In this document: one piece after another, positions 1 to 64,000 of the stretch
Numbering within the stretch: the stretch's first letter is position 1
Layout: every line of letters starts with the position of its first letter
From: Planctomycetota bacterium
Lineage (GTDB): Bacteria; Planctomycetota; Phycisphaerae; WQYP01
Direction of reading: 5' to 3'
Assembly (NCBI GenBank): GCA_021800165.1
Contig: JAJYZF010000002.1
Location: 25,488-89,487, forward strand
DNA: 64,000 nucleotides
Notes under the pieces: model-generated
Database searches by the model: none
What the model was told of the DNA's origin: nothing
What the model saw: only the letters and a program-made list of their open reading frames with translations
Position numbers and translations under genes: made by a program

Positions 1-3000
1 CGGTTCGTCCAATCGTCCACTCAAGTCGCTCACGGATATGATCAAGGGAAAGCAGGGTCGTTTCCGCGAAAATCTGCTGGGTAAGCGGGTGGATTATTCC
101 GCCCGTTCGGTCATTGTGGTAGGTCCGGAACTGAAGATTCACCAGTGCGGTATGCCCAAAAAAATCGCCCTGGAATTGTTCCAGCCGTTTATTATCCGTA
201 AGCTCAAGGAATATGGTCTGGCTGACACGATCAAATCGGCCAAGAAGATGATTGAACGCCGGGATCAGGAAATCTGGGACATCCTGGAAGAGGTCATCAA
301 AGGTCACCCGGTGATGCTGAACCGGGCACCCACGTTACACCGCATGGGTATTCAGGCGTTTGAACCGGTATTAATTGAAGGCAACGCCATTAAGATTCAC
401 CCGCTGGTGTGCAAGGGCTTCAATGCCGATTTCGACGGCGACCAGATGGCGGTGCATCTGCCTTTGTCCATTGAAGCCCAGGCGGAGGCGCATGTGCTGA
501 TGTTGGCGACGCATAACATTTTCTCGCCGGCCAACGGTTCTCCGATCATCGGCCCATCGCAGGATATTGTCTTGGGAATTTACTATATCACCACCATGCG
601 CCGCGGAGAAGCGGGAGAGCGTCCGGAAGGTCGTGAACTGGCCTTCCGTGATTTCCATGAAGCGTGGTTGGCCTTTGATGAGCGGAAGATCGGCATGCAC
701 ACGCCCATTCGTGTGCGCATCAACCGTGATGCGGTCGTGAGCGGTCAAAATAAGGGGGCGGAGCCGGTGCCCGCCAATCGGTCGATTATCACCACGGTGG
801 GCCGTTGTTTGTTTAATGATATCCTGCCCGCGAAGATGCCGTTTTATAACTACGCTCTTTCCAGCAAGGGCGGCAGCCGCGTGATTGCCGATTGTTACCG
901 TATTTTGGGCCGGCCCGCCACCATCAATCTGCTTGATGATATGAAGGAGCTTGGTTTCAAACGGTCGACGCTTGCGGGCCTGAGCTTCGGTATCACCGAT
1001 CTGCGCATTCCCGGTCGTAAAGCCCAGATCATTGAGGATTCGCAGAAAAAAGCCGATCGGGTGGAAAAGAATCTGAACCTTGGAGCCATTACTGAACGCG
1101 AACGTTATAACCAGCTTCTGGACATCTGGGCGCACGCTCGTGAAGAAGTAACCAAGGACATGATGCAGGAGTTGGAACACGATACCCGTGACGCGAAAAA
1201 TACGCTCTTGCCGCCCAATGATTCCCGCGGCAAGCCCTACCTGAACCCGATATTTCTGATGGCTGATTCGGGTGCCCGTGGTAACGTAGACAACTTCCGG
1301 CAGTTGGCGGGTATGCGGGGGCTGATGAGCCGACCGTCGGGCGAAATCATGGAAACTCCCATTCGTACCAATTTCCGTGAAGGTCTTTCGGTGCTGGAAT
1401 ACTTCACCTCCACCCACGGTGCCCGTAAAGGTTTGGCGGATACCGCGTTGAAAACGGCGGATTCGGGTTATCTGACGCGCAAACTCGCCGACGTGGCCCA
1501 GAATGTGATTGTCAGCCAGCACGACTGCGGTACCCAAAATGGGATAAAAAAGAGTGCCATCTACAAGGGGGACCAGATTGACGTACCCCTGCGGGAAATC
1601 ATTATTGGTCGCTGCGCCGCTGATTCCTTGGTTAACCCCATCACCGATGAAGTGATCGTCAAGGAAGGTCAGATCATCACCGATGCGGTGGCCCGTAAAA
1701 TCGAAGACCTGAATATGGAAACCGTGCGGGTGCGCAGTCCGCTGACGTGCGAGGCCCCCACAGGTGTGTGCGCCTGCTGCTACGGCGTGGATTTGTCTAC
1801 CAATGCCCTGGTGGAAGAGGGCATGGCGGTGGGTATCATCGCGGCCCAGTCCATCGGAGAACCGGGCACGCAGCTTACCATGCGTACGTTTCATACCGGT
1901 GGTTCGGCCACACGTATTCTGGAGAAAAACGATGTGCGTTCCGGCGTGGCGGGCATCGTGGAATACCGTGACCTCAACGCGGTGGAGTCGCGCGATGCCG
2001 AAGGCAACAAGCACACGATGGTGCTTAAACGCAACGGCGAAATCCTGGTGCGGGACGCCAAAGGCCGCGAATTGGAAAAGTATAAAATCCCGTATGGTGC
2101 GGCCCTGCACGTGAAGGATGGTGAAAGTGTTCGAGCTGGTCAGCAGCTTTGTAGCTGGGATCAGCACCGGACGCCCATTCTGGCGGAAAAGGCTGGGGTC
2201 ATTAAATTTGAAGACATTCAGGAAGGTGAAACGGCCCGGGTGGAAAGCGAAGGTAAAGGTGGCAGCAAGCGCCTGGTCATCGTGGAACACCGCGGGGAAC
2301 GCCATCCGCGAATTGTAATTGAAGATCCCGATGACGGTAAAATTCTGGACTTCCACTATCTGCCGGCCAAGGCCCGTATCGACGTGGATGCCGGTCAGAA
2401 GGTGCAACCCGGTACATTGCTGGCCCGGCAGCCGCGGGAAATCAAAGGCACCTCCGATATTACCTCCGGTTTGCCGCGGGTGACGGAAATCTTTGAGGCT
2501 CGTAAGCCCAAGGATACGGCGATCATGGCGGAGATTTCCGGTACGGTGGAACTGCGCAACGACAAGCGTCGGGGCAAGATGACCATCATCATCCGGGGTG
2601 GCGGCGATGTGGAAAAGGATCATCATGTGCCGCAGGATCGACAGTTGCGTGTGCATACCGGCGATCAGGTGGAAGCGGGCGATCCTTTAATCGATGGTCC
2701 CATGGTACCGCATGATATTCTGCGCATCAGGGGTGAGGATGCCTTGCAGGAATATCTTATCACCGAGGTGCAAAATGTTTATCGCACGCAGAATCAGCGG
2801 ATCAGCGACAAGCACATCGAAGTGATTGTTTCGCAGATGCTGCACAAGGTTAAAGTTGAGAATCCGGGCGACACCGCGTTTCTGCCGGGCGAGGTGTTGG
2901 ATAAGTTTCGTTTCCGCCGCGGAAATGAAGCGGTGGCCAAACTGCATCGCGTGGAAGATCCGGGCGATAGCGAACTGGCTGTTGGGACGCTGCTTACCCG

Positions 3001-3481
3001 TGAGCAGGTCAAAGAGGTGGTCGCGACGGTTGAGGGCAAAGGTGGCAAGCCACCCAAAACCCGTCGAGCGCGGCCGGCCAACGCGAAAACTCTGCTCCTG
3101 GGTATTACCAAGGCCAGCCTGCAAAGTGAATCGTTTGTATCCGCGGCAAGCTTCCAGGAGACTACCAAGGTGCTTACCGAGGCGGCTTTGGCCGGTCGTG
3201 AAGACACCCTGCAAGGGTTGAAGGAAAATGTCATTCTCGGCCATTTGATTCCGGCCGGGACGGCTTTCCGGCAATATCAGAATCTGCAGATCTCGCACCT
3301 CGGCGAGCCTGTGCCGGAAACGGATATGGAAATTCCCATCATCAATCGGTTGCCGCTGGCAGAAGCCATGCGGGTAACAGGGGGTGCTGCCGCCGTTGCT
3401 GAATCCGCGGCCACCGAAACCGCCGCCACGGAGTCTTCCGCGGTTGTGGCCGAGCCGCCCAAGGAAACCGCCGGAGCCTGA
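1..3481 (+). CDS. rpoC: DNA-directed RNA polymerase subunit beta' (5'-truncated by the window edge)
   Basis: GKRVDYS, NRAPTLH, catalytic [44 protein letters not shown] and SAASFQETT motifs; the frame is open upstream of ATG 38 ([12 protein letters not shown]). Confidence 0.99.
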
Positions 3482-3508
3482 CGCGGGAAAATTCGTACGC
3501 CAAAGATC

Positions 3509-3550
3509 AAAGGGCCGATGTTGTTCTTTACAACACCGGCCCTTTTTTTT
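3509..3550 (+). terminator. Rho-independent terminator after rpoC
   Basis: Stem AAAGGGCCGATGTTG / CAACACCGGCCCTTT with a 7-nt loop, followed by a T-run, 28 nt after the rpoC stop. Confidence 0.85.
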
Positions 3551-3718
3551 ATCAATAGGCTGGCATTTTTTGGGGATGTGGTTGGATCGGGTGTGCCGCC
3601 ATCACCATCGGGGCGGGGTGCGCCAGGCGAACCGCTGCGTCAGTGCTGTGAAGGTTCGGTGCCGTTGGCCACTGGGATTCCTGATGTTGCGGCACCAGCC
3701 TGGATCATCAACAGCGCG

Positions 3719-3955
3719 ATGATGAAACCGACATGCAACGGGTTGGCGCTCTTGAAACGCATGGCCATACGCCAACGCCGGTTGTTGGTGTTCTGGCAGA
3801 ATGGGGGCGGGTCGGATTTACCCGCCGCACCAGAGCTTACGTACATGGTGGACGATTGTTATGGTGGTGGCGAGCGGGTTGTCCTTATCGGTCCTGTTGA
3901 AAAAATGATTGAGATGTTTCAGCGTCTGGATGAGCAAATGCCGATAGATTGTTGA
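3719..3955 (+). CDS. hypothetical small protein
   Basis: 78-aa ORF (MMKPTCNG...) ending 2 nt before the next probable start; no recognisable motif. Confidence 0.35.
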   Translation: MMKPTCNGLALLKRMAIRQRRLLVFWQNGGGSDLPAAPELTYMVDDCYGGGERVVLIGPVEKMIEMFQRLDEQMPIDC

Positions 3956-3957
3956 CC

Positions 3958-4638
3958 ATGATTAAGAGCAAGACTTATCCTCCTACAACCTGTGGCAGCG
4001 GCATGCCCGAAAGCCTGCATTTATCCGGTTTGCTTACCAGATATGATCCGGAAAGCTCAATCGGTGAATTATCAGACCGTCGGTCAGGGCGGTTGCGCGT
4101 GCAGGCTACCGCCACTTCAGTAACGGCGCATCGGCGTACAACGGTGCGCCCGTCGGCGCTGGTCGCCCCAGATCCGCTGGCCGAGTTGGGAATCCTTAGT
4201 GCGGAGATAAGTCGCGGGGGCATTGGCAGTTCGCGGTTGCCAGCCCATGGAAAGCGTGTACCCATGGGAGTGATTTCCGTGCTGGTTGTGGTTATAGCAA
4301 CCTTGGTGGTGGGCTTTGCGTGCCGTCGGCCGTTGGGCCATCTGCTGGTGTCCGGACCTGCACCTCTTGCTTACAAAACCGACACGCCCCGCGGGATTGC
4401 AGCACCTGCGCCGCGGCGGAAGCCGACATCCGGCCTGGCTGATTCGCAACAGCGGGGAAGGCAAGCACCTGTTTCAGCGGCTCCAACCCGCGCACTTTCA
4501 TCGCCCAAAGGCCGCCGTGGGCACCGGGTCGTCACTCACTTACCGGCCAAAACCGCAGACAACATCAGCGGTGGTTCGGAGACCTTCTCCAGTGATCCGC
4601 CCGGAGCTTTGTTCACGCATATTGGCACTGCGCAGTAA
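3958..4638 (+). CDS. hypothetical single-pass membrane protein
   Basis: One hydrophobic helix (VISVLVVVIATLVVGFAC) between low-complexity S/P/R-rich regions. Confidence 0.45.
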   Translation: MIKSKTYPPTTCGSGMPESLHLSGLLTRYDPESSIGELSDRRSGRLRVQATATSVTAHRRTTVRPSALVAPDPLAELGILSAEISRGGIGSSRLPAHGKRVPMGVISVLVVVIATLVVGFACRRPLGHLLVSGPAPLAYKTDTPRGIAAPAPRRKPTSGLADSQQRGRQAPVSAAPTRALSSPKGRRGHRVVTHLPAKTADNISGGSETFSSDPPGALFTHIGTAQ

Positions 4639-4814
4639 GCCGTTGGGGCAAAACCCGTGGGATTGTTCCCTGTACTCTGGGCGGGAAAGGCTGATTTTCA
4701 GTTGCAGTTCGCTGTTGGTACGTACACCATGAACGACGTGGCCTGAAGTCAAAAGTGTGGCGGAATGATGGTAAAGGCCCGTGGCTGCAAACCGCGGCCC
4801 ATGTTGTGACTATC

Positions 4815-5546
4815 TTAGGATAGCGGGGAGCTTTCTTTGTGCCGGGGCAGGTTGTTGGGCAGGGCCGTTCTGAATTGATCCACCACCGCCATTTTTACCT
4901 GAGCCATGGTTGGCGTATGCCGGCCGAGTAATACCGTCAGTGAAGTTACCGGACGACCCAGGCCACAGGGATTGATGAGGTCAAAAAATGAAAGGTCGGT
5001 GGTGATGTTCAAGGCCAGACCATGCAAGCTGACCCAGCGCCGGAGCTTTATACCCATGGCACAAATCTTTGCCGGTGCCGAGGTGCCCGCACCGGCGACC
5101 CAAACGCCGGTGGCTCCGGGGCTGCGCAGGCCGGTGACGGAGAATCGTGCCAACACCTCAATAACCACTTGTTCCAACAGCCGCATGTAATCGTGCAGTT
5201 TGAGATTGTAGGTGTTAAGTGGAATGATTGGGTACACGACAAGCTGCCCCGGCCCATGAAAGGTAATATCTCCGCCACGGTCGGTTTCCAGCACTTCCAC
5301 GTGCCGGGCGCTAAGCGTGGCGGGGGAGGCCAAGAGATGGCGGCGAGCATCCGGATGGCGACCGATGGTAATGGTGGGTGGATGTTCAACGAGTATCAGG
5401 ATCCCGGCGGGGAATTCACCCGAGAGAACGCGCTGGTGTAAAGCCAACTGCATATCCCAAGCCGCCAGATAGCCCATAATGCCCACATCAAGGGTGGCGA
5501 TGGTCGCGTTATGGCCTTTGGAAAGATTGGCAATAGCGGTATTCAT
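4815..5546 (-). CDS. lipB: lipoyl(octanoyl) transferase
   Basis: EHPPTITIG, DRGGDITFHGPGQLVVYPI, KICAMG, HGLALN and INPCG motifs; start overlaps the lon stop. Confidence 0.96.
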   Translation of the reverse strand: MNTAIANLSKGHNATIATLDVGIMGYLAAWDMQLALHQRVLSGEFPAGILILVEHPPTITIGRHPDARRHLLASPATLSARHVEVLETDRGGDITFHGPGQLVVYPIIPLNTYNLKLHDYMRLLEQVVIEVLARFSVTGLRSPGATGVWVAGAGTSAPAKICAMGIKLRRWVSLHGLALNITTDLSFFDLINPCGLGRPVTSLTVLLGRHTPTMAQVKMAVVDQFRTALPNNLPRHKESSPLS

Positions 5547-8434
5547 GGGTGGATTTCCATGCTTCGTGAGTGGGTGGGGCGGCCACGGGAAGGAGCTAGC
5601 CGCACCTGTGGCTGACGGACCAACGCCTTTTTTCGCGGGCTGATTTTCAGATGGGGGGTGTCAGCCAAGCTAAACGCTTGGCGCAATACTTCGTCCACAT
5701 TTTCCACAAATACAAAGGATACATCCTTGCGGACTTGTGTGCTGACTTCATCAATATGTTTGCGATTGCGTTGGGGCAAAATCACGCGGCGGATGCCGGC
5801 ACGCTGGGCGGCGATAACTTTTTCCTTCACCCCACCGATAGGCAACACCAGCCCCCGCAGGGTTATTTCACCGGTCATGGCCAGATCAGGTCGCACCGGC
5901 CGATTCAAAAACAGTGAAGCCAACGCAGTATACATAGCCACCCCTGCGGAGGGGCCGTCCTTGGGCACCGCGCCAGCCGGCACGTGGATATGCACATCGG
6001 TTTGACTGAAGGATGTGGCGTCAAGATGAAGTTTTTGCGCATTGCTTTTGAGAAGTGAATAAGCCGCCTGGGCCGATTCACGCATGACCTCACCGATTTG
6101 GCCGGTGAGTTTTAATCGTCCCTTGCCGGGCATGCGGGTGGCTTCCACAAATAAAATATCGCCGCCAAATGGCGTGTACGCCAAACCTGTGGCCACGCCG
6201 GGCGTGGCGGTGCGCAGCGCCACCTCGGATTCAAACATGGGCGGTCCGAGAAACTGTGGTAAATCGGCGGGTTTCACGGTGATGCGCGGAGCCTTTTTCA
6301 AGGCCGTGCGAATGACTTGCGAAAAATTATCTACAGTCGCGGGCCTGGTGGTCTGGCCGGTTTTGTTGTCAGGCTTGTCCGACGGAGTACCGGTGCCGAC
6401 ATCAGGGGAGGGGGCGGATTTTGCCGCCGCTTTATTTTGGGCCGTACCGCGTGCGGCCGGAGATGGAATGGTTTCGGCCAGCCGGGCCGCGATTCCGCGT
6501 GCGACGGATCCGATGGCCCGTTCCAGACTGCGCACACCCGCCTCACGGGTGTATTGGTCAATAATGATTGCCAGTGTGGGCAGGGGAATGGAGCACTGCC
6601 GAGCGGTGATGCCATTCTCCGCGAGTTGCCGCGGCACCAGGTATTTGCGGGCAATGAGAAGTTTATCTTTTTGGGTATAACCGGGAATTTCGATGATTTC
6701 CATGCGATCTTTCAGCGCGGGTGGAACCGGTTCCATATAGTTGGCGGTGCAGATAAAAATAGTGCGGCTCAAATCGAACGGAACGCCCAGGTAATGATCC
6801 TCAAATGTGGCGTTCTGTTGCGGATCGAGCACTTCCAGCAATGCGGCCGCGGGATCTCCACGAAAATCAGCACCGAGCTTGTCAATTTCATCGAGCATCA
6901 TCACTGGATTGTTGGCTCCACATTTGCGCAACTCCTGGAGTATCCGGCCCGGCATAGCGCCGATATACGTGCGACGATGACCACGGATATCCGCTTCATC
7001 GCGCACCCCTCCCAGGCTCATACGCACAAATTTTCGTCCCAGGGACTCGGCAATCGATTTTCCCAGACTGGTTTTACCGACTCCGGGCGGGCCTAAAAAG
7101 CAAAGTATTGGACCGTGTCCCTTCGGATTGAGTTTTCTTACCGCCAGAAATTCCACGATACGCTTTTTGATTTTTTCAAGGTCGTAATGGTCCCGATCCA
7201 AAATGGCTTTGGCCCGCTGAATATCGAGCTTATCAGCGGTGGACACAGACCATGGCAACTCCGCCACCGTCTCGAGAAATGAGCGTATAACCCCAAATTC
7301 CGGCGAGGCTTGCGGAATATTGGCCAGGCGGGAAAGCTCGCGATCGGTCTCCTTTTTTACTATGTCCGGCACCCGGGCGGCGTCGATGCGTTTGCGTAAA
7401 TCCGCCACTTCCTCAGACTGGTCTTCCTCTCCGCCAAGTTCCTTTTGAATGGCCTTAAGCTGCTCCTGGAGAAAATATTTGCGCTGGGTTTTGTCGATAC
7501 TGGATCGGACCTGTTTTTGAATGGTCTCCTGCAACTCCAGCAGTTCAATACGGGTGGCCAGTTTTTCGCGGACCCGTTCCAGCCGCTTGGTCACGTCCGC
7601 TTCCTCCAGCAGCGATTGTTTTTCCACCACGGATTCGTTGAGATTGGCGGCTAAAAAGTCCGCCAGTGTTCCCGGCGCTTCTATTTCATTTAAAATCCCG
7701 TTGGCTTCATCAGGGATATTCGGAGAAAGCTCAATCATCCGTTGTGCGGCCTGACGAACGCTTTGCACCAGCATCAGAAATTCCGCCGTCGGTTTTTCCG
7801 GCGTGGTATCGGCCAGAGGCTCTACCCGGGCTTTCAAATAAGGTTCCGTCTGCACCACTTCCAGGATGCGAAAACGCATCAGTCCATGGACGACGATACT
7901 TTGTTGGCCTTCGGGGTGGCGCACCATTTTGACCACCACCGAAACGGTACCCATGGAATACAGGTCAGAGGCTTGCGGATCTTCCACGCTGTCATTTTTT
8001 TGTGTGACAACCCCCAGCGTTTTGTCCGCCGGCATGACCACATCCAGCACGCGTCGACTTTTATCGCGGCCGATGGACAGCGGTATGACCGCCCCTGGAA
8101 AAGCCACCGCATCGCGCACCGGCAGGATGGGGAGAATCTCAGGTATTCGCACCTGGTGGACCAACGGGCCAGCGACACCGGCGGTATGGACCGGCGTGGA
8201 TTGGCTTGACGCTTCCGCGGGCTTGGACGCAGGATCGGATGCTGGAACCGGCTCTTTCTTAACAGTTGCTGGAGCATTTTCGTTGCGGCCTTGTGGCGGT
8301 CCAGCAGCGGTTTGATCCGAAGCCGAAGGGGCTTGGGCCTGGTCCGACGGTGGTGCGGGTTGGTCCGCATGGTCCGGGCCGGCTTCCGAAACAGGCTGGG
8401 AAGAATTCTCTGAATCTGACGGGTTCTTTGGCAA
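5543..8434 (-). CDS. lon: ATP-dependent Lon protease
   Basis: LON N-domain, Walker [22 protein letters not shown], Walker B MLDEIDK, catalytic PKDGPSAG and GGVKEK; TTG start. Confidence 0.98.
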
Positions 8435-8532
8435 TTTTTAAATCCTGAAAAGGTCATGACGTTGGCCGGCAATTATTTGCCATGCTCGCTGCCGGGGTAC
8501 CTGAGAATTTTCAGGTAGGTCCGGCGTGGTGG

Positions 8533-8985
8533 CTAGAGTTTGTGTTTTCGGCCTTGCTGCACGCCAGCTCCGGAAGCTTTGGGCAGTGTTATCCAAAGCA
8601 GCCCGGTGTCGTAATGAGCCGAAATGGCTTTTTCGTCCACATTGGACGGCATCTCCAGATTGCGGCTGAAGCTGCCATGATCTATTTCCATCAGGTGTAC
8701 GGCCACGGCGCGATCGTGTGCCGAGGGCATGGGGCACGCTCGTCGGCCCCGGATGATCAATTGATTTTTATCGACGCGCACCTCAATATCGCTTTTATCC
8801 ATGCCCGCAAGGTCTACACATACTAGAAATGCCAGACGGCTTTCATACAAGTTCACATCGGGTCGCCAGGATTCTGTTGTCCAAAAGCCGAAGAAACTTC
8901 GACTCAGAACCGTATCAGTTATAGCGCCTCCGGGCCGCGAAAATAGATCCGACTCCTGTGAGCTGGCCACCACTATTTCAACCAT
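8533..8985 (-). CDS. Hsp20/alpha-crystallin small heat shock protein
   Basis: PDVNLYE, VDLAGM, EIDHGSFSR and AHYDTGLLWITLPK alpha-crystallin signature; directly upstream of lon. Confidence 0.92.
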   Translation of the reverse strand: MVEIVVASSQESDLFSRPGGAITDTVLSRSFFGFWTTESWRPDVNLYESRLAFLVCVDLAGMDKSDIEVRVDKNQLIIRGRRACPMPSAHDRAVAVHLMEIDHGSFSRNLEMPSNVDEKAISAHYDTGLLWITLPKASGAGVQQGRKHKL

Positions 8986-9297
8986 GGTCTGACTCCGCTT
9001 TCTGACTCAAGACGACACCCTTATCATAGCCGCCACATCATGATTTTATTCGCAAATGCCGGTTTAAGCCAAATGGTTGGCCTGGCCTCGGGGTGGGTAC
9101 GAGTGGTTGGGGCCATTTTGAGGGCGATACCGCCGGGATGGAATATCTCTATCGTCAACGCGACAGCGCTGGCGATGCGGGGGAATTGCGACGGAGAATG
9201 CGCTGGGCGAGGTCAAGCTATGGTTGCAATCAAGAATGCAAGCGTATAATGATTGTGTTCATCGGCGGGTGGTGCATCGGTCATTTGGAGTTCACTT

Positions 9298-10083
9298 ATG
9301 GCGGCAATTATTCACGTCACGGTTTGGAATGAATTCAGGCATGAAAAAACAAATCCTAAGGTGAAGGAAATTTATCCGCATGGCATGCATGTGGCCATTG
9401 CCGAGGCGCTGCGCAAGGCTGGCGGCATAACCGCTGGTACCGCCACGCTGGACGAACCGGAACATGGTCTTACGTCGGCCGTATTGGAAAAAACGGATGT
9501 GCTGATATGGTGGGGGCATGCCGCCCATGATCAGGTTCAAGATGAAATTGTGGCTCGTGTCCACAAACGTGTGCTGGAAGGTATGGGGCTGGTAGTGTTG
9601 CATTCCGGGCATTATTCCAAGATTTTCAAACGCTTAATGGGAACCACGTGCAGCCTGACCTGGCGCGAGGCCGGCGAAAGAGAACGACTTTGGGTGTGCA
9701 ACCCTGGGCATCCGATTGTGCAGGGAATTGACCGCTATTTTGAGCTGGAAAACGAAGAAATGTACGGTGAGCCATTTGGTATTGCCGATCCGGATGAAAC
9801 GATCTTCGTTTCCTGGTTTCAGGGGGGCGAAGTTTTTCGTAGCGGCTGCACGTTTCACCGCGGCAATGGCAAGATTTTCTATTTTCGGCCCGGCCACGAA
9901 ATGTACCCCACCTATCACAGCCCGCAGGTGCAGCGGGTGTTGGCCAATGCGGTTCACTGGGCGGCCCCAAGCGGTGGTCGCTGGATAGATGCCTGTCCCA
10001 ATGTGCCGATCGAAAAAGCACCGGAAAAGATCACTGCCAGGGGGGCTACATTGCATAAACCCGGCGAACAGGGATTTCGGTAA
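9298..10083 (+). CDS. ThuA family (trehalose utilisation) protein
   Basis: [42 protein letters not shown] and YFRPGHE; RBS GGAG before ATG 9298. Confidence 0.92.
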
Positions 10084-10151
10084 GCGTTGCGTCCGGCCCA
10101 TGGCGGTGGCACAGCCCTCACGATACCGGTCCCGGCAAGCGATGATCGACG

Positions 10152-11402
10152 TTACAAGGGAGCGGGCAGTGCGACGGGTCGGCGAATCAGATAAATCCAG
10201 TAAGCCAGCCCGATGATGAGCATCGGCACGCTGTAGATGACTCCCAGGCTAATCCAGTGTCCGAAGATCAACTTCGGCTGGTCGCCTTGACGGAATTGTT
10301 CTCCGATAATGCGCATGATGGGATAAAAGACCGCAAAGGCCCCGCTGGCCATACCGGCCTTGCGCCAATTGCGACCGATGAACCAGCAGATGAGGAAAAG
10401 CACCAGACCTTCAAAAAAAGCCTCAATGAGTTGGGACGGAATCCGCGGTTCGAGAATGTGGCGCAGTTGGGTGATGACCATGGTATTGCCTTGGCGGGCC
10501 AGGTGGATAATTTGGAGGCGGGCGGAAAAGGGCAGTGGTCCGTGGAAATTTGGATGCAGGCTTTGCCACAGGTGGCGGACGTTGACGTTGAGTTGTATTT
10601 GCCGCAGAAAATCGGGCACCTGGCGCAGTTGGTGCTGTAAAAACGGATATTTACCGGTTTTAGCCAGCCGCACAATTTCGGCTTGCGGATGTATGGCCAG
10701 CGCTTGCATGAGGTTGGGATGATGGGCCTGCAGGTGCCGGGTTAGAAAAGTGACCATACCGGCGACAGGATTGTGCTCCATAAATTGGGCCAGATGGGGG
10801 TGAGTGCTGGTCAGTTTGCCGGCCAGATGACGGATGCGTGCATCCAGCGGTTGCGACTGATAGATCAATTCTGTGGGGAACTGTACCGCCAGGCGGGAAT
10901 GCCACACATGGCCGTAGAGTTCACCGTTAATGAAGTTGGCCAAGCGTCCAAAACCGATGCCAATAGGGGCAACCATGGCACCGGCGTCGATGAGGTTGAG
11001 GAAACTGCTCTTGTGGCGGCGGGCGAAAATAAAGGTGGCTACAAAAACGCCGATGATGCCGCCATGGGCAGACATTCCCCCATCCTGCACCATCAGCAGG
11101 CTCCAATAGGGAAAGTGGTGCGTAAAGGTGGTGAACATGCCGGGACGATAGAGGGCGGCCTCTCCGAGTCGGCCCCCGATGACCACTCCAAAAATAGCGA
11201 CAAACAACACAAAATCGGGCAATTTGGCCGCGGGTAAATGTAGTTGGTGATCCTTGATAAGTTTTTTGAGGATAAAGTAGGCCAAGATGAAACCGGTCAG
11301 GTATGCGGTACCGTACCAGCGAATACCAAACCCGGAATGACCCCACTGCCAGATAAAGGGGCTTAGTGTCTGGATGTAGTAGGCAAGAATCAAAATCGGC
11401 AA
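10152..11402 (-). CDS. lgt: prolipoprotein diacylglyceryl transferase with a large insertion
   Basis: IRWYG, GGRLG, GGMSAHGG, GRLANFINGELYG, PSQLIEA and R..GEQFR motifs. Confidence 0.93.
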   Translation of the reverse strand: MPILILAYYIQTLSPFIWQWGHSGFGIRWYGTAYLTGFILAYFILKKLIKDHQLHLPAAKLPDFVLFVAIFGVVIGGRLGEAALYRPGMFTTFTHHFPYWSLLMVQDGGMSAHGGIIGVFVATFIFARRHKSSFLNLIDAGAMVAPIGIGFGRLANFINGELYGHVWHSRLAVQFPTELIYQSQPLDARIRHLAGKLTSTHPHLAQFMEHNPVAGMVTFLTRHLQAHHPNLMQALAIHPQAEIVRLAKTGKYPFLQHQLRQVPDFLRQIQLNVNVRHLWQSLHPNFHGPLPFSARLQIIHLARQGNTMVITQLRHILEPRIPSQLIEAFFEGLVLFLICWFIGRNWRKAGMASGAFAVFYPIMRIIGEQFRQGDQPKLIFGHWISLGVIYSVPMLIIGLAYWIYLIRRPVALPAPL

Positions 11403-11565
11403 AACTCCATCATGGTGGCCGCTTTCAACCGGGCTTCATCGTTGCCTGGATGCGGCACCGGCCTTGGTTGGCGGAAAGCTTTCCACGGCAAGGCAGGATA
11501 GTCGGTTTAAGCGCGCGGAACAAGGGCTCGTACTCTCTGGTAAAGCACCTGTGTCTGGCCGGGAT

Positions 11566-13257
11566 CTAATCTCCGCTGTCAGCAGGAGAGAAATTCCGGT
11601 ATTGGCCGGCATTTTCCTGGGCAATCATTTGCATCGTTGCCGCGGCTTTGTCGCCGCGTGGCATCAGGGTGTAGGTAAAAATATGAGCTTGCACTCGTTT
11701 GTTCAGGTGATGCACGTAGTTGGCCAATTGCGCGCTGCAGCCGGAGCCGGTGAGAAAGAAAATGGTTTGCGGATGCAGGTGAAGAGCGGCTTTGAACGGG
11801 CGGGTAAAGTGGGTCAGTTGGCGGCCGGGTGATGCCAATGGGGTCACGCCGCGGAGCAGCCGCAGGCACCGCTTCTTATTTTGGACGGTGGCCATAACCA
11901 GGCGGTGCGGGCCTACGAAGCGGTCATGGCGGCAAAAAACGATGACCGCAAATTGCTGGGTCGGGTTGAGTCGATTGATCGAAACGACGAGTTGGCGGCG
12001 CAGCAAGCCAAAACAGTGCTGCAGGCAGCCTTCATGATCCACAATATAGACAATTTTGCCCGCATGATCGGATGCTCCCCAGAATCGCACCACCGGGCCG
12101 CGCATATTGCGGGTGTCCGTTTTTAACCGGATTTTGGCGATCTGGAGAGCCTGAGTCTGCCGGATCAGGTCCTTTTTATCAGCCAGCTTTCGGTCCGATC
12201 GTATCTGGCTTTTAAGGTTGGTAATGGCTTGTTGGTCGGCCTTGATGATAATAGCGTAGGCGTTTATGGATGATGGGTCCAAGTTTTTCAAGGCGGCAGG
12301 GGCATCCTTCCAAGGCGTTTCGGTGGAGGATGCCGGGTCGGGCAGAATCATTTTTGGTGGAGCGCAAAAAATCCGGCCTACGGGGCTATGCAAGAGGTTG
12401 CCGATACGCCGGCTAACCCTGGCCAGATCCAGGAGGACCGCGGCACGTGCCGCCAAGAGTTTATTTTGCTGTATCTGGGCGGCAAAGAGTTGTTGACGCT
12501 CCGCGTTAACCGGGTTATTCCACGCATCGGAATTGGTTAGATGGACAAGGATGGCAATATGTTTCTGGTTGACGCGGCCCTGGGTGTTGATATCACGCAG
12601 TTTTTTCAGGTCCGTGCGATATCGTGTCAACAGAGTGTTTTCGAATTGGAGAAACCGGCGGGTTACCTTGTCTGTAGAGTGTTGTTTCGTGATGGAAACC
12701 CAAGTGGCTCCATAGCGGATCAGCCCCTTGGTGGCCATACGTTTTTGCAACTCGGCATCGGCGATGATGAATGCCGCGCGCAGGGTACGAAAGCGCAGGG
12801 ACCGGCTGGCCACCATCGCGTTGATTTGCGAGCAAACATTGTCGTAGACCTGGTGGCCGCCGGGATGAGCGGACAGCGCCTTTAGGTAATAGGTGCAAGC
12901 ATGCAAAGGATGATTTTGGGTTTCCGCCAGGACCGCCATGTTATTTAAGTCCGCAGGGTCGTACGGTGTGCGGGCCAGAGCCTTGAGCAAGTATTTTTTA
13001 GCGGCGGCCAGGCGCTGCTGTTGAAACGCCAGCACGGCCCGCAATCCCCAGCTTTCGCCCCAATATGGATCCAGCCGACAGGCTATACGAATTTTGGCGG
13101 CCGCGGCACCATCATGATGGGCGTGGAGCAACGCTATCGCCTGCGAATCAAGATCCTGGGCCTGGGCTTTGGGAGTTGCGCCCATTGCCACCCCCGTGGT
13201 ATACGTGGTCACCAGTACACCGGTAAGGAAACCCAAACATCGCAAGGCCCACCTCAT
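11566..13257 (-). CDS. exported TPR-repeat protein with coiled coil and C-terminal vWA-like domain
   Basis: Signal-peptide-like N-terminus; TPR-like helices (ACRLDP, ALARTPYDPADLNNMA, ALSAHP); vWA-like IVYIVD...QFAVIVF...TIFFLT...IAQENAGQY. Confidence 0.7.
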   Translation of the reverse strand: MRWALRCLGFLTGVLVTTYTTGVAMGATPKAQAQDLDSQAIALLHAHHDGAAAAKIRIACRLDPYWGESWGLRAVLAFQQQRLAAAKKYLLKALARTPYDPADLNNMAVLAETQNHPLHACTYYLKALSAHPGGHQVYDNVCSQINAMVASRSLRFRTLRAAFIIADAELQKRMATKGLIRYGATWVSITKQHSTDKVTRRFLQFENTLLTRYRTDLKKLRDINTQGRVNQKHIAILVHLTNSDAWNNPVNAERQQLFAAQIQQNKLLAARAAVLLDLARVSRRIGNLLHSPVGRIFCAPPKMILPDPASSTETPWKDAPAALKNLDPSSINAYAIIIKADQQAITNLKSQIRSDRKLADKKDLIRQTQALQIAKIRLKTDTRNMRGPVVRFWGASDHAGKIVYIVDHEGCLQHCFGLLRRQLVVSINRLNPTQQFAVIVFCRHDRFVGPHRLVMATVQNKKRCLRLLRGVTPLASPGRQLTHFTRPFKAALHLHPQTIFFLTGSGCSAQLANYVHHLNKRVQAHIFTYTLMPRGDKAAATMQMIAQENAGQYRNFSPADSGD

Positions 13258-13456
13258 TGTATTAGCTGCATATCCAAGACCAGCCTGCCCATCGAAGGTG
13301 GCACGTCGATCTGGAATGATGCGCGCATCCCCGCTGTTCATTGAAATGCCAGAATAGCGTATATTTGGCAGCCGGGTCAAGCGCGAGGGAAAGGGAAGTC
13401 TCGGCCCGGGGCCAGGGTTTGGAAGCGACGCGGCCCTGGGCTGTTGTGACTGGCCG

Positions 13457-13486
13457 TTGGAAAGTGAGCTACAAGTACACTATAGT
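13457..13486 (+). promoter_or_regulatory. candidate sigma70 promoter of the WXG100/FtsK operon
   Basis: TTGGAA-N18-TATAGT, followed by RBS AAGGAG (13495-13500) and ATG 13508. Confidence 0.4.
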
Positions 13487-13507
13487 GATATGGTAAGGAG
13501 TTGGCTT

Positions 13508-13780
13508 ATGGCAAAAGCAAATGTGGATCCGGTGGAACTCCGGCGCTTTGCGCAGGATTTAAATCGTTTCAATAATGACCTGCAAGGGTTGGTGGGCAGT
13601 TTGCAGGCGCGGTTGCGCGGTTTGGAAAGCGTATGGCAGGATCAGGAACAGCGCAAGTTTACCGAGGCTTTCGAGCAAACCTTGAAGACCATTGCTATTT
13701 TTCTGGAAGAATCGCACCAACATGCGCAGCTCCTGGCCAAAAAAGCCAATGTGATAGAGGAATATCTTAAACAGCGTTAA
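13508..13780 (+). CDS. WXG100/ESAT-6-like protein
   Basis: 90 aa, helical; N-terminal VDPVELRRFAQDL typical of WXG100; central W-Q-D followed by F..F; strong RBS. Confidence 0.88.
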   Translation: MAKANVDPVELRRFAQDLNRFNNDLQGLVGSLQARLRGLESVWQDQEQRKFTEAFEQTLKTIAIFLEESHQHAQLLAKKANVIEEYLKQR

Positions 13781-13808
13781 AGACACCGGATTGGCGCTGG
13801 GAGTGACT

Positions 13809-14831
13809 ATGGCTGAAGGCGCAAAAGTTCATGACATTGATGCGATCAAACGGTTTCGCGCGTACCTGGCCAAAGTCGGCGAGGTTGCGGGGTTGGCGCT
13901 GGGTGATGCGGAATCGGATATCAACCGCACCATGACCTGGCTGGAAACGGAACAAAGCACGTACTGGAGCGGGCAAATCCGCAAGCGTCAGGAAGTGCTC
14001 AAGCGGGCTCAGCAGGCCTTGCGCGACAAGCAGTTGTACAAAGATGCCAGCGGATCCCAGCCGTCGGTGGTGGAAGAACAAAAAGCGGTGCTCAAGGCTA
14101 AAAACAGCCTGCTGGAAGCGGAACAGAAATTGGCCAATACCAAAGCCTGGATTCGGCGATTGCCCAAGGAAATATCCCTGTATCGGGGTGGTGTACAGCC
14201 GCTGGGCAACACGGTGGCGGCGGGTATGCCCGCGGCTCTGGCCCATCTGACCAATGCGCTGGAGAGTCTGGATCGCTACGTTGCTTCGCCGGTGGAGGCG
14301 CAGTCGGCGGCACCGGCGGTGATCGGTTTGGAAAGCGCCGGTACCGGCGGTGGGCCGGACATGGCGCGGTCCCCCACCCCAGCGGATGAGGGCAAAACAG
14401 AAAATGAAGCGGCTGTGCTGCGGAGGGCTATTCCAACCGGCGATATTCTCTCGCAGGCCGTACCGGTCGAGCCGGGCCATAACGTGGTGTTGTCCCTGCC
14501 GGTGTTCAGCGGTGTGGAACGAGCACGTATGGTCACGGTGGGCTTATCACTGGAACTCCAACCTGATGAGCCGGTGACGATAGCTGAAAATGACACGCCC
14601 GGGGGGCAATGGTTGTTGACCCGTCTAAGTCAGGGCGGAGTTTATATAGGGCCGGTGGATGGCCCCGCGCCGATAAGATACCGGATGGTTCCCCTGGGAC
14701 GGTTGTTGGCCATGCGTTCTGATCTGGCGGAAGCGATGGCGCTGGGCGCGGGTTTTATGCTGCTGGTTGGGCCGCAGGGGTTGCTGCGAATTTTCAATCA
14801 GCGCGATGTCCGGCTGTGGTCGCGTGCTTAG
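13809..14831 (+). CDS. WXG100-like helical protein with linker and C-terminal extension
   Basis: N-terminal AKVHDIDAIKRFRAYL, YWSG motif, coiled coil to about aa 160, A/P/G-rich linker, then an alpha/beta C-terminal region. Confidence 0.75.
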   Translation: MAEGAKVHDIDAIKRFRAYLAKVGEVAGLALGDAESDINRTMTWLETEQSTYWSGQIRKRQEVLKRAQQALRDKQLYKDASGSQPSVVEEQKAVLKAKNSLLEAEQKLANTKAWIRRLPKEISLYRGGVQPLGNTVAAGMPAALAHLTNALESLDRYVASPVEAQSAAPAVIGLESAGTGGGPDMARSPTPADEGKTENEAAVLRRAIPTGDILSQAVPVEPGHNVVLSLPVFSGVERARMVTVGLSLELQPDEPVTIAENDTPGGQWLLTRLSQGGVYIGPVDGPAPIRYRMVPLGRLLAMRSDLAEAMALGAGFMLLVGPQGLLRIFNQRDVRLWSRA

Positions 14832-14888
14832 AAGTGGATCGATCCTGGCGGGTGCGGCCATGGCGGTGAATGATCAAAGGTGGTGCCC

Positions 14889-15101
14889 ATGAGTATGCAT
14901 GAGAGCCGTTCGAATATAAGTAAGCTGGTGCGGGAGGTGGAGAACCGTTGGAGTGAGCTGGAGATGGTGTGGAACGATGCCAACAGCCATGCCTTTGAGG
15001 AGCGTTTTATCCGGCCGCTGGTAGAGGATTCGCGTGCAGCCGTTGGCGCGATGGATTATATGAACCGGATTTTGGCTGATATCAAGCGTGATTGCGGATA
15101 A
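14889..15101 (+). CDS. small WXG100-like protein
   Basis: 70 aa, amphipathic helices, central W-N-D then AFEERF, resembling the W-Q-D...KFTEAF of the first gene; RBS AAAGGTGG. Confidence 0.75.
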   Translation: MSMHESRSNISKLVREVENRWSELEMVWNDANSHAFEERFIRPLVEDSRAAVGAMDYMNRILADIKRDCG

Positions 15102-15108
15102 GAGGACG

Positions 15109-18100
15109 ATGACTGAAGAAACCGATGCTAGCCCCGTGGCGGCTGGAGAAGCAGATGCGGCTGAAGGTGTTAACCCTGGAAGTATGGCACCTGTCGCGGA
15201 ATCCGCGGTGGATTTACCGCGCAAAGTCTTGCGCGATCTGATGGAGTTGGCTGCGGAATGTGCCGCCCGCGAGGCCGCGCTGGAACGCGAGTACAATGCG
15301 GCCACCGCGGAAGTAGACGCGCGCGAAAAGCGCACGCTTGCCAATCTGGAAGGGAGTCGGCGGCATGCCCAAGAACAGCTCTTAAAAAAGTTTCAGGAGC
15401 AGCAGGACCAAGCTCAGGCCAAGCGGATGCAGCAAACCGAAGAGGTCAGGGCGGCGGATGCCGCGGCACAAAAACAAGCTCGACAGACCTGTGACGCGAT
15501 CCAGGCGCAGCTCAAGAAAAACTACGAGCAGGTAGTCTGGGAAGCGGATATTCAACTGGAAGCCGAGCAAAACCGGTTGCGTGCGGAGCTGGCACAGATG
15601 CGCCAAACCAATGCCGCCACTCTGAAGGCCAAACACGATCAGCTCTTTGCTCTACTGGCTCGATATGGGCACGTTCCGGATGCGGAAGCCGCGTTGGCGG
15701 GCGATCCATCCGATCGGCCGACCATTCCGACGGATACGGCGGAGATTCAGGCGCAATTCGGCCGTCATGTGGCGGACATTGATCAGGCTCTGAAGATGTT
15801 GGAACAAACTGATTCGGCTAAGTTCTTTGTGGGGGTGTGGCCATACCTGCTATTTGCGGTGGTGGTGCTGTTGGCCGTGGGGATACCGCAATTGTTGCCG
15901 GGAGTGATCTGGCCGGATTTAAATCTGATGGGTGTGACCGGTACGGGGGCCGTGGTGTTGATGGCGTTGCTGCTGTTGTTGCTGCGCTGGCGGGCCCGTC
16001 GGGCGGTTCGGCGGGCATACCGTCCGGGGCATTATGCTTTGTTTTACGCCGACCTGGAAGCCCGAGCGGTGTTGGAGGCGGCCCAAAAGACGCATGATGC
16101 CGACTTGGCCAAGGCCCGGCATCGCCACAAGACGGAAGTGCACAGCGAAAAGGCCAAGGCTGAAGTTATTCTGGAAAAGGCCAAGGCCGCCCGCGATGCC
16201 GCCTTGGCAGCCAGCGCAGCTTCCTGCCAGACCAACTTGTTGCGGGTGGAGGAAGATTATGGCATAGCGGAACGCGAAATACGACGATGGCGCGATGAAC
16301 GTGAGACCCAGACGCAACAAAAGTATCAACAGGAGCTGGAAAACATTCGACAGGGCATAGCGGCGGACCGGTTACGTATCAAAACCCACCGCGAGTCCCA
16401 ACGGGCCGAGTTGGAGCAAAAGTGGACGCAGGGTCTATCCAGATTGCAAACCCCAGTGGAAACGGAAGCGGGCGGGCCGGCTGTGGCCACCGGTCAATGG
16501 GACCATTGGGTGCCACCACGCACCTTCGCGCAGACCGTGCGGTTTGGTGAATTGGCCGTGGATGTGCAGGCGATTGTGCGCCAGGCCGCCAAAGACGGGC
16601 CATTTACGCTGGAGATTCCCAGCCGCTTTGCGATGCCGGCGCTGCTGGCGTTTCCGCGGCACGCTTCATTGTTGATGCACGCGGACCGTGCCGGCCGCCC
16701 GGCGGCGCTGGCGGCATTGCAGGCCGTCATGACGCGGCTGCTTACCACCTTGCCGCCGGGGCGGGCCAGGTTCACACTGGTTGATCCGGTGGGTCTGGGG
16801 CAGAATTTCGCGGGCTTCATGCACCTGACGGATTATGACGAAGCGTTGGTGGGGGGCCGTATCTGGACGCAGGCAGAACAAATTGATCAACGACTGGCGG
16901 ATTTGACGGACCACATGGAAACCGTAATCCAGAAATACCTCCGCAATGAGTTTGAAACCATTGATGATTACAACATTCAGGCGGGTGAACTGGCCGAACC
17001 TTACCGTTTTCTGGTGATTGCGGATCTGCCGGTCGGTTTTTCCGACGAATCGCTGCGGCGGCTCAGCAGCATTGCCACCACCGGCGCGCGGTGCGGAGTT
17101 TACACCCTGGTTTTCCGCGATACGCGGGTGGCCGTGCCGGCGGGCACCCATTTGGAAGATTTGGAGTCGCACAGCATCAACCTGGTTTATCAGGATGATC
17201 GGTTCGTCTGGCGGGATGAGGTGTTCAGTCGGTTTCCGCTGACGCTGGATGCCGCACCCGAGGAAAACGATTTGACCACCATTTTGCATCTGGTGGGCAA
17301 GCAGGCGCGGGAATCCAAGCGGGTGGAGGTTTCGTTTGCGGCCATTGCTCCGGATCCGGATTCGTTTTGGACACGCCACAGCGATGCTGACCTGCATGCG
17401 GCAGTGGGGCGGTGCGGAGCCACGCGGCTGCAAACGTTCCGTCTGGGCAAGGGTGTGGCGCAGCACGCTCTGGTGACCGGTAAAACCGGTTCCGGCAAGT
17501 CCACGCTCATGCACGTGTTGGTGACGAATCTGGCGATGTGGTATTCGCCGCAGGAACTGGAACTCTATCTCATCGATTTTAAAAAGGGCGTGGAGTTCAA
17601 AACCTATGCCACCCATCGCCTGCCCCATGCCCGGGCCATAGCGGTGGAAAGTGATCGAGAATTTGGCCTAAGCGTCTTGCAGCGTATTGATGCGGAACTG
17701 GGCCGGAGGGGGGATCTATTCCGGGCGGTTGGCGCGCAGGATCTGGCGGGGTATCGGCAGGCGTCCAAACAACCGTTGGCACGGACGCTGCTGGTGATTG
17801 ATGAATTTCAGGAATTTTTCAGTGAAGATGACAAACTGGGGCAGGATGCGGCCCTGCTGTTGGATCGGCTGGTGCGGCAGGGGCGGGCGTTTGGGATTCA
17901 TGTCTTGTTGGGTTCGCAGACGATTGCCGGATCTTCCGGCTTGTCGCGCAGCACCATCGGCCAGGTTGCGGTACGCATTGCGCTGCAGACCACCGAGGCG
18001 GATTCGCAAGTGGTGCTGGCGGACGGCAATTCGGCGGCCCGGCTGCTCTCCCGTCCGGGCGAGGCTATTTACAACGATGCCGGCGGATTGGTGGAAGGCA

Positions 18101-19077
18101 ACAGCCCGTTTCAGGTGGCATGGCTGGCTGATGAACAGCGGGATCGATATCTGGAAGCGGTACGGGAAAAGGCCGACCTTCTGGATGTGCGCACGGAACC
18201 CACCATTATTTTTGAAGGTAACACGGCGGCGGATATCCGCAAGAACCGGCAGTTGTTGACGCTGCTGGAAACCCCGCGTGTGGCGGTTAATCCCAGGGTG
18301 TGGTTGGGCGAGCCGGTGGCTATTAAGGAACCCACCAGCATCGTATTTCGGCGGCAAAGCGGCGGCAATGTGATGCTGATCGGCCAATCCGAAGAGCAGG
18401 CTTTGGCGATCATGTCGGCGGCGATGTTGGCCCTGGCGGCGCAGCAGCCTCCGGATACCAGTCTGTACATTTTCGACGGTAGCGCAACGGATTCACCATC
18501 CTATGGGGTATTGCCGGCTACCGCCGCAGTCACAAAACTGGTCTATAAGAATGTCGAATATCGCGCCGTGCCGGAAGTCATCAAGCAACTGGCGAAGGAA
18601 TTACAGCAGCGGCAGGGTGGAACGGTGACCGCGCCGCCGGCAATTTTTATCTTTGTACTGGGTCTGCAGCGCTACCGGCCGCTGCGAAAATCGGAAGATG
18701 CTTTCGGGTTTTCCAGTGGCGGCGGTGATGACAAAGAGGCTGATCCGAGCAAACAGTTCGCCGATCTGCTGCGCGAAGGCCCGGCGTGGGGTATCCATCT
18801 GATCATCTGGACCGATACCGTGGTATCCGTCGACCGCGCTTTAGACCGCAATTCCATGCGTGAATTTGATACGCGGGTACTCTTTCAGATGAGTGCATCG
18901 GACAGCAGCAACCTCATTGATTCCCCGGCGGCCAACCGCCTTGGCCCGTGCCGGGCTTTGGCCTATAGCGAAGAACAGGGCACGCTGGAAAAGTTCCGCA
19001 CTTACGCGGTGCCGGACGTAGAGTTTCTGCAGGAAGCCCAACGGAAATTAACCGCCAAACCGGTTAGTCCCGGCTAA
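15109..19077 (+). CDS. EccC/EssC-like FtsK/SpoIIIE ATPase with two TM helices and coiled coils
   Basis: Two TM segments flanked by coiled coils; one intact ATPase domain (HALVTGKTGSGKST, LIDFKKG, LLVIDEFQ, RQGRAFGIH); degenerate RecA-like domains before and after it. Confidence 0.93.
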   Translation: MTEETDASPVAAGEADAAEGVNPGSMAPVAESAVDLPRKVLRDLMELAAECAAREAALEREYNAATAEVDAREKRTLANLEGSRRHAQEQLLKKFQEQQDQAQAKRMQQTEEVRAADAAAQKQARQTCDAIQAQLKKNYEQVVWEADIQLEAEQNRLRAELAQMRQTNAATLKAKHDQLFALLARYGHVPDAEAALAGDPSDRPTIPTDTAEIQAQFGRHVADIDQALKMLEQTDSAKFFVGVWPYLLFAVVVLLAVGIPQLLPGVIWPDLNLMGVTGTGAVVLMALLLLLLRWRARRAVRRAYRPGHYALFYADLEARAVLEAAQKTHDADLAKARHRHKTEVHSEKAKAEVILEKAKAARDAALAASAASCQTNLLRVEEDYGIAEREIRRWRDERETQTQQKYQQELENIRQGIAADRLRIKTHRESQRAELEQKWTQGLSRLQTPVETEAGGPAVATGQWDHWVPPRTFAQTVRFGELAVDVQAIVRQAAKDGPFTLEIPSRFAMPALLAFPRHASLLMHADRAGRPAALAALQAVMTRLLTTLPPGRARFTLVDPVGLGQNFAGFMHLTDYDEALVGGRIWTQAEQIDQRLADLTDHMETVIQKYLRNEFETIDDYNIQAGELAEPYRFLVIADLPVGFSDESLRRLSSIATTGARCGVYTLVFRDTRVAVPAGTHLEDLESHSINLVYQDDRFVWRDEVFSRFPLTLDAAPEENDLTTILHLVGKQARESKRVEVSFAAIAPDPDSFWTRHSDADLHAAVGRCGATRLQTFRLGKGVAQHALVTGKTGSGKSTLMHVLVTNLAMWYSPQELELYLIDFKKGVEFKTYATHRLPHARAIAVESDREFGLSVLQRIDAELGRRGDLFRAVGAQDLAGYRQASKQPLARTLLVIDEFQEFFSEDDKLGQDAALLLDRLVRQGRAFGIHVLLGSQTIAGSSGLSRSTIGQVAVRIALQTTEADSQVVLADGNSAARLLSRPGEAIYNDAGGLVEGNSPFQVAWLADEQRDRYLEAVREKADLLDVRTEPTIIFEGNTAADIRKNRQLLTLLETPRVAVNPRVWLGEPVAIKEPTSIVFRRQSGGNVMLIGQSEEQALAIMSAAMLALAAQQPPDTSLYIFDGSATDSPSYGVLPATAAVTKLVYKNVEYRAVPEVIKQLAKELQQRQGGTVTAPPAIFIFVLGLQRYRPLRKSEDAFGFSSGGGDDKEADPSKQFADLLREGPAWGIHLIIWTDTVVSVDRALDRNSMREFDTRVLFQMSASDSSNLIDSPAANRLGPCRALAYSEEQGTLEKFRTYAVPDVEFLQEAQRKLTAKPVSPG

Positions 19078-19265
19078 ATTGTACGTAATATGGATTTCCC
19101 TGCGGATGGGGGAGTAGGCAGTTTCCGGATCAACGGCGCATCTGTGGTGCGGCCAGGAAAATTGTAATATTGCCATTCTTTCCCGCCAGACGCTGGCTGC
19201 TGTTCAACAGGGCTGGCGGTGGTACCATCATGAGGGAAACTCGGAATCCGGCTCGGGGGTTTTAT

Positions 19266-20261
19266 ATGGCTGTCCGCTGCGACGTGTGCGGTGATCTCAT
19301 CGACGATGCCGCTTCAGCGCGACTGATCGGCGGCCGGGCAATCTGCGGGCCATGCCATGCCAAACTCCAGCACCCGTTAGCAGATGCCCCAGGGCCGACG
19401 GGTGAAACACCGAGTCTGCGTAAGCCATGGCGAGAAAAAATTGCCGATATCGCGTGGGTTGCGTTGGTGGCGGCGGCGATTGTGCTGCTGGCCGGGACTT
19501 TGCTGTGGATGCTACCGCCTGTGCGCATTGTGGTGGGGGTGGGTGCTATGCTGCTTTTTCATAGCTTTGGCGTTGTTATAGTGGCCATGGTCGTGCTGCT
19601 TGTTGTGCTTATTATTCGACGGATGCGTGCCCGGCCGGCGGTGGACGGCATAGCGCGGGTGCGTGAGGCGGGGCCAGCCCCGCAGCCAACAAATCCACAG
19701 CGGGTAAAGGCGTCTGTTCGAACAATGTTGGGAATAGTCGCCACTGCGTTGACGCTGGCCGGTGTCGTGGCACTGATTGGGTGGATACTGGCTTTGCCAA
19801 TCCTCTTGCTCTTGACGTTGCTGGCGGATTCCACGCCTGACCGGACCCCCATTTTTCTCATACCGTTAGAGGCAATTGCGGCGCTGCTGGTTGCACGCCT
19901 GCTGGCGTACGTCGGCCAGTTAGGGGTACCCAAGAGACAATTCGCGTGGAGCTTGCCCGAGCTGGCACTGCGCTCGGTAGGCCGCATACTTATGTTGGTC
20001 GTGAATTCGGCGATTTCGGTGTTTTTCATTTTGTGCCTCTTGACGGTGGCCGGGCCGAGCAACTGGTGGGCTTTTATTTTCGGGTTGGGCGTGGCGGCGG
20101 GGATTGGGGTCTGGTTTCTGCGGCGAAGGCCAGGCGCGAAGCCGGGCTTTAACCTGAGAAGTATCGGGTCCTACTTTTTACGGACTTTTCTGTTCTGGTG
20201 TGCGGTGTGGTTGGCGATTGGCCTAGCCAATCATGTGTGGCCCGACTGGCAACGATGGTGA
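19266..20261 (+). CDS. multi-pass membrane protein with N-terminal CxxC...CxxC zinc-ribbon
   Basis: CDVC and CGPC near the N-terminus, followed by about 7 hydrophobic helices. Confidence 0.7.
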   Translation: MAVRCDVCGDLIDDAASARLIGGRAICGPCHAKLQHPLADAPGPTGETPSLRKPWREKIADIAWVALVAAAIVLLAGTLLWMLPPVRIVVGVGAMLLFHSFGVVIVAMVVLLVVLIIRRMRARPAVDGIARVREAGPAPQPTNPQRVKASVRTMLGIVATALTLAGVVALIGWILALPILLLLTLLADSTPDRTPIFLIPLEAIAALLVARLLAYVGQLGVPKRQFAWSLPELALRSVGRILMLVVNSAISVFFILCLLTVAGPSNWWAFIFGLGVAAGIGVWFLRRRPGAKPGFNLRSIGSYFLRTFLFWCAVWLAIGLANHVWPDWQRW

Positions 20262-20487
20262 AGAGTGGGACATTGGCCACGAGGCGGAGCTGAGTTGGTC
20301 GTGGCCAGGGCGTGAATAGTTCAGACGCAGTTGCCTTGGCGTTTTACCAGGGGCTGGGCTGGGGCAAGAATGTGGAGGCTAACTTTTTGTGTGCCCAGGG
20401 AATCACAGGTGCGGGTGGGGGTGCCACTTCCACTCAATTGTTTTTCATGCCGCCACCATTGCAAGCGTGCGCTTTGGCCCGGCCAGA

Positions 20488-21324
20488 TCAGGGCCGATGC
20501 GTCGGCCCGGCCTTGCTTCCGGGAAGTGTCGCATTTGGATTCACTGGAATTCCCATACGATGCAGTGCTATGACCGCCTCAACATGGCTGGCACCGTAGA
20601 ATGAGTAATGGCCGGCGGCAAGCTGGAAATACCGGATCGCGTCCTTGCGGTCGCCGTTGAGTTTCAGAAATTCACCGACGGTAAAGAGAAGGACCGGATG
20701 CCAGATGCGATCATGGCGATTTTCAAGCTGGTCGACCGCCTTAAGGTCCAGCGGTTGGTGTAACTTCAGGGCCTTTTGAAAAAGCTCGGCCAGTTGGGTG
20801 TACGCAGCCAGCGGAGCCATGTGCCAAGTTGCAGCCCTGGCGATAAGGCTGTCCCGCAATGCGGAATCATGGAGGGAATCCGCTAACATTGCGGCTTGGA
20901 GCAGATCCAACTGTGGATCGGGGGCCCCAAAGCGTACACAAGCCAGATAAACCTGGATGGCGCGGTGCGGATGGCCGGTCAGGGCATCAAATGCCGCCCC
21001 GGTCATGAGTTCACGGACGTTTAAGTGCGGCAGCGAGCGTACGGCGAATGCTCGGGCTGCGGCGATATTGCCATGCTGTTCCATCGCGCACCAGAAATAC
21101 CAGAGGCATCCGTTGTACGAGGGATAATGTTGGGTGTCGCGCCGGATCCAGGTTTCGCCCGCGGCCCAGTCGCCAAGGGCTGCATAGCATCTTGCCGCAG
21201 CCATCATCGGTGCGGCTGCCTGGGTTTGAGCGGTTGGAACGACGATGCGCTGGGCCTGATGGTAGTGGCCGCGCCGCATCAGGAAATTGGCCAGAGTTGC
21301 CGCCCTGGCTTGCGGCAAGCTCAC
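20488..21324 (-). CDS. TPR-like helical hypothetical protein (possibly the C-terminal part of a longer protein)
   Basis: Ala-rich TPR-like helices (AARCYAALGDWAAGE; VGEFLKLNGDRKDAIRYF); GTG start overlaps the upstream TGA. Confidence 0.6.
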   Translation of the reverse strand: MSLPQARAATLANFLMRRGHYHQAQRIVVPTAQTQAAAPMMAAARCYAALGDWAAGETWIRRDTQHYPSYNGCLWYFWCAMEQHGNIAAARAFAVRSLPHLNVRELMTGAAFDALTGHPHRAIQVYLACVRFGAPDPQLDLLQAAMLADSLHDSALRDSLIARAATWHMAPLAAYTQLAELFQKALKLHQPLDLKAVDQLENRHDRIWHPVLLFTVGEFLKLNGDRKDAIRYFQLAAGHYSFYGASHVEAVIALHRMGIPVNPNATLPGSKAGPTHRP

Positions 21325-22364
21325 GGCTGGACTGAAAACTTCATATACGACTGCTCCTTGCCATAGTGGCCGGCACTGTAAAACATCGCCACGCCGCCAC
21401 CCGGCAGAACCAGAATATGATGCCGCCAGAAGTTGCCCTCTTCGCCGTTAGCGCGGGCTTCAGGAGGCACATCCTTCATCCATTCAATTGGATCCGGCAG
21501 CCAACGCCAATTCTGAATTGGAAATTCTTCATCGCATACCGCAAATCCGCCCAAACTCGGTGGAGGTTCTTCCGTCCAGATCTCCTTGTTGGCGGGATCG
21601 GGAGCGGTGGGGGAGGCATTGTAGAGTCCCACCCAGCGGTGATTGGTGCCGGGAATCAGTTGCATGCCGCCCACCCATCCCGCGGCCCAATGGCCTTTTT
21701 GCTGGCACGGGGGAAGCACTTCACCGAGTTTGACTATCCCGGGCTTGTCCAGATGCTCGACCGCCGCCGCCGAAGCACTTCCGTAGGGCGATACCGTGCG
21801 GGCTTGGGGCTGCTGCGGATAGCCCATGTAAAAATAAAGTATTTCCCGGCGCTGGGGAAAATAAAATCCGGAGACGGCATCCACATGCTTTTCATCGAAG
21901 CTGCCGGGGCCGCCGCGGCCGATGAGCGCACTTTTTTCCCAGGTCCACGGTCCGGCCAGGGAAGTGGACCAGGCCCGATGCACGTATTTATTCGGCTCAA
22001 TGCCGACACTAAGCAGGCAATAACGGCCGTCAATGAGAGCTGCCTCATTAAGGCCGTGGGCATTTTGCACAATCCACGGCTTATGGGTGGAGCCGGGCAG
22101 CACTTCCGGATTGGTAAACTCCAGGGGAGTTGGAAACGACCAATGGCCGGGGCCGACCTGATCCAGCGACCGGCAGATGGACTGGCCATGGCCAGGCGGA
22201 TCAAAAAATAGAAACATCCGATACCCTCCGAGGCTTGGATCGCGTACGATGGATGCGCCGCCAATCACGGAACAGCCTAAACCCGTCGCCGGCCGGGTGA
22301 TGGTGCGCCCGCCATGCCGCCATTTTGCGGGTATCGACAGCCCATGGACATTTATCGTTGACAT
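21321..22364 (-). CDS. five-bladed beta-propeller glycoside-hydrolase-like protein (paralog B)
   Basis: YRMF, SLAGPWTW, FDEKHVD and ILYFYMGY propeller-type motifs; clearly paralogous to the adjacent gene. Confidence 0.75.
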   Translation of the reverse strand: MSTINVHGLSIPAKWRHGGRTITRPATGLGCSVIGGASIVRDPSLGGYRMFLFFDPPGHGQSICRSLDQVGPGHWSFPTPLEFTNPEVLPGSTHKPWIVQNAHGLNEAALIDGRYCLLSVGIEPNKYVHRAWSTSLAGPWTWEKSALIGRGGPGSFDEKHVDAVSGFYFPQRREILYFYMGYPQQPQARTVSPYGSASAAAVEHLDKPGIVKLGEVLPPCQQKGHWAAGWVGGMQLIPGTNHRWVGLYNASPTAPDPANKEIWTEEPPPSLGGFAVCDEEFPIQNWRWLPDPIEWMKDVPPEARANGEEGNFWRHHILVLPGGGVAMFYSAGHYGKEQSYMKFSVQP

Positions 22365-22418
22365 GCGTGAACCTCATCATAGTAAGAACATTCAATCTGG
22401 GGATTCCAGCCGGTGCCA

Positions 22419-23465
22419 TCAGCCCGCACCCGCCGCAAACTTAACGTAAAGCTGCTCCTGTCCGTAATGGCCGGCGTTGTAGAACATCGCCACGCCGCCA
22501 TCGGGCAGTATTAAAATATGATGCCGCCACAAATTACCATCCTCGCCCGCGGCCCGGGCCGTCGCGGGAATGTCTTCCAATCGCTGCAAGGGGGCATCAG
22601 ACCAGCGCCAATTGGCAATCGGGAATTCCTCATCACACACCGCAAAGCCACCGAGACTCGGGGGCGGCTCTTCCGTCCAGATCGCTTTGTTGATCGGGTC
22701 CGGAGGGGTGGGTGAGGCGTTTATTAAACCGACCCAACGCGATTTCAAGCCGGGCAAAATCTGCATGCCGCCCACCCAACCCGCGGCCCAATGGCCTTTT
22801 TGCCGGCATGGGGGAAGCACTTCACCGAGTTTCACCACTCCCGGCTGCCCCACACGTGCAATGGCGGCCCCTTGGGCATTGCCGAAGGGGGAAACCGCAC
22901 GCGGCTGGGGCTGTCGCGGATAGCCCATGTAGCAGTACAGAATCTCGCCGCGGCGCGGAAAATAGAATGCGGAAACCGCATCGGCATGTTTTTCATCAAA
23001 GCTGCCCGGGCCGCCGCCCACAATCAGTGGTTGTTTCTCCCACGTCCACGGCCCGGCCAGCGAACTGGCCCATCCCCGGTGAATATATTTACTTTGGCCC
23101 ATGCCCACGCTCACCAAACAGTAGCGCCCATCAATTTGGGCCGCCTCGTTGGGCCGATGGGCATCCTGCACGATGTACGGCTTGTGCGTGCCATCGGGGA
23201 TAACCTCCGGATTGGTAAACTCCAACGGCACCGGAGCGGACCACTGACCTGGGCCGACCGCGGTTAAGGAGCGGCAGATGGATTGGCCATGACCGGGGGG
23301 ATAAAGAAACAAAAACATGCGATATCCCCCCACCGCCGGATCGCGCACAATGCATGGATCACCAACGACATGCGAGCCTGGGCCGCTGGTGGGGCGGGTG
23401 AGCACCCGCCCCCCGTGGATCCAGCGCGCGGGAAGAGCAAATTTGGGCAAGAAAATATCCGGCAT
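22419..23465 (-). CDS. five-bladed beta-propeller glycoside-hydrolase-like protein (paralog A)
   Basis: VVGDPCIV first-blade DP motif as in GH32/GH43-type propellers; SLAGPWTW, FDEKHAD. Confidence 0.78.
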   Translation of the reverse strand: MPDIFLPKFALPARWIHGGRVLTRPTSGPGSHVVGDPCIVRDPAVGGYRMFLFLYPPGHGQSICRSLTAVGPGQWSAPVPLEFTNPEVIPDGTHKPYIVQDAHRPNEAAQIDGRYCLVSVGMGQSKYIHRGWASSLAGPWTWEKQPLIVGGGPGSFDEKHADAVSAFYFPRRGEILYCYMGYPRQPQPRAVSPFGNAQGAAIARVGQPGVVKLGEVLPPCRQKGHWAAGWVGGMQILPGLKSRWVGLINASPTPPDPINKAIWTEEPPPSLGGFAVCDEEFPIANWRWSDAPLQRLEDIPATARAAGEDGNLWRHHILILPDGGVAMFYNAGHYGQEQLYVKFAAGAG

Positions 23466-23505
23466 GGATGAAGTTCCTTTTTACAATAATCCCCCAGGAG
23501 CGGCC

Positions 23506-26445
23506 CTAGCGCGATACGCCCCAGAAGGCTTCGCAGGGCAGACGCTGACACCAAGTTGGCGGGAAGGACCCGTTGGATCGCCAATGCCGAAACACACCCG
23601 CCAGAGCACTGTAATTCATGGAACCGTCCACCACGTGCTGGGAATTGTACAAGATCAGGCCGAAGCGGAAGCGTTTGAGGGCCGGGCTAAAGAGCTTCAG
23701 GTGCGAGCGCGGAATGGCGATTTCGTAGAGCGTGAGATGAGAAGCCCGATGGCGTGTGATTTTGATCAGGCCGCCCGGAACCGGCCCGATGCCGGGGGTA
23801 GGTGCCGCCTGATAACCATTGCGCCGGGCGGTATTGGGTCCCCAGACGCGCGTCAGCATGTCGCCGGTGGTGGACGTATTGGCAAAGTAGGCGTAATCGG
23901 TATCGTAAAATGTTCCCTTCCAGGCCCACCGATCGCTCATTTGCCGGCCCCAGCCGGGCACACGCGGGCGAAAGCCAAACGCAAATTCCAGCACATCACC
24001 GCAGTTGATCGGATAACCAAGTCCGTTGGGGAGCCCATTTTTATACGGCACCAAAATTTTGCCGCCGCTGCGCCCGGCCAGGGCCGGCGTACCGACGGTG
24101 CAGGAAAAATGCCGCTGCAGCACGGCCACACCGAGATACACATATCGGCGGCTGTAGGCAGTGTAAATCCGGGCGATAATTCTGCCTTTGCCGCCGACGG
24201 CGGTGGGCAATTTTAAATCCGGGTTGCGCAGATAACGCGTGATATCCAGGTGCTTGGCAAACATGCGGCTGTCCATGAGCACCGGCGTTAGCCCGCGCCA
24301 ATCGGAAAGCTGGCCGGTGAAATGGACGCTTCGCCGGACAAACCGCGCCGTCGAAAGCAATTGCTTTTTGCGAAAGGGCACAAAAGTATCGCCCGCGTGG
24401 TCGGGGTTGACCACGGCCTGGAGGGAGACGCCGTAATCGTTGTCGCGGGCCACGGTTACGCCTGGCCACGCGATGGGCACCTCCACAAGCCTGCCCGGTC
24501 CAACCACGAAGGGACTGGACACGGTTTTGCCGGCGGCCGCGATTTTCATGCTCAATGTGCCATGGAGGGTTTCCGGCAGTTGATTTTCCAGCCGCACCAT
24601 AACCGTTTGCCGCTGGTTGGCCGGCTGCATCAGCGATAGGGCGTAACAATTCACGGCGGTAACATGGCTGATGTGCGCCCCGCGAATGAGGTGATACAAA
24701 CGCATCACGCTAAGCGTGTTGGTGGTGATGTAGACGGGATTGTCATTTAACGGCAGCACCAGTCGCCCCCGCGTTGGAGCAATGCGTCGGCCCGTCATGT
24801 CATAGGCGAGCAGGCCGCGCGGATGGGCAATGGTCAGCGTGCCGGTTCGGTCCACCGCCTGATCGGACTGGCCGGTGCAGGACCATAGCACCGCCACCTT
24901 GGTCGGGTCCAGCCCGCGACTTGCGGGAATGGACACGCCCCAGCGGGCAGAAATCTGCCGGGCCCGCGGCAAACGCCGTACCTGCGGGGTAATCCACCGT
25001 GGATCGGCAAAGATGGCCCCATGGATTAATTCCTCCCGCGGCCAGATATCCGCCACGATCGGCCGGTCCTCCAAAAAGTAGGTCATCACCGCGAAGGTGG
25101 TGTTGCTGCACGTCCACTTGGGGCCATAGCCGATGTTAAGCTGCATGTTGCCCATGAACATGCCATCCAGCGCGGCTTGAACAAAGTATTGCACAATTTT
25201 AAAGGCGTTGTGGCGGTTGTTCATCCAACTGCCGAAATAGTGTAACCCCTGGGGCTTGGCCCGGCCCACCGGGTATTGCGTGCCGCCTTCAGTAAGATAG
25301 GTGTATTTCAGGCCCATGCGCGCGGCGGCTTGTTTGGCGTCATCCATGGATCGCAAATTATCCCCCGCCCGCCAGTTCGCCGCGCCGCCGCTATATGTAT
25401 ACGGATGATGGGTCAGACCGGAAAGCAATCCCTTCCAGCAGGACGGAGCAAATTCGATATGGTCCACGATAAACGCGGAACTGTTACCCGCCAGCATCCG
25501 AACATGGGGATTGAGCCGGAGCGCCATTTGGCATATTTGGCGCTGCAAGACCCGGTACTTGGCACCGGTGGCCGCCCAGGTCCAGCCGAAAATCCAAGGC
25601 TCATTCCAGAATTCATAGGTATGAATCTGCGGGAAATGCTGCATCCACACCCGCCAGGTCTGCACAAACTGGCCGTAATCATTGGGCGGTCCGTACATGT
25701 GCAAGGCCCGGGCCAGCGGCGTTACATTGGCCACATTGGCACCCTGGAGCGCATAACCGATCGACGGCAGCCACCAGATTCCATGGGCCGTGTCCGCCGC
25801 CCATTCACGATCCAGCATTTTAAAACTCTGCGGCACGGCCTGGCCCCTGGGCAGGGTGTGAATCCAGGAGGAATTTGTTACCTTGAGAACCGGGTTGGGT
25901 TCCACCCGCGCCACCTTCATGCCGATGGCTTGCAAAAAAGCCAACGTCTTGCCCATGGGCACGTTTAAGTTGGAGGCGAAAAACGAATTGGGCCGCAGTC
26001 CGGGATGCCACGGCGGTATCACTCCGATGTTGGTCAGGCCAACCGCCGCCGCACCCGCCAGATGAGCACTGATTAAAAAATATCCCATCCCCCCATGAAA
26101 TTTTACGATCGCAGCAACGGCCCGACCGCCCGGCACATTGCCCAGATGCACCGTCTGGTGCCACGCCACACGATGCCCAAAAATATCCCGGGCGGTGAGC
26201 ACCACCGTAGCGCCGGAGAGCGGTGTGGGGCTTTCCACAGTCAAACGTAAGTGCACGGGCCGTGCCACCGGACCTCCCGATGCGGGCATGGGCCGGGTGA
26301 ACATATTATAAATGCCTCCCACGGGCGTCAGGGTAAGCCGTGGGGCTGCGGCGCAGATTGCGGTGGGGCCGGCCAAGAACAGCCCGAGCAACACCAAGAA
26401 AGCCGGGAAAGCCGCCCGATACTTTTGAACCCGAAAATAGTGCAT
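23506..26445 (-). CDS. large secreted clan GH-A-like glycoside hydrolase with C-terminal CBM9/DOMON-like domain
   Basis: Signal peptide; acid/base YEFWNEP, THHPY, nucleophile-like YLTEGG; C-terminal 'FTGQLSDW...AYSRRYVYLGV...YEIAIP'. Start uncertain (26445 or 26517). Confidence 0.75.
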   Translation of the reverse strand: MHYFRVQKYRAAFPAFLVLLGLFLAGPTAICAAAPRLTLTPVGGIYNMFTRPMPASGGPVARPVHLRLTVESPTPLSGATVVLTARDIFGHRVAWHQTVHLGNVPGGRAVAAIVKFHGGMGYFLISAHLAGAAAVGLTNIGVIPPWHPGLRPNSFFASNLNVPMGKTLAFLQAIGMKVARVEPNPVLKVTNSSWIHTLPRGQAVPQSFKMLDREWAADTAHGIWWLPSIGYALQGANVANVTPLARALHMYGPPNDYGQFVQTWRVWMQHFPQIHTYEFWNEPWIFGWTWAATGAKYRVLQRQICQMALRLNPHVRMLAGNSSAFIVDHIEFAPSCWKGLLSGLTHHPYTYSGGAANWRAGDNLRSMDDAKQAAARMGLKYTYLTEGGTQYPVGRAKPQGLHYFGSWMNNRHNAFKIVQYFVQAALDGMFMGNMQLNIGYGPKWTCSNTTFAVMTYFLEDRPIVADIWPREELIHGAIFADPRWITPQVRRLPRARQISARWGVSIPASRGLDPTKVAVLWSCTGQSDQAVDRTGTLTIAHPRGLLAYDMTGRRIAPTRGRLVLPLNDNPVYITTNTLSVMRLYHLIRGAHISHVTAVNCYALSLMQPANQRQTVMVRLENQLPETLHGTLSMKIAAAGKTVSSPFVVGPGRLVEVPIAWPGVTVARDNDYGVSLQAVVNPDHAGDTFVPFRKKQLLSTARFVRRSVHFTGQLSDWRGLTPVLMDSRMFAKHLDITRYLRNPDLKLPTAVGGKGRIIARIYTAYSRRYVYLGVAVLQRHFSCTVGTPALAGRSGGKILVPYKNGLPNGLGYPINCGDVLEFAFGFRPRVPGWGRQMSDRWAWKGTFYDTDYAYFANTSTTGDMLTRVWGPNTARRNGYQAAPTPGIGPVPGGLIKITRHRASHLTLYEIAIPRSHLKLFSPALKRFRFGLILYNSQHVVDGSMNYSALAGVFRHWRSNGSFPPTWCQRLPCEAFWGVSR

Positions 26446-26541
26446 CAAATTTACCTTAAAAAATGGATAACCACGAAAATTGGTCGTCTGTGGCCCCGCT
26501 TTGGTTGCGATCGCCACGACGTTACGCGACGTTTATGGCAT

Positions 26542-27696
26542 TTAGCGGACAATCAGCCGCGGCGGCACCATCCGCAGTTGGGGGCCTTCTCCAGCGGTTC
26601 CCGCAATGCGGGCCTGTAGCAGGTGGACCATTTCCTGCCCAATGAGAAAGTTTTGCTTATCCACCGTCACGGACGGAATGGAAGATTCCACTTCCTGCTC
26701 CGGGCTGTCGCCATAATAGTTATCGTATCCGGCTAGAAAAATATCTTTCTGGGGCTGGCGCCCGAACATACGACACGCCGCCGCCACCGAAAATACCTCG
26801 CCGTCGCTGCTGGCCATAATCGCGTCAATCGCATCTGATTTGGTCAGGTACGGTACCAGTTGGCCCGCCAGATAGCTCGATTTCACGCGGAAATGCTCGA
26901 CCGTATAATGGCCGCCGATATCCTCCACCCACAGCGTCGGCAATGGTTCCAGAGAGTTTTCCCGCATGGCCCGGGCATAGCCCGCGAGTCGGCCGCGTTT
27001 CCAATACAGATCCTTCGGGTTCTCAAACAAAGGCAAAATGCGGCGGCACCCGCGCTGCAATAAATGTTGGGTCAGCATATAAGCCCCCGCCTCGTGGTCC
27101 GAAATCACGCGGTCATATTCCTGGTCCAGCGGCCCATCGCCATATACCACCACCGGGATGCCTTCACGGGTTAGAATACGTATAAAGTCCACCAATGCCT
27201 GGCGCTCGGCACCGGCCATCTCGCAAACCAGCAGACCCGATGGGCGCACGGAAAGCATAGTGTTGGAAGGCTGGTCTAACAGCCGCGCTGGGGCCAGACT
27301 TAGCACCCCCCGCCCCGCCTGCCGAGCAGCCGCCGCCGCTCCGATGCCGATATATTCCGACCATCCGGGTTGGGCATGCCCGTCCAGCGGAGCTTGGGCT
27401 GGGGCGAGAATCATTAAGGTCTGACGCAAAATGGCCGAGACTGTACTTGAGGCCGCATTCGCCAGCAGACGGGTATGGCCATCGCGGACCTGAATGAGGC
27501 CTTCCGAGGTTAAGACACGCAGCGCCCGCTGCACCGTCGCCAAACCCACGCCAATGTGCCGGCATAACTCGCGTTCCGACGGCAGAGGCATTCCGGGTTG
27601 CAAGCGGCCTTTTTCAATCCATTCGCGCAGGGTGGCAATAGCCTTGGCCCGTGGTGAGCCGTTACGAAAAACTCTTGGTTGAACTGTGGCATCCAT
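26542..27696 (-). CDS. GntR-HTH / LacI-type sugar-binding hybrid transcriptional regulator (AraR-like architecture)
   Basis: LPSERELC...TVQRAL GntR HTH; C-terminal periplasmic-binding-like domain (SDHEAGAY, R..GY, LAGYDN). Confidence 0.9.
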   Translation of the reverse strand: MDATVQPRVFRNGSPRAKAIATLREWIEKGRLQPGMPLPSERELCRHIGVGLATVQRALRVLTSEGLIQVRDGHTRLLANAASSTVSAILRQTLMILAPAQAPLDGHAQPGWSEYIGIGAAAAARQAGRGVLSLAPARLLDQPSNTMLSVRPSGLLVCEMAGAERQALVDFIRILTREGIPVVVYGDGPLDQEYDRVISDHEAGAYMLTQHLLQRGCRRILPLFENPKDLYWKRGRLAGYARAMRENSLEPLPTLWVEDIGGHYTVEHFRVKSSYLAGQLVPYLTKSDAIDAIMASSDGEVFSVAAACRMFGRQPQKDIFLAGYDNYYGDSPEQEVESSIPSVTVDKQNFLIGQEMVHLLQARIAGTAGEGPQLRMVPPRLIVR

Positions 27697-27793
27697 CGTC
27701 TTAAAGCCTCCAAGCTTAAACCTGGGCACCTTTCGCAGTTGCCTCAATGCAGGTTAAGAGCCAACAACCCTGTGTTTGACTCCATCAGGTTGC

Positions 27794-27821
27794 AGTTTAG
27801 CAGAACGTCTGATTGTGTCAA
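27794..27821 (-). promoter_or_regulatory. candidate sigma70 promoter of the regulator/GH operon
   Basis: Minus strand TTGACA-N16-TAAACT with extended -10 TG. Confidence 0.55.
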
Positions 27822-28148
27822 ATATTTCCAAAAGTTTATTTTGACCCAATTATTTGGTTGAACAGTGTCGTTCTTGACTTTTCGGTTGGGCATGGAGATG
27901 AGCCTTAAGTACCTTTTTTTAGGATGGTCTTCTGGCGGCTGCTGGACGAAGGCCTTTATAGGTGGCGGAATTGCGTTGGATTTTGGGAATGGATGTTGAT
28001 ACTGTGCGGCTGATTTGCAGGTCTTTAGCTGATCGATGTTGGCGGTTGCTGCGCCCGTTCAAGACGAACCTAAATAATTCATAAAAGGGAATATAATTAA
28101 ATCAAGTGACCCAAAAAAAGGGAGTCAAAAAAAAATTAATTTTTTTAC

Positions 28149-28177
28149 TTGCAATCAAAAAAACATTTTGTTACAAT
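28149..28177 (+). promoter_or_regulatory. sigma70 promoter of the PEP-CTERM/DUF1559 operon
   Basis: TTGCAA-N17-TACAAT with extended -10 TG and an A/T-tract UP-like element upstream. Confidence 0.7.
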
Positions 28178-28285
28178 AACTCTCGTTGACTCGATGCGGT
28201 CTTTTTGATTGTTCCTTCTTGTGGCTTTCGCCACAGGCGATCAAAAAAATCCCGGGCCAAGGCCTTTATGGAAAGGGAACAAGTT

Positions 28286-29110
28286 ATGTTCAACTCTAAA
28301 TCACTACTTCTGGCGGGCGCAGCCGCAGGCGTGTTTGCGGCAATCGGGCTGGGCAACGGCATGGCACGGGCCAATACCATCACGGACAATTTCAATTCCG
28401 ATACAGTCGGGGCCTTCAGCAGTTCCGGCGATACGCTGTTTACCAACAGCAGTGGCGCGGTCAACATCGTGACCGTTGCCACGGGCAACAACGTGGCGCA
28501 GTTCAACGCTGCGGCCAACCTTGATACCCAAACCGCTAACGGAAACGCCCCGTGGAAACCCACGCTAGCCGCGCCGCTCACTATCACCGGCGACTGGACG
28601 TTTGTATCCGCACCGGATTACAACGACGAGTTGCACATCTACACCCGCGAAAGCGCGAGCGGTAACGGCATCCGGTTTGGAATTGGGATTGATCAGGGGG
28701 CGAGCGGCGGCCCAGCCTATATTTTCGCGGACCTGTCCGGTGCCACAGGAACCGGCACCATCTCGGTTGGCACGCCGGTTTATACTGGCAATTTCACAAC
28801 CAGTGTCGCCCTCAAGGATGTGCTGGCTTTTACCGTAACGGATAATGGGAATAGCATCTCGCTGAATGTTACCGACAACAACACCGGGGCCACCGCGTCA
28901 CTGACCGGAACCAGCGACTACACGCCAACCAACAACGACTACCTGGTAAGCTTCCTGAGCAACGAGTCCTACACGGGTAGTGGCACCGGCAAGGGCAACC
29001 TCGACAACGTTACCATTACCAATGCGGCGGTTCCCGAGCCGGCCACTTTGGGCCTGATGGCTGTGGCCGGCACAGCGATTCTGCTGGTGGGCAAACGCAA
29101 GGGGGCTTGA
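28286..29110 (+). CDS. PEP-CTERM sorting domain surface protein
   Basis: Signal peptide ending ARA; T/N/G/S-rich beta body; C-terminal VPEPATLGLMAVAGTAILLVGKRK. Confidence 0.93.
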   Translation: MFNSKSLLLAGAAAGVFAAIGLGNGMARANTITDNFNSDTVGAFSSSGDTLFTNSSGAVNIVTVATGNNVAQFNAAANLDTQTANGNAPWKPTLAAPLTITGDWTFVSAPDYNDELHIYTRESASGNGIRFGIGIDQGASGGPAYIFADLSGATGTGTISVGTPVYTGNFTTSVALKDVLAFTVTDNGNSISLNVTDNNTGATASLTGTSDYTPTNNDYLVSFLSNESYTGSGTGKGNLDNVTITNAAVPEPATLGLMAVAGTAILLVGKRKGA

Positions 29111-29145
29111 TAAGCGGAAAAAGCCCGCGCCATAAAATGAATGGG

Positions 29146-29179
29146 AGGAAGGGCCGATGGTGGGATCTCGGCCCTTCCT
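29146..29179 (+). promoter_or_regulatory. intergenic 12-bp stem-loop (mRNA stabiliser or partial terminator)
   Basis: AGGAAGGGCCGA / TCGGCCCTTCCT perfect stem between the PEP-CTERM and DUF1559 genes; no long U-tract. Confidence 0.55.
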
Positions 29180-29215
29180 TGCCTTAGCCGGCGAGGCTGC
29201 TTGTGGAGAATCGTT

Positions 29216-30157
29216 ATGAAGCCCGACGATATCAGTTGTAAATCTCCGGCTAACGGCGCAAAGTGCGGTGCGTTGCCGTCTGTTGGGCCGCTAGGCAAGC
29301 CGGTTGCGAAATCACCCTGCGCGGGGCAATTGGCGGGATTTTCGCTGGTCGAATTGCTGGTGGTCATCACCATTATCGGCATTTTGCTGGCCCTGTTGCT
29401 GCCCGCGCTTTCCGCGGCCAGAGAAGATTCCCGCCAGACAATATGTCTTTCCAATCTCCATGAACTGGGCTTGGCCACGACCGAATACACCACCGAGAAC
29501 AATAATTTTTATCCGGACCATCGCAGCAATGAGGCCGAAACCCTCTACGCCACCACCGAACCTTCCTGGGCCGGCACCATGGCCTATTGGCCGGTCGACT
29601 ACCGCAAAGAAATTGGGCCGTACCTGGCCGCCAATGCCGATGCCACCAAATGGTCGCCTAACTATGGCGTGTTCTATTGCCCGGATATGCTCGATGCCAG
29701 TTATCTGTTTACCCATCCGCACCCGCTGATGGTTTATACCACCAACCCGCAGGCCATGTGGCTGGGCACCACGACCGGGGACGGTGCTACCGATGGGCGC
29801 TGCAACAGCAATTACCAGATTGCCGAAGGCTTCTTGCGGACTTATGCCAATAGTTTTACCTTTGCTCAGACCAATGGAACCACTTTAATCGCTAATCCCG
29901 GTGATAACCAAAGCTTCAGTCTGCGGGTGAGCCAAATTCAAAATCCCGGCAATACCGTGGTCATAGCGGATACCGTGGCCTTTGGCATCAATTTTTATGG
30001 GTTGGGATCCTTCCAATTGCCGGGTTACACCCCGCATGGGTCTGGTGCCAATGCCCTTTTTGCCGATGGCCACGCGGCCTGGCAGCCACTAAACACCCTT
30101 AAGCCTCAGTATGGCCAAGGCTGGGGAAGCAGTGCGCAATTTGTTTACTATTGGTAA
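29216..30157 (+). CDS. prepilin-type N-terminal cleavage/methylation + H-X9-DG (DUF1559-like) protein
   Basis: [30 protein letters not shown]...CLSNL, FYCP, C-terminal [13 protein letters not shown]. Confidence 0.93.
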
Positions 30158-30473
30158 TCCGGTGTTATCGCGGCCCAGTCGCGCTTGGTTGATAAAAGCC
30201 TTAAAAAAATTGGCAAATAACGCGGGGAGAGCTTCGCGCAGACCGCAATGGGGCGCTCATGCGGCCATGGGAATGTGCAGGCAATTTTCTCCGCGCTGCG
30301 GCGACGGACGACGGTTTGTGAACGTAGAAGGCCCAGGGTTGAGATGGCGGCTGCGGCCGCGTGGCGGGGGAGAGCTTCTAAAATGGGGCGGTACCGATTA
30401 AGCTCATGTGGCGGCTGTACGCGGGCGGCTGTGGAACAGGCTGCCGGTGGTTTTTGTTTTTTTGGAGATGACA

Positions 30474-32078
30474 ATGGCTCTTAAGATTGCGATGGTCGGG
30501 GCGGGTTCAATCGGTTTTACGCGCGGGTTGATGCGCGACATCCTGGGCGTGCCGGAACTGGCGGATACCACCTTTAGCTTTACAGACATTTCGGAAAAGA
30601 ATCTGGATATGGTGGGGCAGCTTTGTCGCAAGGATATTGCGGCCAATAAACTTCCGGCAAAAGTGGTTGCGGCTAAAAATCCGCGGGAGGCATTTGCGGG
30701 GGCGGATTACGTGATTTCGACCATTCGCCAGGGAGGTTTGGAGGCGTTTCAGACGGACATCGATATTCCACTGAAGTACGGTGTGGACCAATGCGTGGGA
30801 GATACGATCTGTGCCGGGGGCATTATGTACGGGCAGCGCACCATTGCGGCACTTCTGGAGGTGTGCCGGGATATCAAGGCGGTGGCAAAGCCGGGGGTTT
30901 TATTTTTGAATTATTCCAATCCCATGGCCATGAACACCTGGGCCTGCAATAAATATGGGGGGGTGAAGACGATCGGGCTGTGCCATGGTATACAGGGTGG
31001 GCATTGGCAGATTACCAAGTGTATAGAGCTGTGGGCGCACAAGGAAGGGCTGATCAAGAAGGATGAAAAGCTGCATCGTCGCGATGTGGATATAATTGCC
31101 GCAGGCATCAATCACCAGACCTGGTACATCAAAGTGCAGTGGCGGGGCATGGACATGGTGCCGCGGCTTCTGGAATTGTTTCAAGCCCATCCGGAATATG
31201 CCAAGACGGAGAAAGTACGAATTGATGTGCTGCGGCGGTTTGGGTATTACTCCACGGAATCCAACGGACATTTGAGTGAATATGTTCCATGGTATCGGAA
31301 GCGGCCGGCGGAAATTAAAAATTGGATTGATCTGGGTAGTTGGATTAATGGCGAGACGGGCGGCTACTTGCGGGTATGCACCGAAGGGCGCAACTGGTTT
31401 GAGACGGATTTTCCGAACTGGCTCTCGGAACCAAGTCCGAAAATCGGACCGGAACATCGGAGTGAGGAACATGGGTCTTATATTATTGAAGGGCTGGAAA
31501 CAGGGCGGGTCTATCGCGGGCATTTTAATGTGCCCAACAGAGGCCATATCCCCAATTTACCGGATGAGGCCATCGTGGAAATTCCGGGTTATGTGGATCG
31601 CACCGGCATCAACATGCCGGTGGTGGGACCGTTGCCGTTGGCGTGTGCGGCCACCTGCGCAGTGAGTATTCGGGTGCAAGAAATGGCCATGGAGGCGGCG
31701 GTACATGGAGATGTAACCCTGCTCAAGCAGGCCATGCTTCATGATCCGCTGGTGGGGGCGGTATGCAACCCGGAAGAAGTGTGGCAAATGACCGATGAGA
31801 TGTTGGTGGCCCAGGCCCGGTGGTTGCCACAATTTAAGGCGCATATCCCGGCGGCAGCGCAGCGGCTGGCGCAGGCGGCGCAAGACGGTACGCGGGTGAA
31901 GTTACGCAGTGATTATCAGGGGGCGGCGCGCGTACACACGAAGACCGTGCAGGAAATGGCCCGTGATCGGCAAGCGGCACGGGATAACGCTTCCGCTGCA
32001 GACAAGGGTAAAATGACCAAGACCAGTACGGCGGCCGTGGGTGGGGGAGGCCAGGGGGCGAAAAGAAAACGCGGATGA
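30474..32078 (+). CDS. GH4 NAD+-dependent alpha-galactosidase/alpha-glucosidase
   Basis: KIAMVGAGS, DIDIPLKYG, GDT..AGG, NYSNPM, GLCHG, GINHQ and TESNGHLSEY motifs. Confidence 0.93.
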   Translation: MALKIAMVGAGSIGFTRGLMRDILGVPELADTTFSFTDISEKNLDMVGQLCRKDIAANKLPAKVVAAKNPREAFAGADYVISTIRQGGLEAFQTDIDIPLKYGVDQCVGDTICAGGIMYGQRTIAALLEVCRDIKAVAKPGVLFLNYSNPMAMNTWACNKYGGVKTIGLCHGIQGGHWQITKCIELWAHKEGLIKKDEKLHRRDVDIIAAGINHQTWYIKVQWRGMDMVPRLLELFQAHPEYAKTEKVRIDVLRRFGYYSTESNGHLSEYVPWYRKRPAEIKNWIDLGSWINGETGGYLRVCTEGRNWFETDFPNWLSEPSPKIGPEHRSEEHGSYIIEGLETGRVYRGHFNVPNRGHIPNLPDEAIVEIPGYVDRTGINMPVVGPLPLACAATCAVSIRVQEMAMEAAVHGDVTLLKQAMLHDPLVGAVCNPEEVWQMTDEMLVAQARWLPQFKAHIPAAAQRLAQAAQDGTRVKLRSDYQGAARVHTKTVQEMARDRQAARDNASAADKGKMTKTSTAAVGGGGQGAKRKRG

Positions 32079-32208
32079 CGGTGATGGCAGCGGTGGCTGC
32101 AACCAGGTGGTTTTCAGGCGTTTGGCTAGAGAGCGGCAGTTGTGTTGTCGCAGGCCGTTGATAGCGATAAAATAACGTCAATCAGCGGAATTGGTCGGAG
32201 TATGCGTC

Positions 32209-33300
32209 ATGAAAAAACAGCCATTGACCCTGTTGTTTGGAGCGTTGGTGTTGGCCGTGGGTGGCATGATGGCGGGATGCCAAACGGTGCAGCGGGTGAA
32301 TATTCCACCCGCCCAGGATCAGGCGGCTTACCAGCCGGTGCCTTATTCCAAACCGTTACCTCCGGGAGCCTTTGGCCAGACCGGCGGAATTGGCCAGCAT
32401 GTGCCGCTGCCGGATGAAGCCGCGTATGTGCGGGCCTATGAGGCCCAGCGCAGCCCGCGAATGATGGTGCTGGTAACGTATCCGACGAGCAAATTGGCGA
32501 TGCAAAAGACCGGCATTTTGCCCAACGATTATCAGGCCATCCAGATTTCAATGATTGATTATCTTGAGGCCGGCGGACAGGTGGATATTCAAGATCCGCA
32601 GATGGCCCAGCAGGTCTTGGATCGGGAGAGCTTTTTGCGTTTGCAAAATGGAGATCCGCGCGTGTTGCCGCTGATTCAGCATCAATTGAATACGGATATA
32701 CTGGTGGAGGTGCAGGCGGCACCGACCAATCAGGCGGCGGCGGGTCCGGCAATTCGTCTGTTGGCCCAGGCGATTGGGACCACGAATGGTCAGGTGCTGG
32801 GGGCGGAATATGTGGACATGCCGTTGCCGATGAGTAAGACCAACATCAATTTGTACACGGGCTTTCTTGCCGATAAGTTGATGCAGAAGCTCGCGAGCAT
32901 CTGGGGTGGTGTCGCGGGCGCATTTAATCCCATTAGCGTGCGGATATATAATGCGGCAACGGTCGAAGATGTGCTTAAGATTCAGCATTTTGTGGAAAAA
33001 GTGCCCGGAGTGCAGCGGGTGGTGGAACAGGGGATTACCGGTTCGAGTTCGACGGCGTATGGTACGCTGGCAGTTCAATACCAGGGGTCCCCGGCCCGCT
33101 TTTACCTGGCGTTAAAGAGAGAACTGGGTGTTTCCAGCGGGCTTAAGGCGACGGATATCCAAAACAACACGGTGGATATGGAAATTACCGGGCCGATGAC
33201 GTTGAAAACGACGTCGATTACGACCAGAACGCAGGTACGTACGGAAACGCAGACTGTTACCAAGACCGTACAGGATAATCCAATTCAGCCGGCCAAATGA
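32209..33300 (+). CDS. lipoprotein of unknown function
   Basis: Signal peptide with lipobox MAGC; globular alpha/beta body. Confidence 0.75.
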   Translation: MKKQPLTLLFGALVLAVGGMMAGCQTVQRVNIPPAQDQAAYQPVPYSKPLPPGAFGQTGGIGQHVPLPDEAAYVRAYEAQRSPRMMVLVTYPTSKLAMQKTGILPNDYQAIQISMIDYLEAGGQVDIQDPQMAQQVLDRESFLRLQNGDPRVLPLIQHQLNTDILVEVQAAPTNQAAAGPAIRLLAQAIGTTNGQVLGAEYVDMPLPMSKTNINLYTGFLADKLMQKLASIWGGVAGAFNPISVRIYNAATVEDVLKIQHFVEKVPGVQRVVEQGITGSSSTAYGTLAVQYQGSPARFYLALKRELGVSSGLKATDIQNNTVDMEITGPMTLKTTSITTRTQVRTETQTVTKTVQDNPIQPAK

Positions 33301-33344
33301 TGGTGCAGGCCACGAGAATTGTACTTTCGGCAAAGGGTATTTTT

Positions 33345-33809
33345 ATGTTGAACCGACGGGTGTCTTTACAGGATCGGGCGTTGCCGGGCGGAAGGCGGGT
33401 GGGCCGTGGGGCGGGATTGCGGGTGGCCATGTTTCTGGGAGTGGTGTTGTTGGGGGTGGGGTTGGCGGGATGCGGGCCGATTGTGCCGTTTCAAGATAAC
33501 ATGAACCCGTATCCGCAGGTGGAGTTAACGAATTGGAATCTGCTGGGTAAGATCGTGGTACGCGAGCCAATTGCTTCGCGGGTGGGCGACGGGCAGTTGC
33601 ACATTGTGGTGCCGCTGCGGAATTTGACGGGGCATGAACTGTACCTGGAATATCAGTATCGCTTCTTAAATGCCAAGGGTGTGCAGGTGGAGCAAACGTC
33701 CGGCTGGAACACGGTTCGGGTACAGGCGCATGGGATGGCGCAGATTCATTTTACCAGTTTAACGGCGCTAGCCAACGATTTTAATGTGGACATTCGGCCG
33801 CTGCAGTAG
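33345..33809 (+). CDS. YcfL/DUF1425-like lipoprotein
   Basis: Lipobox LAGC; 'LRNLT...LEYQYRFLNAKG...SGW' pattern of YcfL. Confidence 0.75.
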   Translation: MLNRRVSLQDRALPGGRRVGRGAGLRVAMFLGVVLLGVGLAGCGPIVPFQDNMNPYPQVELTNWNLLGKIVVREPIASRVGDGQLHIVVPLRNLTGHELYLEYQYRFLNAKGVQVEQTSGWNTVRVQAHGMAQIHFTSLTALANDFNVDIRPLQ

Positions 33810-33854
33810 GTCAAACGCGAATGTGGTGCCAGGCCACAGGGTGTTGCCTGTTGG

Positions 33855-34607
33855 CTATGGTTGGGTCGGCATCCCGGCGGTGCCCAAATAGCGCTGAAAA
33901 AAGGCCGATGTCAAATTCCAAGCGTCGGCGGCCACCGCGGGGTTGTGGCTATCGCGGTGGTCATTGGCAAAGGCGTGACCGGCTCCGGAGAATACGTGCA
34001 GACCAAAAGTTTTCCCGGCCGCGGCCAGGGCGGCGGTAATGCGGCCAATTTCTTCAGGTAAAATGGCCTTGTCTTGGGCACCGTAATGAAGCAGCAGCGG
34101 TGATTGAATCTGGGAAATAGCGGGCAGGAGAGAAGGAACCGCTGCGTAGCGCGGATCTTTCGAGTCTATCCCGCCACCGTAATATGCGACTGTGGCTTGA
34201 ATGTGGTCGCCCAGGGCGGTGGCGGCGAGAAAGGCCCATCGGCCTCCGAGACAAAAGCCCATCTGTCCGGTATGGCCTGGTAAGACGCGGGGATGGTTTT
34301 GCAAAAAGGTGACCGAATCGCGGGCGTGGGTTACAAATTGGGTATCGGTGATGGCGCGGGCGGCCGACAACGCCGCCGGCACTTCGTGGTAGCCAAATAC
34401 CTTTCCGCCCAGCACATCCGGCACCAAGGCCACGTAGCCCATGGCGGCAACTTTGCGTGCCAGTGCCTTAAAGTGTTCGTCAAGACCGAAAATCTCATAG
34501 TAAATCAGGATCGCGGGGCAGGGATGCGCGCCGGGCGGTATAGCCAGAAAGCCTTTGAGATTGGGGGAAATTGGCACCGACTGGGTCTGAATTTCTGCGT
34601 TGATCAT
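33855..34607 (-). CDS. dienelactone hydrolase family protein
   Basis: EIFGL, nucleophile GFCLGG, YYGG, HYGAQD and AGHAF. Confidence 0.93.
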   Translation of the reverse strand: MINAEIQTQSVPISPNLKGFLAIPPGAHPCPAILIYYEIFGLDEHFKALARKVAAMGYVALVPDVLGGKVFGYHEVPAALSAARAITDTQFVTHARDSVTFLQNHPRVLPGHTGQMGFCLGGRWAFLAATALGDHIQATVAYYGGGIDSKDPRYAAVPSLLPAISQIQSPLLLHYGAQDKAILPEEIGRITAALAAAGKTFGLHVFSGAGHAFANDHRDSHNPAVAADAWNLTSAFFQRYLGTAGMPTQP

Positions 34608-34882
34608 ACCAATCATCCTGTTTTATGAGGTTAGCATTATCGTCTCCCGATTATCATAGCTACGGAGGCCCAAGACGGCCAGATGGAGCGGTTTGATTGC
34701 CTGCGGTGTGAGAAAAACTAAGAGCAAGAGCCATTGAGAGGTGGTGGAAACGCAAGCGGTGTGCTCGGCGGCCCGGCGGCAGAGTGCCGACGGGACATCC
34801 GGCACGATCGGTGGGACGGGCAACTCCACGCGGTTGCGGCCACAGGCGCGAGGGGGCGCTGCCCGTGGGGGAGGATTCGGGC

Positions 34883-35962
34883 TTAGCGAGGGCGTGCCGA
34901 CAGATCTTTGGATGCGGCAGAAAAATTGATGGATTGTGGCACGGGATGGCGGTCCTTTGCGGACGGGCTGCTTTTTCTCCAGGATCTGGGCGAACGGCTG
35001 GTGTGCTTGCGAAACACGGTGGCAAAATATTGACTGGAGGCAAATCCACATTCCTGGGCGACCTGGGTAATGGACAACCGCGGCCGTTGGAGCAAAAGTC
35101 GTTGTCCCCGGCTCACGCGGCAGGCCTCGAGAAATTGGCGGGGAGTCATGTTGGTTAGTTCCCGGCAATAATGGCTGAATTGGCTGCGGCCCAAATGGCA
35201 CTGACGGGCCATGGAGGAGAGGTTCCAGTTTGGTCCGGGCTGTGGACGGATCTGGGATAGAAACAATTCCACGCGTTTTTGGGCCTCGATGGGAACAAGG
35301 TTGGGTTGAGTGCGGCGATGTTGCAACATTTCCAGAATGGCCACCAGCAGTTCGTTGATATGCAAAGCCAAGCGCGTGGCTGTGTGGGCATCAAAGGGGG
35401 CGGTGATGGTTTCGCCGAGCCGTTGGAAATAGACTTCCATCTCCGGAGCGGCCGGCCAGACCGATTGGTTGTTTTCGCAGAGCAACCGGGTGAGGCGGCG
35501 CTGATCCGTCGGCGAACAGACCAACCAATTGGGCCAACGCCAGGCCTGCTGGGGCCGCCGTACTCCCACGTCCAGGATCAGCCAATAAAGTCGGCTGGCC
35601 GCGACGTGAGGATTGCCCACGCGATGAATTTGCCAGGGCCGGCAAAGTGTCAGATCGCCCTTGCGCAGCGCATGGGGTACTTCATCAACGGCGAAGCTTA
35701 GATTTCCACGGGCCAGATAGGTTAATTCCAAGCCTTCGTTGCGATGCCAATCAAGTCCCCAGGTTTGGGGATGGGCGGCGTTCCAGAGGCCTACCGAACG
35801 CAATTCAGGCAGAACATGCGGCGGCAGTCGTTGGCCAGGGTACCCGCCACGGGCCAAGGCCTTGAGCGTCACCTGGCCATGGGCTGCCGCAGCCCGCAGA
35901 GAGCGGCAGGTATCGGCGTGATAAATGGTTTGCCCGGTCTTAAGCATTTTGTGTACCGTCAT
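34883..35962 (-). CDS. AraC family transcriptional regulator
   Basis: Cupin WHRNEGLE...PWQIH; C-terminal HTH SITQVAQECGFASSQYFATVFRK; divergent from the ThuA operon. Start uncertain. Confidence 0.92.
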   Translation of the reverse strand: MTVHKMLKTGQTIYHADTCRSLRAAAAHGQVTLKALARGGYPGQRLPPHVLPELRSVGLWNAAHPQTWGLDWHRNEGLELTYLARGNLSFAVDEVPHALRKGDLTLCRPWQIHRVGNPHVAASRLYWLILDVGVRRPQQAWRWPNWLVCSPTDQRRLTRLLCENNQSVWPAAPEMEVYFQRLGETITAPFDAHTATRLALHINELLVAILEMLQHRRTQPNLVPIEAQKRVELFLSQIRPQPGPNWNLSSMARQCHLGRSQFSHYCRELTNMTPRQFLEACRVSRGQRLLLQRPRLSITQVAQECGFASSQYFATVFRKHTSRSPRSWRKSSPSAKDRHPVPQSINFSAASKDLSARPR

Positions 35963-36149
35963 GAAAGCCAATGGGCAATGTTCAAGATTTACCACTGCCC
36001 ATTTGTGGAAGATTATGCCATTGCCTGCGGTCATAATCAAACTGGCAAACGGGGCCACGTGGCGGCCTGAAGGCGCTGTGGCGCGGCTTGGCGGCTTGCC
36101 GGGGTGTGGTAGGGGTGGCTGCAAAGAAGGCAACGTTGGAGAAGTGTGT

Positions 36150-36818
36150 ATGAAAAATATAGTATTTCATATTGGCGGGCCGGAGTTTCATCCGGTGGAG
36201 CAGCAATCGCAGGTCATTGCCGGGTGGTTGGGTTCGGCGTTTGATTACCGCTGGTACGACGGTGTGGATGCGTTTGAGCATTTGGATAGTTGCGATTTAT
36301 TGGTGTTGATGGGGCTGCATTGGAGGGGAATGGCTCCTCTGCCATACCGGCCGATGCGGGAGAATCACCAGAAAGCATTTCGAGACTACGTGGCTTCGGG
36401 GCGGCCATTGATTGCCCACCATGGTGCCATCGCCAGTTATGATGATTGGCCGAATTTTGGGGGTCTGATCGGTTTTTCGTGGGTGTGGAACCTGACCACT
36501 CATTCACCGGTGGGCGATTACACCATCGGCGTGCTGACCAGTGGTCATCCGGTGGTTCGCGGGGTGGTGGATTACCGCCTGCATGATGAGTTGTACTACA
36601 ACATTCAGATTGCCGCGGAATTTAAGCCGACGATACACGCGCAAGTGCTGTGGGATTTGCAGCGGCGGCCGATGGTGATGACGGCGGAGGGCGGGCGGAT
36701 TGCGGGAGCAGGCAAAGTTGTATATCTGGCCAACGGCCATGATATGCGGGCATTTGAAAGTTCGGCATTGCAGCGGCTGTGGATCAACGCGGTGAAATGG
36801 TGTTTGAATATGCAATGA
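36150..36818 (+). CDS. ThuA-like domain protein
   Basis: YVASGRPLIAHH, HPVVRG, DELY and GKVVYLANGHD...NAVKW; RBS GGAG. Confidence 0.85.
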   Translation: MKNIVFHIGGPEFHPVEQQSQVIAGWLGSAFDYRWYDGVDAFEHLDSCDLLVLMGLHWRGMAPLPYRPMRENHQKAFRDYVASGRPLIAHHGAIASYDDWPNFGGLIGFSWVWNLTTHSPVGDYTIGVLTSGHPVVRGVVDYRLHDELYYNIQIAAEFKPTIHAQVLWDLQRRPMVMTAEGGRIAGAGKVVYLANGHDMRAFESSALQRLWINAVKWCLNMQ

Positions 36819-36856
36819 CTACAGGAAACTGAGAATTTTTATAAAGGAAACAACGC

Positions 36857-37909
36857 ATGGAAAAGAAGTACAAAGCGGCGATTATTGGGGTGGGAGCGGC
36901 CAAGGCCAGCGGTAATAAGGGCGGAGGCCATCAGATTGCCTATGCCCATGCCACCGCGTATCAAGGTAATCCGCGGGTGGAGTTGGAATCGGGTGTGGAT
37001 ATCAACGCGGAGAATCTCAAGGCTTTCCAGCATAAATTTAACGTGCCAAAGGGATTTGGCGATTATCAAAGGATGCTCAAAGAAACGCGGCCAGATTTGG
37101 TCAGCATTTGCACGTATGTGGGACTGCACCATGCGATGATTGCCGCGGGGGCCGCCGCGGGGGTCAAGGGAATTATCTGCGAGAAGCCCTTTGTGATTAG
37201 TCCGGCGGCCCTGAAAGAGGTGCAGCGGGCCGTGCAAAAAACGGGAGTGAAGATTCAGGTGTGTCATATTCGCCGCTATTTACCATCTTTTATACGGGCC
37301 AGGGACTTGTATCAATCGGGTGCGGTGGGTGAGCCGCTGATGTGCATTGCCGGCATCGCCGGGTGGGATCTTTCCGAATGGGGTTCACATTGGTTGGATA
37401 TGTTCCGCTTTTTTCATGGCGACAGGGCGGTGCGGTGGGTGTTTGGGCAGGCGCGCGTGCGGGGCCTGCGGGGTTATGGCCACGCCATGGAAGATCACGC
37501 GGTGGCGTACTTTGAATTTGACGGCGGAGGCAAAGGAATTCTGGATGGCGGCATGGCCATGAACGGTCCGTGGACGATGACGCTGGTGGGCACACAAGGG
37601 ACGATTCGTATTGAGCGTGAAGACACGGTTGTGGTCGACACGGCCGCGGGGCGGAAGACGGAAAAGTTTTCCATCGATTATGGGCAACTCTGGCACCAGA
37701 TGGTGGCCGATATGTTGGCGTGGATTGAAGGCGGCTCGGAACCGGTGACGGGCTTTACCAGCATGGCCAAATCGGCGGAGCTTAATTTGGCGGCATATAT
37801 CAGTGCGGTACGTGGAGACCGTGTGGATCTGCCGCTGAAGGATGCGGATGAACAGATCGATGAATGGCCAGTGGAAGTGCTGGCGCGGCGTAAGCAATCC
37901 GGGCAGTGA
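36857..37909 (+). CDS. Gfo/Idh/MocA family oxidoreductase
   Basis: AIIGVG, PDLVSICT...H, CEKP and GSHWLD. Confidence 0.92.
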   Translation: MEKKYKAAIIGVGAAKASGNKGGGHQIAYAHATAYQGNPRVELESGVDINAENLKAFQHKFNVPKGFGDYQRMLKETRPDLVSICTYVGLHHAMIAAGAAAGVKGIICEKPFVISPAALKEVQRAVQKTGVKIQVCHIRRYLPSFIRARDLYQSGAVGEPLMCIAGIAGWDLSEWGSHWLDMFRFFHGDRAVRWVFGQARVRGLRGYGHAMEDHAVAYFEFDGGGKGILDGGMAMNGPWTMTLVGTQGTIRIEREDTVVVDTAAGRKTEKFSIDYGQLWHQMVADMLAWIEGGSEPVTGFTSMAKSAELNLAAYISAVRGDRVDLPLKDADEQIDEWPVEVLARRKQSGQ

Positions 37910-37944
37910 CTTGGCGTGGATGATCATGGATAGGAGATTTTATC

Positions 37945-38769
37945 ATGGGAAAAATCAGTTTGGGCATCAACATGGAATTTGTCCGCCACGACGATAAACC
38001 GTTTGAATGGGGGGTGGAAAAAGCGGCGGCATTGGGCTACAGCTATGTGGAACCGATGGTGCATTGGGGCCGGGAATTGCTAAGTGAAGCAGGTTATTTT
38101 CATAGCGTGTCCATGCTGGACGATCCGTACCGGGTGAAACGCGCGTGCGAGAAAGCGGGCATAAAACTCTCGGGGCTTTCTTCGCATACGCCATTGGGGC
38201 GGCCGGAAATCGGCACCGAATATCTGAAACAGGCGGTGCGGTTTGCGGCGGAATGTGGGGCGCCGGTGGTGAACACGGATGAAGGCCCCAAGGCCCCCTG
38301 GACGACGGAGGAAGAAGATTTTGTGTTGATGAAATATACATTGCGCGAGGTGGCCGCCGTGGCCGAACCACGCAAGGTGCTCCTGGGGTTGGAACCGCAT
38401 CAGCAATACAGTAAAAATCCCGCGGGGTTGGATCGAATATGGCAGTTGGTATCGTCGCCGGTGATAGGAATTAACTTCGATACGGGCAACAGTTATCTGT
38501 GCGGGCATGATCCCTACCGGTGGTTGGAGCGGGTGAAAGACCGGCTGGTGCATCTGCACGCCAAGGATATTTCCGACAGTCAATCCAGCGCCGAGCGTGG
38601 TAAAGTGACGGGTACAGCGGTGGGCTGTGCGTGCGGTGAGGGCGTGATCGACTGGGCGAGGGTGATTCAAATTTGCCGCAGTTGTCCGCGGGATATTGTG
38701 CTAAGCGTGGAATGTGGCACGGTGGCCCAGGCCGAGAGCAGCATTGGTCATTTGCGTCGTCTGCTGTAG
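37945..38769 (+). CDS. sugar phosphate isomerase/epimerase (xylose-isomerase-like TIM barrel)
   Basis: LEPH, INFDTGN, HLHAKD, GEGVIDW and LSVE metal-binding motifs. Confidence 0.92.
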   Translation: MGKISLGINMEFVRHDDKPFEWGVEKAAALGYSYVEPMVHWGRELLSEAGYFHSVSMLDDPYRVKRACEKAGIKLSGLSSHTPLGRPEIGTEYLKQAVRFAAECGAPVVNTDEGPKAPWTTEEEDFVLMKYTLREVAAVAEPRKVLLGLEPHQQYSKNPAGLDRIWQLVSSPVIGINFDTGNSYLCGHDPYRWLERVKDRLVHLHAKDISDSQSSAERGKVTGTAVGCACGEGVIDWARVIQICRSCPRDIVLSVECGTVAQAESSIGHLRRLL

Positions 38770-38802
38770 AGTTGCGTGTGGTTGGTCTTAGAGGATTGAA
38801 AG

Positions 38803-39873
38803 ATGAATGCCCTGCGGGTTGGTTTGGTGGGCTGTGGTGGAATTTCCGCTGCGCATCTGGGTGCCCATCGCGAATATCCGGACCAGTTTCGCTATACCGC
38901 GGTGTGCGACCTGGTGGAAGCGAGTGCCTGCCGCCGGGCCGCGGAACTCGGCCACGTGTCGGTTTATACGGATCCGGCCAAGATGCTGGCGGAAGCAGAT
39001 ATTGAAGCGGTTGATATTTGTACTGTGCACGACCAACATGCGGCGCTGGCGATCGCGGCCGTGCGGGCAGGCAAACATGTGATAGTGGAAAAGCCCATGG
39101 CCTGCTCGCTGGAGGAGTGCCGCGGCATGATTGCGGCGGCTGAAAAGGCGGGCGTGATCTTGATGGTGGCGCAGATGCAGCGGTATGATCCTGGTTATCA
39201 GAAATTGAAGCAAATCATCAAGTCGGGCGAACTTGGACCGATTCGCGCCATGCGGATGGATGCCATGCAGGATGGGGTGGAGGCGCTGGTGGGAAATTCC
39301 TGGCTGCTGGATGGCAAGCGTGCCGGCGGCGGTGTGGTGATCAGTGTGCTGGTGCATAAAATTGATCTGGCCCGCTATCTTATCGGTGAAGTCGTGCGTG
39401 TGACGGCCATTACCCGCCAATTGCATCCGATGTTTAAAAATGGGGCGGAAGATTACGCCGCGGCCATTCTGGAATTTGAAAACCGGGCGATCGGTGAACT
39501 GTTCGGCACCTATTCCGGCTTTCGCCAGCCTTACAGCGAGATGTTTATGATTTTCGGCGATCATGGGAGCATCCACGCATTGCCGCCGGTGGGTCAATAT
39601 GCCGGCCCGGCGTATATGGCTTCCCGCAAGCGAAGTCCGGCCTTCAAAGAATGGTCTGATCAGTACGGAGGGTTTACACCTGTGGTCGGCGATGCGGGTG
39701 CGCTGCCCACGGCAAATTCTTTCACCAATGAACTTCTGCATTTTGCGGACTGCTGTCGGAGCGGGCGCGAGCCGCTTTCTTCCGGTAAAGATAATCTGGG
39801 TACCATGAAAGTGGTCTTGGGCATTTATGAATCGGCCCGCACGGGTATGCCCGTTGAACTCAAGGAGCTTTAA
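38803..39873 (+). CDS. Gfo/Idh/MocA family oxidoreductase
   Basis: GLVGCGGI, GKHVIVEKP and GGGVVI...HKID. Confidence 0.94.
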   Translation: MNALRVGLVGCGGISAAHLGAHREYPDQFRYTAVCDLVEASACRRAAELGHVSVYTDPAKMLAEADIEAVDICTVHDQHAALAIAAVRAGKHVIVEKPMACSLEECRGMIAAAEKAGVILMVAQMQRYDPGYQKLKQIIKSGELGPIRAMRMDAMQDGVEALVGNSWLLDGKRAGGGVVISVLVHKIDLARYLIGEVVRVTAITRQLHPMFKNGAEDYAAAILEFENRAIGELFGTYSGFRQPYSEMFMIFGDHGSIHALPPVGQYAGPAYMASRKRSPAFKEWSDQYGGFTPVVGDAGALPTANSFTNELLHFADCCRSGREPLSSGKDNLGTMKVVLGIYESARTGMPVELKEL

Positions 39874-39876
39874 GCG

Positions 39877-40701
39877 ATGAAATTGCAGATCGGGGATGAT
39901 CGTGTGGACTTTTACAGCGGGAGTGTATTGGCCGGTCGCTACAATATCCAGCATTCACTTAAGCCGTTTTTACATCCATTGAACACCCCGGAGGGGCGGA
40001 GCGTTTCAATAGCCAGCCCTCACGATCATCGTCATCATAAGGGCCTCATGTATGCTTTGCGCACCCGGGAGATCAACTTCTGGGAAGAAAGTGCCACCGC
40101 CGCCGACGAAGCGGTGGGGCGGCAGCGCCATGTTGGGTTGAGCGATGTGGTGATGGATGGTGAAGAAGTGGGGTTTGTAGAGAGTCTGGTGTGGGAAGCT
40201 GTGGACGGGGGAAAACCGGTCTTTGAGGAAAACCGCGAACTCCGCGTTGGTCACAATGGCAGCGGGTTTGCCTGGACATGGGGCACCCGCATTACGGTTC
40301 GGCGGGAAAGCCGTCTAATCAAAAGTCAATGGAGTTGGGCCTTACCCGATGGGCGGCGCATTAACTACCATGGGCTTGGTCTGCGGCTGGCGCGGTCGTT
40401 TGGCGGCACCGGCGGCCACAGGCTGGTTTTGGATGGTCGAGAAACCGGCTTTTTGGAGGCGATGGGGCAGATTGCCCGGCGGGTGATGTTTACGGGCACG
40501 TTGGATCCGGTGTGGCCGCAATGGCCCGCGCCGCAGGCCGCCGTTACTTTCGAGCAGGAACAGCGCAACGGATTGTTTGTGCTGGAATCGCCATTTGCGT
40601 TCATGAGCATGGGGCCGAGCAACTTGGAAGAGATGGATTTATCCGCGGGAGAAGTTGTGAAGGAAACATATCACATCCATGTGGCGGATGTGTTGCCATA
40701 G
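39877..40701 (+). CDS. 'PmoA-family' (DUF6807-like) beta-sandwich protein of sugar-catabolic operons
   Basis: KPFLHPL.TP.G, DHRHHKGL, NFW and Y.GLGLR motifs; soluble, not methane monooxygenase. Confidence 0.8.
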   Translation: MKLQIGDDRVDFYSGSVLAGRYNIQHSLKPFLHPLNTPEGRSVSIASPHDHRHHKGLMYALRTREINFWEESATAADEAVGRQRHVGLSDVVMDGEEVGFVESLVWEAVDGGKPVFEENRELRVGHNGSGFAWTWGTRITVRRESRLIKSQWSWALPDGRRINYHGLGLRLARSFGGTGGHRLVLDGRETGFLEAMGQIARRVMFTGTLDPVWPQWPAPQAAVTFEQEQRNGLFVLESPFAFMSMGPSNLEEMDLSAGEVVKETYHIHVADVLP

Positions 40702-41255
40702 CCGACGGGGAAATGGGGAAAACATTTTGCGTCCGGATGGACGGCTCTCAAGGCCATTCTAGCTGGCCGGCTGCGCCCGTGGACAGATCAAAAAACGGCA
40801 ACCAATTATTCTTTTGTGGAGTGTCGAATGCCCCGAGAACGGGTTGCCCGGCGGAATCAAACACGGGACCACTGACCAAAGCCGCACTGGCCCTGAGTTG
40901 CAGTACCTTTTTTGAAGGGGAACCGCAACGGGCAACCGGTCTGAAGGCGACTACCTGGGACGCAGCGGGATGTTTGGAGGCCATTTCGGCGTAAATTCAG
41001 CACAAACTTAGGCGAAGTCGACCGTAGAGTGACAAGAGGCCAAGGCCTCCGCGGCAATTCTGAGGCTGGTTCGGCGAGCGTGGCTATCAGCGGCTGTTAT
41101 CCGCATTTGGTTCCGGGTGGGCAAATTTGCTGTGGTGGTGAACTTGATTCACCAGCCAGACAGCGCGTGGCGTTGTTCGGTACTGGCAGGATGAAGGAAC
41201 AGAGAGCACATTGGCAACCGACACACGGTTGCCGCGGCTGGAGGGGACCAGCCGG

Positions 41256-42641
41256 CTACGTGGTGGAATCGGCGGCCAGGGTTTCGGATGCGGTGTTAGC
41301 CGAGGACGCGAAGAGGTTGCGCCCGGCGGGTCTCCAGCGGTTTAACGCGGCGCGGGTCAGCAGCAGGCCGATGGTTCCGAAGGCCAACGCCACGACTAAC
41401 CCGCCGAGCAGAAAGGATGGCAAAAATTCATAGCCGAGCATTTCGAAGAATCCGGAAACGGATAGACCGGACCAGCCGGAAACATTCCATGGAACAAAGG
41501 TCCCGTGCAAGAGCAGGTGGCCTGTTTCGATGCTTAGCAAAAGCCAGAATGGCATGGTGGGGGTGATGGAGATTTCTGTTCCCAGCAGCGTGGCGGGCAG
41601 ATTCAGGTGCAACCGATCGGCCACCCAAACGGCTATGAGAGTCTGTAAGCCGTAGATGGGCAGCAATCCGATGAGAATACCCACTCCGATGGCGGCGGAA
41701 AGCTGGGCATTGGAGGAATTATTTTGCAGCATCTGGTAGGCCATTGTTTTCCAGTAGTGGAGGCTCCAATACGTGTGTTTATCGGGGCGGTAGAGGGAAT
41801 GTGGGGAAGGGCGCTGGATAAGCCTGACGACCGGCCATGGCATAAGCCTGCGGGTGGTAAGCAATACGTTAAGCCGCACGCCGCGGACGGTATCTCGAAA
41901 TGGTCGAAAGTGGGAAATACGCTCTTGGCCGGCGAAGTAGATGCAGGTGATGGGCACGCTGCGAATATGCACGCCGCCCCAGGCGTGTCGGACGAGGGTT
42001 TCGGTTTCAAAATCAAAGCGAAGGAACCAATGGCGCAACTTCATGGTGTAGTCCAAGGGGTAAACCCGCAGTCCACACTGGCTGTCGGGCACATCCTGGC
42101 CGGTTTGCAACCAAAGCCAGAAACGTGAGAGGTCGCGTCCGCGGATGCTGTTTTTGGGGACCAAGGCCAGGTCCATTTGCCGCTCGCCAATGATCAAATC
42201 CCGTGGGAATATGGTGGCGGCCTGGGTGAGCTTAAGCATGTCGGCAAGAAGGTGCTGGCCATCGGCATCCATCGTAATGGCATGGGTACAGCGGGCAGTG
42301 AAGGCGGCTTGGAAGCCGGTTTCAAGTGCCGCACCTTTGCCGCGATTCTTGGGGTGGGAGAGCACTGCCAGGCGTTGTGCCTGTGGGGCGGAAAGACTGT
42401 GCGCCAGGTTATGCAGGGCGGTGGCGGTGTGATCTGTACTGCCATCGTTGATGACAAATACGCGGGCGGCTGGAAAGCCGGCGAGCACGTCGGCGGTAAT
42501 TTTGGCCACGGTAGCGGGATTGTTATAGACGGGGATGATGACTGCAAAGATCGGCGCGGTTGCCGGGTCCGTGGTGCAAGACTCGCCGGGCCGAACTGCA
42601 AGGTCAGGCGGAGAAACTGGTATGGTGGTATTCAAAACCAT
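41256..42641 (-). CDS. GT2 glycosyltransferase fused to DUF2062 membrane domain
   Basis: IIPVYN, INDGSTD, NRGKGAAL, MDADGQH, DSQCGLRVYP, SHFRP..D; C-terminal A..IGVG..IGLLPIYG hydrophobic domain. Confidence 0.9.
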   Translation of the reverse strand: MVLNTTIPVSPPDLAVRPGESCTTDPATAPIFAVIIPVYNNPATVAKITADVLAGFPAARVFVINDGSTDHTATALHNLAHSLSAPQAQRLAVLSHPKNRGKGAALETGFQAAFTARCTHAITMDADGQHLLADMLKLTQAATIFPRDLIIGERQMDLALVPKNSIRGRDLSRFWLWLQTGQDVPDSQCGLRVYPLDYTMKLRHWFLRFDFETETLVRHAWGGVHIRSVPITCIYFAGQERISHFRPFRDTVRGVRLNVLLTTRRLMPWPVVRLIQRPSPHSLYRPDKHTYWSLHYWKTMAYQMLQNNSSNAQLSAAIGVGILIGLLPIYGLQTLIAVWVADRLHLNLPATLLGTEISITPTMPFWLLLSIETGHLLLHGTFVPWNVSGWSGLSVSGFFEMLGYEFLPSFLLGGLVVALAFGTIGLLLTRAALNRWRPAGRNLFASSANTASETLAADSTT

Positions 42642-42865
42642 CGCAATCTAAAAAAGTCCCGCGGAGTCAAATGTGCATCAAACCTCGCAATGTATTCCTA
42701 CCCCGGCCATGATAACGAAGGCAGGCGGATCGCACAAACCGCGTGGTCGGTGCGTATCCATGACAGGTTCCGCGCGGGCCGATATACTTTGGGCCGGTTG
42801 CGGAGGGAAATATGAAGCAGCGGCGCGCTGGCGATTGAAAAGTTCGTGGTGCTTAGGGTGTTGGC

Positions 42866-44926
42866 ATGATGTTTAAAAGGTTTGGCGTTTTGATGGGAGC
42901 GGGGGCGCTGTTGTTGTTAGCCCGTGGCTGGACCGAGGCGGCGGTAGCACCGGCGGCGGCAAAATCCGCGGTGGTTCGTGGCCAGGCTAAGCGAGAGCAC
43001 GCCAACAAATGGTTTAATCCGGATCCAAAGCTGTACCTGTTTGAAAATAAACTTAAGCCGGGCATGGTGGGATACGGGTTAACGGTGATGCACGGCGCGC
43101 AGATTCAAAAATTTCAGGTGCGGATTCTGGATGTTATTAAAAATTTCGGTCCATCCATGAATGTGATCTTGGTGAAGTGTTGGGGGCTGGGGTTACGGAA
43201 AAGCGGCATCATTGAGGGGATGAGCGGTTCACCGGTATACATTGACGGCAAGTTGATTGGCGCGATTGCGTATGGATGGGGTTTTTCCAAAGAGCCGATT
43301 GGCGGGGTTCAGCCGATTCGGCAGATGTTGCGGATACCGGTACCCAAGCTTGGGGGCGGTCGGCAAGGGGCGATGGGTTGGTCTGGTGGTTCGGGATATG
43401 TGCGCGGATTGGGTTGGAATTATGCCATCACGCACGGTTGGGCGGGATGGGGGCCGCTGGCGGCGCATCTGCTGGTGGTGCAGGGGGGGCACGCTGGGCC
43501 AATGAGGAGGGGCTTGGGCGTTTTTGGTCGCAGCGGCTTGGTTCCGCTAGCATCGCCATTGATGGTCAGCGGTGCCTCGGGCACCCTGCTGCGGTATTTG
43601 CGAGGGGAATTCCGGGGTACCTCGTTGGTTGCGATGGCGGCGGGTGCCGCGGGGCGGCGGGGCGGCAGGCACGCCACACTGTTGGGGGGCATGAGAGAAC
43701 TCAAGCCGGGGGCGTTAAGACTGCGCCCCGGTGCGGCGATCGGCGTTCCGCTGCTAAGCGGCGATGCGGACATGGGGGCCATCGGTACGGTTACGGCGGT
43801 GGTGGGCCGGCGGGTATACGCTTTTGGGCATCGCTTTTTTGCCCAGGGGCTGACCCACCTACCGATTTCCACAGCCTATATTTATACCATTTTACCGAGC
43901 GTGCGTACTTCGTTTAAGATTGGTTCCACGGATCGAGTGCAGGGGCGGCTGGTGATGGATCAGGCAACAGGCATTGTGGGAGAACTGGGCCGACCTATCC
44001 GGCAGGTACCCATTACGGTGCGGATGGCCAACGCCTCGGGCACGCTGGATAAAACCTTCCATTACAAGCTGTATCCGAATGTCAATGCCACGGTAGGTTC
44101 CTTGGGCGCTGCGATTCTGGCGAGCATGGTGGCCCATCAGAAACCCAAAGGGCTTTTTACGCTGCATGTGGCGGGCCGGTTCAATTTTAACGGGGCGGCC
44201 ATTCCCTTTGATGACGAAATAACCAACAGCCATTATACCACCAAAGGATTTATGACCCGGCTGCTTTTGCCAGTGGGTCTGCTGATCAACAATCCATTTC
44301 ATAAGCTGGTGCTGACGAGTGCGAATGTGCATATCTTTCTGGATCCGGTGGATCGCAGCGCCGCGATTACAGGTGTAACGGTGCAGCGCCGGGTGGTGGC
44401 GCAGGGGGACACGGTGGTGGCGCGAGTGCAACTGCTGAACTTTAACGGTACGCCGCGTGTGGTGCGGCTGAGGCTCAAGGTACCTGTGAATATCCCCAAT
44501 GGTCAGTATCACCTGGTGGTAGGGTCTGCGCGGGCGGTATTGCAACAGGCATTTGACTATTATCCGCAGCGTTTTGCGCCGGACAATCTGGCGACGCTGA
44601 TTCGGGCGGTCCGGCGTATTTTGGCGTATAAGGACAATCGTCTTTATGCGCGGCTTATTCTCAATGCCAGTGGTATTGCCATGGGCACACGGGAATATCC
44701 GGGCCTGCCGGCAAGTCGCAGTGCCCTGATCGCCCAGATGAATCCGGCCCAGACGGTACCGCTGTATCAAGATGTAACGGCAGAGGTGCCGGCGGGGGCG
44801 GTTGTGGCGCAGGGTGGGGCCAGCTTTACGATTGTTGTGCGGCACCATGCGGATGAACGTTTTGTGGGCGGTGCCCATTTGGCACCTGGCGCTGCCCGGT
44901 TGCCGATGCGGCCGGTTCCGGGCTAA
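42866..44926 (+). CDS. exported SpoIVB-like peptidase (S55)
   Basis: Signal peptide; GIIEGMSGSPVYIDGKLIGA catalytic-Ser motif; later GTVT...AFGH and SFKIG. Confidence 0.9.
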   Translation: MMFKRFGVLMGAGALLLLARGWTEAAVAPAAAKSAVVRGQAKREHANKWFNPDPKLYLFENKLKPGMVGYGLTVMHGAQIQKFQVRILDVIKNFGPSMNVILVKCWGLGLRKSGIIEGMSGSPVYIDGKLIGAIAYGWGFSKEPIGGVQPIRQMLRIPVPKLGGGRQGAMGWSGGSGYVRGLGWNYAITHGWAGWGPLAAHLLVVQGGHAGPMRRGLGVFGRSGLVPLASPLMVSGASGTLLRYLRGEFRGTSLVAMAAGAAGRRGGRHATLLGGMRELKPGALRLRPGAAIGVPLLSGDADMGAIGTVTAVVGRRVYAFGHRFFAQGLTHLPISTAYIYTILPSVRTSFKIGSTDRVQGRLVMDQATGIVGELGRPIRQVPITVRMANASGTLDKTFHYKLYPNVNATVGSLGAAILASMVAHQKPKGLFTLHVAGRFNFNGAAIPFDDEITNSHYTTKGFMTRLLLPVGLLINNPFHKLVLTSANVHIFLDPVDRSAAITGVTVQRRVVAQGDTVVARVQLLNFNGTPRVVRLRLKVPVNIPNGQYHLVVGSARAVLQQAFDYYPQRFAPDNLATLIRAVRRILAYKDNRLYARLILNASGIAMGTREYPGLPASRSALIAQMNPAQTVPLYQDVTAEVPAGAVVAQGGASFTIVVRHHADERFVGGAHLAPGAARLPMRPVPG

Positions 44927-45012
44927 ATTGCCGGTCGGGCGTAGGCAGCGGGCGGGACAGGTGCGCGGTATTGGTCGGGCTTTTAAGGCAAGAACGGATA
45001 TACGGAGATCCA

Positions 45013-47208
45013 ATGAAAAGCAGGAAGATTGGTCCATGGTTGGTATTCATCGCCGGGGTCTTGTGGTTGCAATCGGCGGTGTGGGCGGTGCATCCGGTGA
45101 CGTGGCGGTTTAACAGTGAAAAGGCGTATTCCACCGGCAAGTTTACGGCCACGGAAGTAAACAACTACGGACAACTTTTTCTGGGGCGTACCGCGGTGAA
45201 GCTGGTGAAAAAGCCAGCCTTTGGTTTTGTCAATGCCATGGTTCAAACCAAAAATGGAGATATTTTTTGGGGCACCACAGCCCCGGGTAAGGTTTGGGTA
45301 TGGGCGGCGGGCAAAGCCCAGCCGTACTACAGTGTGCCGGGGACTGACCGGCAGGTGTTGTCGCTGGCGGTCGGGAAGCGGGGCCATGTGCTGGCGGGAA
45401 TTTCCGGCCAGGGGCCGGCGAAGCTGGTGCGGCTGACGCAAAACGCGGGTGGAAAAGTTGTGGCGCAGAGCCTGTTTCATCGGGTGGGCGTCAAATATAT
45501 CTGGGCCATTCATGTCAATACCGATGGAAGCATGTATCTGGCGACCGGTCCGACCGGTGAGCTCTGGAAGATCAGCCGGGCCGGTAAGGCGTCTTTGGTG
45601 TTGAAAACCGGGACGAAGAATATATTGGCGATGGTCCAGGCAGCGCACCAGAACCTGGTGGTGGGAACCGATTCTCCAGGGTTGGTGATTCGGGTAAACG
45701 AAAGGACGGGTAAACCTTTTGTGCTGCTATCGGCGGGTGCTGCGGAAATTGATGCGTTGGCGGTGGACCCATCGGGCGACATTTTTGCGGCCACGGCTTC
45801 ACCCCTGCTGGCGCGGATAGGGGCGGCGGTGCTGAGCATGCAAGCTGATCTGGCGGGTATGGGACGCCCGGCTCTGGTACATGGGGGCAAGGTGCTCGAT
45901 GCCGGGCTGCACAAAGGCAAGGGCCATGTTGCACCCAAGCCGGCCAAAGCGCGGATGGGCCGTTTGCCCCCTCGATCGCATCCACTGCCTCTGCCGTTTC
46001 CTTCGGTGGGGAATGTCAAGAGTAATGTGGTATATCAGATCACACCAACGGGGCGAGCGAGTATTTTGCTGCATGTGCCGGATATGATTTTGTCCATGGT
46101 GTATCAGGATGGGAAACTGCTGCTGGGGCTGGGCGGCCATGGCCGGCTGTTGCAATACGACCCCTTCACGCAAACGGAAACGCTGGTGACGCGGTTAACG
46201 CAGATGGATATTCTTTCGTTGCTGGCGGGGCGGCACGGCGGGTTGTACTTGGGAACCGCCAATGGGGGGCAGGTGCTGCGATTGTCGGGAAGGGCCGCAG
46301 CCAGCGGTACGTATGTGAGCCGAGTGCTGGATGCGAAACTGCCCGCCAACTGGGGGGTGGCGCACTTGCAGGCGGCAATGCCCGTGGGAACGCGTGTGAC
46401 CATTCGCACGCGCAGCGGCAATGTGAAAAATGTTAAGACGTTGGGACGGTTCTGGAGCGCGTGGTCGGCGGCAATGCCGGCCAATACATGGAGGAAGATG
46501 TCCAGCCCCGCGGCGCGGTATCTGCAGTTCAAAATTCATCTCATGGCCAACAAGGCCGGTCAATCGCCGGTGGTTGATGCCGCCGGGCTGGTGTATCAGC
46601 AGATCACGGTTCCACCGCAAATTAACTCGGTCATGGCAGTACCGGTGGCGGGCGATTCGCATCTGGTCAAAATTAAATGGTCGGCCACGGATGCCAATGG
46701 AGATAGCTTGCAGTATCGCCTGGAGTACAGGCAAAAAGGGATCCCGGTATGGATTGGTCTGGTGAAGCATCTGACGGATACGGATTATTTGTTTAAAACC
46801 AACTCTGTGCCCAGCGGCAAGTACCGTGTAAAGGTGATTGCCAGCAATGCCGCCGACAACAGCCCGCAGGAGACTTTTGAGGTGGCTCGGGAAACACGTT
46901 ATTTTGTGGTTGAAAATGCGCCGCCGGTGATCAGCGGGCTCAAGGCGAAAGTGTTGCCGGATCAACGCGTGGTAGTGACGGGCTTTGTGCATAGTCGGCG
47001 AGTACCCGTTGTGGCGGTGGCCTTTCAGGTGGATTCCGGTAAGTACTGGCAACCGGCGGCGGCTTCGGATAAGATATTTGACGCGCCGCTGGAAGGTTTT
47101 TCCGCCCGGACCGGAAAACTGGCCGCGGGGCCGCATCGGATTACCATTCGGGCGGTCGATGCCAAGGGCAACAAGACTTATAAATCGGTGATGGTAACGG
47201 TCCATTAA
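45013..47208 (+). CDS. exported beta-propeller protein with C-terminal Ig/FN3-like domains
   Basis: Signal peptide; repeated blades (YLATGPTG, VVGTDSPG, YLGTANGG); TRSGN...WSAWS, RYLQF, WSATDANGD. Confidence 0.8.
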   Translation: MKSRKIGPWLVFIAGVLWLQSAVWAVHPVTWRFNSEKAYSTGKFTATEVNNYGQLFLGRTAVKLVKKPAFGFVNAMVQTKNGDIFWGTTAPGKVWVWAAGKAQPYYSVPGTDRQVLSLAVGKRGHVLAGISGQGPAKLVRLTQNAGGKVVAQSLFHRVGVKYIWAIHVNTDGSMYLATGPTGELWKISRAGKASLVLKTGTKNILAMVQAAHQNLVVGTDSPGLVIRVNERTGKPFVLLSAGAAEIDALAVDPSGDIFAATASPLLARIGAAVLSMQADLAGMGRPALVHGGKVLDAGLHKGKGHVAPKPAKARMGRLPPRSHPLPLPFPSVGNVKSNVVYQITPTGRASILLHVPDMILSMVYQDGKLLLGLGGHGRLLQYDPFTQTETLVTRLTQMDILSLLAGRHGGLYLGTANGGQVLRLSGRAAASGTYVSRVLDAKLPANWGVAHLQAAMPVGTRVTIRTRSGNVKNVKTLGRFWSAWSAAMPANTWRKMSSPAARYLQFKIHLMANKAGQSPVVDAAGLVYQQITVPPQINSVMAVPVAGDSHLVKIKWSATDANGDSLQYRLEYRQKGIPVWIGLVKHLTDTDYLFKTNSVPSGKYRVKVIASNAADNSPQETFEVARETRYFVVENAPPVISGLKAKVLPDQRVVVTGFVHSRRVPVVAVAFQVDSGKYWQPAAASDKIFDAPLEGFSARTGKLAAGPHRITIRAVDAKGNKTYKSVMVTVH

Positions 47209-47486
47209 GGCGGAACCAACACTCTGCTGGAGAATAAGCGTGCATTACCCCCATAAGATCAGCAATCGCAAACGGGCCAGAAACATTGGTTTTAGGGCCA
47301 GAATGAAGACCAAAAAAGGCCGGCAGATGATGAATCGTAAACGCGCGGTGGGTCGATCAGTCAACGTGGTCTAAGCGGGAGGGCCTGCTCCCCCGGAGCC
47401 TGATAGATTGTTAGATGGTGAACATCTGCGGCTGTTGCACAGCCGTGCGGAGGAACAGATCCCGGCAGCGGTTTAATGAATGCCGG

Positions 47487-47837
47487 TCAGCCCGGCATTC
47501 CGACCAGCAGCAAAGTGCCAAAGGCCAGCGAAATCACCAGCAAAATAATGATGGCCCAGAGCGGTAAGGATTTCTTGGCATTGGTCTCCAAATCGGTCGG
47601 TTGGACAGGGCCATGGAGTTCCTTCCACTTTTCCCATGCTGCCAAAGCCCAGATCAAGGCGCTGCCGAAAAGCAAAACCATGCCGACATTGCGAATGATC
47701 GGAGGGAAAGGAACCAAGGCCAGAATATGAGACGACCACAAGTTATTCAGTGACATCATGTTCATTGACCACATTTCACCGGTTAGCGCGACCGTTTTTG
47801 AGGAGGGTATTGTCGCATGTGCGGTGGTGTTTGTCAC
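47487..47837 (-). CDS. small two-TM hypothetical membrane protein
   Basis: Two hydrophobic helices; co-directional with the upstream vWA gene; start uncertain. Confidence 0.5.
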   Translation of the reverse strand: MTNTTAHATIPSSKTVALTGEMWSMNMMSLNNLWSSHILALVPFPPIIRNVGMVLLFGSALIWALAAWEKWKELHGPVQPTDLETNAKKSLPLWAIIILLVISLAFGTLLLVGMPG

Positions 47838-47873
47838 CGGTGCTGTGGCCCAGAGTTCCGCAATAGCGCGTTT

Positions 47874-49016
47874 TTAGGTCAGATAGGCTTTATTTTTCTT
47901 GCCGCTAAGGTAACTTTCCATAACACAACTGGCCAGGTCGTCGGAGGCGCAGTAAAAGGCCACGCCGCGGCAAAGTCGCGTGAGCTGATCCACAAATTCC
48001 ACCCATTCCATCCCCCAATAGTCCTCAATTAAGGCGAAGGTGGCCACCCGGATTCGCGCCCGCGTGCAAAGCAGGGCCTCGCGCAGGGTGGCCAGGGCTG
48101 TTACTTGCTCCGGAGGATATATCAGATGCAGGATGTCCGCTTCCACATGTGCGGTCGGCTGGCCATCGGTAATGATGAACATCATTTTCTGCTCGGCAGG
48201 TCGCGAGGTCAGAATTCTGCGGCCCATTTGCAGGGCCAGTTGCAGGTTGGTGAAATGCTGGTGGGTGTGTGCGGCTTGGGCCAGGGGAATGCTTAGGCGA
48301 ATTTCATATTCGTGCGTGCTGACGGGTTTAGGCATCAGCAGGGGTAATTGCTGTTCGGAGATGCGCGTTGCGGTGCTGTAAAAGCCAACGATATCGATGG
48401 TATCCTGCGGATAGCGTTGGCGCACCAGCGCCGTCAAGGCCATGGCTACCTTTTTAGCGGCCAGAAATCGTCCATGGCGCATCATACTTCCGGACATGTC
48501 GATTAAAATACACAGGGAGCACGATGTGGTACCCTCCACCAGATGCAATTCGAGATCCCGTTCGTTGAATTGAATGGGCAGCCCGACAAACCGGCCGGTG
48601 GAAACATTCCTGGTCATCGCGTTGCGCAGCGACTGGTTCATGTCCAGTTCGCTGATAGGATCGCCGAAGGCGTACGGCTTGGTTGACTCGAGCCGATCGG
48701 ATCCGGCTCCGGCGGCCAGGGTGGGATGGCCTTCGCGGGAACCGCGCGGTAAATTGGCAAAAATTTCCATCAGGGCCTTGCGCTGCATGGTACTGATGGC
48801 GCGCGGGGTCAGCCGTACTCGACCGGCCACCTTTTCCAGCAATCCTTCTTGCATTAATTTTTCAAGTAGTTCAGGGTTGGTTTCGTGGAGGCGTTCCAGG
48901 GCTTCAAGAGCTTTGTCTCCATAATCAAGGACAAAGTCCATAATCTGGTCATAACTGAAAAGGCTATCCGGGGTGGCAAATTTCTGGCCGTCGTATTCAC
49001 CATAAATATGTTTCAT
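47874..49016 (-). CDS. vWA domain protein
   Basis: MIDAS LIDMSGSM, FTNLQ and IITDGQPTAH; N-terminal LTPRAI...Y.FGD region. Confidence 0.88.
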   Translation of the reverse strand: MKHIYGEYDGQKFATPDSLFSYDQIMDFVLDYGDKALEALERLHETNPELLEKLMQEGLLEKVAGRVRLTPRAISTMQRKALMEIFANLPRGSREGHPTLAAGAGSDRLESTKPYAFGDPISELDMNQSLRNAMTRNVSTGRFVGLPIQFNERDLELHLVEGTTSCSLCILIDMSGSMMRHGRFLAAKKVAMALTALVRQRYPQDTIDIVGFYSTATRISEQQLPLLMPKPVSTHEYEIRLSIPLAQAAHTHQHFTNLQLALQMGRRILTSRPAEQKMMFIITDGQPTAHVEADILHLIYPPEQVTALATLREALLCTRARIRVATFALIEDYWGMEWVEFVDQLTRLCRGVAFYCASDDLASCVMESYLSGKKNKAYLT

Positions 49017-49102
49017 CGCACACCTGCCTGCATCGGTTATGATTACAGTCTTGTTTGATCTTAGGCGGTCAAGCAGGGGGTTGGCAAGCCCTTGGACGGA
49101 TC

Positions 49103-51247
49103 TTACGCCACGGTGAGTTCGCAGCTTACGGTGGCCGCAGCTTCAGCATTCGGTTGTCCGCCACCGACGCTGATTAAAAACGTTCCCGGTTCAATGAAGG
49201 CTTCGCCGTTGTCACGAAATGCGGAAAAGTGCTCCGGCCCTATATCAAATTTCACAATCCGCCGCTGGCCGGCGCGGATATGCACCCGCTGAAAACCCGC
49301 CAGATGATGGCGCGGGACCGGTACGCTGGCCTGGACATCCCGCACGTACAGTTGCACGACTTCGTCCCCGGCACGCTGTCCGGTGTTCACCACCTGCACC
49401 TGAGCCCGGACGGATTGACCGGGATGAATTGTGTTGCGACTGAGTTTTAGCTGTTCATAGTGGAAGGTGGTATAACTTAGCCCGTATCCGAAGGGGTATA
49501 AGGGTTCTTCGGTCATAAAACGATACGTGCGTCCGGCCATGTTGTAATCTTGGAAGGGGGGCAGTTGCGCCAGCGATTTGACAAAAGTGACGGGCAGACG
49601 ACCGGCCGGGTTATAGCGCCCCCAGAGAACGTCGGCAATGGCCTTGGCTCCGCGCTCGCCGGGGTACCACGCCATGAGAATAGCCGGGATGTTATCTTTG
49701 GCCCAGCCGATTTCGATCGGACTGCCCCCGGTCAACACCAGAACCACGGGCTTGCCCGTGGCGTGCAAGGCTTGCAGAAGCTCCAATTGTCGGCCGGGCA
49801 GACCGATGCGTAGCCTGTCGCCACCGCCATCGGCTGCCGCATCACCGGTATCGCCGGATTCCTCTCCTTCCAAGACCGGGGTATAACCCAAAACCGCAAT
49901 AATTAAATCCGCATCGGGGATAACCCAGCTTAGTTCGCCGGTGTTGATTGGGCGGGATCCGGCGAGATCACAGCCTTTGACATAATTGACCTGGGTGGCG
50001 GCACCGGCGGCTGAAATAATTCCCTCCAGAATGGTTTGTGACTCCCGGGCAAAGCCCGTGTAATTGCCGTAAAGGGCTTCGGGGTTGTGGGCGGTTGGTC
50101 CGATCACGGCGATGGAGTTTAATGTGCCTGCCAAGGGCAGGATGGCACGATCGTTTTTCAACAGCACGATGGATTCCCGGGCCATGGTCAAAGCGGCTTG
50201 GCGATGGGCGGCGCTGGCCACGCGGCGCAGCGGTATTTTGGCAAACGGCACCTGTCGCGGCGCATCGAACATGCCCAGTCGCAGCCGGGCTTCCAGCAGC
50301 CGGACGACGGCGCGATCAATTTCAGCTTCAGTGATTAAACCGCGTTGCAGGGCATCGCCAAGGTGGCCATACGTGACACCACAGTTAAGCTCGCATCCGG
50401 CACGCACCGCCATGGCCGCCGATGCCGCACCATCGGTCGTGACATGATGGTGGTTGTGAAAATCGCAGATGGCCCCGCAGTCGGATACCACAAACCCATC
50501 AAACCCCCATTCCTGGCGGAGGATTTTTTCCAGCAGCGTGGTGCTGCCGCAGCAAGGCTCGCCATTCACGCGGTTGTACGCCCCCATCACGGAGGCCGCA
50601 CCCGCCTCCTGGACACAAGCCTTAAACGCGGGCAGATACGTTTCCCGCAGATCACGTGGCGAAACGACAGCGTTAAAACCGTGGCGCAGCGGTTCTGGCC
50701 CGCTATGGACCGCAAAGTGTTTGGGAGTGGCCACCACCTTGAGATATTTCGGATTATCACCCTGCAGGCCTTGGACGAAAGCCACGCCCATACGGGCGGT
50801 CAGAAATGGGTCTTCACCATAGGTTTCCTGACCGCGGCCCCAGCGCGGGTCCCGGAAGATATTGATATTCGGCGTCCAATAGGTAAGCCCGAAGTATTGG
50901 CCACGATAACCGCGTTTGAGCGCCGCATGATGTTTGGCCCGGGCCTCGTCGGCTATGATGCCGGCGATCTGGGCAATGCCTGGGGCATTAAAAGTGGCCG
51001 CCAAACCAATGGCTTGGGGGAAAACAGTGGCCAATCCGGCCCGGGCCACGCCATGCAAACATTCATTCCACCAGTTATAGGCAGGTATGTTCAACCGCGG
51101 CACGGCCACGGATTCATGCAGCATCTGGCCCAACTTCTCCTCCAGTGTGAGTTCTTGGACCATGGCTTGGGCCCGCTGCCGGTATAGCTGGCGGTAATCC
51201 ACAATCCTGGATTTAGCAGGCAGAGTTCTGCTTTTTTTACTTTTCAT
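49103..51247 (-). CDS. GH3 beta-xylosidase/beta-glucosidase (cytoplasmic)
   Basis: WNECLHG, PNINIFRDPRWGRGQETYGEDP, KHF, nucleophile VVSDCGA, FGYGLSYT, C-terminal FN3-like domain. Confidence 0.96.
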   Translation of the reverse strand: MKSKKSRTLPAKSRIVDYRQLYRQRAQAMVQELTLEEKLGQMLHESVAVPRLNIPAYNWWNECLHGVARAGLATVFPQAIGLAATFNAPGIAQIAGIIADEARAKHHAALKRGYRGQYFGLTYWTPNINIFRDPRWGRGQETYGEDPFLTARMGVAFVQGLQGDNPKYLKVVATPKHFAVHSGPEPLRHGFNAVVSPRDLRETYLPAFKACVQEAGAASVMGAYNRVNGEPCCGSTTLLEKILRQEWGFDGFVVSDCGAICDFHNHHHVTTDGAASAAMAVRAGCELNCGVTYGHLGDALQRGLITEAEIDRAVVRLLEARLRLGMFDAPRQVPFAKIPLRRVASAAHRQAALTMARESIVLLKNDRAILPLAGTLNSIAVIGPTAHNPEALYGNYTGFARESQTILEGIISAAGAATQVNYVKGCDLAGSRPINTGELSWVIPDADLIIAVLGYTPVLEGEESGDTGDAAADGGGDRLRIGLPGRQLELLQALHATGKPVVLVLTGGSPIEIGWAKDNIPAILMAWYPGERGAKAIADVLWGRYNPAGRLPVTFVKSLAQLPPFQDYNMAGRTYRFMTEEPLYPFGYGLSYTTFHYEQLKLSRNTIHPGQSVRAQVQVVNTGQRAGDEVVQLYVRDVQASVPVPRHHLAGFQRVHIRAGQRRIVKFDIGPEHFSAFRDNGEAFIEPGTFLISVGGGQPNAEAAATVSCELTVA

Positions 51248-51270
51248 ACATACCTTTCCGGCTATGAGAA

Positions 51271-51284
51271 TGAAAGCGCTTTTC
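51271..51284. promoter_or_regulatory. candidate LacI-family operator upstream of the GH3 gene
   Basis: TGAAAGCGCTTTTC with palindromic core AAAGCGCTTT, 24 nt upstream of the GH3 start. Confidence 0.4.
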
Positions 51285-51874
51285 GACTGGGCTTCAATTG
51301 TGCCAGCCTCCGACGGCCCGCTGCCGCGACCTGGCAGTCATGTTAAACCCACGACCGGCTTTTTGCCAAGGATAGGGCGCAGCAGCCGCGGGGTAAGCGG
51401 CAAATAAAAAATTTAAGGTTATCGGTCGGGCGACGGCATGGGCGCGGGGTGCGAGCAGTCGCAAATCCGCCTTGGCGCGAACCAGCCGATTCATTATGGG
51501 CCTGACAAAATCGTCGGAGGTTATCGGACAAAAAAATCGTTGTGGCATAAATCATGTTTGTGGGACCAATAACCATCACGCACGGTCATTTGATTTATTG
51601 CGCCGCAAATTTGTTCCGATAGTAAGGGCCGGAAAGGAGATGTTCGGAGAGGCCGCACGTGGGGCCTTGCCGGACGACTCCGACACCGGTGATACGGCGA
51701 TGGCGCGAGGCATCATCGTCCGGGATCGTGAAAAGTCGGAAAAGTCAAGAGAGTGTTGAGCCTGGAGAGGATGGTTGAGGGCACGATAGATCGGCCCGAG
51801 GCGATGGTATCGTCGGGCGTAACCGCCGGCGCGGTTGTGATTGGTGTATTGAGTCCAACGACAGGAGAACACTC

Positions 51875-52636
51875 ATGAAAATCAGGTTCGGGATTACGGG
51901 TTCGGCGGGTGCGGCCAAGGCGGCAGTCATGGTGGCGGCTTTGGCCTTGACCAGCGCAGCGGCGCAAGCGAGCTTCACCGCCAACATCAGCGTTGTCGGC
52001 GGTGGCAGCACGTCGCTCACTGGGACGCTGGCTACCTCAGGAGGTCTGCTGGTTATCGGGCCGACCAATGTAACGATTAATTCTCCCAGCAGCAGCGCCT
52101 CGGAATTCACGATGGAAAATTTCACCGCCAGTTCCAACAGCGTCGGGGCTGGTGCCAGTGCGGTGGTGATGGGCAGTTCGCTGCAAATGAGAAATACGTC
52201 CGCCAATGTGGAAACACTGGATGTGAATTTACTGGACAGCGGTTTTGTCTCTCCAAGCGGCCCGGGCCTGCAAGTCAGCAGTTTCGGATCGGTGCAGTGG
52301 GCCTCCGGTGATGTACAAAATTCCCAAGATCTGGTCCGCGAGGTTAGTGTTCTAGAGGGTATCGGCTATGCCACCACGATCGCGGCGTTGAATTTGGGCG
52401 GCTCGCTGGTTGCCGATCTGCCGCATACGGCGACTCCTTTGGGCGTGCAGGAACCAAATTACAGTTTCGGTAATGATCTGGCGGTAACGCTCAATCCCGG
52501 GGATGCGGTGAAGGTTAGTTGGACCTCCACGGTGGCACCGGTGCCGGAACCAGCTCCGGCTTTACTACTAGCCGCGGGCAGCTTCGGAACACTCGTGTTG
52601 GCACGTCGCCGTCAAGGTCAGGCGGTGCCGTGTTGA
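51875..52636 (+). CDS. PEP-CTERM sorting domain surface protein
   Basis: RBS AGGAG; signal peptide ending AQA; C-terminal VPEPAPALLLAAGSFGTLVLARRR. Confidence 0.9.
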   Translation: MKIRFGITGSAGAAKAAVMVAALALTSAAAQASFTANISVVGGGSTSLTGTLATSGGLLVIGPTNVTINSPSSSASEFTMENFTASSNSVGAGASAVVMGSSLQMRNTSANVETLDVNLLDSGFVSPSGPGLQVSSFGSVQWASGDVQNSQDLVREVSVLEGIGYATTIAALNLGGSLVADLPHTATPLGVQEPNYSFGNDLAVTLNPGDAVKVSWTSTVAPVPEPAPALLLAAGSFGTLVLARRRQGQAVPC

Positions 52637-52677
52637 TCGGGGACAAGGTATTTTGGGTCTTGGCCCGAAGAATCATT

Positions 52678-53634
52678 TCAATGGATGATCTGCGTCTCCC
52701 GCATCCAAGCGATGAAACGTGAAAGCCCTTCTTGGACCCGCACCTGGGGCTGGTAGCCAAGGGTGCGACGGGCCAGTGTGATATCCGCAAAGGTAACCGG
52801 CGGTTCAGAAGCAGGCGCTGGAACATTACGGATTAGAGCTTGACGGCCCAGGAGCTTTTCGAGAATTCGGACAAAATCAATGTTCTCCACCGGTTCGCCG
52901 CAACCCAAGTTGAATATCTGGTAGCCGTGTGGACGATCCAAGGCCAGGCGAAACCCGGCGGTGATATCGTCAATGTACGTCCAATCTCGTTTGAGGCGGC
53001 CGGCGTCATAGAGGGTCAATTCGCGACCAGCGAGAATATCGGTGGCCCACTGCCAAGGCATCATATCCGGGCGGCCATGGGGGCCATAGACATTGAAGAA
53101 ACGCAAAATGGTGATGGGCAAGGCCCAGAGATGTTCAAAGCTATGGGCGAAAAGCTCCATGGAACGCTTGCTGGCTGGATAAGGTGCCAGCGGGCGATCG
53201 GCGGGTGCCGTTTCCACAAATGGCGTGGGTGTGGAGCGTCCATAGACGGAGCCGGTGGAAGCGAGCAGGCAGTGCGGCTTTCCGACGCGATTAACGGCAT
53301 CCAGCAAGTTCATGGTGCCTTGCACATTGACGGCACTGTAAACATGCGGATTCTGGACGCTATAGCGCACGGAAGCCATGGCGGCGATATGGGCTACCGC
53401 ATCCGGCGGGTGGGTGCGGCACAAATCCACCAAGGCTGGCAGATCCCGCAGGTCACATTCCACAAAGGTGAAACGGGGATGTGAAGACAAGTCGGCCAAG
53501 TGGCGTTGCTTGTGAACGAGCGGATAATAATCATTGAGGTTATCAAACCCCACCACCTGATCGCCGCGATCCAAGAGGTTGCGAGCCAGTCGCGAGCCAA
53601 TAAAGCCCGCAACACCAGTGACCAGAATTCTCAA
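52678..53634 (-). CDS. NAD-dependent nucleotide-sugar epimerase (UDP-glucuronate 4-epimerase-like)
   Basis: ILVTGVAGFIG, DNLNDYY, VRYS..NP, YPASK and RFFNVYGP.GRPDM. Confidence 0.93.
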   Translation of the reverse strand: MRILVTGVAGFIGSRLARNLLDRGDQVVGFDNLNDYYPLVHKQRHLADLSSHPRFTFVECDLRDLPALVDLCRTHPPDAVAHIAAMASVRYSVQNPHVYSAVNVQGTMNLLDAVNRVGKPHCLLASTGSVYGRSTPTPFVETAPADRPLAPYPASKRSMELFAHSFEHLWALPITILRFFNVYGPHGRPDMMPWQWATDILAGRELTLYDAGRLKRDWTYIDDITAGFRLALDRPHGYQIFNLGCGEPVENIDFVRILEKLLGRQALIRNVPAPASEPPVTFADITLARRTLGYQPQVRVQEGLSRFIAWMRETQIIH

Positions 53635-53732
53635 GCCTAACACTCCTGCTGTAATTTAATGAATTAACGCTGCCGATACCCCGCACCTTGCAACCCAATG
53701 GCGGACCGATCGGAATATTGCCGGGGCACGAT

Positions 53733-54266
53733 TCAGGTTGTGGCTTTATTGCCGGACGACGGTCGGTTCTCCGGGAATAAAACCGATTGGGATGAATCGT
53801 GGCACGAAGGATTGTCCAGCACATCCTGGGCTTCACTGACCAATTCGCCTAAGTCCTTGAATTGGCGGTAAACGGCGGCAAAACGGACATAGGCGATCGG
53901 CGAAGCCATACGCAATTGCTTCATTACCGCTTCGCCGATGAATGAGCTGGTTACTTCGCGTGTGCCTTGCTGCATGATTTCCTCCTCCACGGCATCGACC
54001 ATCGCCACAATGCGCTCGGCGGGTACCGGCAGTTTATAGCAGGCCTTCTGGATACCTTCCATAATGCGCGTACGGTCCAAAGGTACGCGGGTACCATCTT
54101 TTTTTACCACGGTCAGGCGGACGGTTTGCTCCACCCGTTCATAGGTGGTGTAGCGACGGTTGCAGGCCTGGCAGATTCGGCGGCGGCGGATGACTTCGCC
54201 GCCTTCAACGGGGCGTGAATCAATCACGCGGTCGTTATCGGCAACATGGCAAAATGGACAACGCAC
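53733..54266 (-). CDS. nrdR: transcriptional repressor NrdR
   Basis: MRCPFC...VIDSR...IRRRRIC..C..RYTTYE, ATP-cone VVKKDG, AYVRFA.VY. Confidence 0.97.
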   Translation of the reverse strand: MRCPFCHVADNDRVIDSRPVEGGEVIRRRRICQACNRRYTTYERVEQTVRLTVVKKDGTRVPLDRTRIMEGIQKACYKLPVPAERIVAMVDAVEEEIMQQGTREVTSSFIGEAVMKQLRMASPIAYVRFAAVYRQFKDLGELVSEAQDVLDNPSCHDSSQSVLFPENRPSSGNKATT

Positions 54267-54296
54267 AGATCAACCTCGAAAGATAACTCCGGCCGG

Positions 54297-54884
54297 CTAC
54301 GGTCGGGCCAGTCGTGTGTGGTACGAGCGAATAAAATAAACCCGTCGGGCTTGCAGTAACATGGCGATGGAGCGGCGGGGATCGCGGTCGGCGGTAAAAT
54401 CACCGCGAATTCGTGACGGGCCCAGCGCATTTTGAAAATAACCCGAACTGGCGGTTAAGCGTAAATCGCCGTCTACCAGGGTGGCATGCATGATTGCGGC
54501 ATGTTTGCCATTGTGCAGACGAATAAAGCCCGCGCCTGAATATCGGCCCGTGCCGCTGGGGGTAATAACGATATATTCAAATGTGGCGTTGATGGCGGTG
54601 GATAAGATTGGCGTTAAGCCGGGCACTGGTTTCCAAAATACCCGTATGACCATGATCTGGGTGACGCCGGTGTTGCCCGCGGGCTTGGATTTTAGAATGA
54701 ATCGGTACGTGCCGTCGCGGGTAACATAGTAAAAGGCCTGCTGAAAGTGTGGTTGCAATGCGCTACCACCGCGCGACCGCACGGGAATAATAGACAGTGG
54801 TCGAAAGTATCCGCATCCCCCCAGCAGAAGCGGCAAAAGCCCCAGGCCAAGAACCAGAAACATGTTACTCGGACGTTTTATCAT
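54297..54884 (-). CDS. hypothetical lipoprotein
   Basis: Hydrophobic stretch with lipobox LGGC; beta-rich basic body. Confidence 0.7.
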   Translation of the reverse strand: MIKRPSNMFLVLGLGLLPLLLGGCGYFRPLSIIPVRSRGGSALQPHFQQAFYYVTRDGTYRFILKSKPAGNTGVTQIMVIRVFWKPVPGLTPILSTAINATFEYIVITPSGTGRYSGAGFIRLHNGKHAAIMHATLVDGDLRLTASSGYFQNALGPSRIRGDFTADRDPRRSIAMLLQARRVYFIRSYHTRLARP

Positions 54885-55035
54885 GCTGGTAGCATAATCG
54901 CTGGGCCGGCGTTGGTAAACACAGGCGGCAGAATGGACCAATCGGACGGCAGGCGAGCGCCAGCGGCTTTTTTGTACATTGGCTGGGACTGAAAGTTTCC
55001 GATAAGATGCATAGGTTGACGTGAAAGGATTTATC

Positions 55036-56172
55036 GTGCCCGTCGCCACGCACACCGCAACGATTGTAAGCCGCTCCAGGGGCGCTGCGTCGGCGGCCAA
55101 TCGCCCACCAGCGATTTCCGCCAAGCCCGACGGCATCCGCGAATATTTTAGTACGGATTTGGGAACCATTTATCATGGAGATTCCCTGCAAGTTCTCGAA
55201 CGGCATATCAGGCCGAGTTCGGTTGACCTTATCATGACCAGCCCACCATTTGCGCTGGTGCGGAAAAAAAAATATGGGAATGTCGATTCCGGCCAATATT
55301 TGGAATGGTTCAGACCTTTCGGACAAGCCTTCCGCCGCGCCTTAAAGGATACAGGATCATTGGTCATTGACATTGGCGGCGCGTGGATTCCTGGGCAACC
55401 AACGCGCAGCCTTTACCACTATGAGCTCCTCATCATGTTATGCAAGGAATTTGGTCTGCATCTGGCCCAAGATTTTTTTTGGTGGAATCCATCCAAATTA
55501 CCGACGCCAGCCGAATGGGTCACCGTTCGCCGGATTCGGGTGAAAGATGCTGTCAACTGTGTTTGGTGGTTATCGCCGACACCGTGGCCCAAAGCCAGCA
55601 ACCGCCGCGTTCTCGCTCCCTATAGTGACGCCATGAAGGGTTTGCTGAAAAATGGATACAAAGCCAAATTACGGCCCAGCGGCCACGACATCAGTGGTAA
55701 GTTCGCCATTGACAATGGCGCGGCGATCCCGCCCAATTTGATTGCCATACCCAACACGGAAAGCAACTCATACTATTTGCGATATTGCGCAGAACATGGT
55801 CTTTCGCCGCACCCGGCTCGTTTTCCCGCGGCGTTACCAGAATATTTTATTCGTATGCTCACCGATCCTGGTGATCTGGTGGTGGATCCGTTCGGCGGGA
55901 GTTGTGTTACCGGCGAGGTGGCCGAGCGTCTACGGCGGCGGTGGGTGTGCAGCGAGATCGTCGAGGAATACGTTCATGCCGCCAAGGGCAGGTTTCCGGT
56001 GCTCCACACGGACCAACCGGCGCTTTTCCCCGGGTCCTTTCCGGAAGCGAAGGGGATTGGTGCCTCCTACAGGATATCGCACCCGGCGGCCCTTTGGAAC
56101 GACAGCGAGGACGTGTCCTTACCGGACGAGGGCGGAAGGGCCAGAATCAGCAGAAGAGCCAAGAAGGAGTGA
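55036..56172 (+). CDS. beta-class N4-cytosine DNA methyltransferase, M.PvuII-like
   Basis: Catalytic TSPPF near the N-terminus; SAM-binding DPFGGS near the C-terminus; NPSKLPTP.EWV, RVKDAVN, RPSGHDI and HPARFP segments match my recollection of M.PvuII. GTG start after AAAGGA (alternative 55021). Confidence 0.93.
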   Translation: MPVATHTATIVSRSRGAASAANRPPAISAKPDGIREYFSTDLGTIYHGDSLQVLERHIRPSSVDLIMTSPPFALVRKKKYGNVDSGQYLEWFRPFGQAFRRALKDTGSLVIDIGGAWIPGQPTRSLYHYELLIMLCKEFGLHLAQDFFWWNPSKLPTPAEWVTVRRIRVKDAVNCVWWLSPTPWPKASNRRVLAPYSDAMKGLLKNGYKAKLRPSGHDISGKFAIDNGAAIPPNLIAIPNTESNSYYLRYCAEHGLSPHPARFPAALPEYFIRMLTDPGDLVVDPFGGSCVTGEVAERLRRRWVCSEIVEEYVHAAKGRFPVLHTDQPALFPGSFPEAKGIGASYRISHPAALWNDSEDVSLPDEGGRARISRRAKKE

Positions 56173-56174
56173 GA

Positions 56175-57173
56175 ATGCCGGCTGCAACTCCAGAAGTTTT
56201 GGTGGAAGCAATCATTAATGCAGTGCAGCAATGCGGTAGCGCCGCCACCTTGATCAGCCCCGTGCGCCACCAGCCCCGGAAATTCCTGATCACGGCACCA
56301 GGCGGCGAGGGCTACGTGTTGTGGGTTTACGCGTGGACGTTGACATTTGGAGGACGCCCCGCGCTTGGGAATGAGTGGCGAATTCAGATGACCTCGGTTA
56401 AATCTCCTTTGGCGTTGAATCCGAATGGGCCAACCGTTTTGCTGGGCTACGAGCGTGATCTGGGCGTTTTTGCCGGCTTCGATATCATCCGTCACCGGGA
56501 ATTTACACAAGGTTCGCCGTCTGTTCAAGTCGACATAACGCCGGTTCGACAGGCACTGGAAAGCGGGTTGACTTTTCACCGCAAAGGGAATGGCGAAATA
56601 GCCATCGGAATACGGCCGGACCAGTTGATAAACTACGCGCTGAACGCGGCAGACTTGCACAAGTCGGGCAGACGGCCGGAAATTCTTCAGTTGCTGGAAC
56701 GAGCGGCCGTACTGGATCCTATTGGTGAAAAGGAAATAAGATCGGTACCTGCGGGGCGCCGGCAGATCGTTCAAACGGTTGTGAAGCTATCGCGCAGCGC
56801 TAATTTCAGACAACAGGTCCTGCACGCGTACGGAAGTCGCTGTGCGGTGACCCGCATGCAACTTAGGCTTGTGGACGCCGCACACATTCTTCCCGTAGGC
56901 GCACCAGGCAGCATCGACCATGTGACCAATGGTATTGCGTTATCGCCAACGTACCACCGTGCGTATGACAATGGCCTGATCTACCTTGACGTGGATCACC
57001 ACATGCGGTTGAACGCGGCCAAGCTGAACCAACTCAGTATGCTGGAGCTACACGGTGGGGCGGATACATTCAAGGCACCGTTGGGTAAGATTTATCTTCC
57101 GCCGGACAAAAAGCAGTGGCCGCAGCCTGAACTCATCGGCAAGGCCAATGAGTTCAGGCAGATTAGTTCTTGA
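56175..57173 (+). CDS. HNH endonuclease with uncharacterised N-terminal domain
   Basis: FRQQVLHAYGSRCAVT...AAHILP...NGIALSPTYHRAYDNGLI; RBS AAGGAG; ATG 2 nt after the MTase stop. Confidence 0.9.
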   Translation: MPAATPEVLVEAIINAVQQCGSAATLISPVRHQPRKFLITAPGGEGYVLWVYAWTLTFGGRPALGNEWRIQMTSVKSPLALNPNGPTVLLGYERDLGVFAGFDIIRHREFTQGSPSVQVDITPVRQALESGLTFHRKGNGEIAIGIRPDQLINYALNAADLHKSGRRPEILQLLERAAVLDPIGEKEIRSVPAGRRQIVQTVVKLSRSANFRQQVLHAYGSRCAVTRMQLRLVDAAHILPVGAPGSIDHVTNGIALSPTYHRAYDNGLIYLDVDHHMRLNAAKLNQLSMLELHGGADTFKAPLGKIYLPPDKKQWPQPELIGKANEFRQISS

Positions 57174-57560
57174 AATAGTCGGTGGCGACGGCTGCGATCG
57201 CGGGCAGTAGATAGTGGGTTGGAGTGGTTTGTGGATGTGTGGTCGGGGACGCATACGATATTTTTGAGTTTCAAAACCAGCTTGTTTTTATCGCTGGTGC
57301 CCGCGGGTGTGATCGCTGCGCTGCCGGCATTTCATCGTGCCATCACCGCAATGACACGTGGGGCCGTCACAGCGGCACCAAAACAGACTTGGGTGCGAGA
57401 TGTGGCCAGCGCCAGTCGAAAGATGTGGCAAAACGTCGGGACAAATCTTGCGTAACACGGCCAGTCGGCCGCCATCGCCGTTACTGCAGCGTTGCGTGGC
57501 CCCGCCACGCCGTTGCCACGGCGGCAGATAGGATGCGTGCTGGACACATGCTCCTTGAAT

Positions 57561-58076
57561 TTAAGGATTTACCAACGCCATAAGCTGCTTGGGCTGCATC
57601 AAAAACAGGAGTTCGCCGTGGGTTAGCGTGGCGTCCATATCCACGCATGCGACGGCCCCTTTTTTGAAGCGCACGCGCCCGGGCTTGTTGAAACAGAGTT
57701 GTCCGAGAAAACCGCTTAAGTCCGGCTCATGGCCGACGGCGATCATGGCTTGCGGCTGGTGTTTTTGCGATTTTAGTCGCTTAAGCAGCAGTTCCGGCGA
57801 GCCGCCGCAGGCCAACTCTACCGCTACGAAAATGGGAATTGTGTGGCCCGGGGCCGCGTCGGCTGGAGGCTCCAGCGTGGCTGCCAGAATTTCGGCGGTT
57901 TGCTCTGTTCGCACGCAAGGCGAGGTGAAGATGATGTCAATGCGTGGGTTCATAGTGGCCAGTCCAGCGGCGACGCGCGTGAAATCTTTTTTACCTTCGG
58001 CAGTCAGTGCCCGCTGGGAATCGCCGCCAAGGGCGAATTCTTTGGCCGCGGCATGCCGGCATAAATAGAGTTTCAT
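57561..58076 (-). CDS. sixA: phosphohistidine phosphatase SixA-like
   Basis: LYLCRHA, D..R.LT.EG, TSP.VRT.QT, VGHEPDL and FKKG. Confidence 0.88.
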   Translation of the reverse strand: MKLYLCRHAAAKEFALGGDSQRALTAEGKKDFTRVAAGLATMNPRIDIIFTSPCVRTEQTAEILAATLEPPADAAPGHTIPIFVAVELACGGSPELLLKRLKSQKHQPQAMIAVGHEPDLSGFLGQLCFNKPGRVRFKKGAVACVDMDATLTHGELLFLMQPKQLMALVNP

Positions 58077-58090
58077 CAAAGCTCCTTCGG

Positions 58091-59509
58091 TTAGCCTACC
58101 CAAAAGCCTTGGGTAAAACGCATGGTCACCATCAACATCCACAGACCGCTTAGCGACAGCAGCGGCACACACAACCAGGCCCAGCGAGGTGGCAATTTGG
58201 CCATCACCAAGCCGAAGAAGATCCATAATGGTACGCTGGTGGCCAGTTGGTAACGCCCCATTCCCTGGTAGTGGATGGCGCTATGCGAGAAAAATGGAAT
58301 TAGCCATAAGAACAGGGCCACCAACCACAGCGGCACGGGGAGCCGCAGCTTGGGCAGCAGCATGGCCAGCAGCACCAGAGGTGTGAACAAAGCGCAGGCG
58401 TTTTCCAGTGCGGTTATGTGAGATGGATCCGCAGGAGAAAGCAAATGGGTTATCAGGCGATGAAATATTTTACCCAGGTCTAAAGCCAGCATCGTGTGTT
58501 TCCAGGTAAGCCCCACGTGTACCCAGCGTTGAATGTCCAATACCATCCACGGGTTGCCGGTTTCCCAGGCCAGCCACGCCGCCCAGAGAATAAATCCACT
58601 GGCGGCTACCATCGGCCACAAAATGGCCCGGCCCATGGCCCGGGACGCGGTGATGGCCGTGGCGGGGGACTGAAGATCCTGCGGCCTTTGGCGTTGGCGA
58701 GATGTTGTCCATGTCGCAATGGCCGCGGCAAGGAGAAGAAAAAACAGTGTCGCCGAAAAAACCACACCGGTGGGGCGCACCAGATCGGCAAGGGCTCCGA
58801 GGATGGCGGCCACCCCCCAACGCTCACGGAGTGCGGCAAAGAAAAACAGAATCATCAGCATGTCAAAAAGCGGTTCCGTATAAGCCGCAAATAGAAAAAC
58901 GGCCTCCGGTTGCAGCAAAAAGCCCAGCACCGCCAGCATGGGTACCGCGGGTTGACCAGGGAATAATTCTCCCGCCAGGCGGTAGAGCAAAATCGTGGCT
59001 GTCACCGAGGCGACATTCGAGACCAGCAGCAGCCACACCCAGACCGGCAGTGGGAGAAGGCGTGAAAGCACCAACACCAGCGCCGGGTAGCCGGGATAAT
59101 TGGCAGTGTTTGCGGTGCCCACCGGTACATTTTTAATGCGGTACCACCAATGGGCGATTTGCCAATAGCGAATGCCATCCCAGCGAATGAGCGCATGCTG
59201 GTGCGGGCTCCATCCTGGATGATACGCCCACGAAGCCAAAAACAAGGATCGCTGCGGGGCATGAAGGGCAATTTGCGCCGCCAAGTTCACGCACAACATC
59301 ACCACCACCCACGCCAACAGAGGTCGTAACCACCAGCCGGCAGCCAACGCCGCCGGGATCTCGAGATCGGGGGTTGATGGCTGTACTGATGCACTCCCAA
59401 GAGCGGCAACGACGGTCGAGGGGGATGGCGTGTGGTCACCGGGAGGAACTGTCTTGGCCGGGGCCAATTCATATCCGCCGGTGGATGAAGATTGTTTCTC
59501 CGCTGGCAT
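58091..59509 (-). CDS. GT-C fold membrane glycosyltransferase (PIG-V/mannosyltransferase-like)
   Basis: RWDG..Y..IA, YPGYP, AYTEPLF, RPTG and GMGRY; many TM helices. Confidence 0.85.
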   Translation of the reverse strand: MPAEKQSSSTGGYELAPAKTVPPGDHTPSPSTVVAALGSASVQPSTPDLEIPAALAAGWWLRPLLAWVVVMLCVNLAAQIALHAPQRSLFLASWAYHPGWSPHQHALIRWDGIRYWQIAHWWYRIKNVPVGTANTANYPGYPALVLVLSRLLPLPVWVWLLLVSNVASVTATILLYRLAGELFPGQPAVPMLAVLGFLLQPEAVFLFAAYTEPLFDMLMILFFFAALRERWGVAAILGALADLVRPTGVVFSATLFFLLLAAAIATWTTSRQRQRPQDLQSPATAITASRAMGRAILWPMVAASGFILWAAWLAWETGNPWMVLDIQRWVHVGLTWKHTMLALDLGKIFHRLITHLLSPADPSHITALENACALFTPLVLLAMLLPKLRLPVPLWLVALFLWLIPFFSHSAIHYQGMGRYQLATSVPLWIFFGLVMAKLPPRWAWLCVPLLSLSGLWMLMVTMRFTQGFWVG

Positions 59510-60236
59510 AGCGCATGGCCCCGGTAACGGCTCCAACCACGGCTTCCGCCACATCCTGCGGCGCAAGAATTTCCCTGGTGGGTACCTGTTCTTCTGTCAT
59601 CAACGCCCGAAACATGGGCGTTTCCACTGCGGCAGGTGCAATCCCGACCACCCGAATTCCCAGCGGATCGCCTTCCTGAGCGGTGACTTTGGTTAGCATA
59701 TTCAACGCTACCTTGGCTACACCGTACGCTCCCAAGCCCGGAAAGGGATCACGGGCGGACTCGCTGGAGATATGCACAATGACTCCTCCCGAATCCGGTC
59801 CTAACTCCGCTCCGGACCGGCCATGTTCATGCAGGTCAGACTGCGATTCAAGATGTTGGTTGCGAAAGACCGGCCAAACCGCCCGGGTCATATAAAATGC
59901 CGCTGATAGATTCACCTCCAGAATTTCCCGCCACTGGGTCGGCAATATATCGGGCGTGGGTATCATTGGAGCCATGCCCGCGGTGTTGATTACGGCATCT
60001 ATGCGGGAAAATTCTTCCCTTGCTTGCCGCACCAGGCGATCCACCTCCTGAGGCTGGGTGACATCTGTTGGCACACAGATGGCTCTACCGGCGGCGCGCT
60101 TAATTTGCTCCGCGACTTCCTCCAGGCGTCCCGGTGTGCGCCCGGCCAGCACCAGGGCGTAGCCCAAGTCCGCCAGTGCCAACGCCGTCGCGCGTCCAAT
60201 ACCGCCACCGCCACCAGTTACAATCGCCACTTTCAT
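59469..60236 (-). CDS. short-chain dehydrogenase/reductase
   Basis: VAIVTGGGGGIG, INTAG, HISS and YGVAK. Confidence 0.93.
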   Translation of the reverse strand: MKVAIVTGGGGGIGRATALALADLGYALVLAGRTPGRLEEVAEQIKRAAGRAICVPTDVTQPQEVDRLVRQAREEFSRIDAVINTAGMAPMIPTPDILPTQWREILEVNLSAAFYMTRAVWPVFRNQHLESQSDLHEHGRSGAELGPDSGGVIVHISSESARDPFPGLGAYGVAKVALNMLTKVTAQEGDPLGIRVVGIAPAAVETPMFRALMTEEQVPTREILAPQDVAEAVVGAVTGAMRYASGETIFIHRRI

Positions 60237-60386
60237 TGAAAACACCCCAAGCTTATAGCACTTCCGGATTTTTACGAATCCGGCCGAGAGAATTATAAAG
60301 GCGTGGTAAAAAAAAAGCGTGTGGGCGCGGATTCGGCCATCCAACAACATTGACGCGGTGGCTAAATTGGTCCATGATTTCGGGCG

Positions 60387-61160
60387 ATGACCTCCATGAA
60401 TCAACCTTTAGCCAAAGCCAATAAGTTGCCGAAAGAGCATGTTTCGCTGTTGTGCCGGGCAGGTGAGCAATATTTGGCGGGAGGACAGTACGTGGAGGCA
60501 CAGCGATTGTTGCGGCAGGCGGAGACGCAGGCGTGGCGGCAACGTGATGGGATCGCACTGGCAAGAATCTACCTGTCGCTGACGGAGGCGTCTCGACTGC
60601 TGCGCCAGCAGGCATGTGAAGGTATGATCGTCATCAGCACACAAGACGATGGCATGGTACGGCGGCGGATGATGCGGGAGTTCGTGGGCGAGCGTGCGGG
60701 TACGATACTGTTGGGGGGAAGAAGCGGGGACCGGTTGGTGTTGAAAATGCTGGAGAGGGTGCAATACGCGGCGCAAAAGAGAGGCTATGCTCTGGAGGCA
60801 TTGCTTTTATTGCGATGTGGCCAGAAGTGGAGGGTTGCATCTGTGGCGGATCCAACCTTTGCCGCTGGTTTACCGGTGTGCTGGGTACAAAATTTATCAG
60901 ACCAGAGGGCTGGTAAACCGGGCCATGCCGACGAGATTCTCCTGCCGCCTGCGGGCGTGTATCCACCGGGATCAGCCGGAGCCAAGTTGGCGGGTGAATC
61001 CCTGCTGGCGGCACACGAATTGTTGGCTCTTAAGTGGCAGGCACGCCATCTAGTACGGGCCAGCCGTTGGGTGGAAATGGACTGGCTGCGGCGAGCGATA
61101 CGCATTGATCCAGCGTGTGAACCTGTGCTGATGCGGTTGTTGGCGCTGGCTGGTGGCTGA
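60387..61160 (+). CDS. hypothetical protein with TPR-like helices
   Basis: AGEQYLAGGQYVEAQRLL; C-terminal RRAIRIDPACE. Confidence 0.65.
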   Translation: MTSMNQPLAKANKLPKEHVSLLCRAGEQYLAGGQYVEAQRLLRQAETQAWRQRDGIALARIYLSLTEASRLLRQQACEGMIVISTQDDGMVRRRMMREFVGERAGTILLGGRSGDRLVLKMLERVQYAAQKRGYALEALLLLRCGQKWRVASVADPTFAAGLPVCWVQNLSDQRAGKPGHADEILLPPAGVYPPGSAGAKLAGESLLAAHELLALKWQARHLVRASRWVEMDWLRRAIRIDPACEPVLMRLLALAGG

Positions 61161-61356
61161 CGGACTCTTCGATAACTCCGGGAAGGAGAAACCTTGTATA
61201 GGCTATTACGAGGCGTTCGTAAAAACGAATTAAATGGAAAGCAATGGCCTTTAGTGGAAACTTATATTATTCTGGGGAGGTTTGTGGGATGGCAGTGGTT
61301 TGATGCTGCTGGCGAACCTAGCCGTGGGTACGGCGTATAGACAAAGGAAGGGCCGA

Positions 61357-64000: not shown

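Follow-up and report, generated by a model that had tools for sequence, protein, structure and literature searches.

Gene content and conservation of the locus

The window, a 64,000-nt stretch of a Planctomycetota contig, carries at positions 13508-19077 four plus-strand open reading frames (ORFs), encoding three small proteins (P1, P2 and P3) and a large ATPase. Their features are as follows:

13457..13486, + strand: promoter-like hexamers (TTGGAA/TGGAAA, 17-18 nt spacer, TATAGT; 9/12 sigma-70-like)
13508..13780, + strand: P1, 90 aa, HP0062-type WXG100-family hairpin (Pfam WXG100)
13809..14831, + strand: P2, 340 aa from ATG, long two-helix hairpin plus C-terminal alpha/beta domain
13824..14285, + strand: P2 N-domain, residues 12-165 of the 346-aa frame (helix 12-82, turn 83-93, helix 94-165)
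14406..14822, + strand: P2 C-terminal alpha/beta domain, residues 206-344, Imm33-like in homologues and missing in short P2
14889..15101, + strand: P3, 70-aa hairpin protein, predicted partner of the P2 N-domain
15088..19077, + strand: EssC/EccC-like (YueA-like) FtsK/SpoIIIE-family membrane ATPase, 1329 aa (PF01580, 103 bits)
15814..15996, + strand: two hydrophobic segments of the ATPase, residues 243-276 and 278-303 (hydropathy scan)
16525..17322, + strand: ATPase domain I, residues ~480-745, conserved alpha/beta, degenerate, no Walker A
17389..18192, + strand: ATPase domain II, residues ~768-1035, sole active-looking P-loop domain
18205..19074, + strand: ATPase domain III, residues ~1040-1329, degenerate P-loop-like, with a conserved LFQMSAxDSSNLIDSP block

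An earlier note on this DNA had described a co-directional, closely spaced four-gene cassette, and all four ORFs are indeed real and tightly packed, with gaps of 10-28 nt between P1 and P2 and 48-57 nt between P2 and P3, and a 14-nt overlap of P3 and the ATPase gene. The P2 ORF opens at a TTG at 13791 (346 aa) ahead of the ATG at 13809 (340 aa), P3 may start at 14880 (73 aa) or 14889 (70 aa), and a later ATG in the ATPase ORF gives the 1322 aa reported earlier. The promoter-like hexamers, previously put forward as the cassette's own candidate promoter, are well placed ~20 nt 5' of P1, but 9/12 sites of this kind occur in the region at chance level (3 observed versus 2.7 expected), so the site is a suggestion based on position rather than evidence of a promoter.

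Related loci (n=63) were compared, the nearest being from Phycisphaerae and Planctomycetota MAGs, which is the basis for assigning the DNA to a planctomycete. All four genes are present in 49 of them (Planctomycetota and Verrucomicrobiota), with identical order and strand in 49/49, and the cassette is thus conserved. Clustering of the ORFs of the 63 loci and the window identified these four as the only widely shared genes; the flanks are not conserved, and this clustering found no relaxase, integrase or replication gene and no outer-membrane or periplasmic partner conserved beside the cassette. P3 was found in 52 of the 56 loci with room for it and the ATPase gene in 44 of the 51 with at least 3 kb downstream. 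Where the ATPase gene is not adjacent, a full-length orthologue is present elsewhere in four of five genomes checked, one of which has a P3-like gene directly upstream of it. Median identity to the window protein is 69% for P1 (range 43-100%), 40% for P2 and 39% for P3, and the P1 ORF is exactly 90 aa long in 59 of 61 loci. The occurrence of this gene set is far beyond chance.

The distribution, 50 of the 401 Planctomycetota genomes sampled and 28 of the 244 of high quality, is that of a patchy, accessory trait. The very high conservation of P1 and the single-copy state of the cassette would suit a housekeeping role in the membrane remodelling or division of PVC cells, but a near-full match to the P2 N-domain is found in just 44 of the 401 genomes, it is missing from many complete genomes of this class, and genomic neighbourhoods vary, making such a role the least probable of those considered here.

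The three small proteins

P1 is by sequence a member of the WXG100 family (38 bits to the Pfam model, cut-off 27.3) and the sole WXG100 match in the genome. Its turn carries W43-Q-D and its C-terminal IEEYLKQR is conserved, and the best PDB match of its profile is Helicobacter pylori HP0062 (3fx7; E 6e-13, residues 1-89), followed by EsxB and EsxA. Conservation this unusual is as compatible with a component of the machinery as with a substrate.

P2 belongs to an unnamed family of long coiled-coil hairpins. The AlphaFold2 model (45 sequences, mean pLDDT 83) contains a two-helix hairpin of ~150 residues, with a conserved KDxSG and an invariant G88 in the turn. Homologues (n=78) come chiefly from Phycisphaerae and Tepidisphaeraceae and include one in the cultured Humisphaera borealis, and the N-domain family comprises 2950 clusters (E<=1e-3) among 1.84 billion representatives. 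This domain is N-terminal in every one of the best 150 of the 2950 clusters (protein lengths 151-411 aa), and neither LXG nor WXG100 is among the member families listed (25 of the 90 matched by 32 members). P2 was also considered as a WXG100 protein and rejected: W59-S-G sits mid-helix with the turn elsewhere, at 83-93, so the motif is no WXG turn, and G61 is not conserved. The full-length window P2 matches no Pfam family; aligned homologues score 31.4, 43.9, 43.8 and 40.5 bits against PF24719 (cut-off 27). By ORF length, P2 of the 63 loci falls into ~26 long and ~32 short forms, with 5 cut. An Imm33-like domain has the fold of immunity proteins and is odd as export cargo.

P3 has invariant W21, W28 and D30 and a conserved C-terminal DCE/DCG; its WXG100 signal is weak by sequence, with a structural lead for WXG100 likeness. 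The motifs noted earlier, W-Q-D in P1, W-S-G in P2 and W-N-D in P3, are therefore all present, but the count of three WXG100-like genes was too generous: P1 passes the Pfam threshold, P3 is weakly WXG100-like, and P2 is not of this family.

P3 is predicted to pair with the N-domain of P2. The complex model scores 0.78 (best control 0.02), falling to 0.02 when an unrelated protein takes the place of P2; no fewer than 94% of the contacts recur across three runs, partner pLDDT is 91 or higher, and P3 touches P2 residues 10-59 and 113-156. Among solved complexes, 58 of 80 attained 0.78, as did 2 of 110 mismatched pairs; this calibration holds only roughly here because custom alignments and three chains were submitted, and the score expresses model confidence rather than a measurement. 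In this model the partner of P3 is P2 and not P1.

The ATPase and its genomic setting

The best NCBIfam matches of the ATPase are the EccCa, EccCb and EssC equivalogs, all far under their cut-offs (111.6 bits vs 509, 93.5 vs 347 and 84.3 vs 778). The AlphaFold model of residues 480-1329 (pLDDT 84) has three alpha/beta domains collinear with the cytoplasmic part, itself of three ATPase domains, of Thermomonospora curvata EccC (4nh0; Foldseek E 6.9e-34, ~906 columns), and the next structures in rank are EccC D2-D3, EssC D2-D3 and then FtsK. Domain II contains a Walker A motif, GKTGSGKS, at residues 798-805 (nt 17479-17502) and a Walker B motif, LLVIDEFQEF, and its best sequence match is D1 of the same EccC. 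Orthologues are 1291-1407 aa long, and each of the 31 examined has exactly one Walker A, in the middle domain. Domain III is a candidate substrate-recognition domain, by likeness to the last EccC domain (4n1a). The hydrophobic pair is followed by an Arg-rich stretch (RWRARRAVRR) and can be read as a transmembrane (TM) hairpin with a short loop, its probable topology being that given by the positive-inside rule; TM-like pairs lie between residues 208 and 348 in 31/31 orthologues examined (PVC). The proposed EccC/EssC-like membrane ATPase is thus upheld by its domain layout and TM-like pair, but not by the family cut-offs.

Domain II also matches FtsK and the coupling protein TcpA in the PDB, relatives occur on plasmids, and the module has been termed 'mobile' in print (Zhang et al., 2012; Bell et al., 2024), as might be expected of a DNA translocase or conjugation-type motor (FtsK/TraB/TcpA kind) of a mobile element with the small helical proteins as DNA-handling accessories. 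We regard such a motor as very improbable, because the three-domain layout follows EccC rather than single-domain FtsK, a WXG100 partner is what marks out motors of the T7SS type, genes for a relaxase, an integrase or replication are not conserved beside the cassette, and a separate housekeeping FtsK is encoded elsewhere in the genome.

EccB, EccD, YukD, YukC/EssB, EssA, EsaA and LXG have no match in the 4.37-Mb, 92.8%-complete genome, in which positive controls matched; the set comprises these seven parts, with EccE (control silent) and MycP outside it. The earlier observation that the window holds no EccB, EccD, EsaA, EssA, EssB or YukD gene therefore extends to the genome. The central claim of the earlier note, a WXG100 gene with an EccC/EssC-like ATPase lacking the other T7SSa/b membrane parts, is in agreement with these findings. 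No N-terminal hydrophobic signal sequence is visible by eye in P1, P2 or P3. With one P2-type N-domain, one WXG100 gene and no LXG match, no other candidate cargo is seen in the genome.

Proposed function and comparison with known systems

The cassette is not new as a kind, the module being already in print for Planctomycetota. A table footnote describes solo WXG genes with such an ATPase as 'mobile versions of T7SS' and names planctomycetes and verrucomicrobia among the lineages (Zhang et al., 2012, Biol Direct 7:18, Table 1, footnote 6); the idea was in print for this phylum in Uchiyama 2016; and the same four-part module is treated as a minimal/mobile T7SS-like system, with reference to Anantharaman 2012, in a passage on Type III-A CoCoNuT/TerY-P loci, where homologues without TM helices are suggested to use 'a different mechanism' (Bell et al., 2024, eLife RP94800). 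No paper with a functional test of the module was found in the literature searched, consistent with the earlier statement that no functional characterisation in Planctomycetota was known. On a plasmid of Helicobacter sp. NHP19-012, an 89-aa P1 homologue (hhalign 97.9%) is followed by a protein of 340 aa that ends in a WHH/colicin-DNase domain; next come a SUKH immunity protein, a protein of 77 aa and an ATPase of the FtsK/SpoIIIE type. Analogous sets occur on Caballeronia and Rhodococcus plasmids, and plasmid relatives have nuclease domains in the P2 position. A scan found none or one TM-like segment in the Caballeronia, Rhodococcus and Helicobacter ATPases; as these and the CoCoNuT-linked ATPases lack the TM pair, the family is not membrane-dependent.

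The cassette very probably belongs to this published class. We favour, at about even confidence, a stand-alone, membrane-anchored member that probably exports P1 and a P2-P3 bundle across the inner membrane. The TM hairpin would tether an ATPase hexamer to the cytoplasmic membrane and leave all three P-loop domains on the cytoplasmic side. P1 is probably a dimer of HP0062-type W-x-D hairpins, and P3 would pack on the open end of the long P2 hairpin to form a four-helix bundle. The degenerate ATPase domains may recognise these signal-less bundles, which ATP hydrolysis by domain II would push across the inner membrane, in this diderm host into the periplasm; as an outer-membrane or periplasmic partner is absent from the conserved genes, export would reach the periplasm at best. 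The C-terminal domain of P2 may mark a variable 'cargo' position, which in PVC bacteria is empty or holds an Imm33-like domain and in distant plasmid relatives holds a nuclease. This analogy is positional because P2 N-domain and P3 profiles did not detect the Helicobacter and Caballeronia counterparts in the same positions. That protein is actually exported is an evenly balanced proposition.

The two mechanisms of the earlier note, periplasmic export and a non-secretory or defence machine, are both live alternatives. In the latter, a tethered hexamer would act on P2-P3 in the cytoplasm, for instance to unfold, activate or move the complex, the Imm33-like domain would sense or neutralise an incoming nuclease toxin or phage factor, and the WXG100-like hairpins would be adaptors. 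The reported embedding of the module, with TM-less ATPases, in Type III-A CoCoNuT/TerY-P operons (Bell et al., 2024), the VWA, CARF, PP2C and Ser/Thr kinase genes of the Caballeronia locus, the nucleases in the P2 position, the tabulated role of Imm33 as immunity against HNH-type toxins (Zhang et al., 2012) and the patchy distribution all point this way. However, PADLOC matched the cassette proteins only through the generic FtsK/HerA P-loop domain (SspH, mad8, HerA), none of the flanking genes in the window is a defence gene by Pfam, the TM hairpin kept in all 31 PVC orthologues examined argues for a membrane-linked function, and the cassette persists where short P2 lacks the C-terminal domain. 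We therefore consider a conflict role possible, if rather doubtful. Less likely again is an interbacterial toxin-delivery system that lost its toxin. Its ancestor would have encoded an N-domain joined to a nuclease, with an immunity gene alongside, as the Helicobacter plasmid does; loss of the toxin in PVC bacteria would have joined the immunity-like domain onto the trafficking domain (long P2) or stripped the latter bare (short P2), the remainder being a relic or exporting other, unlinked cargo. The DNase and SUKH genes of the Helicobacter plasmid, the two P2 length classes with one uniform type of C-terminal domain, and the variable flanks and plasmid-borne relatives would suit such a history, but strong conservation across two phyla and ORFs intact in most loci indicate that the cassette is no decaying relic, no further candidate cargo is seen in the genome, and the search detected no homology between the N-regions of P2 in PVC bacteria and in Helicobacter.

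Compared with the module in the passages of Zhang et al. (2012) and Bell et al. (2024), the locus shares an adjacent WXG100 gene, a three-domain ATPase with the central domain alone active and a long stretch at its N-terminus that is non-catalytic, a further WXG100-like protein that lacks WxG, a coiled-coil protein whose C-terminal domain varies, and planctomycete and verrucomicrobial hosts; the predicted P2-P3 pairing is absent from those passages. Unlike the homologues described by Bell et al. (2024), which have no TM helices, the window ATPase has a conserved TM hairpin, P2 ends in an Imm33-like domain or nothing rather than a D-ExK nuclease, and the flanking ORFs scanned here include no VWA, kinase, phosphatase or McrBC-type genes.

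The HP0062/HP0066 locus of H. pylori is related through P1, whose nearest solved sequence relative is the HP0062 hairpin dimer with 'WRD' at its bend. The Helicobacter layout of small hairpin, longer protein, small protein and FtsK/SpoIIIE ATPase is the same, but its ATPase is 823 aa long with at most one TM-like segment by scan, against 1329 aa here, and its P2 position holds a WHH/colicin DNase followed by a SUKH immunity gene, unlike the window P2.

T7SSb of Bacillota likewise combines a membrane FtsK/SpoIIIE ATPase having tandem P-loop domains with a WXG100 protein, whereas the present cassette has no EsaA, EssA, EssB/YukC or YukD match, no FHA domain in Pfam, a P2 that is not LXG by Pfam, an ATPase that scores 84 bits where the EssC model requires 778, and a diderm host. 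The predicted P2-P3 pair resembles LXG-Lap complexes, where a small helical hairpin partner binds a long helical N-terminal domain, although TelA-LXG/LapA3/LapA4 (8gmh) ranks only 48th in Foldseek. Relative to T7SSa/ESX of Actinomycetota, the genome lacks a match to EccB and EccD, the EccCa and EccCb cut-offs are not reached, there are three P-loop-like domains with one active site rather than four domains, and no strict YxxxD/E motif is evident by eye. Nevertheless, EccC is the best structural match of the ATPase, its active domain is most like EccC D1, and the predicted P3-P2 pair, a small hairpin with a longer helical partner, is reminiscent of PE-PPE pairs.

A conserved four-gene cassette in PVC bacteria

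The earlier note had described a minimal type VII secretion (T7SS)-like cassette of three WXG100-like genes and an EccC/EssC-like ATPase gene, and as an observation this proved largely right: four tightly spaced + strand open reading frames (ORFs) lie between 13457 and 19077 and form a conserved set, here called P1, P2, P3 and the ATPase (FtsK/SpoIIIE family). The ORFs of the cassette and its two neighbours are as follows.

11566-13380, - strand: 604-aa ORF, divergent from the cassette, with one weak TPR match and a C-terminal half without family
13508-13780, + strand: P1, ORF of 90 aa
13791-14831, + strand: P2, ORF; homologues begin at ATG 13809, giving 340 aa
14880/14889-15101, + strand: P3, ORF of 73 or 70 aa
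15088-19077, + strand: ATPase, ORF of 1329 aa with a 14-nt overlap with P3
19170-20261, + strand: 363-aa ORF directly 3' of the ATPase, with no Pfam family

A sigma-70-like match is present at 13457-13486, where the cassette had been credited with its own candidate promoter, but such matches are no commoner in the region than chance (3 versus 2.7 expected from shuffled sequence). Of the 32 2-kb bins into which window 1-64000 was divided, 27 show positive GC skew, and cumulative skew climbs to 3.35, which suggests that the + strand is the leading strand across the whole window and that the cassette is co-oriented with it. The source genome comprises 4.37 Mb in 228 contigs (92.8% complete), the window belonging to contig C35. 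No RNA run is among the sequencing runs listed as matching the window; the DNA runs are mine-drainage and sediment metagenomes, which may be the source samples.

Scanning one genome per species with a P2 profile yielded 63 loci. These belong to Phycisphaerae, further Planctomycetota and Verrucomicrobiota, apart from those in two MAGs of which one bears the label "Gammaproteobacteria" and the other "Bacillota"; the nearest relatives at the cassette locus are MAGs labelled Phycisphaerae or Planctomycetota. A P2 homologue is also present in the cultured species Humisphaera borealis. P1 was found at 59 of 60 loci with upstream room, P3 at 52 of 56 with downstream room and the ATPase at 44 of the 51 whose downstream sequence is 3 kb or longer. 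All four genes are present in 49 loci with identical order and strand throughout (49/49). Beyond these four, clustering of all ORFs gave no gene of wide conservation; the next genuine cluster is confined to 10 loci, and flanking genes vary even between closest relatives. The ATPase is not adjacent at seven loci; a full-length orthologue is encoded elsewhere in four of five such genomes checked, and in one verrucomicrobial genome a P3-like gene lies immediately upstream of the unlinked ATPase.

Both neighbouring ORFs were considered as parts of the system and rejected. The upstream TPR protein is kept only in the three closest relatives (69-86% identity). The downstream protein, which by eye starts with a zinc-ribbon-like CxxC...CxxC and continues in many hydrophobic segments, is absent even in the three closest relatives; it is missing 3' of the ATPase at two loci (L005, L006) with ATPases 86-88% identical to that of the window, and is therefore probably not part of the cassette.

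Split cassettes occur in some Verrucomicrobiota (loci L066 and L078 of genome G405; loci L062 and L063), with P1 and a short P2 beside unrelated genes, at L062 a ribonucleotide reductase on the opposite strand, and the P3-like gene and ATPase together elsewhere. The loci in the MAGs labelled Gammaproteobacteria (L059) and Bacillota (L024) bear PVC-type cassette genes, those of L059 being near verrucomicrobial ones, and the labels could reflect a binning error or horizontal transfer.

The P2 profile matched 50 of 401 sampled Planctomycetota genomes (28 of 244 high-quality ones), 44 of them with a near-full N-domain, three with a partial one and three with the C-terminal domain only. This patchy distribution indicates that the module is accessory rather than core, and a housekeeping role is judged less likely than export or its main rival (below). 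As to mobility, plasmid relatives and patchy occurrence were seen, and no integrase or repeat boundary was identified.

The three small proteins and a predicted P2-P3 pairing

All three small proteins had been read as WXG100-like, with an HMM search for PF06013 as the suggested check. In that search P1 is above the cut-off and window P2 and P3 have no match; taking Pfam, hhalign and structural models together, the assignment is clear for P1, weak for P3 and wrong for P2.

P1 matches Pfam WXG100 (PF06013) over model positions 3-83 of 86 with 38 bits (cut-off 27.3; E 2.1e-9), and falls under the stricter NCBIfam TIGR03930 cut-off (30.4 vs 44.85). The top match of a 28-orthologue P1 profile in the PDB is HP0062 of Helicobacter pylori (3fx7; E 6e-13, residues 1-89), with EsxB and EsxA ranking after it. 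The turn motif is W-[QR]-D-Q-E (W43-Q-D45 in the window) and not W-x-G: in 28 sequences W43 and D45 never vary and the motif contains no glycine. The 'WRD' of HP0062 sits at the same place and is the same motif variant. P1 is exactly 90 aa long in 59 of 61 loci and is the most conserved of the four proteins, with a median identity to the window of 69% against 49% for the ATPase, 40% for P2 and 39% for P3. Its C-terminus, IEEYLKQR, is conserved. Its family comprises at least 8000 candidates in a database search, and homologues are publicly annotated as 'WXG100 family type VII secretion target', PF06013 being assigned to all 120 matches listed. The source genome contains one WXG100 match in total.

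Window P3 matches no Pfam family. Among 31 orthologues, which were gathered by synteny as a word-based homologue search gave one protein only, seven match WXG100 at E<=1 (best E 0.0014). The best PDB match of a P3 profile is 4lws_A (E 0.031), which we take to be an Esx protein, followed by S. aureus EsxA (E 0.18), and comparison of P3 with P1 by hhalign is not significant (3.4% probability) though their W-x-D motifs align. No change is seen at W21, W28 or D30, and hardly any in a C-terminal D-C-E, which is part of the conserved end RDCE. Superposition of the P3 model from the ESM Atlas on WXG100 clusters gives TM 0.80-0.88, which we treat as a lead only.

P2 was rejected as a WXG100 protein, having no Pfam match, an hhalign probability to P1 of 0.5% and a W59-S-G in mid-helix. 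The AlphaFold model (45 sequences, pLDDT 83) joins helices 12-82 and 94-165 into one long hairpin; beyond it come a disordered linker over residues 169-201 and, at 206-344, an alpha/beta domain. The W59-S-G highlighted previously lies inside helix 1 of this hairpin, whose helices are ~70 residues each, and the actual turn falls at a conserved KDxSG in which G88 never varies. WXG100 and LXG are both absent from the 25 of 90 families listed for 32 P2 N-domains, and LXG (PF04740) matched nowhere in the source genome, P2 N-domain included, while control genomes were positive. The P2 profile found nothing meaningful among PDB sequences and Foldseek gave no match to the model at E<=1e-3. In a wide VIA-align search no match exceeded Z 10.9, short of the ~13 advised for helical proteins, and the matches were only to unspecific long hairpins of coiled coil (SMC arms, YscO, CT398, HlyD and similar). 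The best 150 of the matches to the N-domain family, which comprises 2950 clusters (50% identity) at E<=1e-3, always carry the domain N-terminally in proteins of 151-411 aa, and there are therefore no long toxin fusions among them.

The C-terminal domain of P2 is barely covered by VIA-align, and what can be said of its fold goes no further than the Pfam matches of homologues. Window P2 has no Imm33-like (PF24719) match at E<=1, and the aligned homologues P0012, L034, L017 and L020 score above the 27-bit cut-off (31.4, 43.9, 43.8 and 40.5 bits, respectively), others lying under it at 25.9 and 24.3 bits. Judged by ORF length, P2 is long in ~26 loci, short (172-254 aa, without the C-terminal domain) in ~32 and cut in five, the short form being present in 9/9 Verrucomicrobiota-type loci. 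The Imm33-like domain also matches ORFs of 214-744 aa at unrelated sites in six Planctomycetota genomes (G092, G104, G275, G328, G066 and G154), and thus circulates independently of the cassette.

By eye, the N-termini of P1 (ANVDPVELRRFAQDL; window 13508-13560) and P2 (AKVHDIDAIKRFRAYL; 13809-13870) share a similar motif, and the Rhodococcus and Helicobacter counterparts begin with a motif like it. Profile comparison gives no support for P1/P2 homology (hhalign, again 0.5%), and the similarity could be a shared recognition element or chance.

A complex was modelled from three chains (P2 residues 1-170, P1 and P3) with P3 as the scored partner, in three runs and with three controls. P3 scored 0.78 (median of three runs) versus 0.02 for the best control, a mark attained in 58 of 80 cases among solved complexes and in 2 of 110 among mismatched pairs, although this calibration holds only roughly here because our own alignments and three chains were used. 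At least 94% of contacts are common to the runs and the pLDDT of the partner is at least 91. Modelled P3 contacts fall on P2 residues 10-59 and 113-156, which form the open end of the hairpin, those with P1 are limited to P1 residues 86-90, and substitution of an unrelated protein for P2 abolished the P3 score. As a matter of model confidence rather than measurement, this suggests that P2 and P3 form a four-helix bundle, in place of an Esx-type heterodimer of P1 and P3. HP0062 has been reported as a homodimer in a review of H. pylori structures.

The ATPase and a proposed role in export

T7SS is regarded as belonging to Actinomycetota and Bacillota, and in mycobacterial ESX structures the transmembrane (TM) helices of EccC line the central pore. 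The cassette ATPase has the layout of a T7SS motor, a membrane anchor followed by tandem FtsK-like P-loop domains. Residues 480-1329 were modelled as three alpha/beta domains (pLDDT 84), collinear with those of T. curvata EccC (4nh0; E 6.9e-34), after which structural matches rank EccC D2-D3, EssC D2-D3 and then FtsK; a DNA motor, for which this last match might speak, is regarded as the less likely reading. Walker A (GKTGSGKS, 798-805) and Walker B (LLVIDEFQEF) are found in the middle domain only, and exactly one Walker A, in that domain, is present in 31/31 orthologues. The active domain has its closest sequence match in EccC D1, and the EccC/EssC equivalog cut-offs are missed widely (TIGR03924 111.6 vs 509; TIGR03925 93.5 vs 347; TIGR03928 84.3 vs 778). 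The first 480 residues are poorly conserved among orthologues and by eye charged, Ala/Glu/Gln-rich and coiled-coil-like. A hydropathy scan indicates a TM-like hydrophobic pair at 243-303, and segments of this kind recur in each of the 31 orthologues inspected. The ATPase gene is split into two to four frames at six loci (L010, L012, L026, L054, L059 and L065) and on contig C10 of genome G401, and such breaks in MAGs may be either assembly errors or pseudogenes.

Six of the T7SS parts earlier noted as lacking from the window are also without a match in the source genome: models PF05108, PF08817, PF10140, PF10661, TIGR03920 and TIGR03929 gave none to EccB, YukD, YukC/EssB, EssA, EccD or EsaA and were positive in control genomes. 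EccE stands outside this list, its search being uninformative with a silent control, and since the genome is 92.8% complete the absence of these parts is likely but unproven. The genome has two FtsK-family matches, of which the second, on a different contig, is an FtsK of housekeeping type.

The T7SS-like reading of the cassette is reasonable, if only partly accurate. As the most likely mechanism, with roughly an even chance of being correct, we propose T7SS-like export: a membrane-anchored hexamer, made up of a single active ATPase ring and two degenerate ones serving recognition, would carry P1 and the P2-P3 bundle over the inner membrane. Beside this reading may be cited the conserved TM hairpin and the lack, by eye, of an N-terminal signal sequence in P1, P2 and P3; a strict YxxxD/E or HxxxD/ExxhxxxH export motif was not seen by eye. 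Its main rival, a non-secretory conflict module, we consider rather unlikely. In the parts of their paper bearing on TM-less forms, Bell 2024 suspect a non-secretory role for these, whereas the cassette ATPase has a TM pair, and PADLOC 2.0 gave no system-specific match, the ATPase hitting only generic P-loop models (SspH, mad8, HerA) and the small proteins nothing beyond one chance-level 11.8-bit match.

More tentatively, export may need nothing else in the inner membrane: the ATPase with its TM hairpin could alone be the whole translocon of a type VII-like pathway in diderm PVC bacteria, exporting P1 along with the P2-P3 bundle, the latter a pair of cargo and partner from new families that resembles LXG/Lap or PE/PPE. 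In a bolder variant, long P2 would carry its immunity-type (Imm33-like) domain outside the cytoplasm. If the one-protein translocon is real, it would make T7SS-type protein export known for the first time from a Gram-negative-type envelope, and would serve as a minimal system for how an EccC-type hexamer alone moves folded helical bundles. More generally, a cassette that exports proteins would be the simplest available model of T7SS-type translocation, pared down to one ATPase and three helical proteins, in a pathway working in diderms; one that does not would mean that WXG100 and EssC-like pairs have a non-secretory role, with a bearing on how such pairs are annotated. The module is large, widespread, unstudied and directly testable. 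A search of the T7SS/WXG100 literature for Planctomycetes, Planctomycetota, Verrucomicrobia and Chloroflexi, with thin coverage of subscription journals, surfaced no functional study. The parts consulted of a survey of T7SS variants treat Gram-positives only, the terms diderm, Planctomycet and Chloroflex not being found in its text (Garrett 2024).

Plasmid relatives and the published module

A tblastn search of the ATPase against plasmids identified three-domain relatives in Rhodococcus, Caballeronia, Helicobacter and Deinococcus. Three of these have the following gene content.

Helicobacter plasmid: 89-aa P1 homologue, 340-aa protein with C-terminal WHH/colicin-DNase, SUKH immunity protein, 77 aa, ATPase
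Caballeronia plasmid NZ_CP049321.1 (locus L067): VWA, WXG100, 436-aa coiled-coil, 113 aa, 76 aa, ATPase, CARF, VWA, PP2C, kinase
Rhodococcus plasmid NZ_CP126457.1 (locus L069): ATPase first, 314 aa, 73-aa W-R-D, 87-aa W-K-D ending DQYLGR

The 89-aa Helicobacter protein aligns to P1 with an hhalign probability of 97.9%. The P2 N-domain and P3 profiles detect no homology in the proteins that occupy these places on the Helicobacter and Caballeronia plasmids, so these analogies are positional only. The Rhodococcus, Caballeronia and Helicobacter ATPases have zero or one TM-like segment by hydropathy scan. TerD/DUF475 genes lie near the Rhodococcus module, and together with the VWA-CARF-PP2C-kinase neighbours in Caballeronia they fit the association of the module with Ter/TerY-P genes in the published accounts, as far as these were consulted (Uchiyama 2016; Bell 2024). 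A review of H. pylori structures notes the hairpin dimer of HP0062 and its FtsK/SpoIIIE neighbour.

As described in the relevant parts of Bell 2024, the EssC-like ATPase of Type III-A CoCoNuTs lacks TM helices, carries an N-terminal coiled coil and has three domains, of which only the central one is active; the loci also encode a fusion of coiled coil and nuclease and a pair of WXG100 proteins, one of them lacking the motif; and the Type III-A extension is defined by a position between VWA genes, beside McrBC-like CoCoNuT or TerY-P genes. Unlike Type III-A, the cassette ATPase has a TM pair and the flanking ORFs scanned are TPR or familyless. A nuclease-bearing relative and an Imm33-like or missing P2 C-terminal domain could also indicate a disarmed toxin system, which we hold to be less likely than export or its main rival.

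The likenesses to the module, so far as the accounts of Zhang 2012 and Bell 2024 were consulted, are that both have three ATPase domains with a Walker A in the middle one alone, and that the stand-alone WXG100 protein corresponds to P1, the second WXG-like protein without WxG to P3 and the coiled-coil protein to P2. The cassette is very probably a member of this known WXG/EssC-like module, a kind of system already described for Planctomycetota in comparative-genomics papers. The PVC form differs in its conserved TM hairpin, in a P2 C-terminal domain that is Imm33-like or absent instead of a nuclease, and in its stand-alone context. Added here are a four-gene anatomy that is constant throughout PVC bacteria, an ATPase form with a TM anchor, the distinction of two forms of P2, the predicted P2-P3 pairing, the co-occurrence of the genes even when unlinked and the absence of other T7SS parts. 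The window brings no new kind of system, and offers, along with a P2-P3 pairing that is open to test, a clean, conserved, TM-anchored example of a known one.
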